From positions 31,558,001 to 31,622,000 of the forward strand of contig NC_058378.1 in assembly GCF_018350175.1 (NCBI RefSeq): 64,000 nucleotides of DNA, written 5' to 3'. The DNA comes from Felis catus. Its lineage: Eukaryota. Positions 1-64,000 of the stretch are shown one piece after another. The notes under the pieces were generated by a model. The model did not search any database. It was not told where the DNA came from and saw only the letters and a list, made by a program, of their open reading frames with translations. The position numbers and the translations under genes were made by a program. How positions within the stretch are numbered: the first letter of the stretch is position 1; the number at the start of each line of letters is the position of its first letter.

Positions 1-734
1 GTGACGCCCCAGCGTCCGGGAGCGGAGCCGCGGTCACCTACGCCTGGACGCTTGGCATCCGTAACGCTACCCAGTCCTCTTAACATGATGGCAGACAGTA
101 CAGAGTACGTCATAGGCCATTTCTTATTTATTCCTCACCGACACACCAGGAGGTAGGTGGCCGAAGAGGTATCCGGGTCCCACCTTTAAAGAGGAAATTA
201 AGGCTCAGCGGGACGAAGTGACTTGCCCAAGATTTGCATAGGCGGGGCGTGGGGTTAGACCTAGCCAGGCCTTCTCATTCGGGACCCAAGTCTGTTTTTA
301 CCACTCCTTAGTTTATTAGGACGCGAAGCAGATGCAGATGGGAACTCGCGGGGGCACCTTGGGAGGGAGTGCCCCCGTGGTGTCAGGCCATGAGTCATGG
401 TTCGAAGGGTACACAGAGATAAATGAGACTGGTTTCTCTTCCAGCCCGATTGGAGAGGGTTGCTCATCCCTGGCTCCGTGCTTCTCAGCTCCCCCACCGC
501 CCCTCGCGCCAACACACAGGGGAACAGGTGGCATATGCCCCAGGGGTGGAGCGAGAAGAATCTGGAAGGGCTCTGAGCACGGCAGCCCCCACCACGAGCA
601 GCCCTCTAGTTTACGTTCGAGCAGCCGCTTTATGTTCCCCTAGAAGGCCGAGCTGCCCCTGGGGGCCACGCGGGAAGCCTGGCCCTCCCCAGCCTTCCCC
701 CGGCAAGGTCACCGGGTCTCTCTGCCTGCCCCAG

Positions 735-910
735 CCCAGCCTACGGAGGCCGCCTGTGCTCAGGGCCCATGTTCCAGTACCAGGTGTGCAACAGCGAGGA
801 GTGCCCGGGGCCCCACGAGGACTTCCGGGCCCAGCAGTGTGCGAGGCGCAACTCTTATTACATCCACCGGGACGCCAAGCACAGCTGGATCCCCTACGAG
901 CCAGAAGACG
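735..910 (+). CDS. ADAMTS14: ADAMTS14 exon (end of TSP1-1, start of Cys-rich): PAYGGRLCSGPMFQYQVCNSEECPGPHEDFRAQQC...WIPYEPED
   Basis: Acceptor ccccag|, donor |gtgagt, ADAMTS motif FRAQQC. Confidence 0.95.
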
Positions 911-1146
911 GTGAGTGAGCCCCACTCCCCCTCCCGTCCGCCATGTCCTTGGGCAGCTGCTAGGTGGGCCTCCCGTGCCTGGGGCCGCCAGTGGAGGTGG
1001 AGGGACGGTGGAGGACAGTCGGCAGGCTGGCCGCCTTTGTGCAGGCCCTTGTCTTTGGGCCACCGTCCTCCTTAAAGCCATCCCTGATGTGTAGGCTTAT
1101 GAGGACTGTTCCCTGGCAGGGGAACGATCTGGAACCAGGGCATTTC

Positions 1147-1371
1147 TTTTCTTTTTTTTTTTTTTTAAGTTTATTTATTTTTGAGAGAGAGAAAAAGTAA
1201 GGGGGTGAGGAGGGGCAGAGAGAGGGCAAGAGAGAATCCCAAGCGGGCTGCATGCTGTCAGTGTGGAGCCCGACGTGGGGCTCAAACCCATAAACCGTGA
1301 GATCATGACCTGAGCTGAAGTCGGGCGCTCAACTGACTGAACCTACCCCCCCCCCCCCCCGCCAGGTGCCC
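1147..1371 (-). mobile_element. Can-SINE (SINEC)
   Basis: tRNA-derived head, (CT)n region and A tail, all on the minus strand. Confidence 0.9.
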
Positions 1372-2894
1372 TTTGAACCAGGGACGTTTCACTCAGAGGT
1401 GCTGTTGGGGTTGGTGCCTCTCACACGGGTCCCTTACCTGTACAGGAAGGCTCTATACAGGTACAGGTGCCCTGGCTTTGCTGAGAGCCCCCGTCCCATT
1501 AGTTACCATAGTTTTAGGTTTTAGTGACTGTGCTACTGTTTCAGCAGCTAATGACAATGATTGAAGAGGCACACAGATGGGAGCCTGTGGCCAGGGATCC
1601 TCATGCAGAATCCCTCCAGGCTGCTCTGGGACAGACGCAGGCCAGTGCCTGTCTGCTTTGGAGCCTTTCCACTGACGGCTCTTGTAGCGGCAGCAAGATA
1701 CCAGTGAAGGGGTGGGATTCACGGCCTCTTAGAGCCTTTATGCTGGAAGGGCCCTTAACTGTCCTCTGTGTTCACCTCACCTGCCAGCCTGTCCATGGTC
1801 CTTTGATGGACAGATGCTCACCCCCCACCACACAGCCCTCAGCCTCCGATGGCACCGACTAGAGCAGCCTTTCCTCTCCTGAGCCCAGGGCTGCCTCTTT
1901 TAGCCCCTGTTCCAAACTATTAATTGCAGGGCAATTCAGCTGACATTTAGAATGACAGTCTTCAGATTAGAAGGGACATTAGAGGCCTCTCCATTGCCCA
2001 CCGGTGCACAGACCTCTCCAGAATATGATCGCAGAGAGCATTTTCCCTCTGCTTTGAATTCCTCCCATTCTGGGGAGCTCGTCACTGTCCGCTGGCTTCC
2101 ATGGCTGCCTGCCTGCCTGGGTCGTACTGGTCAGGATCCTCCCTGTGTGTGAAGTTCAAAGTGGTATTGGATGCTGTGGCTCTGAACTTGAGCCCTGAGT
2201 ACTGGGGCGAGATGTATCCTAGGAGCCCAGGGACAAGGGGCGGGGAGCCATTTGGTTGCTGAGAAGTTTGGCTAAGGGGGTGGCTCGCTTTGAAAGCCTT
2301 GCAGATCCATTCAGATCCAAACAGCCTCTAGAAGAAGGGGCTTCAAGGCCCATGGGGCAGCTGGGCTTTGGGCTTTCCCAGGACTTTTAGACAAATTCCA
2401 GAAAGTTAGCTAAGCCGCAACTTCCCTTTTCTAAGAAACACAGCAAGTGTTTATATGTTACGTTTTTTGGAACCTTCTTTTAAGGACATCAATAGCCCAG
2501 ATGGGAAAGAGAACAATTAATTGTTAGAAGTAGGAAGGGCCTCCTTTCCGCTCTCACTGCAACTTTGTTTTATAAACCCAAACCCAGCCTACTGCCCTGC
2601 GTTACTCTCACAGGGTGTCCTGATGTTTGCAACCATGTTGAGATACGCTGTTACACATGAGACTGCTGAAGTGTATGTAGAGGTCAGTGTGGGACTCAAG
2701 CCAGACTGCCTTGTTTAGAATCCTGGAGTTTGTTCTCAGTATGTGGCTGTGTGGCCTTGGGCAACTTTCTTAACCTCTCTGGTCCTTGGTCTCCTCCTCT
2801 AGAATGGTAGAACTTACTTCCTAGAACTTACTGAAAAGTTTAAATGAGTTAAATCACACAAAAAATTTGAGGCCGTGCATCAAGAGTGTGTAGG

Positions 2895-2997
2895 GGCACC
2901 CGGCTGACTCAGTCAGTAGAGCACGTGACTGTTGATCTCGGGATCGTGAGTTCAAGCCCCACATTGGACGTGGAGCCTACTTAAAAAAAAAAAAAAG
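2895..2997 (+). mobile_element. Short tRNA-derived Can-SINE
   Basis: A/B-box head followed directly by an A tail. Confidence 0.8.
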
Positions 2998-3363
2998 AGT
3001 ATGTAAAGGTTTTGGAAGTATTTGGTACATGGTAAGCATTCACTATATATTGGCTTATTATTATGGCCATTACTATTATTTTATCACTTGATTTTCTTTA
3101 GCATCCTGATATGGCATTTTATTGATCAGGGATAATAAATAAGGAACGGAGACTCCGAGAGGTCAGCTGATTTGCCCAGGGTCACTAGGCTCATAGGTGA
3201 CATCGCAGGGATTGTAAGTCCCAGCTCCATACTCAGTGCTCCCCCCCCACTGCCCAGAGCTGGCCCAGGAGCTTCCCGCTTGGGACATACGCTGGTGTCC
3301 TTCTGGGCCAGCCTGCTTTCTCCGAGCACAGCTGGGAATGCAGCACGGTCCCTTTCTCCACAG

Positions 3364-3497
3364 ATGCCCAGAAGTGTGAGCTGATCTGCCAGTCGGAGGA
3401 CACAGGGGATGTGGTCTTCATGAACCAGGTGGTCCACGACGGGACCCGCTGCAGCTACCGGGACCCATACAGCGTCTGTGCCCGCGGCGAATGTGTG
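3364..3497 (+). CDS. ADAMTS14: ADAMTS14 exon (Cys-rich): DAQKCELICQSEDTGDVVFMNQVVHDGTRCSYRDPYSVCARGECV
   Basis: ccacag| ... |gtgggt; HDGTRC motif; phases fit the neighbouring exons. Confidence 0.96.
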
Positions 3498-3881
3498 GTG
3501 GGTTCCCTGCTCCGGGCCACCCACCTTCTGCCTGCCTGGGGAGACCGGAGGGCTATACTGCCCGCTTCTCCTGGGCCCTAGGGAGACAGGCATCTCCTCG
3601 CCTTCCCCACCCATGACACCTTTGGTCCTCAACATAACCCTGGGATCCTAGAAGGGGGTTATTGCCCAGCCCATTCGAGGGAAGAGGAATGGCCAGGTTT
3701 AAGACCTGCCCGTGTCACATGGCGAGTTTGTGGCAGTGACGTGTCCAGGAATGCCTCTGGGTTCAGGGTCAACTCGTGGGGCCTGGGGACTGGGGAGGGA
3801 ACCAGGGGCTGCCGGCCTGGGGTGGGGGGTGGGGGTGGGGAGCACGGGAGCCTTATCCTCTGACCCCACCTCTGGCGTCAG

Positions 3882-4005
3882 CCCGTTGGCTGTGACAAGG
3901 AGGTGGGGTCCATGAAGGCAGATGACAAGTGCGGTGTCTGTGGCGGCGACAACTCTCACTGCAGAACCGTGAAGGGGACACTGGGCAAGGCCTCCAAGAA
4001 GGCAG
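3882..4005 (+). CDS. ADAMTS14: ADAMTS14 exon: [41 protein letters not shown]
   Basis: gtcag| ... |gtgag; [11 protein letters not shown] motif. Confidence 0.96.
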
Positions 4006-4993
4006 GTGAGAGGCTGGGGCTGGGAGATGACCAGGAGTGGCTGGGGTTCTGGCCCAGCAGGGGCCCTTGAGCCCGAGTCCCTTGGGCAAGCCGTCCCTCC
4101 TCTGCTGGGCCACGGTTCAGGGCGGGGGAGGGGAGAAGGCACCCAGAGCCTGCCTCCAGACCTTCCCGGGCTGCCCCAGGCCACTGAGTCAGAAGCTGCA
4201 GCTGGCCGCAGCCTCTTCCAGTGAGCGCTGCCTGCATTCGGGCCCAGGACTTCAGAAGCATTTTTCTGCTGGCCAGTGCGCTGTGATAGGAACTCAGCCA
4301 TCTCTTTGGCCCTGGGGCTATTGTGGGAGTGAGAGCTCAGACACGTCTGAGGATGTGACCCAGACTGGACTGGAATTTTTTTTCCCTCTCTCCCCTCTCT
4401 CTCCATTTTTTGGTCAACTTGTGGTGCCTCCTTTCAACTCCTGTTACCTTGAGTTCCTTGACTTCCATCTGACCACACTTGGCTGTTGAAAAGGGCCAGA
4501 TATTAGTCCTTTACACTCTAGGAAGAATTAGATCCATTTCCCCTTTGGGACTGTCATAGCTTTGCCTCATCTCTCCTTGTGGGGAGAAAGTTGGTGGCTT
4601 CAAGAGGGGTTTGTTTCCAGGCCTGGGATTGGGAGGGCCATGGGGCCCAGGGCAGCCGTGATGGTGACTCAAGGTATGAGAAGAAAGGGGGGGGGGGGAA
4701 CATCAGGAGAGAAAAGTAGGCTCAAGGAAGTGGAAAATTGTAGCAACAAAGTGTGTGCATACTCTCCCCCCCCCGCCCCCCACCACAGCCTTTAGAGTTT
4801 TTAGGGCATTTTAAGCCATAGCATCTCATTTGAACCTCTCGGCACCTTGTGGGCAAGGGTCCCCCCTTCCTATTGTACAGATGAGGAAACAGGTTCTTGG
4901 GCACGTGCAGGGGGAGGGGTGATGGGGTGTGCTGGGCAGTGGGGCCACCAGCTCAAGATGCTCACGGTTTTTCCGGATCCTGCTCTGTGGCAG

Positions 4994-5074
4994 GAGCTCT
5001 CAAACTGGTCCAGATCCCGGCGGGTGCCAGGCACATCCAGATCGAGGAGCTGGAGAAGGTTCCCCACCACATTG
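4994..5074 (+). CDS. ADAMTS14: ADAMTS14 exon (spacer): ALKLVQIPAGARHIQIEELEKVPHHI
   Basis: ggcag| ... |gtgagt; IPAGARHI spacer motif. Confidence 0.96.
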
Positions 5075-5369
5075 GTGAGTATGGGGAGCTGGGAGGGCAG
5101 AGGAGAGTAGTCTAATGCAGGGAACCTTTAGAAACATTTTTTTAAACTTAGGCTGAGTAGACAACCCGTTCCATGCTTCAAATGTCAGAAGGTGTGAATG
5201 GGGATCCAGTGAAGATTCCCCCTCCCACGTCTGCCCTCCAGGATCAGTTTCCTTCCCCAGGGGCAGCCACGGTCCATCTGTTGTACACAAAAGAAAACCG
5301 TTTTCATAGAATGTATCAGTCAACTTTTGCTTGTCTAACATCCCATCCCCAAACTTTACGGTTTCTAAC

Positions 5370-5760
5370 AAGTGTTTGTGTTAGCTCATGGTTCTGTGGG
5401 CCATGAGTTTGGGCTGGGCCCAGCTGGAGCTACTTCTACTCCTGTGCCTGGACTCAACTCGTGCGAATGCAGCATCTGGTGGGGCTGTAGGTGTTGTTGG
5501 TACTGGCTGTCAGCTGGGGTGACGGGGGTGACAGGGCCGCATCCCTGGCAGGCTAGCCTGGGATTATTCATGTGGTCTGTCACATGGTCCTCAGTGGGGG
5601 CAAGAGCAGGCAAGCCCCAGCGTGCAAACACTTTCCAGGTCTCTACTTGTGTCATGCTTTGTAGCATCCCGTCGGCCCAAGCAGGTGTCATGGCCAAGCC
5701 CAGACTCAAGCTGTAGAAACAGACGATCTCTTGGTGGGAAGTGCGGTAGAGTCCCAGTGC
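5370..5760. mobile_element. MaLR (MLT1-like) LTR remnant
   Basis: MLT1-type motifs (tcatggttctgtgggc...tgggctgggc; catggccaagcccaga), recognised from memory. Confidence 0.6.
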
Positions 5761-7605
5761 AAAGAGGCCTGCGCATAGGAAGAGGAGGAATTTGCAGCCA
5801 GTCTGACGCACGGACCCTTAAATCCTTCTTATCTGATGACACATAAACACAGTCACTGAGGCACTACTTACGAGAGTTACACAACTCTAAAGCCAAGAGA
5901 GATGAAAAATTCTGGCCCCAAAAGAAATCAACAGAATTCAAATTGAGAACATTAACGTAAGGGGAGAGATTTTTGTGCTTACTTGTTTGCTTTGTTCTGT
6001 TTGTGCTGAAACCAAGTCGGTGGTTAAGAAATGAACATGTCCAGGGCAAGCAAATCCGTGGACACAAGAGAGTAGCTTAGTGGTGGTCAGGGGCCGGTGG
6101 GAGGGGGATGGGGGCATCTGCAAATGGGCGTGATGAAGGGTCTTGGAATCGGGCAGTGGTCCGATAGTCAGTGAATTGCACACTTTCAAAGGCTGAGTGC
6201 GTGCTACATGAATTACATCTCCATTGAAAACACGTAAGCATGGTTTGGAGCAGGGTCCTGGGGGCAGGCAGACAGAAGGATGCTTCCCTGACACTGGGGA
6301 GTGGCTGCATCCTCCCGCACTTGTCTGTTCAGACCCCTTACAGAGGGCATGGGTGCCATGGTGTCGCCGGACCTTACTTAGCATGTCCCAGAGGCCCCTC
6401 GAGTCGACTGTGCTCGCCAGGCCGTACCGCGTGTCACCACCTCTTCATGAACGTGAATGCAAAACGTAACATCTCTGGGCAGGCTCATGTATTCCAAAAA
6501 TGCCGATATTCGTATTTTTAGATTACCATCACCATGACAGAAAAACGTGTGAAAGCCTCCCAGGGAACTTGCACCCCCTGCAGAATACGCCCTAACCTGC
6601 TCCAGAAGGCGCCTGAGAGGGTGTAGTGCAAATAGACAAGAAGCACAGGGGGAAACTGAGGTCCACAGTGGATTGTGGGCCCTCTGTGTACCCTGATTCC
6701 CCCACGTGCTGAGCCAATCTGCGCCAGGCTCTCCTGTCTCCCAGCCCCGGGCCCTTGCCCACAGCCCCACTCTGCATGGGTATGAGTCAGGAGGGCTTGG
6801 CTTGGCCAGCTCCCTGCCCACTTGCCTGTCTGGCTCCAGGGGATTGTGCCAGAACAGGGGCCAGGGGAGGGGAGGGGAGGGGGCAAGGAGAGAAGGGCCG
6901 CTGACTCCAGAAGAGGGAGGAGCTTGCAGACGCTCCTCCTGCTACACCCCTACGGATGATTCAGACGATTCCATAATACCAGCAGCCCCTGGGGCCTCCC
7001 CAGCCAGCCCTCCCACTCCTCCCAGCCCCCACCCCTGTCTGCGGACGTCTAGCTCCTCTGTCTGCTGGCAGCGAGGAGTGCTCCGTGGAGGCTGCAGCCG
7101 GGCTTCCATGGGGGTCGGGGCAGAGGCTTCTAGAACCCGGGGCAGGTTCAGTGTGGGCACGCTCGCCCGTGAGTTCCCTGGAGGGTTAGAACTCCCAGGA
7201 GCTGGGCGGGGAGGGAAGTGGGATGGAAACCTGACATTGGCACGCACTGTGTGATTGCACAGTTGTGAGGTATGCGGCAAGCCCGCCGTGGAAATGGGCA
7301 AGCTGCACGTGTTGAGAGTGAGCGTGTGTCTGTGCACGTGCCTGACAGGGTATGTGCGTGCTCTCTGGAGACATCCAGGACAGGTGGCCGTCTTGGCAGT
7401 GAAAGCCAAGGCCCCGTCCAAGCTCGTTAGACTCTCCTGGAATTTGGGGGCTTTGATTCTTTGAAAGGAAGTCAAGGGAAGAGAACCATGCTGTGAATAT
7501 CTACCATGTGCCAGGCCTCGAGCTGGCACTTGTCATCCATTACCTTATGTAGGCCTCGGGACAGTCCACGGACACTCCTCCCTAGCCGTGAGAGTTCTAG
7601 ATGGC

Positions 7606-7830
7606 GGGGCGCCTGGGTGGCGCAGTCGGTTGAGCGTCCGACTTCAGCCAGGTCACGATCTCGCGGTCCGTGGGTTCGAGCCCCGCGTCAGGCTCTGGGC
7701 TGATGGCTCGGAGCCTGGAGCCTGTTTCCGATTCTGTGTCTCCCTCTCTCTCTGCCCCTCCCCCGTTCATGCTCTGTCTCTCTCTGTCCCAAAAACAAAT
7801 AAACGTTGAAAAAAAAATTTTAAAAAAGAA
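7606..7830 (+). mobile_element. Young felid SINEC_Fc-like element with TSD agttctagatgg
   Basis: Near-consensus sequence; TSD at 7593-7604 and 7831-7842. Confidence 0.93.
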
Positions 7831-8024
7831 AGTTCTAGATGGTATCTCCTTCCAACAGAAGGCTGTCTCATCTATATTGAAAATCTGTTGTCTGTAGTGA
7901 CCTTCGTGAATTATCTTAGCTGGATCTTCTGGAAAACTTGCTGCAGTTTCGACATCAGCACTTGCTGCTTCCTTCACCTTGTGCTTTTATGGCTTCTTTT
8001 CTCAACCTCTGCTATCTTCGAACT

Positions 8025-8185
8025 NNNNNNNNNNNNNNNNNNNNNNNNNNNNNNNNNNNNNNNNNNNNNNNNNNNNNNNNNNNNNNNNNNNNNNNNNNNN
8101 NNNNNNNNNNNNNNNNNNNNNNNNNNNNNNNNNNNNNNNNNNNNNNNNNNNNNNNNNNNNNNNNNNNNNNNNNNNNNNNNNNNNT
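8025..8185. other. Assembly gap (N)
   Basis: N run. Confidence 1.
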
Positions 8186-8390
8186 TTTTAGAGAAAGAGA
8201 GACAGAGCGCGAATGGGGGAGGGGCAGAGAGAGAGGGAGACACAGAATCCGAAGCAGGCTCCAGGCTCTGAGCTGTCAGCACAGAGCCTGACACGGGGCT
8301 CGAACCCACAAACTGCGAGATCATGACCTGAGCCGAAGTTGGCTGTTTAACCGACTGAGCGCCGCCCCACCCCCACCCCGCCCCAGGCCC
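8186..8390 (-). mobile_element. Can-SINE; tail runs into a gap
   Basis: SINEC body sequence. Confidence 0.85.
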
Positions 8391-8441
8391 CCCTGGAGTA
8401 GCACTTTCAATTTCCTTCAAGAACTTTTCCTTTGCCTTCCC

Positions 8442-8589
8442 NNNNNNNNNNNNNNNNNNNNNNNNNNNNNNNNNNNNNNNNNNNNNNNNNNNNNNNNNNN
8501 NNNNNNNNNNNNNNNNNNNNNNNNNNNNNNNNNNNNNNNNNNNNNNNNNNNNNNNNNNNNNNNNNNNNNNNNNNNNNNNNNNNNNNNNN
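8442..8589. other. Assembly gap (N)
   Basis: N run. Confidence 1.
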
Positions 8590-8724
8590 ATTGCAGGGTC
8601 ATTAACTGACTTGATTTCAATAGTGTTGTGTCTGCGGGAACAGAGAGGCCCGAGGAGAGGGACAGAGATGGTCGATAGGGGAGCAATCCGAACACACACA
8701 TGTATCCGTTACGTTTACTGTCCT

Positions 8725-8952
8725 TTTTTTTTTTTAATTTTTTAAAAAATGTTTTTATTTATTTTTGAGACAGAGAGAGACAGAGCATGAGCAGGGAAGG
8801 GGCAGAAACAGAGGGAGATACGGAATCTGAAGCAGGCTCCAGGCTCCGAGCTGTCAGCACAGAGCCCGACGCGGGCCTCGAACTCACAGACTGTGAGATC
8901 ACGACCTGAGCTGAAGTCGGTCGCTCAACCGACTGAGCCACCCAGGCGCCCC
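8725..8952 (-). mobile_element. Can-SINE
   Basis: SINEC body and T-tract. Confidence 0.9.
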
Positions 8953-10386
8953 AAGTGTGCTGTCTTAAATAAGTGGGGTTCATGGTGTCCCCGAACATTT
9001 GCAATAGTGACATCCAAGATCACTGGTCACAGGGCACCGTGACAAATTTAATAATCGCGACAAAGTTGGAAATACTGCGAGAATTGCCAAACTGTGACCC
9101 AGAGACCCAAAGTGAGCAAATGCTGTCAGAAAAAAGGCACCAATAGACTCGCTCGGCGCAGGGCTGCTGCAGATCTTCCGTTTGTAAACAATGCAGACTC
9201 TGTGAAGCATGATTAAGGGAAGCACAGTGAAACGAGGCTGGGGTATGCTCAGGGTCCAGAGTGGGGTCAGCGGTGGGGCCGGGACTCAGAGGTTCATGCA
9301 GCCCACCGGAGGGTGTACAGCCAGGGCTGGGGACGGTGGCTGCTGAGAGGGTAGCAGACAGAGCCGTGGGGAGACTTGAGGCCGGGCCCGGCTCTGGCTC
9401 CAGGTCTGGCGATTCTGGGGGCAGAGAGGGATCAGGCGTCGAGAGATGAGGGGCATCTCTCCTCTCGCTCAGCAGGGAGGCCGGTCCTCCAGATGGCTGG
9501 GCCACCAGCGCCCTGTGTGTCCGGGAGACACCTTTGCCCCTCGCGGGTCTCTAGGTCCCCATCTGGGGCAATGATAGCACCAACCTTGGGATGTGTGTGA
9601 GGATTCCGCCGAGGCGGGCACCAGAGTGACCAGTGCAGGGCGAGTGCTCTGAATCGTTGGCTCTTATGGTCTCGTCATTACCCTGGATGGTTTTTGTCGG
9701 CACCAGGTGGGGACACCCCAGGGCTCCAGAGCCTTTGCTCCCCCGCCTGGGCTGAGGGGCTCGGGTCCGAGACTGCAGCCCTTCACCAGCCTGCTCCAGG
9801 GCGGCCAAGGCTGTGACGCAGGGGCCTCTGCCAGGCCGTCTGCACCTGCACACCTCCCACCCAGCTGCCACCCGACACCTTTCGATAACAGGTTACGGGT
9901 TACTCACTCAGCGGGACTTTAAGGGGTGGACATTTACAGGTGTTTCTAAGACTCGCTCTGTGCCAGGCCCCAAGGACACCAAGACGGAGGAGATACACTG
10001 ACAGGCTGTGGGGGAGACAGGCACCGGTGCTAACACTCGGGCCCTGTTCTGATGGCAGTCATAGTGCCTCCCATTTACTGAATGCCAGCTGCTTGCCACG
10101 CACTCTGCCTAGTTCTTTACATCTATGGACTCCTTTAATTGTCCCAAGGACCCCGTAGTGGATAGGTGGGAGGGGGGTACTGCGATTATCCTCATGCGGC
10201 CGCAGCCCTATGAGCTACGGATGATTAGCATTCCCATTTTACAGATGGCGAAACTGAGGCAGCACAGGGTGGCTAAGTAACTTCCCCAGATCAATCTGGT
10301 GCCAGGGCCTGTGTTTTTAGCCTCGTGCTCTGCTGTAGAAGGGAGGGCAAGTCCCCGAGGACTGGGCAATCAAAGAAGGCTTCCTG

Positions 10387-10580
10387 GGGGCGCCCGGGTG
10401 GCTTAGTTGATTCAGTGTCTGACTCTTGGCTTCGGCTCAGCTCGTGATCTCTCGTGGGTTCGAGCCCCGCATCGGGCTCTGTGCTGACAGCATGGAGCCT
10501 GCTTGGGATTCTCTGTCTCCCTTTCTCTCTGCCCCTACCCCGCTTTCTCCCTTTCTCTCTTAAAAATAAAAAAAATACAT
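10387..10580 (+). mobile_element. Can-SINE
   Basis: SINEC head, CT-rich region and A tail. Confidence 0.88.
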
Positions 10581-10917
10581 ACATAAAAGGAAAACTTACT
10601 TTTTTTTTTTTTTTAAAGAAAAGAAGCCTTCCTGGAGGAGGGGAACATTGTGCTGAGCCTTCCACAGGGGTGAAGATTGGTCAGACAGGAAGAAGGGAAG
10701 ACGGTGGGAGGAATGGGTGTGCCAGGGTCTAGAGGCAGGGGTGCTGCGTGCAGCCGGTGCAGTGACTCATCTGACTGAGGCAGGTTCTGGTGGAAAGGGG
10801 TGACAGGTCATAGGGCGCCCCAGGGGATCCACTAGGAGGGTCTCGAAGCCCCAGAGGAGGTCTGGCTAGTGTTCCTGTGGGGAATAGAAATCTGTGTGAC
10901 CCTCTCCCCATGGCCAG

Positions 10918-11081
10918 CGGTGAAGAACCAGGTCACAGGCAGCTTCATCCTCAACCCCAAGGGCAAGGAAGCAATGAGCCAGACCTTTACTGCAATGGGC
11001 CTGGAGTGGGAGTATGTGGTGGAGGACGCCAAGGAAAGCCTCAAGACCAGTGGGCCCCTGCCCGAAGCCATCGCCGTCCTG
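10918..11081 (+). CDS. ADAMTS14: ADAMTS14 exon (spacer): VKNQVTGSFILNPKGKEA...GPLPEAIAVL
   Basis: gccag| ... |gtgagc; in frame with the flanking exons. Confidence 0.96.
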
Positions 11082-11769
11082 GTGAGCCCCCACCCTGTAC
11101 GGTGGCCCCTGCCCACCCCCTTGCTGCCCCAGCCCGGTCTCCCCAGTCTTCACTGTTGAGCCAGCGCAGCCCCGTCGGAAGCAGTGTTGCAGTGTCTTTA
11201 GCAGCCTGGCCAAGGCCAAGGCCTAGATGCCCTCTGTGCGCAAAGGCTGGCAGGACGCACGTGAGGAGGGAGAAAGAAACGGTTGTCTTGCTAGGAGAGG
11301 GAGTCTGTTCTCTGTCACGCAGCGTCAGAAACAGGGCCTGGGAATGAGAGGAGGCACCTGCGTTGGTTCCCCCTGTTGCCCTGGCGTCATCCAATGTCCG
11401 CTTGCATTGTGGCATTGCCCGCAAGTGACTGGGGGGTGCCGGCTCACGCTGCCAGCCTCCGGAGAGGGGGATGCGGTCACTGACCTTGCTGGGGTCCACC
11501 TCTTCCCACACCCCCTCTTCCTAGGCCATAGACTGGGGCTTATGGAGCAGGGATTATTAATGCAGGAGCTCAGACCAGGAGGGGCTTTGTCTGTGGCGCC
11601 CTGACACTGGCTGATTCATGCCAGGGAGAGCTTGGACAGGCTTCTCTCCTGGTGCGACCGTCACCAGTCGGGGAGGTCCTAGAGGGCAGGGTCTGAAGCC
11701 TATTGGTGTCAGTGTATTATTTCACTCTGCATGTATTTTCTATTCACCTTATACGTACTGGCCACCCAT

Positions 11770-12200
11770 ACACCTATGCCAATGATTGAGGGTACCAAGA
11801 CCCATTCAGTGGGCAAAGAATAATCTCTTCACCTAATGGTGCTGGGACAACTGGATAGCCACATGTAAAAGGATGAAGTTGAACCCCTACCTCACTCCGT
11901 ATACAACAAGCTCAAACCAGATCAAATGTCCAAGTAAGAGAGCTAAAACCATAGAACTCTTAGAGAAAATAGAGGGCGGAATCTCCTGACCTTGCATCTT
12001 ATGATACCAGAAGCATGAGCAACAAAAGAAAAATAGGTAAACTGGTCTTCATGGAAATTGAGGGCCTTCGTACATTGGAAAGACATCGTGAAGACAGTGA
12101 GAAGACAAGCTGAGCAGAATGGGAGAAGGTATTTGCAACCACATATCTGATCAGAGGCTTACAGACCATCTTATATCTGATCAGAGTCCTATAGACCTGG
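11770..12200 (+). mobile_element. Old L1 ORF2 3' fragment
   Basis: aaatggtgctgggacaactggatagccacatgtaaaaggatgaagttgaacccctacctcac-type L1 sequence. Confidence 0.8.
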
Positions 12201-12493
12201 CCATACCAGAGTCAGGTAGCGCAGATGCCCTGGTAAGCAAGACAGACCAGCAGACACGGTCCCTGTCCTCGTGAGGACTTATGTCTGGGAGGAAAATGAT
12301 CCCAGGTGAGCACGCAGGCTGTTCCTGCTGCTTAGCCTGAGTTTGCTGCGTGGCTGCTGGTCTGAATGGTCTCCCAGGCCGTGCTCGGTGCTGACCCCAC
12401 ATCCTTTCCTTTGGCCCCCTCTTCCCTGTCCCCCCCCATGCTGGCCCTGCTTCTCTGCTCTCCAGTCCTGTGCCACCTGCTGTCTCCCCTCAG

Positions 12494-12662
12494 GTGCTCC
12501 CCCCAGCTGAGGGTGGCCCCCGCAGCAGCCTGGCCTACAAGTACATCATCCATGAAGACTTGCTGCCCCTTATTGGGAGCAACAACGTGCTCCTGGAGGA
12601 GACGGACACCTACGAGTGGGCGCTCAAGAGCTGGGCCCCCTGCACCAAGGCCTGCGGAGGAG
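12494..12662 (+). CDS. ADAMTS14: ADAMTS14 exon (spacer end, TSP1-2 start): [22 protein letters not shown]...[15 protein letters not shown]
   Basis: cctcag| ... |gtatgg; WxxxxWxxC TSP1 motif. Confidence 0.96.
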
Positions 12663-13145
12663 GTATGGGCCTGCCCACCCATCTGGCTGCCTCATGGGGC
12701 AGCCCAGGGCTTTGCAGGGGAGGAGTAGGAGTGGCTGGGGGCCAACACTATCTCCACCTGATATGTCCATAGCTCGTGCCTCCGTTTCCCCTTAAAGATC
12801 TCTCGGGTGTGGCACCTGCCTGGCCAGAGCCTTGGGGCTGGGGCTGGGAGTGGGGGAGCAGCACCGGGGCAAGGCCTGCACCCTGTAAGGGCTCCCCCGC
12901 TATGCGGGGAGGCAGCCGTGCAGAGCCAGGCGCCTCCCCCACCCCAGCCCCTGCACCGCTGGCACGACATCAGGGACACATGAGATGGGCTGGCCAAAGA
13001 AGGCTTCTTCAGAAGGAGACTTGGGCAAGAGGGGTGCAAAGGCACGGGGGAGGCACGGGCCCTCCAGAGCGTGCCGTCCCTGAGACCCAGCGGAGCGGCG
13101 GGGGCCTGGCGGGACCTGGCCCAAGTCAGCCTGTCCTCCCCCCAG

Positions 13146-13278
13146 GGATCCAGTTCACCAAATACGGCTGCCGGCGCCGGCGAGACCACCACATGGTCCA
13201 GCGGCACCTGTGTGACCACAGGAAGAGGCCCAAGCCCATCCGCCGGCGCTGCAACCAGCACCCATGTGCCCAGCCTGC
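13146..13278 (+). CDS. ADAMTS14: ADAMTS14 exon (TSP1-2): [43 protein letters not shown]
   Basis: ccccag| ... |gtgagt. Confidence 0.96.
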
Positions 13279-14995
13279 GTGAGTGTCCGGGGACGGCCAG
13301 GAGCCTGACCCCTTCCCATGGGCGTCACTGACTCTCTCGTAGCCCTGGGCTGGGGAGGAGGGGCTGCTTCCTCTGGCCCTGAGTGTCCAGGGTCACGGCC
13401 CCTGCACCCGGGACTCCCTGAGCAGAGCAGCCCACACACCGGACTCCGTCCGTGGCCAGTGCTGTCCTCCTTGCCGGTCTGGCCGCATCCGCCCCCGTCT
13501 GTCCCCCTGTGGGGTTTGCGGATTAACTTCCGCTCCCAGAAGAAGGACAATGCTTCCTTTGTTCTGCCCCTTCCAGCATTCTTTTACAGATGGGGAAACA
13601 GAGGCCCACTTTGGGGACACAGCTTTCCCTCGATGATCCGAGGGGACGTTGAGGTGAAGTCGATCTCAGTGCTTCTAGATGCCGGGGCATAGGCCAGGAT
13701 GCTGTCTGGTGGCCCCCACCCATAGTCTAGCCCCTGAGTGGGTTCCCTGACCTGAGGAGACAGGCTCATTTGGGCACAAGATCATGTTCTTGGGCTTATT
13801 TGGAGGGGGCTTCGTGGAGGAGAAGAGCTATGACTTTTCGGGAAGTCGAGGTGTGGCCTTGAGCCCATCACAGAGATGGCCCCAGCGCCTCCCCGGCCCC
13901 AGGAAGAGCGCCCAGTCCACTTTCCTGCCTCCCCAGGAATCTTCTGGGGTCCCAGCCGTCTAACTCGGCCTGGCTGATTCACGGCAGCTCTGCTCCCTGA
14001 GGCTGGGGGGACCTCAGGGCCAGGACAGGAGCTGGGGATCAGTGCAGAGTCCACCGTGGCCTCTCCGTGCCTGGCCCAGGCGGGATCCCCTGCCCCTCAG
14101 TGCTCCACGCTCCCCCTTCACACGGCATGCCGGCCACTGTCTCCACCAACGTCTGTGGCCACAGAGCACGCGGCGCTGACTCGGCTGTGGTCCTGGGCAC
14201 GTCACCGCCCGCCCCCCCCGCCCCCAGCTTCTCATCCGTAAAATGCCAAAGGAAGTTTGGGGCCTTTTTTTGTCTTTTAAAGGAAGGGGTTGGCCGAAAG
14301 AGCCCTCATTCGCTACAAGATGTCTCAGGAACCTGAGAGGGGAGTGGGTTGTGGCCGCCCCTCCCGCCACGCCACCAGAGCCATTTTCGTCTTTGTCTAA
14401 TTCATCCAGTGGTATCTGCTTACGGTGCTCTTGGAAGCTGCTCCGTGGCCAAAAGACGGTGGGAGAGCACCAGCTTAGCTGATCGGCACCAAAACTCTGC
14501 AGGTGCTGACGGCGATAGTAACAGTGCCTGTCTTTATTACATGCCTACTGCATGCATGCACTCTGCCAAGTGCTTTTAAGTATACACGTCCTTTAATTGT
14601 CCCAAGAGCCCCAGGGGCGGGGGGTTCAACTCTACCAGCCATGAATCTCGTGCTGTATCTCAGCACCTAGGACAGTACCTGCCCACACTCCGATATTTAC
14701 AAAGTGCTGAAAAGAATTCTGATGTTCGTAACTTGCCTGCAGACATGCAGGGTGCCAGTTGTAAAGGTGCATCATACCCGTGCATTTTTCAGATGAGGAA
14801 GCAGAGGAGATCATAAGTGACCCCCCCTATGGCAGTTGCAGAGCCCGTGGACGGTTGTCTTGGCTCCCAGCATTCTGAAGCTCAGACCCACTTGCCAGCT
14901 CCTGCCCGCAGCGATTCAGGGGGTGGGAGAGACCCTGGGAGGAAGCGTCCCCATAGTCCCGCCTCTCCTTCACCTTTTGCTTTGTCTGTCTCTAG

Positions 14996-15203
14996 GTGGG
15001 TGATGGAAGAGTGGGGTGCCTGCAGCCGGAGCTGTGGGAAGCTGGGGGTGCAGACCCGGGGGGTTCAGTGCCTGCTGCCCCTCTCCAACGGGACCCACAA
15101 GGCCATGCCGGCCAAGGCCTGCCCTGGGGATCGGCCCGAGGCCCGGCGGCCCTGCCTCCGCGTGCCCTGCCCAGCCCAGTGGCGCACGGGAGCCTGGTCC
15201 CAG
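14996..15203 (+). CDS. ADAMTS14: ADAMTS14 exon (TSP1-3): WVMEEWGACSRSCGKLGVQTRGVQC...CPAQWRTGAWSQ
   Basis: tctctag| ... |gtgagt; TSP1 motifs. Confidence 0.96.
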
Positions 15204-15904
15204 GTGAGTTGTTCTCAGAGGGTGGGAGGGGCTGAGTCAGTGGCCACCTTCTCTGGGGAGTCCGGGAAAAGGTGGGTCGGGGTAGGGAGCTACTAAGAGA
15301 TGTGGTGCTCCCTGCTGGCAGAGAGTCTCTGCCTGAATTTCCCTCCCCACCTCTGATCTGATCTGATCTGAATTTTCTCAAAACTGAGTCCAAGAGCTCC
15401 TATGTGTGCCGGGCCATGGGCCTGGGCTAGGCCTTTATATTCATTCACTATGTGCTCTGACCTAGAACTGGGTCAGAACTAGGAGGCATGGGTTAAGACC
15501 CCCGTGATACAGGTGAGCAAACTGAAGCACTTTCTTGCATTCAAGAAACATTTACCAAATGCCAACTACGTGCCAGGCACGCTGTGCTAGGAATGCCTGG
15601 AATCCATCACCGACTTGTCCTCATGTAACTTACAGTCCAATGAGAGAGACCTAAACCAGTAACAGAAGCATTTACAGATGGCAGTTGGAGCTGTGCGGAA
15701 GTAAATGGGGGTAATGTATCTGGGAGGACCTCCCTGAGGAGGTGACGTTTGTGTTGAGACTTGAAGGCTGAGCCACAGGAAGACCCTTGCCGTGTTCCAG
15801 AAACCAAAGGAGAGTGGGACTGGAGCTAAATGGAAGGGACAGGATGACAGGCAGGCAGGGATCAGTCCTGCAGAGCTTTGTGAAAAGTTAGAATGTATTC
15901 CAAG

Positions 15905-16505
15905 TGGGGCTTCTAGGTGGCTCAGTCAGTTAAGCATCTGAGTCTTGATTTCGGCTCAGGTCATGATCTCACAGTGAATTTGAGCCCTGCGTCGCTCTGT
16001 GCTGACAGCAGGGAGCCTGCTCAGGATTCTGTCTGTCTCTCTCTGCCCCTCCTCTGCTTGTGCTCTCTCGAAATAAATAAAGACAAACTTGAAAAAGAAT
16101 GTATTCTACGAGCAGTGAGAAGCTGTTGAAGGGTTTTAATGCAGATGCTCCAAGCCCTGATTCCAGGTTTAAAGGTCACCTAGCAGCTCTGTAGAAAGTT
16201 CACTGCTGGGAGGCCAGGGTAGGAAAGAGGAGATAATAAGAAGGCTGTGGAATAGCCAGTCCAAGTGTTCCTGCCTGGGCCCTCGAAGTGGCCACAGGGA
16301 AATTTTTGTCTTGAGTTTTCTCTAAAAAATTCATTTGAAGGGTGCCTGGGTGGCTCAGTCGGTTAAGCGTCCAACTTTGGCTCAGGTCATGATCTCAAGG
16401 TTTGTGGGTTCAAGCCCCGCGTCGGGCTCTGGGCTGACAGCTCGGAGCCTGGAACCTGCTTTGGATTCTGTGTCTCCCTCTCTCTCTCTGCCCCTCCCCT
16501 GCTTA

Positions 16506-16545
<40 letters not shown>

Positions 16546-18506
16546 AATAAACATTAAAAAAAATTTTTTTTAATTTTTTTTAATGTTTATTTTTGAGACA
16601 GAGGGACACAGAGTGTGAGTGGAGGAGAGGCAGAGAGAGAGGGAGACACAGAATCTGAGACAGGCTCCAGGCTCTGCGCTGTCAGCACAGAGCCTGATGC
16701 GGGGCTCGAACCCACAAACCGTGAGATCATGACCTGGGCCGAAGTCAGATGCTTAACCGACTGAGCCACCCAGGTGCCCCTAAAAAATTTTTTTAAAAAA
16801 AAATTCATTTGCTGTGACCCTTGAAGGCATTATGCTAAGTGAAATCAGCCAGACACAAAATGATAAATGCTGTATGATTCCACTTACCAAGAGTGGTCAG
16901 GTTTATAGAGACAGAAAGAAGGGTGGTGGGTGCTTGGGGCTGGAGGAGAGGGCATGGGGAGTCCGTGTTTAATGGGGACAGGGTTTCAGCTTAGGAAGAA
17001 GGAGAAAGTTCTGGACGTGGAGGTGGTGATGGTTGTACAACATTGTGAATGTACTTAATGTCACTGAACCATGCACTTAAAAATGGTTAAAATAGAGGCG
17101 CCTGGGTGGCTCAGTCGGTTTAGCGTCCGACTTCGGCTCAGGTCATGATCTCATGGTCTGTGAGTTCGAGCCCCGCGTCAGGCTCTGTGCTGACAGCTCA
17201 GAGCCTGGAGCCTGTTTCAGATTCTGTGTCTCCCTCTCTCTCTGCCCCTCCCCTGTTCACGCTCTGTCTCTGTCTCAAAAATAAAAATTAAAAAAACGTT
17301 AAAAAAATGGTTAAAATAGTGTTATGATATATATATATTTTACCATAATTTTTAAAACCTCTGGTCACAAAGATAAGTACAACAATACTTAATTGTAATA
17401 GCGGAATATCAGCAAATACCCTAAATGTCCATCTCTAGGAGACTGGACCAAAAAAATCATGGTCTGGGTGCCTGGGTGGCTCAGTTGGTTAAGTGTCTGA
17501 GTTGACTCAGGTCATGATCTCACGGTTCATGAGTTCGAGCCCCGCATGGAGCTCTGTGCTGACAGCTCAGAGCCTGGAGCTGCTTTGGATTCTGTGTCTC
17601 TTTCTCTTTCTGCCCCTCCCCTACTCTCTCTGTCTCTGTCTCTGTCTCTGTCTCTCTCTCTCAAAAATAAGTAAATATTTTAAAAATGTCAAAAAAAATC
17701 ATGGTCTGGTCATACAATAAAAGCTTGAAGTATACTTACCAATGTGGATAAACCTCAGAGAAATAGGTAAGAAAACTGAAATATGAAGGCAGATCACTTC
17801 CAATGAGATACCATGCACATAAAGTTTAAAGAGGCACAACACGGTATTTGAAAATCTGCCAGAGTGCTGATATATTCAAGCTGCTGGCGGTATGTGAACA
17901 GGCTTTCGTGACCAGGCTTCCTCATACTTTTCTGGATGCTTAGAATATTGCATAAGGAAGCGTATTTTTAAATACCCCAAATCCCCGCACAATGTAGGCA
18001 GATTTTGTTTTCTTCTCCTCAACACACAGCTTTATTTGTTTGAATATAAAACAGAAGACTGCTGGCCCACAAAGGGCCCTTAGGTAACACTGGCAGTGAG
18101 GTGACAGGTGGTGGAAGACTGTTGCCCCTGTGAGACCGACAGAGCGTTCAGGAGCTGTTGGCATTATTCATCCTTGGGGGAGGAGCCATCCAGTCCCACG
18201 GTTTGTGTGGCCCTTAACGCTCGTGTCTCCCTCGGGCCCAGCAGGAGAAGTACATTTCTGTGGCCTCTTCCCCGTCCTGTGGCCTGGTCACATGGTGCAG
18301 CCTTGCTTTTGGGGAGCCCCCGCCACCAGCCTCCGTCCCTCAGAGGAGGTGAGGCCTGGGGGTGACGTGCGCAGCAGGCCCTGCAAACTGTTTGCCTCCG
18401 GCTCCTTTGTGCCCACACCTTTCCCTTTTGGGGAAGAAGATGCTTTTTTTTTTTAATGTTTTATTTATTTTTTTTTAAGAGACACAGTGTGAATGGGGGG
18501 GGGCAC

Positions 18507-18551
<45 letters not shown>

Positions 18552-19281
18552 CTGAAGCAGGTTCCAGGCTCTGAGCTGTCAGCACAGAGCCCACGCGGGG
18601 CTCGAACCCATGAACCTTGAGATCACGACCTGAGCCGAAGTCAGATGCTTAACTGACTGAGCCACCCAGGCACCCCAGGAGACACTTTTTTTTTAAAGTT
18701 TACTTATTTATTTTGAGAGAGAGAGAGTGCATGAGCTGGGGAGGGGCAGAGAGAAAGGGAGAGAGAGAAAATCCTAAGCAGCAGTTTCCATGCTGTCAGC
18801 GGAGTGCCCGACACGGGGCTCAAACCCATGAACCGTGAGATCATGTGTGACCTGAGCCGAAATCAAGCGTCAGACGCTTAACCGACTGAGCCACCCAGGT
18901 GCCCCGGAAGACACTTGTGAACATGCCTCTGTCAGCTGAGTTTTGGTATGTTGAGGCACAGAGTCACCGAATGTCAGAGCTAAAGGGGTTCATAGCGACC
19001 CTGTCACCCAGGTCTCTCAGTTTAGCAAGTGTCACAATCCGGGTCCTTACATCCCATTATTAAAAAAAAAAAAAATTTAATGTTTATTTATTTTTGAGAG
19101 CGAGAGAGAGACAGAGTGTGAGGGAGGAGGGGCAGAGAGAGAGGGAGACACAGAATCCGAAGCAGGCTCCGGGCTCCGAGCTGTCAGCACACAGCCCATG
19201 CAGGGCTTGAACTCACTGACCGTGAGATCATGACCTGAACTGAAGACGGACGACCAACCGACTGAGCCACCCAGGCGCCCC
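15905..19281. mobile_element. Cluster of eight Can-SINEs: about 15905(+), 16337(+), 16570(-), 17097(+), 17465(+), 18445(-), 18686(-), 19065(-)
   Basis: Each has a recognisable SINEC head and body, with an A or T tail. Confidence 0.9.
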
Positions 19282-19728
19282 CGCTTACATCCCATTATTA
19301 AGATATCATCAAGTGGACCTACTTCAGGTCCCTCAGGCTGGTGGATCACAATAGGGGAGTTTGCCAGAATGATCCACAAAATATTTAAGGACCCAGGCAC
19401 AGGCCGGACATGGTAGACACAGGCAAAAGTGCTGGAATGGGGTTCTGGAGGTCCCCTCCTGAACCAGGGTTAACCACGTAGGTGACAGGAAGGTTCGGCC
19501 ATTCGCCTGGCACAGGAATACGGACAGCTGGTGTTTCTGTCCTCCTGAGGCTACTTGGAGCGGTCCTTGCATATCCCTCTGGTCAGTAGAAACGCGGGGC
19601 CCTCCTCCGTACCTTTCCGTCCTGGGCATTGGCTAGACTCTGGAGCTCACTGCTCCCTTCCTCTTGTCTCTCCACCTACCCCTCCCCGGCCACTGTGGCT
19701 TGACCCGGCCCCGGCCTTCCCGCGACAG

Positions 19729-19858
19729 TGCTCCGCCACCTGCGGGGAGGGCATCCAGCAGCGGCAGGTCGTGTGCCGGACCAACGCCAACAGTCTTGGG
19801 CAGTGTGAGGGGGAGAAGCCGGACACTGTCCAGGTCTGCAGCCTTCCCCCCTGTGGAG
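19729..19858 (+). CDS. ADAMTS14: ADAMTS14 exon (TSP1-4): CSATCGEGIQQRQVVCRTNANSLGQCEGEKPDTVQVCSLPPCG
   Basis: gacag| ... |gtgagc; CSxTCGxG motif. Confidence 0.96.
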
Positions 19859-19985
19859 GTGAGCTGGATAGGATGGGGGAGGGGGGCAGGCCCAGCTCCT
19901 CCGGCCTAGACCTGAAGCTCAGCCCAGCTTGCATCCTTGCCCCCTAGAAATCCCCAGTGCTAGAACTGCTTGTCCCCACTCACAG

Positions 19986-20096
19986 GCAATCTCCAGAACT
20001 CTACAGCGAGAGCTGACGTTCGGGAACTTGTGACCCCAGAAGGACAGTGGGTGCCACAGTCTGGGCCCCTACATCCCATAAACAAGATATTATCAA
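19986..20096 (+). CDS. ADAMTS14: ADAMTS14 exon (linker): NLQNSTARADVRELVTPEGQWVPQSGPLHPINKILS
   Basis: cacag| ... |gtaagt; matches the recalled human linker. Confidence 0.94.
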
Positions 20097-20653
20097 GTAA
20101 GTGTGTATCTGTCTGGACCCAACCCCCAGCCCAAACCTTCCAGTGGTCGCCATGTCGCAAGCACAGGCCATGCAGTGGAACAGCCCGAATTTCCAGGCTG
20201 TCCGTGTGACCTCAGCCTCCTGGAGCCTCAGATCCCTCAGCTGTGGGCTGGGGGGTGCTACCCATACGGGTCCACAGTCCCTTACCTGCGATTCCAAAAT
20301 GTTGAAAGCTGCAAGTGGTGCCCTAAATTCGGTGCAGACTCGTTTCGCAGCAGAGCCTGGCCTGACCCAACAAGAGATCAATTATTCTTTTGCTACAGAA
20401 ACATTGCTGTAGTTATAAGGGGATATCCCACTCCCTATGACAGATGTTCTATGATATGAATATTACTTTTCTAACCTCAGAAGTTCTGAATTATCAGTCA
20501 TATCTGGTTTCAAGGTTTTGGGATAAGCAATTGTAGATCCGAGCTGTCTTCGTAGGGTTGTTGAATTAAATGAGATAATGCACGCACTCCTGCCTAGCTG
20601 TCAGATAACAAAAATGGTGGTAGTACTTTCTCTCTGCCTCATGATCAGGAGCC

Positions 20654-21097
20654 NNNNNNNNNNNNNNNNNNNNNNNNNNNNNNNNNNNNNNNNNNNNNNN
20701 NNNNNNNNNNNNNNNNNNNNNNNNNNNNNNNNNNNNNNNNNNNNNNNNNNNNNNNNNNNNNNNNNNNNNNNNNNNNNNNNNNNNNNNNNNNNNNNNNNNN
20801 NNNNNNNNNNNNNNNNNNNNNNNNNNNNNNNNNNNNNNNNNNNNNNNNNNNNNNNNNNNNNNNNNNNNNNNNNNNNNNNNNNNNNNNNNNNNNNNNNNNN
20901 NNNNNNNNNNNNNNNNNNNNNNNNNNNNNNNNNNNNNNNNNNNNNNNNNNNNNNNNNNNNNNNNNNNNNNNNNNNNNNNNNNNNNNNNNNNNNNNNNNNN
21001 NNNNNNNNNNNNNNNNNNNNNNNNNNNNNNNNNNNNNNNNNNNNNNNNNNNNNNNNNNNNNNNNNNNNNNNNNNNNNNNNNNNNNNNNNNNNNNNNN
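20654..21097. other. Assembly gap (N)
   Basis: N run. Confidence 1.
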
Positions 21098-21538
21098 ATC
21101 TGCTATATACCAGGCCATATACTTCCTTCCTAGATTCTTTCTCTCTCTCTTTTCCTACTTCATCTTCTCAAGGACCAGGGTCTGACAAGACAAGTAGCAG
21201 AAAAATCACAGACTGTAAATTCTAGCTGGAGGACCAACTGGCTATGTGACCATGTGCAGATCCCTAAACCTCTCTGAGCTCAGCTCATCAATCATCTCAC
21301 TCGATGTCCACAGAGGATCTTCTGGCTTCAGGCCTGGCTGCCCCTCCGCCCCTGCTCTGAGACCCAGGCTGCACAAGTGCCAGATAGCCTTCCCTTTTCT
21401 GTCCAGGAGCAAAGGGTCGGCTCTGATTCTGGTCCTAGAATTCTGGCGCCATCTAGAGGCCACTGGCTTTCCTTTTTTTTTTTTTTCCTAATTTTCCTGT
21501 TGCCCTAAACCAGCCCCCAACCCTCTGCCCCATCCCTA

Positions 21539-21540
<2 letters not shown>

Positions 21541-21570
<30 letters not shown>
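21541..21570. repeat. (CA)15 microsatellite
   Basis: Read directly from the sequence. Confidence 0.95.
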
Positions 21571-21574
<4 letters not shown>

Positions 21575-22139
21575 ATTAGCAGAAAGCAAAGTTCCTGCCT
21601 TCACATTGTCTGGAGAGACCTACCTGGAATTATCACAGAAACACAAAACGATTTTTAGATATCTGAACCAAAGCAAATGAAAGTTATATAGTGGGCACCC
21701 CTATATGCCAGGAACTTTATAAATGTTATTTATAATCATAATGTTATTGTTCATTGGTAAGTGTCTAGCATTATCCCCATTTTATAGGAGAGGAGACTGA
21801 GGGTTGGAGAGCTTCAGTAACTTGCCCAAGGGCTCACACTTTTTCAGTGGTGGAGCCTCAGTTGGAACCCAGATCTGCTTGATTCCAGATTTATCGGTGG
21901 AGGGCTTAGTGTTCCAAATGTGTGTTGACGGGTGGCAGGATGTTGCCTCGGCTTGCCCCAAGTGTGGGTTACCTGGGCATTTGCCTGGCCCTAGCCCGAG
22001 TGGATCAGTTCCTTTGGGTGGATTGGGAGGGGACCAGGATTCCTACTTCATTGAGAGCAGGGTTTCCAAGCTTTGCTGCAGGTCAGAACCACCCAGCGCC
22101 CAGGCCACACTGGCCATCCATCTGACGACTACTGATGTA

Positions 22140-22332
22140 GGCCCGTGGTTCTCAGATTGGTCCACGCATTGGAGTCACTTGAAGGTTTTGTTGAAACGCA
22201 GAACTAAGCCCCACGCCCAGAACTTCTGACTCGGTAGGTCTGGATGGGGCCTGAGAATTGGCATTGCTCACCAGCTTCCAGACGATGCCGATGCTTCATG
22301 TGTGAAGACCCTTTTTGAGAACCACTGCTCTA
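22140..22332. mobile_element. MER5-like hAT MITE
   Basis: ttctcag...gtaggtctggatggggcctgagaatt...tttgagaaccactgctcta. Confidence 0.75.
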
Positions 22333-22532
22333 GGGGATTTCAGTTCCTCTTCCATAAAATAAGGGCTCTTACTCTGGCCAGTCTCTCCCTTCAGGCAGGC
22401 CCGTGGCGCCCTCCAGGGCAAAGCTTTAGAGCAGGTCCAGCAAGGGCGGGAGCTGGAGGCCGGCGGTTGGGGGGGCCGAGTGGGAGATGGAGGCGTCCTC
22501 CCGGCAGTGGTCCTTGTGCCATATGCGTGCAG

Positions 22533-23014
22533 CAGAGCCCTGCGTGGGGGACCGGTCCATCTTCTGCCAGACGGAAGCACTCGATCGCTACTGCTCCATG
22601 CCCGGCTACCACCGGCTGTGCTGTGAGTCCTGTTCCAAGACGGCCCTGGGCCCCGACACCAGCCCGGACCCTGGCCTGGCCTCGCCGCCACCATTCTCTA
22701 CTCCCGGGAGTCCGAAGTCCCCTCCAGATGCTGTGGAGCCCACCGTGGGAACAACAGGGTCAGATGCCCATCAGCACGGCCAGCCCACACAACTCCCGAG
22801 ACCTCTGGGCACCAGCCCCCCGGTGACCCAGCACCGCTTTACTCCCCAGACACTGGGCCCCAGAGCAGCTGGGGGCACTTCCCCTGGCACCCCCCGGGGA
22901 CTGCCTTGGGGCTGGACCAGGGCACCTGTGCCAGTCTCCGAGGAAAAAGGGCGGCTCGGGGAAGACCCGAAGCACCCAGGCACCAGCCTTCCCGCCACCT
23001 CCCTGGGGACATGA
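22533..23014 (+). CDS. ADAMTS14: ADAMTS14 last coding exon: PLAC domain ([12 protein letters not shown]...[16 protein letters not shown]) and Pro-rich tail ending ATSLGT*
   Basis: gtgcag| acceptor; PLAC cysteine pattern; TGA at 23012-23014. Confidence 0.95.
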
Positions 23015-24547
23015 GCCCCGCCTCGCCTATCCCTCCAGTCAAGTTTACACTGTGTGCTGCCTCAGAGACCGCCAGCTCAGAGGACATGCAGCGGGGGCAG
23101 CGGCAAACACAGACTTCCTTCTAAATTATTTGCCTTCTTGTTGTTCTAGTTTGGGGGCTGTGACACTTGAGCCCGTGAAGCGGGCGCGTGAGGAAGAAAA
23201 AGATCAGGGGAAACCCTAACCGGAGATACCTCAGCAAGCAGCCAGGGGGACAGTCGCACCTCTCAGGGGCTCCCCGTCTGTCTCTTGGCAGGACTGAGGG
23301 CCAGCTAGCACCCCACCCCTCCCCCACCCCGGATCCTTCCAGCTGCCTGCCTTTGCCAGAACTTGTGGGGTCCACTGTGGAGGCCCTGTCTATCTGGCCC
23401 CTCTGCCCAGAGAGGCAAAGCGGGACCAGGGAAGGTGAGGGGGGAGCACTCTCAGGGCAGTCCACGAGGAAGGGGGCGAGGGGTGAGTGCGGTCATGACG
23501 CTCAGGCTGCAGGGCCGGGGTGGGTGGGAGGCGAGTTCGTCTCAGGCCCAGCTCTTCATAGCAAGAGCGCCACACAGCTCCTCCAGCCAAGGCCAAGGCC
23601 AAGGCCAGAACCCACCTCGCCCTCGCTGGCCGGAAGGCAGTGTTGGTGACCACCTCTGCCCCACGCACATGGCACCTCCTGTTACCTCCGGTGCATCCCA
23701 ACCTCACCCGGTCCAGCCCAGAGAAGGGGGCCCCGGACAGTCTGGAATGCGTGTTCTCATCATCCGGGGCGTTCACAACTGGTGCTAGACCCCTGGCTGC
23801 ACCAGGAAGGTCAACTTCGGTCGTCACTTTGCAGCATGAAAGGAGCCTGGCCCGGAAGGTGACTCTCTGGGACACAGGGATGTGAGTTCTCAGGTTGTGC
23901 CCCATCCATCATCGTCCTCTGCCGAAGACCACACCTGCTGGAGTCAGGGGTCTTCTCCCACCTGGCCAGGGCTGGGCCAGAAGTTTGTGGTGCTAGGGTA
24001 ACGGGGTGCAGTCAGGTCCCAAGGCTGAGGACCACAGTCCACCCAGGCCCAAGCCCCAGGGCAGGATGTGAGCCTTTGCCCCATGCCTGGCGGGGGGGAG
24101 GGAGGTGACATGACCCACAGCGCAGTGGGACCTCAGCTACCCTCCGTGTTACCTCCAAAGGCAGGTAACTTCCCTAGACCCCCTGGCTCCCAGGAAGCCC
24201 CTTGGGGTGCCAGGATTTCTCCCAAGGGTCCTCATTCCCAGTCACACAGAGGGTGTCCCGGACTCCTCAGCAGGTGACAGAGGTGCTTGCCTGCCTGCCT
24301 TCCTGGGGGCAGGGGGGCTGTTCTGAGCCAGGCTAGAGGCCTAGGAGCAGTGGGTCCCCACCCCCACAACCCCTGGAGAACAGAGGCCCGGAGGGGGCTC
24401 CCCAGCCGTCCTCTCCACCCGCTGCCACCCCCTCCCTGGGCCGCTGGGGCACACACTGAAATCATTCCTGTGAGACCCAGCCTGCCGGCGTTAGGGGTGT
24501 AACTTCCCGTGCCTCTGAGATCCGGATCTTTACACGTTTATGTATTT

Positions 24548-24620
24548 ATTAACATTGTCCTTGGTGTTTCGTTTTGGACCCCCAGATGGCGTGTTGTGTT
24601 TTTCTCGTTGTCTCTGTTTT
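24548..24620 (+). terminator. Candidate ADAMTS14 polyadenylation region: non-canonical ATTAAC followed by GU/U-rich elements
   Basis: TATTTATTAAC at 24543-24553 is followed by TGTCCTTGGTGTTTCGTTTT and GTGTTGTGTTTTT. I found no AATAAA or ATTAAA between the stop codon and 25255. Confidence 0.35.
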
Positions 24621-25061
24621 AGAGGAAAAGGACGGTGAAGCCTCCCTGTCATGTACTCTGCTGGGCAAGGTGCCTGGGGTAGGGGACGGATGGGGGAGCA
24701 AAGCCGCAGAAGCTCGACCCTCAGCTTCCCTGCCTCGGCCTCACTCGCTCTTGGGCTCCTCGGAGCACCAGCTCAGGGAAGAGAGGCCAGAACAGCACCG
24801 TGGGCCAGGGCGGGTGCCGCCCTCGAGTAGCTCTGTGGCCTTGGGCAGGTCACCATCCGCGTGGAAGTGCCGGGGAGGTAGTTTTGGGGTGTGCATAGGG
24901 ACAGCAAGGGGTGGCTTCCCTAGAGGGGGGGGGGCGAGCACTCTTTCCCTGGAAAAGTCCAGGCGGAATGAGAGGGCCGGATAGGCGGGGGAAGGGACGT
25001 GACGCCGGGGGAGCAGGGAGGGCTGGCACGTAGCAGGAATAACTTAAAACCACCCATCCGT

Positions 25062-25275
25062 GGGGGCGCCTGGGTGGCTCAGTTGGTTAGGCCTCCGACT
25101 CTTGATGTCGGCTCAGGTTATGATCTCGCGGCTCGTGAGTTCAAGCCCTGATTTGGGCTCCGTGCTGACAGTGTGGGATTCTCCCCTTCCCCCCTCTCTC
25201 TCTCTGCCCCTCCTCTGCTCGTGTGTGTGCGTGCGCACGCGCTCTCTCTCTCAAAATAAACATTAAAAAATCATT
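25062..25275 (+). mobile_element. Can-SINE with an approximate TSD (..accaNccatccgtg)
   Basis: SINEC sequence; its tail contains AATAAA at 25255. Confidence 0.9.
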
Positions 25276-26986
25276 TAAAAAACCAGCCATCCGTGCTTCA
25301 CACCTTGCTTGTGTCAGACATCACTAACCCACCACCGCACGCTTTTTAAGGAGTGTACCCCGGGCCCTTCCCTGCCAGCCGTGGGGCTCAGGACGAGGCA
25401 CAGAGGTCCGCTCCAGACCTCACCTGCCTGTGTGTGGACCATCTAGCCTCAAGCCCAAACTCCGTTTACATCCCTCCGCCAACAGCCTCCCCCTGGGAAC
25501 CACCCATTCTGGACAACTACCCCTGGAGCCCAGGGGTGCACACACAGTGACATCCCTGCCAACCTGGGAGATGCTGGCACGGGTCCTCAAATCGCACTCG
25601 TGACCTCAGGCAGGGAATTCTGCAGGCCAAGGTACAGATGGCTTGCAAATAGCAGGGTCCTGGGGCCTTGGGGCGGGCAGGGGAGTGGGGTGGGGGGGCG
25701 CATGCCTTTTGTACGGTGGGCAGAGTGGGGTCCTCTAAGAGCCCCAGCACCCCTGGCTCTGACGGAGGATCGCGCACACTTCGTGGGGCGGGGATACCAC
25801 CTGGGCATGCGTGCTGATGTGCCCCTATCTTGCGCCACGGGGGACATCTCCAGTCTGTCGCTGCGCTGAGCCCGGCTACCGCGGGAGCCCTTCGTGTAGG
25901 CGCCGTCGCCGGGTCTGGGAGCAGCGCTGTGGGGCTGGAGAGGTAATTTAAAATGTCACACCATTGGGAACCTGTGATCAGTCCTCCCAGGCCGAAGGGC
26001 GGTATCTCAAAGCGGGCCTGCAGTGCTCGAGGGAGAGGGACCCAGAAACCAGCCCCGAGGACCCTCCACCCACCATTACGGCCCCACAGAGTCTAGCATG
26101 GGGGCGTCACCGCTCTGGGGAGCCTTTGGGCCCTGAGATTCTGAGGGGCACGGCCCCCTCTGCCCCTCTGGAAAACGGCAGTGAAAGCGTTCGCCTTGCC
26201 TACCTCTGGAAACAACAGGATCAGAAAATGCAAGAGACCACGATGTGGGTGCCTCCCGGGGGCGACATTGCCCCTGGGGTATTCCTGGAGCGGGGGCCTA
26301 GGGGGCCCGCTCAGCTAGCGGGACCAGATGAGCTGTTGGGTCTGCCACCGGAGTGGGCCAGAGTTTGGGTTCCTGAAAAAGCCCCCAGACCTCCACCTGA
26401 GCAGTCCTACCCCTGCTCCAGTCCCCCTGTGACCCTTTCACCCTGCAGGGACTGCTGACCAGGGCCTTGGGAAGCCCAAGCCACAGCCCTGACTAAACGT
26501 TACCCACATCCTGCTTAGGAGGTAGAAAACTGCAGAAAACTGTAAGAAAAAAGCCTAGTAGTCTACAAAGTGGGACTGTTATTTTATTTTATTTTTTTAG
26601 CTTATCAGAGGGGTGAGGTGGTCAGGCAAGCAGGTAAACTCAGTTGCAAAGAGTGACAAGCCCGTGTCAGGAGAGAGGGTCCATAGGCTATTCTCACTTA
26701 GGCAGATCATGGGACGAAGTGGTCCACATGTAAGCAGGTGAGAAAATACCAAGTTTGAAAAGAACCTTAAAGGTTAGCGTGACAGTTTGGAATCATGACG
26801 CACCCCAGGCACAAGGCGGGGTGGGGTGGGGTGGGGTGGGGGGCTGTATTTACTCATCAGCTCTTGTCCACAGGCTTCTGCTGGATGCATGCGAGAAAGA
26901 TCTAGAGGAGGACAGTAGGCCCGTGAGGTCACCCCTCGGGGCTCCAGCCAAGTTGCAGAGTGCAAATTAAGAAAGCAATACACATT

Positions 26987-27213
26987 GGGGCGCCTGGGTG
27001 GCGCAGTCGGTTAAGCGTCCGACTTCAGCCAGGTCACGATCTCGCGGTCCGTGAGTTCGAGCCCCGCGTCGGGCTCTGGGCTGATGGCTCGGAGCCTGGA
27101 GCCTGTTTCCGATTCTGTGTCTCCCTCTCTCTCTGCCCCTCCCCAATTCATGCTCTGTCTCTCTCTGTCCCCCCAAAAATAAATAAACGTTGAAAAAAAA
27201 TTTAAAAAAAAAG
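26987..27213 (+). mobile_element. Young SINEC_Fc-like element with TSD aagaaagcaata
   Basis: Nearly identical to the copy at 7606. Confidence 0.93.
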
Positions 27214-27849
27214 AAAGCAATATACACATTTACAGCGCATCGGGGACACAAACTACCTCTCCGCAGAAAACCCTAGGAGTATCTAATGGTAGACCGTTTA
27301 TGAATCCCAAGACTCAGTGTTAAGATGTCAATTCTCCCCCCAGTGATCTGTAAACGCAAGGGCATTCCAATAAAAAATCCAGCAGACTGTTTTTTGTTTG
27401 TTTTAGAATTTGATGAAGTCATTATAAAATCTTTATGGGCATAAAGAGGATTTAGAACAGCCAAAACAATTCTGAAAAGGCACCGAGGGGCAGAATATAC
27501 ACTGATTTCAGGCTTACTGTGAGAACCAGCAGTCATCAAGCCAGTACGACTGGTGTAAGAATCAACATACGTAACAGTGGGGCACACCGGAGAATCCAGA
27601 AATTGACCCATATGGCCGTAGTGCTGAGGCGATTCAATAGATGATGCCAGAAATTGGGAGGCTCCGGATGGACAAAAGTAACCCCCCAACTCTCACGTCA
27701 TATACAAAGATGGACTCAGTCCCAGCCATCAACTTAAAGGTACGAACTGAAACTATAACACTTCTAGAAGAAAACATGAACAAAAAATACCTTTGTGACT
27801 TTGGGTCAGAGATGGCACAGAAAGCACTCGCCACAAAAGAAGGGGTGGA

Positions 27850-28325
27850 CGGGGCGCCTGGGTGGCTTGGTCGGTTGAGCGTCCGACTTCGGCTCAGGTC
27901 ATGATCTCACGGTCCGTGAGTTCGAGCCCCGCGTCGGGCTCTGTGCTGACGGCTCGGAGCCTGGAGCCTGTTTCCGATTCTGTGTCTCCCTCTCTCTCTC
28001 TGCCCCTCCCCTGTTCATGCTCTGCCTCTCTCTGTGTCAAAAATAAATAAACCTTAAAAAAAAAAAAAAAAAGAAGGGGTGGACAAACTAGACAGGTCAA
28101 AAATAGGAACTTTGTTATTTTTATTTTTTTTAAGTTTATTGAGAGAGAGGTCATGAGCAGGAGTGGGGCAGAGAGAGAGAGAGAGAGGGAGAGAGAGAAT
28201 CCCAAGAAGGCTCCGTGCTGTCAGTGCAGAGCCCGACACGGGGCTCAGTCTCACAAACTGTGAGATCATGACCTGAGCAGAAATCAAGAGCCAGACTCGT
28301 AGCCGACTGAGCCACCCAGGCATCC
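27850..28325. mobile_element. Two Can-SINEs, 27850-28072(+) with TSD aagaaggggtggac and 28110-28325(-), inside an L1 remnant
   Basis: SINEC sequences with tails facing each other. Confidence 0.88.
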
Positions 28326-28560
28326 TAAAACGAAGAAGTATTCCTCAAAAGACGGTGGCAAGAAAGAGAAAACACGAGAGGAAATCTTCTCATACCATCT
28401 ATCTGGAATTGAGCCGTATCCGAAAGACCTCACAGACTCTCAAACCACCCAATAAAATCTGTGCACTTTACTAGAGGAGACGTACAATGACACGTACACA
28501 CATGAAGAGAGTGCCCCACATCGTGAGTCTTTAATGAAATGCAAACTAAGAGCCCAGTGA

Positions 28561-28706
28561 GGGGCACCTGGGTGGTTCAGTCGGAGCAGGCTCCAGACTC
28601 TCAGCTGTCAGCACAGAGCCCGATGCGGGGCTTGAACCCACGAACTGTGAGATCATGACCTGAGCCGAAGTCAGACACTTAACCGACTGAGCCACCCAGG
28701 CGCCCC
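28561..28706. mobile_element. Fused SINE heads in inverted orientation, with no tail
   Basis: A 24-nt + strand head is joined to about 122 nt of a - strand head. Confidence 0.8.
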
Positions 28707-29289
28707 GATGTGGGCAGATTTTGATAAGAAACATATGCTTCTCCTCAACCTAGTGATGCCTCCCCTCTGTATCCACAAGAGGGGAATGAAAACATTTGCC
28801 CACGAAACGACCTGGACACGAATGTCCACAGTGACTTTACTTGAAATGGACTCCCACTGGAAACAACCCGAATGTGTATCCGACAGGGACTGGATAAGTA
28901 AATTGTGACGCATCCGTGCGGTAGAATGCCACCGAGCAGTAAAAAAGCATAAACCCCTCATGTGTACATGCACGCACCATTTTGGCTGGAACTAAAAAGC
29001 CTTGTGCTTCGTGAAAGAAGTCAGACTCAAAAGACTGAACACTGGGTGATTCCATTCATAGGATAGTTTGGAAAAGACAAGACTGTAAGGACAGAAAACA
29101 TCACTGGTTGCCAGGGCTGGGGGTGGCAGAGAAGGTGGGCTGGGAAGGGGCACAAGGGAACTTTTTGGAGCGATAGAGATGCTCTCGATCTTGATGTGTT
29201 GGTGGTTGCACACGTTTGTCACACAGTTTAGAATGAGTTTTCTTGTGTGCAAAACCCTGTCCCGGTTAAAAAACAATGATTTTTTAGAA

Positions 29290-29487
29290 ACATTAAAAAA
29301 ATTTTTTTTTAACTTTAGAGGAGTAAAAGTGGGGAGAAGGGCAGAGGGAGAGGGAGAAGAAAATCTTAAGCAGGCTGTGGGCTCCGGCACAGAGCCGGAT
29401 GCGGGGCTCAATCCCAGGCCCCTGGGATCAGGACCGCGGCCAAAATCAACAGTAGGACTTTCAACTGACTGAGCCATCCAGGCATCG
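29290..29487 (-). mobile_element. Older Can-SINE
   Basis: Diverged SINEC body. Confidence 0.8.
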
Positions 29488-31223
29488 CCCCCCCCCTCCC
29501 GCCCCCCGCCAAATTTAAATCAAATAACCAAAGTAGTGGAGGATGCTTGGTCCCCCCAGGACCTCTTAGAACACGCTGCAGTGTTTCCCTAGAGGAAAAC
29601 ACCTTTCCTCCCCCAATTAGGGATTTGCCTGATCCCCAGCATCACCGTTTACTAACTGGGTAAATGCTCAGATCTGGGAAAGTCATTTTACCTCTCTGAG
29701 ACTTAGATTCTCTCATCTGTAAAACGGGCATGATTCTTACCTATCAGATTGATTGCTGATCGTATGCCAGGTACTGAGTGCTGTGTCTGGCCCTAGAAGT
29801 GCTCTAGAAGTAACAATTATTCCTTATAATTACAGCATACTTGGCTCTGCCCACGGAGGCTGCAGGCTACCAGAAGGGAAGCACGGTCCTTTTTGCATTT
29901 GTAGTTTTCCCTTCTCGTCCCTTGACCCCCAGAGGCAGCAGCTGGGCTTCTGGACTCCCTGCTTCCCCGGCCCTGGCTGGCGCCATGCTGGTTTTCCTCA
30001 GGCCACCTTTCTCCAGCCTCTGTTTCAGAGCCCTCGGCGTGCTGGTGAGTTGCTCTCTGGTGGCCGCAGAAGGCCCGTCTGCCCCCCAGACCGGGCGCCC
30101 CTTGCGGGCGGCACTTTCTCTCGATAAATGGAGTACTTGGCAGGATACACGGTGACACGGGGAGATGGTGGGTTCTCTGCCTCCCTGCAAGGTCCCCCGG
30201 GCCTTGTCTTCTCACGAGACCCTCCCCGGGCTCTGTCTCCCAGTCTGCAGCTCTGTGCACGACTCTGGGAGCTCAGCGGTGAGGGCCCAGCGCCTCCCAG
30301 GGCCCACGGAAGGGCCTCGGCCTGCATGTGGTGCTGGCGCACATCCACACGGTCCTGGTGCAGGAGGAGGGGCTGGTGGCCCTGAAGACAGGCCCTGTGC
30401 CCCGGACGCGCGGTGGAGCACTGCCAGGGAGGTGTCACGGACCCGGTAGAGACCTCCTGATGAAGGGGAGCAAGGGACAAGGTGGCCCAGCCAGTGGGAG
30501 GGCCACACCCCACCCTGGTCAGTGGGCAGAGAGAAACGGGGCTACAGGAAGCGGCACCCTGAACCCACCGGCAGAGGCCCGACTTCCCCGGGGCCCTTGC
30601 CTCCCTCCCAGTCTTGGGCCCTCCTTTCCGTAACAATGTCTCCCTGATTTCCTTGTCAGTGTCGCCTCCAGAACTCTCCCTACCACGCCCCCGCCCCCCA
30701 GACCTGATTGTCTTGTCAGAAAGGACTCTGCTTTGGCCCGCCTTTCCTTCCTACTTCTGGTCTTTTCCTCAGGCTCTTGCCAAGGAGTCCAGGAACGTTG
30801 GCCGGTCTCCGCCTGCTGCGGTCGTCAGCAGCCCCATCCGTTCAGAGGGGCTGTGCTGTTGGCGGCGAGAGCGTGGTCTTTGGAGCCACGGTTGGGGCCA
30901 AATCCCAGCCCATTAGCTATTTGCTGGAGCCCCTTCTCTGAGCCCCAGGCTCCCCTCGTAGAGCGGGGTGGGGGGGGTCGAATAAGATCGGACTTTGCAG
31001 GACTGGGAACGGTTAGCATCTCCCAGGGCTTCTTCCTCCATGAAGCCCTCGCCTTATCCTCCCAAGGCAGACTTGATGGCCTGGAGAGCGCCAAGGCGGC
31101 CAGCCTGGCCTGTTTGCCTTTCTGTGTCCAGCACAAGCCCTACGTTCGAACAGCGTTGTTACATGTATTTCTTTCCATCCCAGAGTTCCTCGGGAAAGAA
31201 GAGAGAAGGTATTGTTGGCCAGA

Positions 31224-31445
31224 GGCGCCTGGGTGGCTTCGTCGGTTAAGCGTCTGATTCTCGGTTTGGGCTCAGGTCATGAGCTCCCTGTTCACGAGAT
31301 CGAGCCCCAAGTCGGGCTCTGCGCTGCCAGCATGGAACCCGCTTGGGATTCTCTCTCTCTCCCTCCCTCTCCCTCTCTGCTGCGCCCCTGCTCGTGCACA
31401 GACACACACACTCTTTCTCTCAAAAATAAATACATAAATTATAAA
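31224..31445 (+). mobile_element. Can-SINE
   Basis: SINEC head, body and tail. Confidence 0.88.
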
Positions 31446-32559
31446 CAAAGGGTACTCCCGCCTAAAGCCTTGCCTTGCTGTTTACCATTCGAGCCTCTGT
31501 CACTCCCCTCGGGAGCCCCCAGCTGCCTCAGTTGCCCTGTCTCTGTGCTGCTGTAGCACCCAGGGCATCCGTTTGGGTGTGACCTATCCATCTCTACCGA
31601 TAACCTGAGAACCCCCGAGAGCAGGGGCTGACAGCTCAGAGCCTGGCACACAGCTGGCACACAGTAAATGCTTATTGAATCGTGGGCAGAGGTAGGAAGC
31701 ACCAAGTGGACAACTCTGGGGGAGTTTCCCATCAGACCCTAGTCTGGACGAAGGGCTCTGGCCTGGGGGCTCCCCCTCTTACCTGAAGGACGTCTCCCCC
31801 CTCCTGCAGCTGCAGACACGGTCGCACAGGGCCGGCCCGCCCGTGCTGCCGGGGTCACGTCCAAGGCGGTGGGTGACCTTCACGTCCAGCTGGGCTGTCG
31901 GCTCAGCACCCCCCTGAATGGTATCCACAGAGACCTGGAAATCCACTTCCGGGGCAGCCCTGGCGGGGGATGTCTCCCATTGTAGGGTTCCTGCTCACTC
32001 ACAGGGAGCCATTATGCAGATAATCAGGGCCCCACACCCTACCTTGGCCAAGCACTTGCTGAGAGGAAGCTAATAGAAGTCCTGGAACCCCACCACCCAT
32101 GTGGGGACAGGTTTGAGGAATACCCATTCATCGGGGGGCTCAGGCCCTCCATCCCAACCTCAGGGACCAGGCTCGGAATCTCTCCCTCCCTCGCCCGAAT
32201 TTTTGGTTTCTGTGCCCAAAGGCTCACATCCACCTGAACGGACACATCTAGGCCCAGCTGGCCCGCACACTCCTCACTGCCATGCAGCCCTGACTGCAGT
32301 GTGGGGGCCTGTGGGAGCCGGGGGAACTCGGGTGGTCCCCCCACTCCGCAGGCCTGGGCTCATGCAGTTCCCCTGCCTTTTCTTTACTCTTCTTTCAAGA
32401 CTGGGACCAGGTGTCACCTCCCTAGGAAGCACGGGTGAGTTAGTGGCACTATCCGTGTGCATCTGAAGCCGTCTGCATCCCCTGCCTTCACGTCCCTCAC
32501 GGTCTCATGAGTTTCACCTGACTATCTCCTCCCCTGGGCTGGGGCTCCTTGAGGGCAGG

Positions 32560-33250
32560 GGCCAATTTTTCATTCCGCAGTCATTCAATCAGCAAACACT
32601 TATTGAGTACCTACTGTGTACACCGGGACCACAGGAGGTGAACGAGACAGATGTGGCCCATCCCCACGGGGAGCTTATAGTTTGAGGGGGAGGCAGATAA
32701 CGAACGAGTCAGGAATGAAGTGAGGAAGATCCTTACAGATCACGGAAGGGCTAGGAGGAGCCACACCGGACAACAGGGTAGAGAAGACAGGGGTCAGCTG
32801 TCCTTGGGTAGGATGGTCGGGGTCCTCTCAGAGGGAGCGGTAACTGTGCTGAGACCCGGGGATGGGAAGGAGCGGCAGGCAAGTGCTGGAAGAGCGTCGT
32901 CACCGCTGGGAACAGCATGAATGGGTCCATGGCTCCCTGGCCTGTCAGAAAACCCACGCATTGCCTGAGTGAGGACCAAGGGAGGGCCTCACAAAGAATG
33001 AGATGGCGGCAACAGCGGGGCCTGTGGCCAGGGCAGGGCGTTGCACAAGAGAATGATGGGATACGGTTTTGAAGTCTTCTTCGCAGGGAACGAAGAGGAA
33101 GTCACGAGCAAGGACGCTGCCATCGGCCCGGAAACGGTGGTGGCCTGGACCAGGGGGTAGCAGAGGAGGAGGAAGGAAGTGAGAGTCAGATGTTGGGGAG
33201 GGATTGGCTGTGGGGTCAAGGGTGATGCCCTTGGGCGAATGAGGCGGCAT
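32560..33250. mobile_element. L2 remnant
   Basis: cattcaatcagcaaacacttattgagtacctactgtg and ggtggcctggaccaggg..tagcag motifs. Confidence 0.7.
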
Positions 33251-33588
33251 GCTGGAACAGCCGGGTCATGATGCGCTAGGACTGAGGTGTGGGGGAGCCC
33301 TGGAGGGAGCCCTGTTGAGAGGCAGGAGCTCGGGGGCAGAGGGGAGGGCTAGGCAGGTAGGTGTGGGGGTTCTCAGCTTATTGGGGGCATCTGACAGCAG
33401 GACGCTGGAAGGATGGCCACCGGGAAAGTGCCGTCAGGGGTGGGCGGACGGCCCGGGCAGGAGCCCGGTGAGTCTCTGACGGTTAAAAATCAGGCGCCTA
33501 AGCAGTGTGTGTTGGCCCAGTGCGGGACCCCGCTGGCCACGAGATGACAGCAAGGGCCAGATGGGCCTAGGGAGACCTTCAGGCACGT

Positions 33589-34045
33589 GTTACAGGTTGA
33601 ATTGTGTCCCCTCTCCCTCTCATGTGCTGAGCACCCAACCCCAGTACCTCAGAATGTGTCTTTATTTGGAATATAGCATCATCGTAGGTGTGATTAGGCA
33701 ATATGAGGTCAGACCAGAGCCGGGTGGGCCTCTAATCCAACGTGACTGGTGTCGCCCTAAAAGGGGAAATTTGGACCCAGAGACACGCACACAGGGAGAG
33801 GTCATGTGACCATAAAGGCAGAAATAGAAATCTAAGGAGGATCTCTAAGCCAAGGAAGGCTGACAATTGTTGCCAAACCGCCAGAGGCTGGGGGAGAGGC
33901 CCGGATCCGACTCTCCCTCGCAGCCCTCAGCGGGCACCCCACCCCACCGACACCTTGTTCTCAGACTGCTGGCCTCCAGAACTGGGAGACAAGAAATTTC
34001 TGTCGTTCAAGTCACCCAGTTGGTGGCATTTTGTTATGGTTAGCA
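33589..34045 (+). mobile_element. MaLR (MLT1-like) solo LTR
   Basis: Typical start tgttacaggttgaattgtgtccc, and end ctggcctccagaactg...ttgtggcattttgttatg-like. Confidence 0.85.
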
Positions 34046-37000
34046 CACTGGCCAAGAAATTTCAGAAAGGAAAAAAAAAAAAAAAGTCACGTGCCAGTTT
34101 CCCAGAAAACTGTGAACCTGCTGTGTGACCTTGGGCAAATCACGTGCCCTCTCTGGGCCTTTCCCGTAACGACGTCCCTGGCTCTGCTCGGTGCGGGACG
34201 AGGGACATAGCTCCAGGGAGACGGATGTTCCTGTGCCGGCCGGGGGCAGCGACATGGCCTGGCTCACCTCCTACTAACAGAGGCCACTTCTCCGCAGGTG
34301 CTCCCGAGTGTCCCGGGCAGCCGCAGACAGGAACGACTCCAGCAGGCGGCCCTGCTCCGGGCTGGGGAAGTCCGGGAACCCCGAGTGTGGCCAGGGGGGC
34401 CTCTGACCGAGCAGAGGTGGAGGTGCCCACCAAGAAGGGGCTGGGGCGGGGGCGTAGGTGAGACCCGGGACGAGGGCACGCGTTGGAGGCCGAGAGGGTA
34501 GAAGGAGGGCGCAGTCAGGGCTTTCAGCCCTGCAAGGATTCCGAGTAGGCTGCCCTCTAGGGGTGTCAAGGTCCCAGCCCAGGGGCAAATCCTGGGGGAA
34601 AAGGAGCTGGGGGGTTGTTTTACCTGTGTCCGAGCAGTTAGATGGAGGGAGGGGCCTCTTAAGAGGCCTTGGCTATGCCACTTGGGGGGACATTGATACA
34701 AGGCAGGGTCCACCAGCACTAGGACTGCCAAAGGCTGCGAGCTGCTGTTGAAGAGCGAGGGGTGATATCTAGGGGCTTCTGCAGAGCTGATGGGGAGGCG
34801 GGCGGGAGGGGACCCTTGGTAGAATGGCAGGGGTGACAGCACAGCTCTTCCCGGGGACCCACACATCTCCAGAGATCCCAAATGCACATCATGATTGGAT
34901 TCCTCGTTGCAGTTGGTGCAGGAGTCCAATTCTGCATCTGGGTTAACGTGAAGGGCGGAGCAGGGGGCAGAGGCCGAGGGGCCCGAGACGCCGTCTGCAG
35001 GAGCTCCGGGAATCTGTAGGCTAGGGAAATTGGGAAGGTTCCTGGAATGCCACGGCAGGGGGTGCAGGGTCCCAGAGCCACACGGGACTAAATACTGGGC
35101 AGGGGCTCTGGACCAGGAACCTGGAATGCTGTTTTCCGCCATGTGTGTTAATACTGAACTTGGGCCTGACGTCGGCAGCTCGTCAGTTTGCGAGGTGCTG
35201 TCACTAAATGATTTTGTTCTGTTTTATTCTCCCACTTTATACGTGTGGACATCGATGTCCTGAGAGGTAAAGGGACCAGTAAAGGGAAGGTGTTTGGAGC
35301 TGGAATGGGAACCCAGGTGCAGGGGGGGCTCTGTCCCTTTCAGGCCAGGAGGGAAAGGATTTGTCTAAGTCCCCTGGACCAGAGAGACACAGGTGACTCC
35401 AAGGGCCGTTCTGAGGGACACCTACTCCCTGCCTCAATTCAGGTGCCCGAGGGCTTGGGGGAAGGCAGAGGTGTGGCTGGGGATGTGACCATAGGGGAGA
35501 GAAGAGGGGCATTATGGCTGGGACAGTGCCCAGGGACCCAGCTTCCACTGCCTAGAACATCCCAGGGCCTCCACCTCAAGTCTTTTCTTCTTTAAGAAAT
35601 TATGCAAGAAATTATATGCTCATTATTGAAAAAAAAAATCTGGAAACCAGATGAGAAAAAAAAAATCCATATTCCTACTTAGCAGTAATCACTGTTACCC
35701 GTTTGGTTATCCTTCTAGACACATGCAGATATGTGCATGTATGTGCATGCGTGTGTGCGCGTGCACGCGCACTCACCCGCGCCTGGACGCTATCGTGCAT
35801 GCCATCAGAAATAGGCTTCCCTCCCCCTCCGCCCCTGCGGCGATGTAAGAGGGACAGCTTGCCAATCTGAAACATGTCAAGCCGCCTCTTCATCCTTAAT
35901 GACACATAATACCCCATTATATGGCTAGATGATCATTTATCTAACCAAATCCTCTAGTACTGGAAATTTACATTGTTTTAAAATTTTGGTATCATAAACA
36001 ATGACATAGGGTAAGTCTGTTTCCACTTACCTGGTTTTTCTTAGGAGACATATCCAGAAGTGAATCTGAGCGAAAAACATACCCAAACCACATTCGGAGG
36101 GCCCTGAACGTATATTTCCCGATTAAGGCAATTGGGAAAGAGTGTTCCAGAAAGGCTGTTCAGATTTTAGTCTCTCCAATGGTGTAATAGGACTGTAGCC
36201 CAAACATTCTAAATTTGGATTTTCATCATCTTCTCTCAGAACTCTTAGAGAAGTCTTAGGCATCCAAATGGATGACATTGCCAGAACTTTTTGAATTTAC
36301 TGTCTGCACGGCAAGAACTTGGCATTCATAGCAATGTTCCCAGAAGCCTAGCGCATTTGAGGGGCCTTCTGGATCACCACCACAGCTGATCTCAACTTGC
36401 TAAGTGGTCAGCAGGATAGAGGGGGACAGAATACCGGTCGAGGAGGCAGGATACCCAGGTTCTAGTCCGACTCTGCCTGTCTTCATGTCGGACCACCTGT
36501 CATCTGTCACCTGCAAGACGGTGAAAAACATCTGTGGCCCGATCCTTTCATGGGACCGTTGTGAAGATGTATGGGAGAGTGGCCAGGAGAAGTTTTTGTG
36601 TTAGTCTGTTCCTTGTGTAATGAGTCGCCCAGAAAATAGGTATGGTAACAGTAATGTGGTTTGCATTCTAGACGAATGTTTGGAAATGGGTGCTTGAGTG
36701 TAGGGGTATATATTGCTAACATTTATTGAACACATACTATGTGCCAGGCACTGTGCCACGCCCTTCACCTAATAGCTCACTAAATCCTTATGACAACCCT
36801 ACGAAGTTGGTGCTGCTCTTATCCCCACTCCACAGATGAAGAACTGAGGCTCAGAGAGGTTGACTCACTTGCCTAAAGCCACACAGCTAGCAAACAGTAG
36901 ACACAGTCTCCATATAAGCAGTCGAAGAGAGGCCATGCAGTGGACAAAACACAAGCCTGGGATTCTGTATGTGGGACAGCCTGGGTCATCCAGTAAGTGA

Positions 37001-39723
37001 CAGTGTTCACTAAAAGGGCTCGATCTCAGATAACCCACTTACTGATTAATCTAATGCTCTGGCTGGGAACAGTTCTACTGAAGTGGAAGCTGAGAGAGTA
37101 ACGAAGGAACTGAGGAGTGTCACACGATGAACGGCTGAGCCCCGCTGTGAAGCCACCAAATCTGTCCTTCCGCCACACCAAGCAATGGCAGACCTGGAAC
37201 ACGGTCAACCAGACAATCAACGCTTTTTGCAACGAATGGAATTAGATCTCCTGTTGCTCGTTTTCTGTAATTTAGAAGGAAATGCAGCAAAATATACTTC
37301 ACGCAGAACTTCCGTGACCTGTGGGTGAAACCTTCCGTTCTCCAGGGCTCAGCAAATTGAACTAAAAGCTCACTAAGCAATTGTTCCGGCCATAAGCGTG
37401 CCGGGTTGTCTCAGGGCCTTGAGGCCACTGCTATGTCCATGTGGAGCACAAGGGGGTGGCGAGCTGGGGAGTGAGGGGTGGAGGGGCCAGAAGAAGAACA
37501 GCCCATAATGGACAACATGTGTGCTGGAGCAGGGCTCCCAGCCTCAGGGCAAATCTTGTAACCGAACGTAGGCACTATGGTGGGTGGGGACCCATGCCAG
37601 GCAGAACAGGGATCCACTGTTTCCATAGCTTCTGATGTTTCCGGAAGACACTCCAAATCTTGATTTTTAAGTTGTCGCAAGACATCTGCTCCAAAGATCA
37701 AACGCACCTACCCATGGTCTGGGTTTGCTCCTTTGGCCACGTGGCGTCTCTGGTCTGCTGAGCTGGCAAAGGGGGGCTGGGCTGGACCCTTCCAGAGCCA
37801 CCAGCACCTTTTCTGAAGCCCCTCCTGTCCTCCTTTGTTTTCTCTCCTAATGCAGTGCGTGCATTTCTAGGTCAGATTACTTTAAAGGGCCGGGGCCCTA
37901 CAAGGAGAGCCTGTTGGTGATTTTTATCACTGGGAACCCCACTTATTCTGCAGTTTGAACTTAGAATCATCATAGACTGTCCAAGCGGGAAGAGGGGGGC
38001 GTGGCAAGTGGAGGGGTGAACAGAGGCCCAAAGAGAGGAGGGACTTCCCCTGGGAGAGGTCGCCAGTAGGGGGCAAGGCCAAGTGCCTCCTTGGTTGTCC
38101 CCCGGCAGGTTTTGGAGAGAGCCCCTGGGTCCTCCTGATCGCCGGCCCTTCCATGCTGTCCATGCTTGGGGCTCGCTGATTGCCCACCTTTCTGCGTGGG
38201 CAGCCATGTTTGGGGGCCGACCCCCATCTTAGCAGAAGTGAACAGATCTAGGAGAGCAGCTAATAGGCACCATTTCCCCCCTTTCTACTGGCAGGAAGAA
38301 AGAATTTAAGCCACCATTACCCTGGGTCAATTATCTCCAATGGCAAATAAAAGATGAGCTGAATGGAAAAAAACAGAGCTGGGCTATAGCAATTTAATAC
38401 CAACTCTTATAGTCTAAGCAGCCACAGATTGCCCAGGACAAGCCTGTGGTCCGATAAAATCAAATGTATTGACTTGGTGCGGTGAGCAAGGGTGGAATGC
38501 TATATGACAAGAGGCAGAGGGAGTGCCTTTTCTAAGGTTTGGGTTTCTACTGGAGAGTTCTGGAAGCATCCAAGGGAAGTAGGGGTCATTTCTGGATTGG
38601 TGACTGTTTCTGAGGCAGGATGAGGGATTAACCAGGGGGACAGGGTGCTCTCTGGAGGCAAGGGTGACTTAACAACTGAGTATCCCCAGGAATAAATCAA
38701 CATAGCAACACAGATCTGGGGGGCTCATTGGTAAGAGAGCGATCGTCATTCAAAGAGGGGGCGAGTACGGCATTTTACAACCGTTGCTTGACCTTGGGCA
38801 AACCAGCATTTCCTGTTAATGTTGCAGCTTGGTTTCATCTGTGTCTGTCCCCCAGCCTGATGCATGGCAGGACTGCTTTTGTTTTCAGTCTGAGGTGATA
38901 GTCACACTTTTAATCCTATTCTGGGCGGGGGTGGGTTTATTCCTCGGCCAAGTCAGCGAAAATTAAAACACAATTAACACCACGGCATCTCTGTTGCTAT
39001 TTTAATTTCCTTTTGCATATTGAAATGGCCCAGAGGGAAAACAAGAAGTAAGGAATGGGTCACTAGGCACTCAGCAAGGGTCTCAACCAAAACCACATGC
39101 CTCATGAAGATTACCCTAGAGACTATGCCATGATTTGGGCCAGAGTGAACGAACATTCCAGGAATAGATTCGTGCCTTGTTTTGTGAAAGTGGTGCAATG
39201 CTAGGAGCTGGGCAAAGAGAAGTCTCACAAACTCATGGTTCCCCCAGTTTGGTGGAAAACGGACTGTGGGTTTGTAGGTGCCCAGATGGCGTCAAAACAC
39301 CTGCTCTTTGTCTCCCGTGAAGGATAAAGAGCATCCCAGATAGAGATGGAAGGACGGCACTTTCCCAGGCACTTTCCCCTCCCAGATGGGAGGGAGAAAA
39401 TAATCTCTGATGGCAAAAAAAAAAAGGCTTAGCTGGGTGGAATTAACCAAATGCTGGGCCAGCCCAAGAGCATACAGAAACTTGAGCCCCGCGGACCTAG
39501 GGGGCTGGTGGGCTTCTGCAGGGCAATCCCCGTAGAACTAGGAAAGTCCCAGACAGGATGGAGTATCCCCATGCACAAAATAGGACCTTTGCTGTCTTAC
39601 AAACAACATTACATCTGAACAGACATTTTTTTTCCAAAGCAGAGGCACAAACGGGATAAGCACACGAAAAGATGCCCCAAATCATGAGGCCTCAGGGAAA
39701 CTCACATTAAAAACCACAGTAAG

Positions 39724-40197
39724 AGGGGTGCCTGGGTGGCTCAGTCCGTTAAGCGTCCGACTTTAGCTCACGTCATGATCTTGCAGTTCGTGAGTTCGAG
39801 CTCCGAGCTGTCCGCACAGAGCCTAGAGAGTGCTTCAGATTCTGTGACTCCCTCTATCTGCCCCTCCCCTGCTCTCTCTCTCTCTCTCTCAAAAATAAAC
39901 ATTAAAAAATGTTTAAATAAAAGAATAAAAACCGCAGTAAGATATCACTTCACGCTCACTAAGATGGTCATAATTTTTTTTTAATTTTTTTTTAACGTTT
40001 ATTTATTTTTGGGACAGAGAGAGACAGAGCATGAACGGGGGAGGGGCAGAGAGAGAGGGAGACACAGAATCGGAAGCAGGCTCCAGGCTCCGAGCCATCA
40101 GCCCAGAGCCCGACACGGGGCTCGAACTCATGAACCGTGAGATCGTGACCTGAGCCAAAGTCGGACGCTCAACTGACTGAGCCACCCAGGCGCCCCA
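39724..40197. mobile_element. Inverted Can-SINE pair, 39724-39915(+) and 39975-40197(-), inside an L1 3' remnant
   Basis: SINEC sequences. Confidence 0.88.
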
Positions 40198-40489
40198 AAG
40201 ATGGTTATAATTTTTAAAAAGACAGATATCAAGCGTTGACAGGATGTGGAGAAATTCACACCCTCATACGCTGCTGGTGGGAATTCAAGATGGTGCACTT
40301 GCTTTGGAAAACCGTCCTCAAAGGGAGTAATCCTATGACCCAGCAATTCCACTCCTAGAGAGCTACCCCGCAGAGTTGAAACACGTACGCACACAAAAAC
40401 TTGTACATGACAGTTCCTAGCAATATTATTCACAAAAGCCAAAAGGTAGAAGCAATCCAAGTGTCCATCAGCGGACGAATGGATAAACA

Positions 40490-40716
40490 NNNNNNNNNNN
40501 NNNNNNNNNNNNNNNNNNNNNNNNNNNNNNNNNNNNNNNNNNNNNNNNNNNNNNNNNNNNNNNNNNNNNNNNNNNNNNNNNNNNNNNNNNNNNNNNNNNN
40601 NNNNNNNNNNNNNNNNNNNNNNNNNNNNNNNNNNNNNNNNNNNNNNNNNNNNNNNNNNNNNNNNNNNNNNNNNNNNNNNNNNNNNNNNNNNNNNNNNNNN
40701 NNNNNNNNNNNNNNNN
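40490..40716. other. Assembly gap (N)
   Basis: N run. Confidence 1.
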
Positions 40717-41149
40717 AGTGCTGAGGGAAAAGGAGAGTACAGGAGTTTCTCTTTGGAGTGATGAAGACGTTCTGGGACAGGCTATATGGCACAACTCTGT
40801 GAATTCTAAAAACCATTGAATTTTGTACTTTAAACGGGTGGATTTTGTAGTTTGTGAATTCGATTTCAATAAAGCTGTCATATAAAAATAATAGTGGGGG
40901 AAACTGGGTGAGGGAACTCTCTGAACTATTTTCACAAATTGTCTGTAAACCTGAAACAGTTCTAAGATCAATCTCTTATTTTTCAAAACTTACAGATGAA
41001 GTGAACAGAGACCAGACTGATTTCCTGGCTCCCCAGGACCCAGTCTTTTCCAATCCCTCTATCCCAGGCAGCTTGAAGAGCGCAATAGGGAACATATAAA
41101 CCAGTGACACTCAGCCCTCAAGCTAATATTCAGAGGGGAGGATGCATGC

Positions 41150-41620
41150 AGGGCCCAGATAAACAAAGGCAAATGGGAGAGTTGGCTATAAATGTTCCAG
41201 ATCCAATGTAAGCAAAGGCAAAAAACGGACGTGGTGCCTAGACAAGACTTCCACAGGAAAAAAGGGAGGAAGGAATCAAAGAAGAAAGAAACGAGAGAGA
41301 GGAGGGAGAGCCTACAAGGGAAAGATGAAGTATCCGTTCTGGAAGAAGACACCCCCAGGAACTGGAGAAAACAGACAAGAAATGTTTTGCGTTCTCAAGA
41401 AATTAGAGATGACTTGAATTATCTGAAATGAGACATTCAAGTCAAGACGAGGCAATAGAATGAGTTGACAAGGACGTTGTGGGGACTAAGAAACCAAGGA
41501 CAAAAATAACACCGCACTGCGAATGGTTATAGTAGAGTCAGATCAAGGGTATAATTGACACAATAGCAAAGTGGAAGACAGATTTGAGAAAAGTCACACA
41601 GCCTGGGGCAGAAATTAACC
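41150..41620 (+). mobile_element. Decayed L1 ORF1-like (coiled-coil) segment
   Basis: Purine-rich, with a gtggaagacagatttgagaaaagtcacacag motif. Confidence 0.5.
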
Positions 41621-43049
41621 CAATGTGCAGTAGAGGTAAACTCGGAGACCGCCAATCCTCCCCTGGGAAAGATGCACCAGCAAGCTGTTTAACCTCTCCT
41701 CTGATTTCTCATCCATGAAGTCGTGCTAATAACAATATCTGCTACACAAAGTTCTGGGGTGTACAGGCTCAAGAGGATGGGCTCTGCCCGTTCAAGCTGC
41801 TCAGGATTTAAATCCCGAGTCTCATTCTTATTACGTGTATAACCTTGACCAACTTACTTCTTTCTTCAGCCCCTTATCTGTAAAATTGTCGTAACAGCAG
41901 TAATACAGACTTGGTAAGTTTCCAGTGTGGATTAAACACTTAAGAACCGACGGATACTTCTTGACATAACTTAATGAGTATGTGATTGTTTCAGCTCCTG
42001 TGTACTTCACAAGTAAACGTGCGTACTGATGACAAATGAGAAGCATCCCCATTAAATAATATTAAAATGCTCACTGTCATCATTCCTATTTAACATTAGT
42101 CCCTGGAAGTATTAGCTAGTGGAATCAGACCAGAAAAAAGGTATAAGTATTAGAAGGGAGGTAGGTGTGGTCTGATTGAGACTTACAAGAGAGTATTGAC
42201 AAGCACAAAATTAGGAAGCCAGAGGAAGAAGGAAAGACTTGATCTCGGTGGCTGGGGACAGAACTAAGGTTTGAGAAGCCAGGAAAGGTAGTGACATCTC
42301 TGTTACTATAGCTCCAAGGTGAAGTCGGATACCACGTCATGGGTGGTCCAGTGAAGGTTACCCATGGGCTGGGAAGGAAGGTTGTTAGAGAGCTTCTGAG
42401 GGGTATCCAGCCATGGGATTCTAAGGTGCTACCAGTGAGGATACAACCTCCCCTGCCTTTGCTGCAAATGGGTCTCCCGCCTATTCTCCTCTATTTATGG
42501 GGAGTGGGGTGGGGGAGGGGCGGTTGTTGAGCCAGCAAACTGGGCTGGGAGAAGCTGACCCCCCACATGTGTCCTTCAGCTAGAGTCCCAAGTGTCTCAT
42601 CTTTAAACCGCAATATGTTCTAGTCAATGTCACCCGAGGTGTGGGCGACATAACTCTGGGGGTGCGATGATGAACTTAGGTGGCACAAGGAGGGGGAGTG
42701 TTGACACACTGCTATTTATCTTCATGTGTTTGAGGAACTTTTATAAAGAACGCATCGAAAACATGATGCCGTGGGCATTATTGCTTAGGTCAAAACAATA
42801 TTTAAGTAAAAAAAAACTAAGAAAAGTACCTTTAAAGAAACCTTAGGAATAGTACAGAGAGCGAAGCATCATAACACATTCGCGATGGGGGCATCAGAAG
42901 TGCTCAAGTTTGGGAACCCAGGGCTCTTGTCAGTGACTCCGGAGTCTGACAAACCTGGACTCTAATTCTGGAGGCTTCACTTACCAGTTGCGTGGCCTTA
43001 GATTATCCAGGATCCCTTTCATCATGTGGCATAAAAATCAATACTTTCG

Positions 43050-43500
43050 CACACTCATCTCCTTAGCAACCCTGTTCACAACCCAAAGGTCCGTCGATGG
43101 ATGAATGGAGCAACAAAACGTGATGCGCACATTCGACGGAATGTCATTCAGCTTAAAAAGGGAAAGGAATTCTGATGTGGGCTGCAACACGGACGAATCT
43201 TGAGGGCGCCACGCTGAGTGAAATCAACCGGTCACAAAAAAGGACAGCTACTGAATGGCTCCACTTACTCGAGGGACCTGGAAGGGTCAAATCTATAGAG
43301 ACAGGAAGTAGGATGGTTGCCCAGGGCTGTGGGGACGGGAAGGGGAGTTCGTGTTCAACGGGTGCCGAGTTTCAGTTCTGCAAGATGGAGAGAGTTCTGG
43401 GGGTAGATGTGGTGATGGCCGCACAACATGCACGTGTTATTACTGGACTATACACTTGACGATGGGTAAGGTGGTAAGTTTTACGTTAAAAATGCATAGG
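43050..43500 (+). mobile_element. L1MB-like 3' end
   Basis: atagagacaggaagtaggatggttgcccagggc ... cagttctgcaagatg motifs. Confidence 0.8.
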
Positions 43501-43579
43501 AATCAACTCTAAGAAGTAATTTTATGGACTCATATAATGGGGAACGATGGGGGACGGTCAGGGGCTTCAGGTGTGACTG

Positions 43580-43860
43580 ATGCTTTCCAGTGATGGCATC
43601 CCCTCAAAAGCCAATATTCCCCTCCTCCCCCCAAATCCAAAGACAGTCTGTGATTGGCCCAGCTTGGGTCACATGCTCATCCTACCCCTGAACCAGTCCC
43701 TGTGCCCAGGGATTGGGGGCTGTGGTTGGATGGAACTAGTTTCAGTCCCACCCTGGAAGGAGGGTGGGGGACACCTTGGGCAGGCACAAACAGCGGCTGC
43801 CACAGTGGCTAAGGGGACTGGATCCCAAGAAGGACCCAGAGCCATAGGGGAGAAGGTTGG
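43580..43860. mobile_element. Old MLT1-like LTR fragment
   Basis: Motif tgattggcccagcttgggtcacatg...ccctgaacca. Confidence 0.6.
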
Positions 43861-45309
43861 AAAGGACAGTCTATTTCATGCTTCAGGCAGAGAGGCAAAC
43901 GGTAGGGAGAAACTTCAGGGTCTGGAGCCAGGGGAAACCTAAGAGTGACCTAGAAGTGGCCAGTGTCCTGGCACCATGATGTCCAAGTGGGTGCAGAGTC
44001 ACCGCAGACAGGGGGCGCTGCTAAGCATAGAGACTCTGCAGAGCCCTTAGGAGCCACAGCCCTGGAACCAGCCCGGGCCTCCAAACCACATAGGATCTGA
44101 GGGCACAGGTGACGAGGAAGGCAGGCTGGATGCCACTGGCATTTCCAAGAAGGCCAGCGACAACTCTGACCCGTGCTTTGTGATGTGTCTGGAACCTCCG
44201 AGTGCCCTCTGCTGCCTGTCCCCGTGGGGGTTAGCGGTGATTCCCTTAAAACCCGGAGATAGGACGCGGGCCAGTTGAGGGACTTTGAAGAGAGTCAGGG
44301 AGTGACAACAAAGCCCGACTTGCTCCGTATCTGAGAGATGGGGGAAGAGGAAGCAGGAGGAAGGTGGGTGAAGTGCTGAGAAAGCAGCAGGCCAAGGGTG
44401 GGTGGCCCGCAAGAAGGCGGCATAGAAGGAAAGAGCACTGACTGAGGAGCCCCGCAGCCCTGCGTCTGATCCACTATTTATTGGCTGTGTGAACTCTGAC
44501 GTGTTACTGTTGCTTATGCTCTAAGCCTCGGACTTTCCACCTGTAAAATGTGGTCATGACTCCTGCCTTACAGGTTGTCGAGCGCCCAATGGGGTCAGGG
44601 CATCCGTAGGAGCCCAGCTCGGTCCTCCACGTCCCTGCAAGGTAACAGTTTCCCGTTGGCAGAGATTAGTGTTCTCTTCCACAGTGTTTTTCTGTGTGCG
44701 TGGTTCAGCTCAGACCCTTTATCTTTCTTTCTCCCGATAGACCGCAGGGCTGCGGAGAAAGATCTGGTGGCCATCCACCCTCCAAATATATGTGTGAGAA
44801 GCCAGGCCCAGAACACCCTGTCTTTTAAGCGCAGTGATAAAGGGTGCAAAGGCCGGGCGGTGACACGGGCATTTTGCAGGGAGTTGCAAAAGCAAAATAG
44901 ATAAATAAATCTCAAGGACCAGCTCAGCAGCTCTGGAGAGAGGGTTACTCTCTGGAATAAGACAATGATGAGAATCTGCAGTGGCAAATATTAACCTCTT
45001 GGTAATACTTCCCGAACAGTTAAAGGGGAGGTAGGAGGCTTACCGAAAGAGCCAGGTGTTCTGTGCCAACAAGTATGATTTATTCTGGAAGCAGATACCT
45101 TCTAGGATGTTCTACTGTGTGGATGGCTAAAAATTATTCCTAAGGGAGGAGGGAGAGATTGTCGTAACTACAATTGCCAAGGGGCAAGGGCCCTAGTCCA
45201 GGAACAGACCTCTAGGTCAGCCCGTTGACGGGGCTGGACAGCCCGAGGGAGGGGCTGGAGAGCCAGGGAACAGGGACTCCAGGGGTGGGGGGGGGGGGGG
45301 AGCTGAACT

Positions 45310-45620
45310 ATTGCATCGGCAAAACTATTAAATGAGAGAAAATTCCTACACGGGCTACAACATGGATGAGCCTGGAGGACATCGTACTAAGTGAAATAAG
45401 CCAGTCACCAAAGGATAAATACTTTGTGCCTCCACTGATACAAGGTACCTAGAGCAGTCCAGTTCCTAGGGGGGTGCTGGGGGCAAGGAGGGGGAACGCG
45501 GAACAAGTGTTTGATGGGCACAGACATTCAGTTTTGCAAGGTGAAGAGAGTTCTGTGGACAGATGGTTGGTGATGTTTGTACAACAACGAACTGTATACA
45601 CCTGGAATGTGGGTAGAGTG
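45310..45620 (+). mobile_element. L1M 3' fragment
   Basis: acaacatggatgagcctggaggacatcgtactaagtgaaataagccagtcac. Confidence 0.78.
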
Positions 45621-46812
45621 GCAAGGTCTAGGCTATGTGGATTTTAGCAAGATTAAAAAAATGGAGAACAATGAAAGTACAAGGAACGTGGGCTTTCTGG
45701 AGGCGAACGCGTGGTAGGGGTGCAGACGGGAGAGGACGAAGCCAGCGAGATGGCAAGGGGCGTGGTTATAAAAGAGGCTGCCGCCAGGGGGACGTCCTCC
45801 GGAGGAGAGGGGACTTTAAAAAAACAAGGCGATCTCATACGGACGCGAAGCTGTTGGCTGGACCCACAGCCAATCCCCGTCCAGCCCCTGATCTGGACCG
45901 AAGCCTGCGGCACACACAAGGTTTGCGTGAACGGGGTATTTGAGGAAACCCGGACGGACGCAATCGGTCTGAGGTGCCGTGAGGTGGGGCCGAATCGTGT
46001 GGCCAGAAGAGGACGGAGCGGTGATCCACGGACCTAATTCAGTGGAAGCAGGAGCTCAGAGCCACAGGCGACCATGACACTGTAGATCCTCAGCGCCTCC
46101 CATATCTCCGCGCCCCGGCTTTCCAGGGAATCTGCAGAAATCCCAAGGCTCACGCTGGACTCCCCAGAGGGTCAAAGGCCATCTTCTCTAGATCGTAAAG
46201 GGGAGCGAAGCCCCAGCTGGGTCACATTTCCGCCACGTCCCCTCCTTGATCTTGCCGACCACCGTTTTTGTTAACGGCTCACCCTTTTTGCATTGCAGCC
46301 ACAACCTTTGGTGAGGGTTGCTGTCCGCAAGGCAGTAGAGCACAGCGGGGAAGAGCGGGGGTTCCCGAGCCAGACGTGCTGGATTTGGGTCCTGGATCCG
46401 CCACTTACAGTGTGGATTTGGACAGATGGTTTGAGCCCTGATTTATTCATCTAGCAAATGGGAGCGATGATATTAGGAGAGCTCCTGGGAGAAGCGAATG
46501 TGGCACCTCATGTGGACTATGTAGAACGGCTCACACAGTGCTCACCACGATCTATTGTCTAGAGCCCGCCCCCACAGAGCCTGGTAGAACTCAACAGTTG
46601 ATACTGATGGAGGTATTGGTATTACTTTATGGAGGGCCGTGGGTTCTTGACCTCCGCTCTGACCTACCCAGAGTCCTGTGTGTGTTGGCTCGGGAAGGAC
46701 AGAGCCTGAGCCCCGCGTGAGTGATTCCACTTGGGCGTTCTTCAAGGGAGTGGGGCACAGACCTACTACCGAGAGTAGGCATGGAATTGTCCTCTTAAAG
46801 GGAAGGCAGGTT

Positions 46813-46818
46813 TTTAAT
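46813..46818 (-). terminator. TBATA poly(A) signal ATTAAA
   Basis: ATTAAA about 110 nt after the stop codon. Confidence 0.7.
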
Positions 46819-46928
46819 AGGCTCCCTGTGATAGGAAAGTCGGGGTTGCTGTGGAGGCCGTAGGGCTGGGAACAACCTTGAACCTGGGGGCTGCTCTTGA
46901 GCAGGGCGGGCAAAGTGGCTCGGACTCC

Positions 46929-47014
46929 TCAGCATTCTGCCTCTGGCTTTGACGGTTTCTCTGCTGCGTTCTGGCTTGAATGCATTCGGAGGACTTGGGC
47001 TTTCCCGACATACT
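46929..47014 (-). CDS. TBATA: TBATA last coding exon: EYVGKAQVLRMHSSQNAAEKPSKPEAEC*
   Basis: ctcccag| acceptor; TGA at 46931-46929; matches the recalled human C-terminus. Confidence 0.93.
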
Positions 47015-48025
47015 CTGGGAGCAGGGAAGACATCGGTCAGGAGAGGACAGGGAGGGGACAGGCCCCAACTTGGGAGCTGCTCGGGAGACCCAGGTGGACC
47101 AAGACGTGGGTCAAGCCCCGCTTCTGCTCTGGGCTCCGCTGGTGACTCGGGAGGGGCCGACTCCCCTCCCTGAGCTTCACCACTGCCTCTTCTGTCTACA
47201 CCCAGGGAACAAATACCCAAGGAGTGCCTACTCTGTGCCAAACACTCAGTCGGGCCCTTGGGACCCCTTACAGTCTAGTGAGGGAGAATCGTGTACATGC
47301 TGGCTATCTGTCCTCTTCTCTCCCCCTGCCCTGGCCTAAGGCACCAGAACCATGTAGCAGCCTCCTCCCCGGTCTCCCCTCATCCCTGCCTGCCCCCAAC
47401 AGTCCATTTTCTACTCAGCAGACAGAGGGGTCCCCCATGCCCTGCATCTAACCTTCCAGTGCACGCCTATGCCCTCTGCATGAGACCATGGGCCGGCCCT
47501 GCCCACCTGGCCCATTTCCCTTCTTACTACTGTCCTGCCCCACAAGGCCCCGGCCACCCTGGCCTGCTTATGCCTGCTCGTGCTCTCATGCACACACCGG
47601 GCAGGTGAGGGCCCTACTTCTGGGCTCTCCCCAGACCTGCACAGGGCTGGATCCTGCCTGTCGTTCAGCCCAAGGAGCCCTCCCCCGACCCTGCCAGTCC
47701 TTCTTACTGTCCCTCATTTTACCCTGCTTTATTTTCCTCTGGCACCTGTCCCCTCAGGTGTTTTTATTTGTTGTCTGCACTCCTCCTCACGGGGCTAGAA
47801 GCTCTATAGCAGCAGGAACTTGTCTGGAATCTTCCCCAGAGCCCCACTCACAGCCGCTAAGCAAGCCTCTCTCAAATGAATGAGTGAATAGATGAATGGA
47901 TGGAATGGGCAGCTTCCCTAGGACAGGGACTCATCTCTGGGGTCCTTGACCCCTCCCCACCCGAGGAGTACAGCCAGGGTGGGCCTCGGGGAGCCCCCAG
48001 GATGATCCGCTGCGTGGAATCTTAC

Positions 48026-48078
48026 CCGGTTTGTCGCCTTTGGGTAGAGGCGGTGTCTTCGTCTTCTTCAAGGATTGG
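48026..48078 (-). CDS. TBATA: TBATA coding exon 8: SQSLKKTKTPPLPKGDKP
   Basis: gttatag| ... |gtaaga; phases 2 and 1 fit the neighbours. Confidence 0.92.
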
Positions 48079-49554
48079 CTATAACCGACACAAAGACAAA
48101 TCTGGGAAGGCGAGGCCTGAGCCCTCTGCTGCAGAGTGGAGGCAGGGAAGTGCTCCGGGGAGACACAAGAGCCCCCCCTCCTGGAGAGCCCCAAAGTATC
48201 TGTCCCTGGCTGGCACCACCCAAGCGGGACCCCGACAGACAACTGTGACTCCATTGCCTGCTGTGGCCCCAAGGAGCCAAGGCCCTTCTGCCCCAGGAGC
48301 GGTAAGGGAGGCCCCCGCACCAGCCCACCCCAGCCCTCGCTTGGTCCCTGCTTCCTCACAGAGAGGAAGCCTTCCCCCGTGAGTGGAGAACACAGAATTT
48401 CTGCTGCCCTGATAGAGGACTTCAGCTTTGCACCAAAGCAAACCTTTTTACGCGCCCAGTGTAATTTTCTTCCCTAGGGGTCTGGGAGAGGGGTTTTGAG
48501 ACGTGAAACGGAGGCCACCAGATGGGCGGTGGCTTGCCCCAGGTCATAGTGAAGCCTGCCTTCCTTCTGTGCCTCCCCTGGTCTCTCAAAGTGGAAAAGA
48601 GCACCCCGTTCCGGGCCAGAGCAAGAACCCAGGCCTTCTGGTTAATGAGCACGAACACCTGCCTCCTTCCCCCCTGCCCATGCTGCAGCCACCCCACACG
48701 TGTCCCCTGGAGCGAGCACGTTCCTGCCTTCCCTTCCTGACTGCCCCCACGCTCTCATCTGCTCCTGCAAATCCTCCCTACCCCAGTAGTGTTCCCCAAG
48801 TTCTATCAGAAAAGCTCCGGAGATTGTCAAAATCACGCATCCCCTGGTTCGTCCCCGACCTGCTGTGTTGGAATCTCTAGGTATTCGCATTTTTAACAAG
48901 GTCTCCGGCAAATCTGCGTGCGGCTGGGCTCAGAAGCTAGGCCAGCCCAAGGCTGAATCAACTGTTCCCGAGCCTTAGGTCTCTCATCTGTAAAATGCAG
49001 GCGGTTGTATGGACCACAAACGTGTAAACTGTCTGTCTGGACGTGCCAGGCAGGCACGGTGGGCACCCGCTATTGCTAGTTCTGTTGCTGATGTCCAGGC
49101 CCTCCTCACCTGCTTCGTGAGGACTTCCCTTTCCCGGTCGCCTCCAGCCATCCAAGGCACTTAACCCCGGCATTAAGGTATTTCTGCTTGCCTGTGTTAG
49201 CTTTCCTCCTCTACTTGTCTTCTCAAAGACCAAGAGCATCTGGAGGGGTAGATGCGGCTTCTCCAGCCCTGCCTTGTTTATAGCTGACACAGGTCATCCC
49301 TTGGGCATCCCCCACAGCCAGCCGCCAAGGTCCGGTCTGGCAGAGGGGCCTTCATGCAGCACCGGCTGGACTGGAGGGTCCCTGAGGAAGGGCCCAGGCC
49401 CGCTCCCGCTCCCCCAGCATCGGCTCCCGCAGCCCAGGCGGTGGCCAGCGCTACCAGTGCCTTTTCTGGACCACCCTTGGCCTCACCTGGGAGGACAGGA
49501 GGCTGAATGCGAGGGAATGGTTCTGGGAACTGCGGGGAGGGGTGCAAAGCTCAC

Positions 49555-49699
49555 CTGCAGGGTGGCTGTTTCCTCTCTTGAGATGGCTCTTGGCCTTCCT
49601 GGAGCTGATCCAGAAGTTTTTCTACCGGGATGGAGTCTAGGGGCTGAGGAAGGAGCTGCGCCACCGCTGTCTGCAGGAGCCCCAGGGCCAAATCTTTCT
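49555..49699 (-). CDS. TBATA: TBATA coding exon 7: EKDLALGLLQTAVAQLLPQPLDSIPVEKLLDQLQE...QPPC
   Basis: cttgcag| ... |gtgagc; in frame. Confidence 0.95.
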
Positions 49700-50474
49700 C
49701 TGCAAGCACAGCCAGGGGGCGCAGTCCTCAGTGGCTACACTCACCCTGTCCTGTCCCCACAAGGGATGGGCTGGAAGAGGGGCCTCCAGCTCTCCTGCCC
49801 GGCCTGGCCCAGGCAGCTTTCTGCCTCCAGCTCCCTCTTCTGTCGTGGCCCCTGTGGGCACGTGGCCCTCCCCCCCACCCCCCTTCTGTCACTACTCTCT
49901 CATTTGTGTACACCTTGTTCTTGGCCCCCTCTGGCCCGCCCACCAGCCCACCCACCAGCCCACCGGTCCTGCCTCCTCCCCTGCCTTCTGCCTTCTGCCT
50001 TCTGCCCCTCCCCCGCCCCGCCTCCCCTCTCCCTCTGCTCGGCCCCTGCTCGGATACACCTTCCGGCCCGTGTCCCAGTGTGCGCGCACGCACGTCATTC
50101 CCGTGTTCGCGAGCATGCGCCTGTGTGCTTATGTGCACGTGTTGCGTCTGTGTGTGCGTCGTGTGCCCCACGGCGGTGGGTGAGGGGGTGTGTCTGCTGA
50201 GTACACCTTTGGACCCCTCCCTCCCAGGTGCCATGGCCAGTGGTCAGCGCAGAGGCGCCTCCGAGAAGCAGGGTCGGGGCAATCCCGCCGAGGACGGAGG
50301 AGGAGGGTGCAGGGGCGTGGTGCAGCTGGGAAAGGTTAGTTTGGGGCTCCAGAAAAGGAGAGGGGGCCCAGGCGGAAGGCCCTGGGCGGGAGCCGAATGA
50401 CACCCAAGTCCTACAGAAGCAGAGAACAAGGCCCTCCACTTCGAGAAAGGCGTGGGCACGGGCTGCGTCCTCAC

Positions 50475-50556
50475 CCTTCGGGGGAGCGTATAGTAGCCAG
50501 AACTGGATAGCGCTCAAGGAGTCTGTCTGCAGGATTTGGCAGAGGAGCTCCAGGAT
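50475..50556 (-). CDS. TBATA: TBATA coding exon 6: ILELLCQILQTDSLSAIQFWLLYAPPK
   Basis: ccacag| ... |gtgagg; highly conserved C-terminal motif. Confidence 0.95.
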
Positions 50557-52457
50557 CTGTGGGCAGGAGGACAGGCCTTGGGTCAGGGTGCCCGGATGGC
50601 ACGTGCCAGCCAGCAGCACAGGCCCCCCTCCCGCTCCCTCAGCCACACGCTTGTCTAAAATGGTCCCCGCGATGGACCCTGCCCCCCCCAATGGTCCCCT
50701 TCCTTGTGACTTCACACTTTATGGAGTGCTTTCTCTCCCGCCAGTCCTGGAGGGAGATTCCTAACCTCCTCACTGGCCAGATGAGGAATCTGAGGCCTTG
50801 AAAGGACACCTAGCAGGGAGAGTGTGGCAGAACGCAGCCTCTGAATCAGGTACGTGGGCCCCTCATTTGTGAAGCCTGCGTGGGCTGATTTTACCCCAAA
50901 GTCCCTCACTGGGGAGGCAAAGGCAGAGCTGGCCAGTCAGCTCCTCGGAGACGCACCGAATCCTTGGTGTGGGGGTTTCAGGGACCACACAGGCCTCCCC
51001 GCCCTGGAGTTCCCAGGGTCTGGAGATGCCAGCAAAGAGGTGGGGTGATCCCAATGGGCGGGCTGAGGGCCAGGGCTGGCTGATGCCGCAGATCGCCCAG
51101 CGTGGGGCTCCGTCCCGCCGAGCAGTGTGCACACTTCGCTGTCGGCCGGTTCCTCAGCCTCTGGCACCTTTGCCACTTCGGGGCCCTCTTTCCCCCGTGT
51201 TCTCCAGTCACGGGTCATCAGGGGAGGATCCAGCTCTGTGTCAGATGGGCTAAGGGGGCGGCTGTGCCTATGGTCGGCCGGAGTTGGGGCCTGTGGTGGG
51301 AGGTGGAGCCCCTGAAGTCCTGGGAAAGTGGGGTCCCCTTAGTGCTTGGCGGTCAGTCTTCCCATGACCTGAAGGGGCCCCGTCAGTCCCCAGCAGGTCG
51401 GCCTCATTCTTGGCAGAGTGGGAACTAGGCCAAGGCTCTTCCCAGGCCTATGCCTGCTAGGGTGCCCCCTTATCCCCAGATACCCGCCTGCTGTCGTGAC
51501 CCCCACCCTGGGTGTGCCCCTGGGCCCTTCTCCGTTCTCCGCATCCAACTTACCTGCCCTGTGCCCCCTCCCCACAGGACCTGAGAACCTAATTCCAGGC
51601 AAGATGAGGCCGCCCTATGGTGGAGAAAGTACTGCTCTAGTCCCAGCTATGCTGCTCCCTCTCTGGGGACCTGGGCCACAGAATGTCACCTGGCAGGGCC
51701 TTGGCCTCCCTATCCATGGAACGGGGATCCTGGGCCCTGTCTGCTCTATCCACTTCACGGGACTGTTGTAAGTCTCCAAAGGGACTGCGTGCTCGGAAGT
51801 GCTGATCACGGGGAGGGTGTCGAGATGCGGGCTCAGTGTCTAACCTTTCCTGGAGAATACGTATGCGTTGTCACAGGGGACCCTCAAGTCGCCTCAGCCC
51901 AGCGGAATCAGTCACGGACTCATGCCAGGCCTCGATGGGAAACTTGCATGCGGAGGAGGTGGGTTTCTGCTTCATGTGGTACAGACCAAACCCCCCAGAG
52001 TGTGCGGGGACCGGGCTGGGACTGGCCTTGCAGCCTGCAGGCTGCAGCACACCAGGGCGTGGGCTGGGGACACAGCTGGCAGGACCCTGCTCTCCACGCG
52101 TGTCACTCCCTCCCTGAACTCATCCAGTGCCACAGCTGGAGCAGCCCCTCGAGACATGTTCCTGCTCCCAGCTTGGGTAGATCCTGGCACTAAAGCCCCG
52201 AGGGAAAAGGCCTTCAAAGAGGGGGGGGGAAGGCTCACACAGAAACCTGGAGGCGGCAGGGGATTGGATCCAGGCTCCTGACTCCCAGGTCTCACAGCCT
52301 CGGGTACAAGCGTCCCTGGGAGAGGCCGCACTCGAAAGCAGTTTGTAAGCACCTCATTGGGATTACTGTGAGCCTGGGAGCAGCAACCACCATGTTCTCA
52401 GCCCTCAAGACGAGGCCTCGGTTGGGCCTGTGGCCCCCAGCCTTCCCAGGGCCTCAC

Positions 52458-52634
52458 CAGCAGCTCCTGATCCGGCAGCTTGAAGGTCTGGACTCCTCCA
52501 TCTTTACCAGAGGGATAAATCCGTGGGTCCTGGCGGGAGTGACGGTGGCCAGTGGCTCTGGTGCCAGTGGGGATGAGCCTGCCGGTCTCAGCTGAGTATT
52601 TTGCTCCCTGCTCCCGCGGAGGCTCCTCCTTCTG
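52458..52634 (-). CDS. TBATA: TBATA coding exon 5: QKEEPPREQGAKYSAETGRLIP...DQELL
   Basis: ctcccag| ... |gtgagg; 59 codons; AKYSAETGRLIP motif. Confidence 0.94.
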
Positions 52635-52666
52635 CTGGGAGCAAAGTAGCTAGAGACTCCAGGCAG

Positions 52667-52698
<32 letters not shown>

Positions 52699-53298
52699 GC
52701 TCAAGGAAGAAGCCAGAGCAGAAGAGAAGGAGGCCCAGTCACACCTCCAGGGCACCATCACCTCCTGGAATCCCAGCGTCACAGCGTTGCAGGGACCTGG
52801 GAGGATGACCGGGCCAGCCCCACCCTGTTCTGGACCCCTCTCCCCAGCCGGGAGCCCATCAGTTAAAGCCAAAGTTCTTCTTCCTGGAACTTCTTGAATG
52901 CTGGAGCCCCTGGTGGTCCTCTGAAGTCCTCATACTTCCTCCTGGGTAGACCCTCCCTGCCCAACCCCCCCCCCCCAAGCCTATCAGAGATTTGAAAGCA
53001 GTATCCTGGGCCAAGGCCCCCGTCGCCTACCTTAATTCCTAGCTCAGCTGCCCCCAGGTCTTTCCCCCAGAGCTTGGCATCCTTTCTTTGCCCTGGGAAA
53101 ACCCTTCTGAGCCAGGCCTGTGGGTACAAGGCCTGGGACCTCCTACCCCTGCAACCCCAGTTGAGACTGGTAGTATCTTTCTTCCCATTTTAAAGGTAGG
53201 AAAAGTGAGACCCAGACAGTTTAGCTGAGTTGCAGTGAGCATTGCAGTGAGTTAGCTGCAAAGCAGGGATGAGAACTCTGCTGCCCAAGACAAGGGCA

Positions 53299-53502
53299 GG
53301 GGGTGCCTGGGTGACTCAGTCGGTTGCTTTCAGCTCAGGTCATGATCTCACGGTTCGTGAGACTGTGCCCCATGTTGGGCTCTGTGCTGGTGGTATGGAG
53401 CCTGCTTGGGATTCTCTTCCTCCCTCTCTCTCTGCCCCTTCCCCGCTGTTGTGCTCTCTCTCTCTCAAAACAAATAAATAAACATTAAAAAAAAAAAAAA
53501 AA
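53299..53502 (+). mobile_element. Can-SINE in a TBATA intron (antisense to the gene), TSD aagacaagggcagg
   Basis: SINEC sequence with a clear TSD. Confidence 0.9.
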
Positions 53503-54102
53503 GACAAGGGCAGGACCAGACTCTGTCCCCAAGGGCCAGGCCTGTCCTAAGTCCAATTCCAACTACCTTCAAGCTGCCTCCCAATTGCCTTTACTGGCTT
53601 GCCAGCAAATAGCACCCGTGAGGCCACCCCATCCTGTTTGAAATCCTTCGGTGGTCCTCCGCTCCTTAGGAGATCTGACACTACACCAAGTTGAGAAACT
53701 AAGAACAAACGCCTCTTCTTGCCCACATTCAAAGTCGGCCCCTTCCCACCCTCCCCCCGATGGCTGCCCGCTTCAATTCCCTGGACCTCAGCCCCGGTCT
53801 CTAAAGATGTCCTGCATTTCCCAGCTTCTGAGCGTTTGAGCCGCCTGCCCCCACGAGGAATGCCTCCCCTGTCGGGTTCTGAACATCCCACCTCTGCTAT
53901 GAACCCTTCTTGGACTTCTCCACCTAGCCACGATGGACCCTCCCCCTTCCACTGGTGCCGCGCAGCCCCTCCTCCCGTGCCAACAGAGCGCCCCTCGTGA
54001 GCGCTGTCCCTGCACCCCATTAGGTGGAATCCACTCGGGAGGGATTCCAAGGGACGGCCCCGTCGCACCCCTTCCCAGACAGCTCCTGTGTTCCGCACCC
54101 AC

Positions 54103-54196
54103 CTCTTTGCTCTTCAGCTCGTTCTGGGTGAAGACGGCCACCCGAGAAGCCAGGTTCCCCTTTGGGGAAGGGGAAGAAGTTCCTTCTTCCAGGCCT
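54103..54196 (-). pseudogene. TBATA: TBATA coding exon 4, frameshifted: EAWKKEL, then a 20-nt segment, then NLASRVAVFTQNELKSKE in a different frame; premature TGA at 54116-54114
   Basis: The exon is 94 nt between a phase-1 acceptor (gtcccag|) and a phase-0 donor (|gtgggt), which is not frame-compatible. The two conserved halves lie in different frames. Confidence 0.88.
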
Positions 54197-55055
54197 CTGG
54201 GACGAGGGGACAAGACGTTGCCAGCTGATACCCGGGGTCCTCCTCTTTGCCCTCCCTGCGGCACCCGGCACTGGAGGGCTGTGGGGGGTGGGAAGAGCCT
54301 GCTCACCTCCCCAGCCTTCTGCCCTGTGTCCTACAGGGAGAGGGGGAGGCGGTGCCCTTGAGGGAAGGAGCGGCAATGCCCCCATTGGTAGGTGAGTGCG
54401 GTCGCTACCGGAGGGGGCTGAAGTTCATATCCCAGCCTGTGGCTTCCCCGGGGAGGTGCTGGAGATGCTTGGCTACCGGGGCCGAGATGCCTGTGGTTTA
54501 ATCTAGCTTTGCCTCTTTTAGGAGCCGGAGGCTGGCACCGAGGTTGGCTCAGTTGCTATGCTGTGCCAGTCACTCAGATACTGGACTGTTCCTGGCGAAG
54601 CCTCCCAAGCCTCTCTGCGCTGCAGGGCTGTCCTGGTTCCTCCTCCTTGGGGGCTCTCCCCATCCCCACCCCCGCCGGCGGGCTTTCCCTTGGCCCTTCC
54701 AGAAGGGTCAGACTGGGCAGGGCAGGGCAGGGGCCTCCAGAAAGCTTTTGCTCCAGCCCCGTCTCTGGCTGGATGGCTCTCACTGACTGGTGCCTGAACA
54801 TACAAGCTGCTCAATATTTCCAATATCATTCCTGCCTGTAGCTGTCAATCACGTGACTATCTGCCCGTCCTCTGTGATAACGCCTCAAACACCTCAAATC
54901 TGGGTAGGGGCCACATTTCTGAGGACCCGGGCAGTGGGGAAAAATGCACATTCTGCTGTCTGAGGAAATGTGGAAAACTCTAGGGTGCCCCACGGAACCC
55001 CACTGACCTAAGAGCACTGGTCCTTTCCTTCCCGGGAACCTGCCGAAGTACCCAC

Positions 55056-55211
55056 CATAAGGAAGCCAGGGGTCCCGATTGGACTGCGGGTCTCCGATGG
55101 GGACAGGGATGGTGGGCATCGTCATCAGACAGCAGGATAAGAGTGTGGCTTGAGGCAAGGGGGCCAGAGAGAACTTGTCTCTGACGACGCAGACGGGCTT
55201 CCCGGTGAAAT
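55056..55211 (-). CDS. TBATA: TBATA coding exon 3: DFTGKPVCVVRD...PTIPVPIGDPQSNRDPWLPY
   Basis: ttcacag| ... |gtgggt; GKPVCVVRD and PIGDPQSNR motifs. Confidence 0.95.
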
Positions 55212-56158
55212 CTGTGAAGGGTTAGAGGCTGTGGGAAGGAGGGCCTGGGCCTTATCTCTGATTATCTCTAGAGCAGGGCCACTAACTCTTCCGCTGCTAT
55301 CTCCTTGGTCTACACCACCATCAGGCAGGCCAAGAGAGTCACTCCTGTCACTTCTTTGTCTTCAACCTTCCAGTGGCTCCCACTGACTCAGTGAGATGGT
55401 TTAATGGTAACTGGGGTGACCTCTAAGGCCCACACAATCTGGACCCCCCCCCCCACCTCCTTTCTGGTGTATCTCCCTTCTACCCCTCCTTACTCTGTTC
55501 CAGCTGCACTGGCTTCCTTGCTGTTCCTCCAGCAGAACCAGGATACCTGCCTCAGGGCCTTTGAACTTGCTGTTCCCAGCTGGGACGTTCTTCCCCCAGT
55601 ATCCACATGGTTCACGCCCTCTCTGCTTTAGTTCTTTGCTCAAATCCCATGCTATTAATCAGGTCTCCTCCCCTCTAGAGCCTTGGCTTACCACACTCTG
55701 ACACTTATCTATTTCCTATCCTTCCCCGTCAGAGTCAGCTCCATGACGGCAGGGACTATCTCATCCTGCTGTATCCCCGGGGCCTAAAAAAAGTGCCTGA
55801 CCCAGAGTTCCCACTGAATAAGATACCTGATGAATGGATGGCTAAGTGGATGAATTGGCCTGCGTTAGAGAACGGAGTACAGTTCCGGGGCCGAACATTC
55901 ATCCGTTTCTCTGATTTTTAAAATGGCAGAATCGGCAATGAGGGAAATCCTGTAAGGGCTACACAGTCTGCCCTTGAAGTCTGCCCCACAAGTCCAGTCT
56001 TCCCTTGACCAAGTCCTTGCCAGTGGCCAGGCAGCTCTGTGACCCAAATCTCCATCCTCTCTGGGCCTCGGCTCCGAAACAGGGGCTGCGTCCTCCCTTT
56101 CCAGTTCTCAAGACTGGCCCACCACCTTCAGCCAGGCCCTGACCTCCCCCAGGCCTAC

Positions 56159-56394
56159 CTTGGATGTGGGTCACGTGTTGTGGGTGGGGGTGGTGCCGGG
56201 AGAAGAAGGAGTGGTGGCTGAGGCGGCCAAAGCGGTAGGCCCCGGGGCTTTGGGGCTTGGGGGTCCTCAGCGCCGCTTGGATCAGCTGGAAATCCACGAT
56301 CCCTGGGATCATCAGTTCTTTCCGTGGTCTGCCGTTCCCGTGGCTCCTTGGGCTGTGCCCTAACTTCTTTTCAGGCTTCAGCTGAGCCCTTGGA
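56159..56394 (-). CDS. TBATA: TBATA coding exon 2: PRAQLKPEKK...IPGIVDF...FGRLSHHSFFSRHHPHPQHVTHIQ
   Basis: ccttcag| ... |gtaggc; the conserved GRLSHHSFFSRHHPHP motif is present. Confidence 0.96.
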
Positions 56395-57759
56395 CTGAAG
56401 GAGAAGGTCAAGGAGAAGCTAATGGAGCCTCCTGGCTGCAGTGCCCACCCAAGCTCAGAGCTCAGTGCTTATATGTCTAGTCCCGAGACACGCTGAAGTC
56501 GCTTTCTAGGATTTCGCTTCCACCCCCATGGCACCCAAAGCCAGGCCTCCCCCGGGGTCCTTTCCCAACTGGCGCAATCCAGTCCCAGGGAGCCTTCTGT
56601 CTTCCTAAGGTGCTTTCACAGGGAGCTAGGATCTACTTGAGAAAACTCAGATGAATCTCCCAAGATCTCCGTTTTCTCCCGGAAACCATCTCTAAAGCCG
56701 GAAAAAGGACATAGACCCACCTACTCATCCAAATACGTGGGTTGGAGCAAAGGTGCATCATATACACCTCCAGGGGCAGGGGGCAGACAAAGAGCCTCTC
56801 CCCAAGCCAACTACTGGCAGCCCAGGAGAAGCCAGCTATAGGCAACACCCCCCTCGCCCCCCACCCCACCCCCACCCCGTCCCTGTACCCTCCGGGCAGA
56901 CTTGGCCCAGACTCAGCGTCCAAGGGCCAAAGCTGGAACAACAAGGCCAGACCACGTCAGCAAGTCCTTTGCGGTGGGGGCCGCTCCCAGGAGATGCCGA
57001 GCTGACGGGGCAGCTATCAGAGTTGCAACGCTTCGGGGAAGCGTCAAGCTCTTGCTTGGCTTCGCTGGAGACAAGCTTCTCAGGTTGTCTGTCCTCCACC
57101 CTGCACCCCTTCCCTCTCCTGACGATGCTGGGCCCTGCCTCCGGAGGAGGAGCTCGAGGTCAGTCCAGCAAGGATCCAAAGGGGGGTTGCTCTCCGCCTG
57201 GGGCCTGGTGAGACCACCTGCCTTCTCGCTGTCTGCATTCCCTTCTCCCGGTGGCCCTGGCTGAAGGGAGTCCCTCTGGAGAAGAGACGGACTCTGGATA
57301 TGCTAAGCAAGACGCTCTGCCCCGGGACCCTCTGAGGATTTCGCTGACCAGGCCCCTGAGTTTTCGGTGCCGTCCTCCATCGGCCTCTAAGGGATCTGGG
57401 ACTTAAAGAAATAAAGCAAACCTTCTCTGAAAGGTGCAGTTACTTGGTCTCTCCTACCCCAACTGACAGAGGGAGTCACCCCTTAAAAACCCCAGGAATT
57501 CTTGCTCTCGGTGCCTCTACCCCCTGCCACCGTGTCCTTTCCCTCCCCAGGGAGGGACCCAGTCTGTGACCTGTGCTAACTCAGGCCTGAGAACCCACGG
57601 TGGGGGGGGGGGGGGGGGCTGGCGGATGGCAGCAGAGGGCGAGGGAAGGACTGCGTCTCTTGGCCCCTGGGTCAGGTGAGTTCCCCAGGCCACGCCTGCC
57701 CCCCCTGCCCCACCCCCCCCCACGCCTTTGGTCAGCAGGACAGGCGCTTGGGGTCCTAC

Positions 57760-57806
57760 CTCATTAGTAGATGTTCAGCCAACGGGGTCTTCGCCTCTGT
57801 AGCCAT
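57760..57806 (-). CDS. TBATA: TBATA first coding segment MATEAKTPLAEHLLMS (the exon probably begins at 57916, after ttcctctcccccaag)
   Basis: ATG at 57806; AG|gtagga donor in phase 2; similar to the recalled human MATDVQLADYPLMS. Confidence 0.88.
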
Positions 57807-58922
57807 CGTAGGCTTTCTAATGGATAAAGGCCCGCGCACTTAACCCTAGCGTTGAAGTTGGATAACAGGAACTCTCACAGACGGGCGGTTCCTGGAGTTG
57901 TAACCCGGCGCAGACCCTTGGGGGAGAGGAATGGACAGCATCTCACAAAACCGAATACTTGCGTATGCTGTACCGCTCAGCAATTCCCTTCCCAGACATT
58001 CAGCCAAGGGAAGGGCAACAGGGGCCATTTGTGAGACTGTTCAGACTAACGTTGCTCAAATTGGCAAACACCAAACGTCCCATGGCGGAAGAATGGAGCT
58101 GTGCTCTGTGTGGTCAGCTGAACATCACCTTGCAGTGAAAACGAACCACAGCCACACGGAATGACGTGGGTGAATCTCACAAATACAGTTGCAAAGTCAA
58201 GGCAGGCAAGTCCCAGAAAACCTTACGGCCCGAGATCCTTTTTCAAAATAAAGTATAAAGGCAAGCCAAAGTCTCACACATGTGATCAAATGAGGGGGGA
58301 AAGGCAAAAAAATGCGAACTGCAGTGATTCAGCTAGTGGCTATTTCCGAGGGAAGTTGGGGGGGGGGTGTTGAAATGGGGAGGGAGTACATAAGGTGTGT
58401 TGATGATGATATTCTCGTTCTTGGTTTGAGAGGCGCATTTGCTGGTGCCCGTTATAATATGAAATAAACTAAATCAGTGGAGTGGATGAAGGATGATAGT
58501 TGTTGAGGAATTGTGATCAGTCTAAAAATCTATACATCGGAATATAGCTATACAGCTATGCATATACACTTACATTTACATTTACATAGATGTATCTATT
58601 TATCTGTCCCCAAAGTGCAGGGATCGCGGGTGCTAGGAAGGGGGCTGGGACAGGAAGTCAGTGCATTCTGAAAATTAACTCTCGGTCACAAGATCTGCAA
58701 GGGACCCCAGAAATCCCCAGGGCCAAAGGCTTATCAGGCTAGGGTGGAACTGGGTGGGGGGGCAGCACTGCCTGAGACTGGGGAAGGAGAGACTTGAGGT
58801 CCCAGAGCAAGGACCCAAACATCCTGACTTGACGCCTTTAAAGAGAAAAACAGTTGGCAGAACTTCCTTCGAGGGAAGCTGTGGATGTTCTCGATGATGG
58901 TTCTGCGATCTAGAGCACTTAC

Positions 58923-58971
58923 ATGCTGCAGGCTTGGGAACAGGCGATTTGGAAGCCCCCAACCCATCTGC
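58923..58971 (-). other. TBATA: Probable TBATA 5'UTR exon (49 nt)
   Basis: Strong acceptor ctttctcctgtag| and donor CAT|gtaagt, lying between the promoter and the ATG exon. Confidence 0.6.
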
Positions 58972-59502
58972 CTACAGGAGAAAGTACTTGTTAGAACGGA
59001 GACTTTCGAACGCTCTTGACTGCGCTCATAGTAAGAAACTCATTGTTACATTGTGACCTGATTCACATGCGCGTGTGCACACGCTTTTGTGTATGTGAAA
59101 CTGAAGCAGGAACATCCCGAAGCAACACTTATCCTTGCTACATCCGATGCACAGTGATATTTTCATCTCACTTTTTGTTTTTATTTTGTAAATGTTAGCT
59201 GTGGCCCATTAAATTGATTCTATAAGCCACTGATGGGTCACAACCCACAGCTGCTGTGGAAAGGTCACCAGGGACTCGAGCAGGCCAGGCCTGCTTTTCC
59301 AGAGCGGGATGGGACGGGCCCCACTGTGTCTGCCTCTGCCCTCGCTTCCCTCTCTGCCTGGGGCCCCAACCAGCTGAGTCCAAGGGGTCTGAATGCTCAC
59401 ACCAAGCCTGAGACCGAACATCCCTTTCCTGTCTCAGCTCCCCCTGGGCCCCTGTCTGGCTCCGGTGTCCACTTCCTCCCCTGGAGAGATCCGTGGACTC
59501 AC

Positions 59503-59620
59503 CGAGGTAAGTGTCTGCTACAGCATGTGAGTGAGAAGTCCCTGGTGCCCGAGCAGAAAGGAGCAAGAGGGCGCATCAACAGGGAGGCTCGGCTGATTCT
59601 GCGGGCAAGCCTGTCGGGCT
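59503..59620 (-). other. TBATA: Probable TBATA first (non-coding) exon; TSS approximate
   Basis: Donor TCG|gtgagt at 59503/59502, just downstream of an RFX X-box. Confidence 0.5.
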
Positions 59621-59641
59621 TTGTGACTACGTGAGCCAGTG

Positions 59642-59654
59642 GTTGCTAGGTTAC
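59642..59654 (-). promoter_or_regulatory. RFX X-box (GTAACCTAGCAAC) in the putative TBATA promoter
   Basis: Exact fit to the consensus GTNRCC(N0-3)RGYAAC. Confidence 0.65.
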
Positions 59655-60479
59655 CCCTTCCCCACACCTCCAGAGCCAAGCTCCCCAGCGCCCCTCTCCT
59701 CACCACCCCGGCTCCTCTTACCCCTCCAAGTTCCCTTTCCTTCTGGCACTGTGTTTTCAGTGGGGGCCCAGGGAGACGATGAGAGTCTGGGGCTGCTTTC
59801 AGCCAGCAAGCAGCAGAGAAGGTTGATGGAGCTCGGGCCCTGCTCTGCCAGCCCGACCCGGTCTGATGCCACCATAGCGGGCTCTGCCTCCACACATGCA
59901 GGGCCGTTTCTAGGGATTGACTGGCATCCAGCTGTCTCTTAGCCGGAGGGAAGGAGGCTGCCCAAGTGACCCAGAGCATCCCTCCAGCCCCGCTCTAGGC
60001 AGGATAGCTGGGTGGAAAGACTGGTCTTCAGTTGGGCTGGGGTTTTGACTGATTCTGTCAGATGTCCCACCTTAGGTAAGTCGCCTGTGCTGCCGGGAAC
60101 ACAGAACGGTGGTGAGAAGGCTCGGTTCGAATACCGGTTGTGCTCCTTCTCAGCTGTGTGGCCTCAGACAGATTACCTGATGTCTCTGACCCTCGATTTC
60201 CCATATCTCTGAAATGGAGATGCTACTTCCACTCACTCTCATGGGATTGTCGGGAAGACCGAGTGACTCAACGCATACTGAAGTGTTTCCGACAGTGTTA
60301 GGCACTAAGTAAGAACTCCTACCTCCTTGCCTGTAAGGCGGGGTGGCCTCCCCGGTTCCCGCGATTAGGGAAGCAATGCATCGAGGCTTATGCCTGGCAC
60401 ACAAGAGGTGCTCTAAAATGGTAGAGAGAATACTCATTATGTCTTGATGGAGATAGGAATTTTTTCTGAGGGAGACAAA

Positions 60480-60648
60480 AACCACGCGTGGGTGAGTGGG
60501 GCAGGGGCAGAGAGAGGGGGTCAGAGGATCTGAAGCGGGCTCCGCACAGACAGCAGAGAGCCCGATGCGGGGCCCGAACTCACGAACTGTGAGATCGTGA
60601 CCCGAGCCAGAGGCAGATGCTTAACCGACTGATCCACCCGGGCGCCCC
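60480..60648 (-). mobile_element. Can-SINE
   Basis: SINEC head and body. Confidence 0.82.
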
Positions 60649-62011
60649 TAGGGATAGTATATAGGTGGGATGGGTCCTTAGTCTGAGGACTACCTTGGGT
60701 AATTCACTTGATTGCTCTGAGGCTCAACTTGGACGTCTGTAAAATGAGACGAGGCTATCCCTCAGTCCCTACGGGTGTGAGGAGATCAGACACTGGCAGG
60801 GGCAAACAGGTTCTGTAAACTAAGGGAAAGTACCTGATGCTGTGTCGTCTTCTTCCAAGAAAAAAAGGAAGGAGGAAAGCTAGAGACAGACCCGACTCTT
60901 TCAAAAGTTCTGCCCCTCCCAGCTGAGGGTGCTGACCACTGGTGGGGTAGTCCCTGATCTGTTCCTCGCCCCCAGTGCTTCTCCATCCGTACAGGTCACG
61001 ATGGTCTCCTTGTAAGTATGGCTTTTCCGGGGCCTGTCTCTGCAGGAATGAGGGGACCCCTTTGAAACCATTCTGCAAGCCCCCTCTTCCACCCTCCTGG
61101 GAATCCTGGCTACGATTGCGATAAACAATACTGTGTTTGAAAAAAAGACAAAGCTTTCTTCCCTCCTGCCCAGCCCCTCCCTGCTGCTTCCAGCTCCCTT
61201 GGGGGATCTAAAGCCCCCCTTCCCCTTCCACTCCTTCCATTGTATTCTTCAGGACCAAACACCAGGCCTGCAGACAGATTTCAGCTGCCTGCTGTGCAGG
61301 GAATACCTCAGGGAATACACTGTTCGGTAAGGTTGTTACCAAACTTGCTTCTAGTCGCGTCTTTTTTAGAGCATCCAACACAGGAAGGTCTGTCTGCCTG
61401 GAAATGCTTTGAAGTTTAGCCCTCCTGCCTGGATGCCTCAGTTATAAGAGGAGCAATATATTGCTCCTTTTATAGAGCACTTGCTATGTGCCAGGCCCTG
61501 TGCTCACCCTTTCAGATGGGTTATCTCAGTTAGCCCCGTAGATGAGGACATTAATGATCAGAGAAGTCTTTAGTGACAGGTGTTAACAAATGTTCATACG
61601 ATTTCTGAAATCGCCACTTTGTTCTTTATAGCTTCTATTCCTTTGCGACAGCTTTCTATCCCCACCCGCCTTTATTGCAAATGTGTTTCTAAGTGCTCAC
61701 GGAAACAATATTTTTTATCATGGCTGCTATAAAATCTTCATCGGATCATTCTAACATCTCTGTCATTTTGGTGTTGGCTTCCATTGTGTTTTGTGAGGAA
61801 TTTCGCCAGAAATTTTCAAGTTTGGAGCATAGGCCGTACCTTTGCATTGTCTCCAGGGGGTATGGTGAGGCCTGCTTTTTCATTCCTGATATTGGACCGG
61901 ATTTGTTCATTCTCTCTTTCTTTCTCTCTTGTTTTTCCTTGATTCATCCGGCCAAGGGTTATTATTTTTGTGAGTTTTTTTTTTCCTTAAAAAACTCCAT
62001 TTTTTAGGGAG

Positions 62012-62053
62012 TTTCTTTGGGCCTTGTGTTCCTTTCTTTGGGCCTTGTGTTCC
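62012..62053. repeat. Perfect 21-bp tandem duplication (tttctttgggccttgtgttcc)x2
   Basis: Read directly from the sequence. Confidence 0.92.
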
Positions 62054-63936
62054 TTTTATAATTTCTTGATAGGGGTACTTACGTCACTGACCTTCGGTTT
62101 CCTTCTTTTCAAATCCATGCTACATTTAAGGCCACAAGAGCTGCATCCCACACATTTTTCAAGTTTGCAGGAGATGAATGCTGCCTTAGTTCGGCTTTAA
62201 TTTGCATTTTCTCTAGTCAGATTGGGCATCTTTTCCTATGCCTAAATGCTATTTGGATACTTCTTTTGTGTGATTTCTGTTCATATCTTTTATCCACTTC
62301 TTCTGTTTGTTAGTCCTTATATGAATATATGCACTTATGTATTAGAAGTTATCCCTTTGTAACATAAGTAAGAAAGCATTTTTTTTCTGGTTCATTATTT
62401 TTCTTTTGACGTTGCCTAGGCCTTGAACTCAGTTTTGGATCCTCGTCCTGCTGAGGGCTTAGTCACTGACTTCTGGAGTTCAAACAGGAGAGCTCATTTT
62501 GACCCTTTCTGCCTTGTTGGGCTTTCATTTATCGCCACGTAAGGTCCACAGAACAGAGGCCACAAACACAGGCTCCAGAGACGCTTGGGCCTGCCATCTC
62601 CTGGCTATGTGATCTCAGATAAGTTTTGACAACCTGTAGACCTCAGGTTCCTCTTCTGTAATGTAAGCATAATAATTCTGCCCCTTATGGGGCCGTTCAA
62701 TCCCTAAATAAGATAATGCATCTATAATCACTCAGCACAGTGCCTGGCCCATAGTGAAGACTTGGGGCATGGTATTTTTTTTAGATTATTGTTTACCCAA
62801 ATCATGTGAACGTTTCATGAATAGCTGCTGTGTTACCCTAGTGCTGTCCTCCATCAGTGCAGGAGAAAGCCCCGGGGTCACATGCCTCTTGGCTCACCTG
62901 CTGTGTCTTTTCTGTTTTGTATGTGGAGCTCTGGATTGTGGCCAGTACCACTGGGTGCTTTGATGGCTACCCGTGAAACGGAGAGTCGGCCAGGCTCTTG
63001 GGGTGCACCCGCCATGGCACTGCCTGGGCCTCTGTTGTCTCCAAGTCTGTGTGACTAGCCTTCTGGTGGTCTTTCAGAGAAGAGGGGAGGAGAGAAGGGG
63101 TGTAACTAAAGACCACACATGGTTCCCCTGGGATGATCAAAGTTACCTGGTTACCTGTCAGCTGAGCAGGACTCACAGCTCTGGAGCTGACAGGTATAGA
63201 CTGGCCTAAGCCAGCGCTCAGGAAGGTCACCCAACTGGAAGAGCAGGCATCACAGAAGAGAAAAGAAGCCTGAGCCCTCTAGAGACATCTAAGGTCATGG
63301 AACCACACAAGCTTCCTATATTCATCCTTTTGCAAGCTAAGGGTCTCTCTGACTCCCACCCCAAGTTGTCCCCTCACACTCCCTTTTGACACCCAATAAT
63401 TCATTCAATTACGTCTATTTCTTCGCCGCCGGGTCGGAGGCCAAATCTGCCTTGTTCATTGGCTCGCATAGGCCGCCACTCTGCACGGTGGTTACATGGG
63501 TGTGTTTGTTCTGTGTGTATTCATTGGGTTCCTGGTGCAATCCCTGGTCAGTAAATACTAGTTGAATAAATGAATGGATGAATCATGGAGCATAACGTAG
63601 TTATTTAGGCCATTCACCCACTACATGCCCGAATCCTTGCCTCAAGATTCCTACCAAGCGTGTGCCAGAGTTTGTCAATAAAACAGCTCTGGTGACAGAA
63701 AGCTCTCTACTGCTCGAGGCTCCCTGTTTATTTTGTGTAGTCCTGTTGGGCGGCAAAGCTCTTCTTAATGCTGAGCTGAAATATATTTCCATGAGGCTTC
63801 CAGTTGGTATTCTTGTTCTTCCCTTAGGGTCTCATAAAGCAAACGTAGGTCTTCCTTGTGATCACAACCCTCCAGACAAATGAAGCTAGTGGACACATCT
63901 ACCTCTTGTCCAGGCTAATTATAAAATCATTGACTA

Positions 63937-64000
63937 GGGGCGCCTGGGTGGCGCAGTCGGTTAAGCGTCCGACTTCAGCCAGGTCACGATCTCGCGGTCC
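63937..64000 (+). mobile_element. Young SINEC_Fc-like head, cut by the window edge
   Basis: Same head as the copy at 26987. Confidence 0.9.

Follow-up and report, generated by a model that had tools for sequence, protein, structure and literature searches.

The window analyzed here, a stretch of 64,000 nucleotides, carries on its minus strand a gene in which one coding exon is out of frame and every other coding exon is intact. An earlier note, made from the letters of the sequence, had read this gene as TBATA and the exon as a recent frameshift in a felid. This raises the question of whether the frameshift is real, how old and how widespread it is, and whether the gene can still yield its canonical protein.

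The gene is the single-copy orthologue of TBATA (SPATIAL). A tblastn search with the TBATA protein of Lynx canadensis (P0028), combined with inspection of the exon boundaries, resolved nine coding exons on the minus strand, with 90 to 100% identity to felid TBATA across the nine. The exon translations match the Pfam family SPATIAL (PF15256) at profile positions 1-18, 99-161, and 161-190, with E-values of 3.6e-5 to 2.8e-12 and matches on exons 2, 5, and 6, which bears out the gene identity given in the earlier note. In intact felid orthologues, the profile is covered from position 1 to 201, and the domain of the Lynx protein spans residues 79-274. A word search with the exon-6 region as the query returned TBATA proteins from more than 100 mammals, many felids among them. 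Exon 4 has one match in the whole assembly (2,425,747,038 bases in 71 contigs), i.e., it is single-copy; the window corresponds to 31.558-31.622 Mb of contig 22.

All nine coding exons have AG acceptors and GT donors, the canonical sites are undamaged, and no second lesion was found, in agreement with the intactness that had been claimed for the other exons. The exons are colinear with the Lynx, Herpailurus, and Panthera loci, and the splice dinucleotides are identical. Summed, the coding exons equal 1076 nt, or 1059 + 17 nt. Without these 17 nt, they encode 352 amino acids followed by a stop, the length that had been predicted upon their removal. The exons and the features discussed below are collected in Table 1.

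Table 1. Coordinates of TBATA features in the window
Feature	Position	Strand	Description
Coding exon 1	57760..57806	-	47 nt; ATG 57806-57804; GT donor; tblastn
Coding exon 2	56159..56394	-	236 nt; SPATIAL domain begins (RFGRLSHHSFF...)
Coding exon 3	55056..55211	-	156 nt; phase 1 at end; carries R121C (55134) and A125T (55122)
Coding exon 4	54103..54196	-	94 nt versus 77 nt in other felids; frameshifted
Derived 21-nt piece TCTTCCCCTTCCCCAAAGGGG	54157..54177	-	In place of ancestral GAAG, net +17; DNA alignments
Premature TGA	54114..54116	-	Codon 174, shifted frame; 11 nt ahead of the exon 4 donor
Tandem acceptor cAGAG	54195..54198	-	Normal AG 54198-54197; second AG 54196-54195, preceded by G
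Coding exon 5	52458..52634	-	177 nt, intact; CAGCAG tandem acceptor
Coding exon 6	50475..50556	-	82 nt, intact; most conserved SPATIAL motif (ILELLCQILQTDSLSAIQFWLL)
Coding exon 7	49555..49699	-	145 nt, intact
Coding exon 8	48026..48078	-	53 nt, intact
Coding exon 9	46929..47014	-	86 nt; ancestral stop TGA 46931-46929
ATTAAA poly(A)-like hexamer	46813..46818	-	111 nt past the ancestral stop; pattern only

On the minus strand, exon 4 follows the acceptor cag with AGGCCTGGAAGAAGGAACT, a foreign piece, and AACCTGGCTTCTCGGGTG..., and ends in AAAGAG before the donor gtgggt. In the sequence from 54350 to 53950, where the acceptor reads ...tcccag, the part of the exon beyond the foreign piece reads AACCTGGCTTCTCGGGTGGCC...AAAGAG. 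Both the letters of 54196-54103 and the switch of frame are exactly those that the earlier note had given. Where the window has GGAACT-TCTTCCCCTTCCCCAAAGGGG-AACCTG, four felid genomes have GGAACT-GAAG-AACCTG, which amounts to 21 nt for 4 nt and a net gain of 17; an equivalent description is a 17-nt insertion together with two A-to-G changes. As judged from this alignment, the derived change is complex and not a homopolymer slip.

The inserted bases complement their flanks (54145-54196, minus strand), such that GGAAGAAG and CTTCTTCC can form a stem closed by a GAA loop. A second pairing in the derived exon start, of TTCCCC with GGGGAA around an AAA loop, results in two adjacent hairpins. The folding energies of the derived and ancestral alleles equal -11.8 and -2.7 kcal/mol, respectively, with a z score against shuffles of only -1.46. 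No direct or inverted template of at least 11 nt for the inserted bases was found within about 0.8 kb. A fold-back or template-switch origin of these bases is possible.

Independent data were used to determine whether the 21 nt exist outside the reference assembly. A run search was carried out with positions 54085-54245 as the query, represented by 14 sampled 31-mers, and the best holders were listed. At least 20 public runs from at least 10 studies hold 14/14 of the sampled words across the lesion exon. These listed holders comprise 16 samples of one organism, 1 sample of a second organism, and 3 gut or mammal metatranscriptomes; many are roughly genome-sized whole-genome runs from 2015-2017, and host DNA with the allele is also present in gut metagenomes. 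Approximately 39% of the 31-mers in the query overlap the 21 nt, so that about 5 of the 14 sampled words are expected to span it, and we calculated the chance that none of the 14 does so at about 0.001. The holder runs labeled as RNA contain intron words too and are hence uninformative on splicing. In addition, contig L008 (ENA ERZ27274757), from an independent MEGAHIT metagenome assembly, matches the window at 99.06% identity over 3.7 kb and has precisely the same 21 nt together with the neighboring E163Q change. This contig and a second one, L007, were reached via one protein cluster from a 183-aa ORF just downstream of the lesion, and a 121-aa sense ORF spanning the lesion had no match in the protein collection.

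These data bear on the possibility that the frameshift is an assembly or sequencing artefact confined to the reference assembly. That reading draws on the general prior that assembly indels can be errors and on nothing else. It is contradicted by the identical 21-nt piece in the independent short-read assembly, by the contigs of the at least 20 runs from at least 10 studies, and by the complex nature of the change, which is unlike a homopolymer slip. Since the independent contig and the listed runs carry the same 21 nt, an artefact is excluded for practical purposes, and we give it almost no credence. The assembly artefact that the earlier note had named as a refutation thus does not apply to the frameshift, which lies in an exon that is single-copy.

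To place the lesion among felids, we compared the TBATA loci of Lynx canadensis (L001), Herpailurus yagouaroundi (L002), a Panthera assembly (L003), and Puma concolor (L004); Acinonyx, Prionailurus, and Neofelis are represented by annotated proteins. The ancestral GAAG was found in 4/4 of the felid genomes and in read-contig L007, a Logan contig of SRR25058269 that is 97.3% identical to the window and, by this identity, comes from another felid lineage. The alignment of the exon across felids that the earlier note had suggested accordingly lacks the 21 nt in Lynx, Puma, Herpailurus, Panthera, and L007. TBATA proteins without a "low quality" flag are annotated for more than 12 felid species, including members of Panthera, Neofelis, Prionailurus, Lynx, the Puma lineage, and Acinonyx. 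They were found for lion, tiger, snow leopard, leopard or jaguar, and clouded leopard, and further for the fishing, leopard, and Iriomote cats, both lynxes, jaguarundi, puma, and cheetah. The annotated felid proteins that were inspected read EAWKKELKNLASRV at the lesion point, and the EAWK(K/R)EL(K/R) segment is conserved across Carnivora. The domestic cat was absent among the named felid TBATA proteins found. Judged from these sequences, the lesion is specific to one felid lineage.

By its divergence pattern, the window belongs to a felid outside the Puma-Herpailurus pair. L007 could not be placed next to the window as its close sister, as the felid lineages form an unresolved star in a 3.3-kb block. 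The Puma locus is without recognizable exons 1 and 2, its annotated protein has 306 amino acids, and its 5' part aligns badly; this 5' deficit may reflect a gap or an error in the assembly and not a biological difference. A 50-aa JGI protein named "mRNA interferase MazF" (P0139) lies inside the 90%-identity cluster of felid TBATA isoforms (P0022), which is probably a clustering or naming oddity.

The age of the lesion was assessed by comparing the window to a second haplotype, here called the ENA haplotype, which consists of L008 and L005 (ERZ27274757). These host contigs from a metagenome assembly were compared against window positions 45385-56817. In the 10,093 columns at which Lynx, Herpailurus, and Panthera agree (10.1 kb), 60 derived states are common to the window and the ENA haplotype, 18 are private to the window, and 22 are private to the ENA haplotype. 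The two differ by 0.4-0.7%, with 0.66% in the 3.3-kb block around exon 4, and this divergence reflects deep intraspecific variation or else the presence of a closely related taxon. The lesion is present on both haplotypes and therefore predates their coalescence; given its distribution in the alignment, it is younger than the split from the other sampled felid lineages.

The window differs from Lynx by 2.1%, and the two lineages split about 7 million years ago. On the basis of that split, a difference of 0.4-0.66% corresponds, very roughly, to 1.3-2.2 million years. The lesion had been described as young. This holds relative to the felid radiation but not otherwise: two haplotypes 0.4-0.7% apart carry it, and it is therefore far older than one individual or breed. 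In the scenario that we favor, a germline mutation in the Felis catus lineage would have swapped GAAG in coding exon 4 for 21 bases, a net gain of 17, after the split from the other sampled felids and before the coalescence of at least these two haplotypes.

The 21-nt allele is widespread. All of the listed holder runs (at least 20) have the full set of words, and among the matches listed there is no run with a share of about 0.6, as would be expected of a carrier of the ancestral allele. Both observations speak against a reading in which the allele is common yet not fixed, such that intact TBATA persists in the species and the reference individual carries a polymorphism. The run search ranks the best holders and so cannot show the absence of the other allele, and Logan contigs drop or hide alternative alleles, which leaves room for such a polymorphism. 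Moreover, R121C and A125T are absent from the ENA haplotype, and the locus is thus polymorphic. On the other hand, the presence of the allele on two haplotypes 0.4-0.7% apart makes it old. An old allele in every sample listed is most simply one that is at or near fixation, and we consider a segregating allele improbable.

Under canonical splicing, a full-length SPATIAL protein is not encoded, as the reading frame stops after 173 amino acids. Normal splicing would shift the frame after ...EAWKKEL, add 20 foreign residues, and end at the TGA at 54116-54114, the same stop and product length that the earlier note had derived. The 173-aa product retains the N-terminus and, of the approximately 196 SPATIAL residues, about the first 75, and the conserved exon-6 motif is lost. 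The premature stop lies in exon 4 of 9 and is followed by five exon junctions, at more than the 50-55 nt of the nonsense-mediated decay (NMD) rule; exons 5-9, as mapped here, are the five downstream coding exons that had been counted previously. Because five junctions follow the stop, the canonical TBATA mRNA should, by the established rule, be subject to decay. With this mRNA degraded, carriers would make little or no canonical TBATA.

The best explanation of the locus is a lineage-specific disrupted TBATA whose canonical protein is lost or strongly reduced. We consider this likely; the decay of the mRNA, the loss of function, and the fixation of the allele are what we infer from the gene structure and the distribution of the 21 nt.

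Several routes by which the frame could be mended were tried and, by the arithmetic of the frame, rejected. Skipping of exon 4 leads to a stop after 161 amino acids, so the earlier claim that it does not restore the frame was right. Use of an AG at +37 that is made by the insertion (a pyrimidine run followed by AAAG) leads to a stop after 180 amino acids. For a downstream start, the only in-frame ATG lies 18 codons before the stop, and removal of the insert as a mini-intron is impossible, as there is no GT upstream of it. Joint skipping of exons 4-6 keeps the frame and would yield 240 amino acids, but it deletes the conserved core and is without support.

A further route is a cryptic acceptor in the restoring register that partly or wholly compensates for the frameshift. 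Exon 4 has three AGs in this register, at +2 (where cAGAG supplies its second AG), +11, and +14, each at a distance of 2 mod 3 from the start of the exon, and frame 1 remains open throughout exon 4. Use of +2 would give a protein of 357 amino acids (...WLPY-GLEEGTSSPSPKG-NLASRV...), in which 13 residues replace EAWKKELK and all downstream exons follow. Even then the SPATIAL domain would be altered, as the replaced segment is the one conserved in Carnivora. Strong acceptors have a CAG after a pyrimidine tract, and GAG is the least favored acceptor context. The normal exon 4 acceptor is such a CAG behind a pyrimidine tract, whereas the +2 site is a GAG and the +11 and +14 sites are AAGs downstream of two or three competing AGs. 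Judged by these contexts, the three candidate acceptors look weak.

The start of exon 4 resembles the known NAGNAG acceptors: exon 4 begins with cAGAG and exon 5 with cCAGCAG, and the difference between the felid isoforms of 351-357 amino acids lies at the exon 5 acceptor, which makes wobble of the acceptor a feature of felid TBATA. However, the two sites of a NAGNAG are separated by 3 nt and leave the frame unchanged, whereas the two AGs of exon 4 are separated by 2 nt, and the second has an unfavorable G at -3. With the canonical transcript decayed, a minor in-frame isoform could be the main stable mRNA. The protein search returned no full-length felid TBATA from transcript contigs, which argues weakly against such an isoform.

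The exon 5 acceptor (52634-52640, ctccCAGCAGAAG) is itself a tandem CAGCAG, and some annotated isoforms use an acceptor further upstream (…KSKE-LLCSQQKEE…). The tandem and the upstream site account for the series of felid TBATA isoforms with 351, 352, 354, and 357 amino acids.

Selection on the coding sequence was assessed by parsimony over 801 nonsynonymous and 249 synonymous sites, with Puma left out of the polarized counts because of its 5' misalignment and missing exons 1 and 2. The terminal branch of the window has four nonsynonymous (P13L, R121C, A125T, and E163Q) and three synonymous changes, compared to 11 and 9, respectively, summed over the four other terminal branches. The ratio is about 0.4 on the window branch and on the other branches alike, and relaxation is not detectable at these small counts and low power. 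R121C and A125T are CpG transitions in the window that occur in neither the ENA haplotype nor the other felids; both lie upstream of the frameshift and are private or polymorphic.

Exons 5-9 (approximately 414 nonsynonymous sites) have zero nonsynonymous changes on either haplotype. By hand calculation, about 4 changes would be expected had these exons been neutral since the base of the branch (P of about 0.02), and about 1.65 had they been neutral only since the haplotype split (P of about 0.19). The counts reject an origin of the lesion right at the base of the lineage, and the pattern fits a lesion late on the stem and retained function equally well. The undamaged exons 5-9, with their splice sites and stop, are thus a point in favor of rescue by a cryptic acceptor that is also explained by a late-stem lesion, for which the P of about 0.19 applies to the tips alone. 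Overall, we regard rescue by such an acceptor as unlikely, and a disrupted TBATA remains the preferred reading.

The closest known system is the Tbata-null mouse. These mice are viable, both sexes are fertile, and their testes are normal; in old age their thymi are enlarged and contain more dividing epithelial cells, because mouse Tbata normally inhibits the Nedd8 pathway through binding of Uba3 (Flomerfelt et al. 2010, PMC2964569). The likeness lies in the same gene with its canonical protein lost, and in the tolerance of mammals to TBATA loss. The mouse is a designed knockout in which the absence of the product was verified, whereas the cat carries a natural frameshift, under which an N-terminal fragment of 173 aa and some leaky in-frame splicing may persist. 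By analogy, the mouse null predicts the likely phenotype in the cat, in which loss of Uba3/Nedd8-pathway inhibition would leave more thymic epithelial cells dividing and the thymus enlarged at old age. Links of TBATA to kinesin transport in spermatids and neurons have been reported as well.

A less mild picture comes from work on Hirschsprung disease, in which a de novo TBATA R53C variant was found in a human patient, and knockdown and knockout of tbata in zebrafish were associated with a Hirschsprung-like loss of enteric neurons (Gui et al. 2017, PMC5343413). This concerns the same gene and indicates that its disturbance can have developmental consequences. However, it involves other species and another type of evidence, and it conflicts with the mild phenotype of the mouse.

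Among felid gene losses, the sweet-receptor gene Tas1r2 offers a parallel in that a single-copy orthologue in a conserved position is disabled by a frameshifting indel while relatives are intact. The Tas1r2 lesion, described by Li and colleagues in 2005, is reportedly common to cats, tiger, and cheetah and is said to be accompanied by further stops and a documented phenotype. In contrast, the TBATA lesion occurs in one felid lineage and is the sole defect, with no detectable decay elsewhere in the gene.

We tentatively propose, with a confidence somewhat short of even, that the cat lineage either is a fixed natural TBATA null or retains TBATA only through an acceptor shift that compensates for the frameshift. 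If the null is fixed, the cat would offer, in a large animal, a spontaneous knockout in which thymic involution, KIF17 transport in spermatids, and the development of enteric neurons could be studied. If the acceptor is shifted, this would be one of the rare cases on record in which wobble at a splice site rescues a frameshift within an exon. A disrupted cat TBATA would show the dispensability of the gene in a second mammal and provide a natural model for thymus aging. As the reference allele is the broken one, cat annotation, orthologue tables, and variant-effect pipelines will be misleading at TBATA. A lineage-specific disabling indel in a dispensable gene is a familiar kind of event, and such losses are common in mammalian lineages. 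Since single-gene losses are common in mammals and the mouse knockout is mild, we rate the importance of the finding as moderate. In the literature that was searched, no paper was found on TBATA together with Felis or on TBATA loss in carnivores.

Some minor features of the locus complete its description. The window contains four runs of N, at 8025-8184, 8442-8589, 20654-21097, and 40490-40716, with 979 bases in total. A strict RFX/X-box pattern occurs 6 times in the window versus 6.3 expected, i.e., at chance level, and none of these matches lies upstream of exon 1. Looser pairs of X-box half-sites were seen by eye in the scanned region 57807-58100, with GTTTGCC...GAGCAAC near 58070-58050 and GTTGCCC near 58018. 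In addition to the poly(A)-like hexamer of Table 1, a second one, AATAAA, is found at 46447-46442 on the minus strand, likewise as a pattern only. In Puma, a gene with a Pyridoxal_deC domain (L004:1-735) is arranged head-to-head with TBATA, and by synteny it is expected in the window beyond approximately 58000 on the plus strand. This neighbor is consistent with SGPL1, which we take to be the gene next to TBATA in other mammals.
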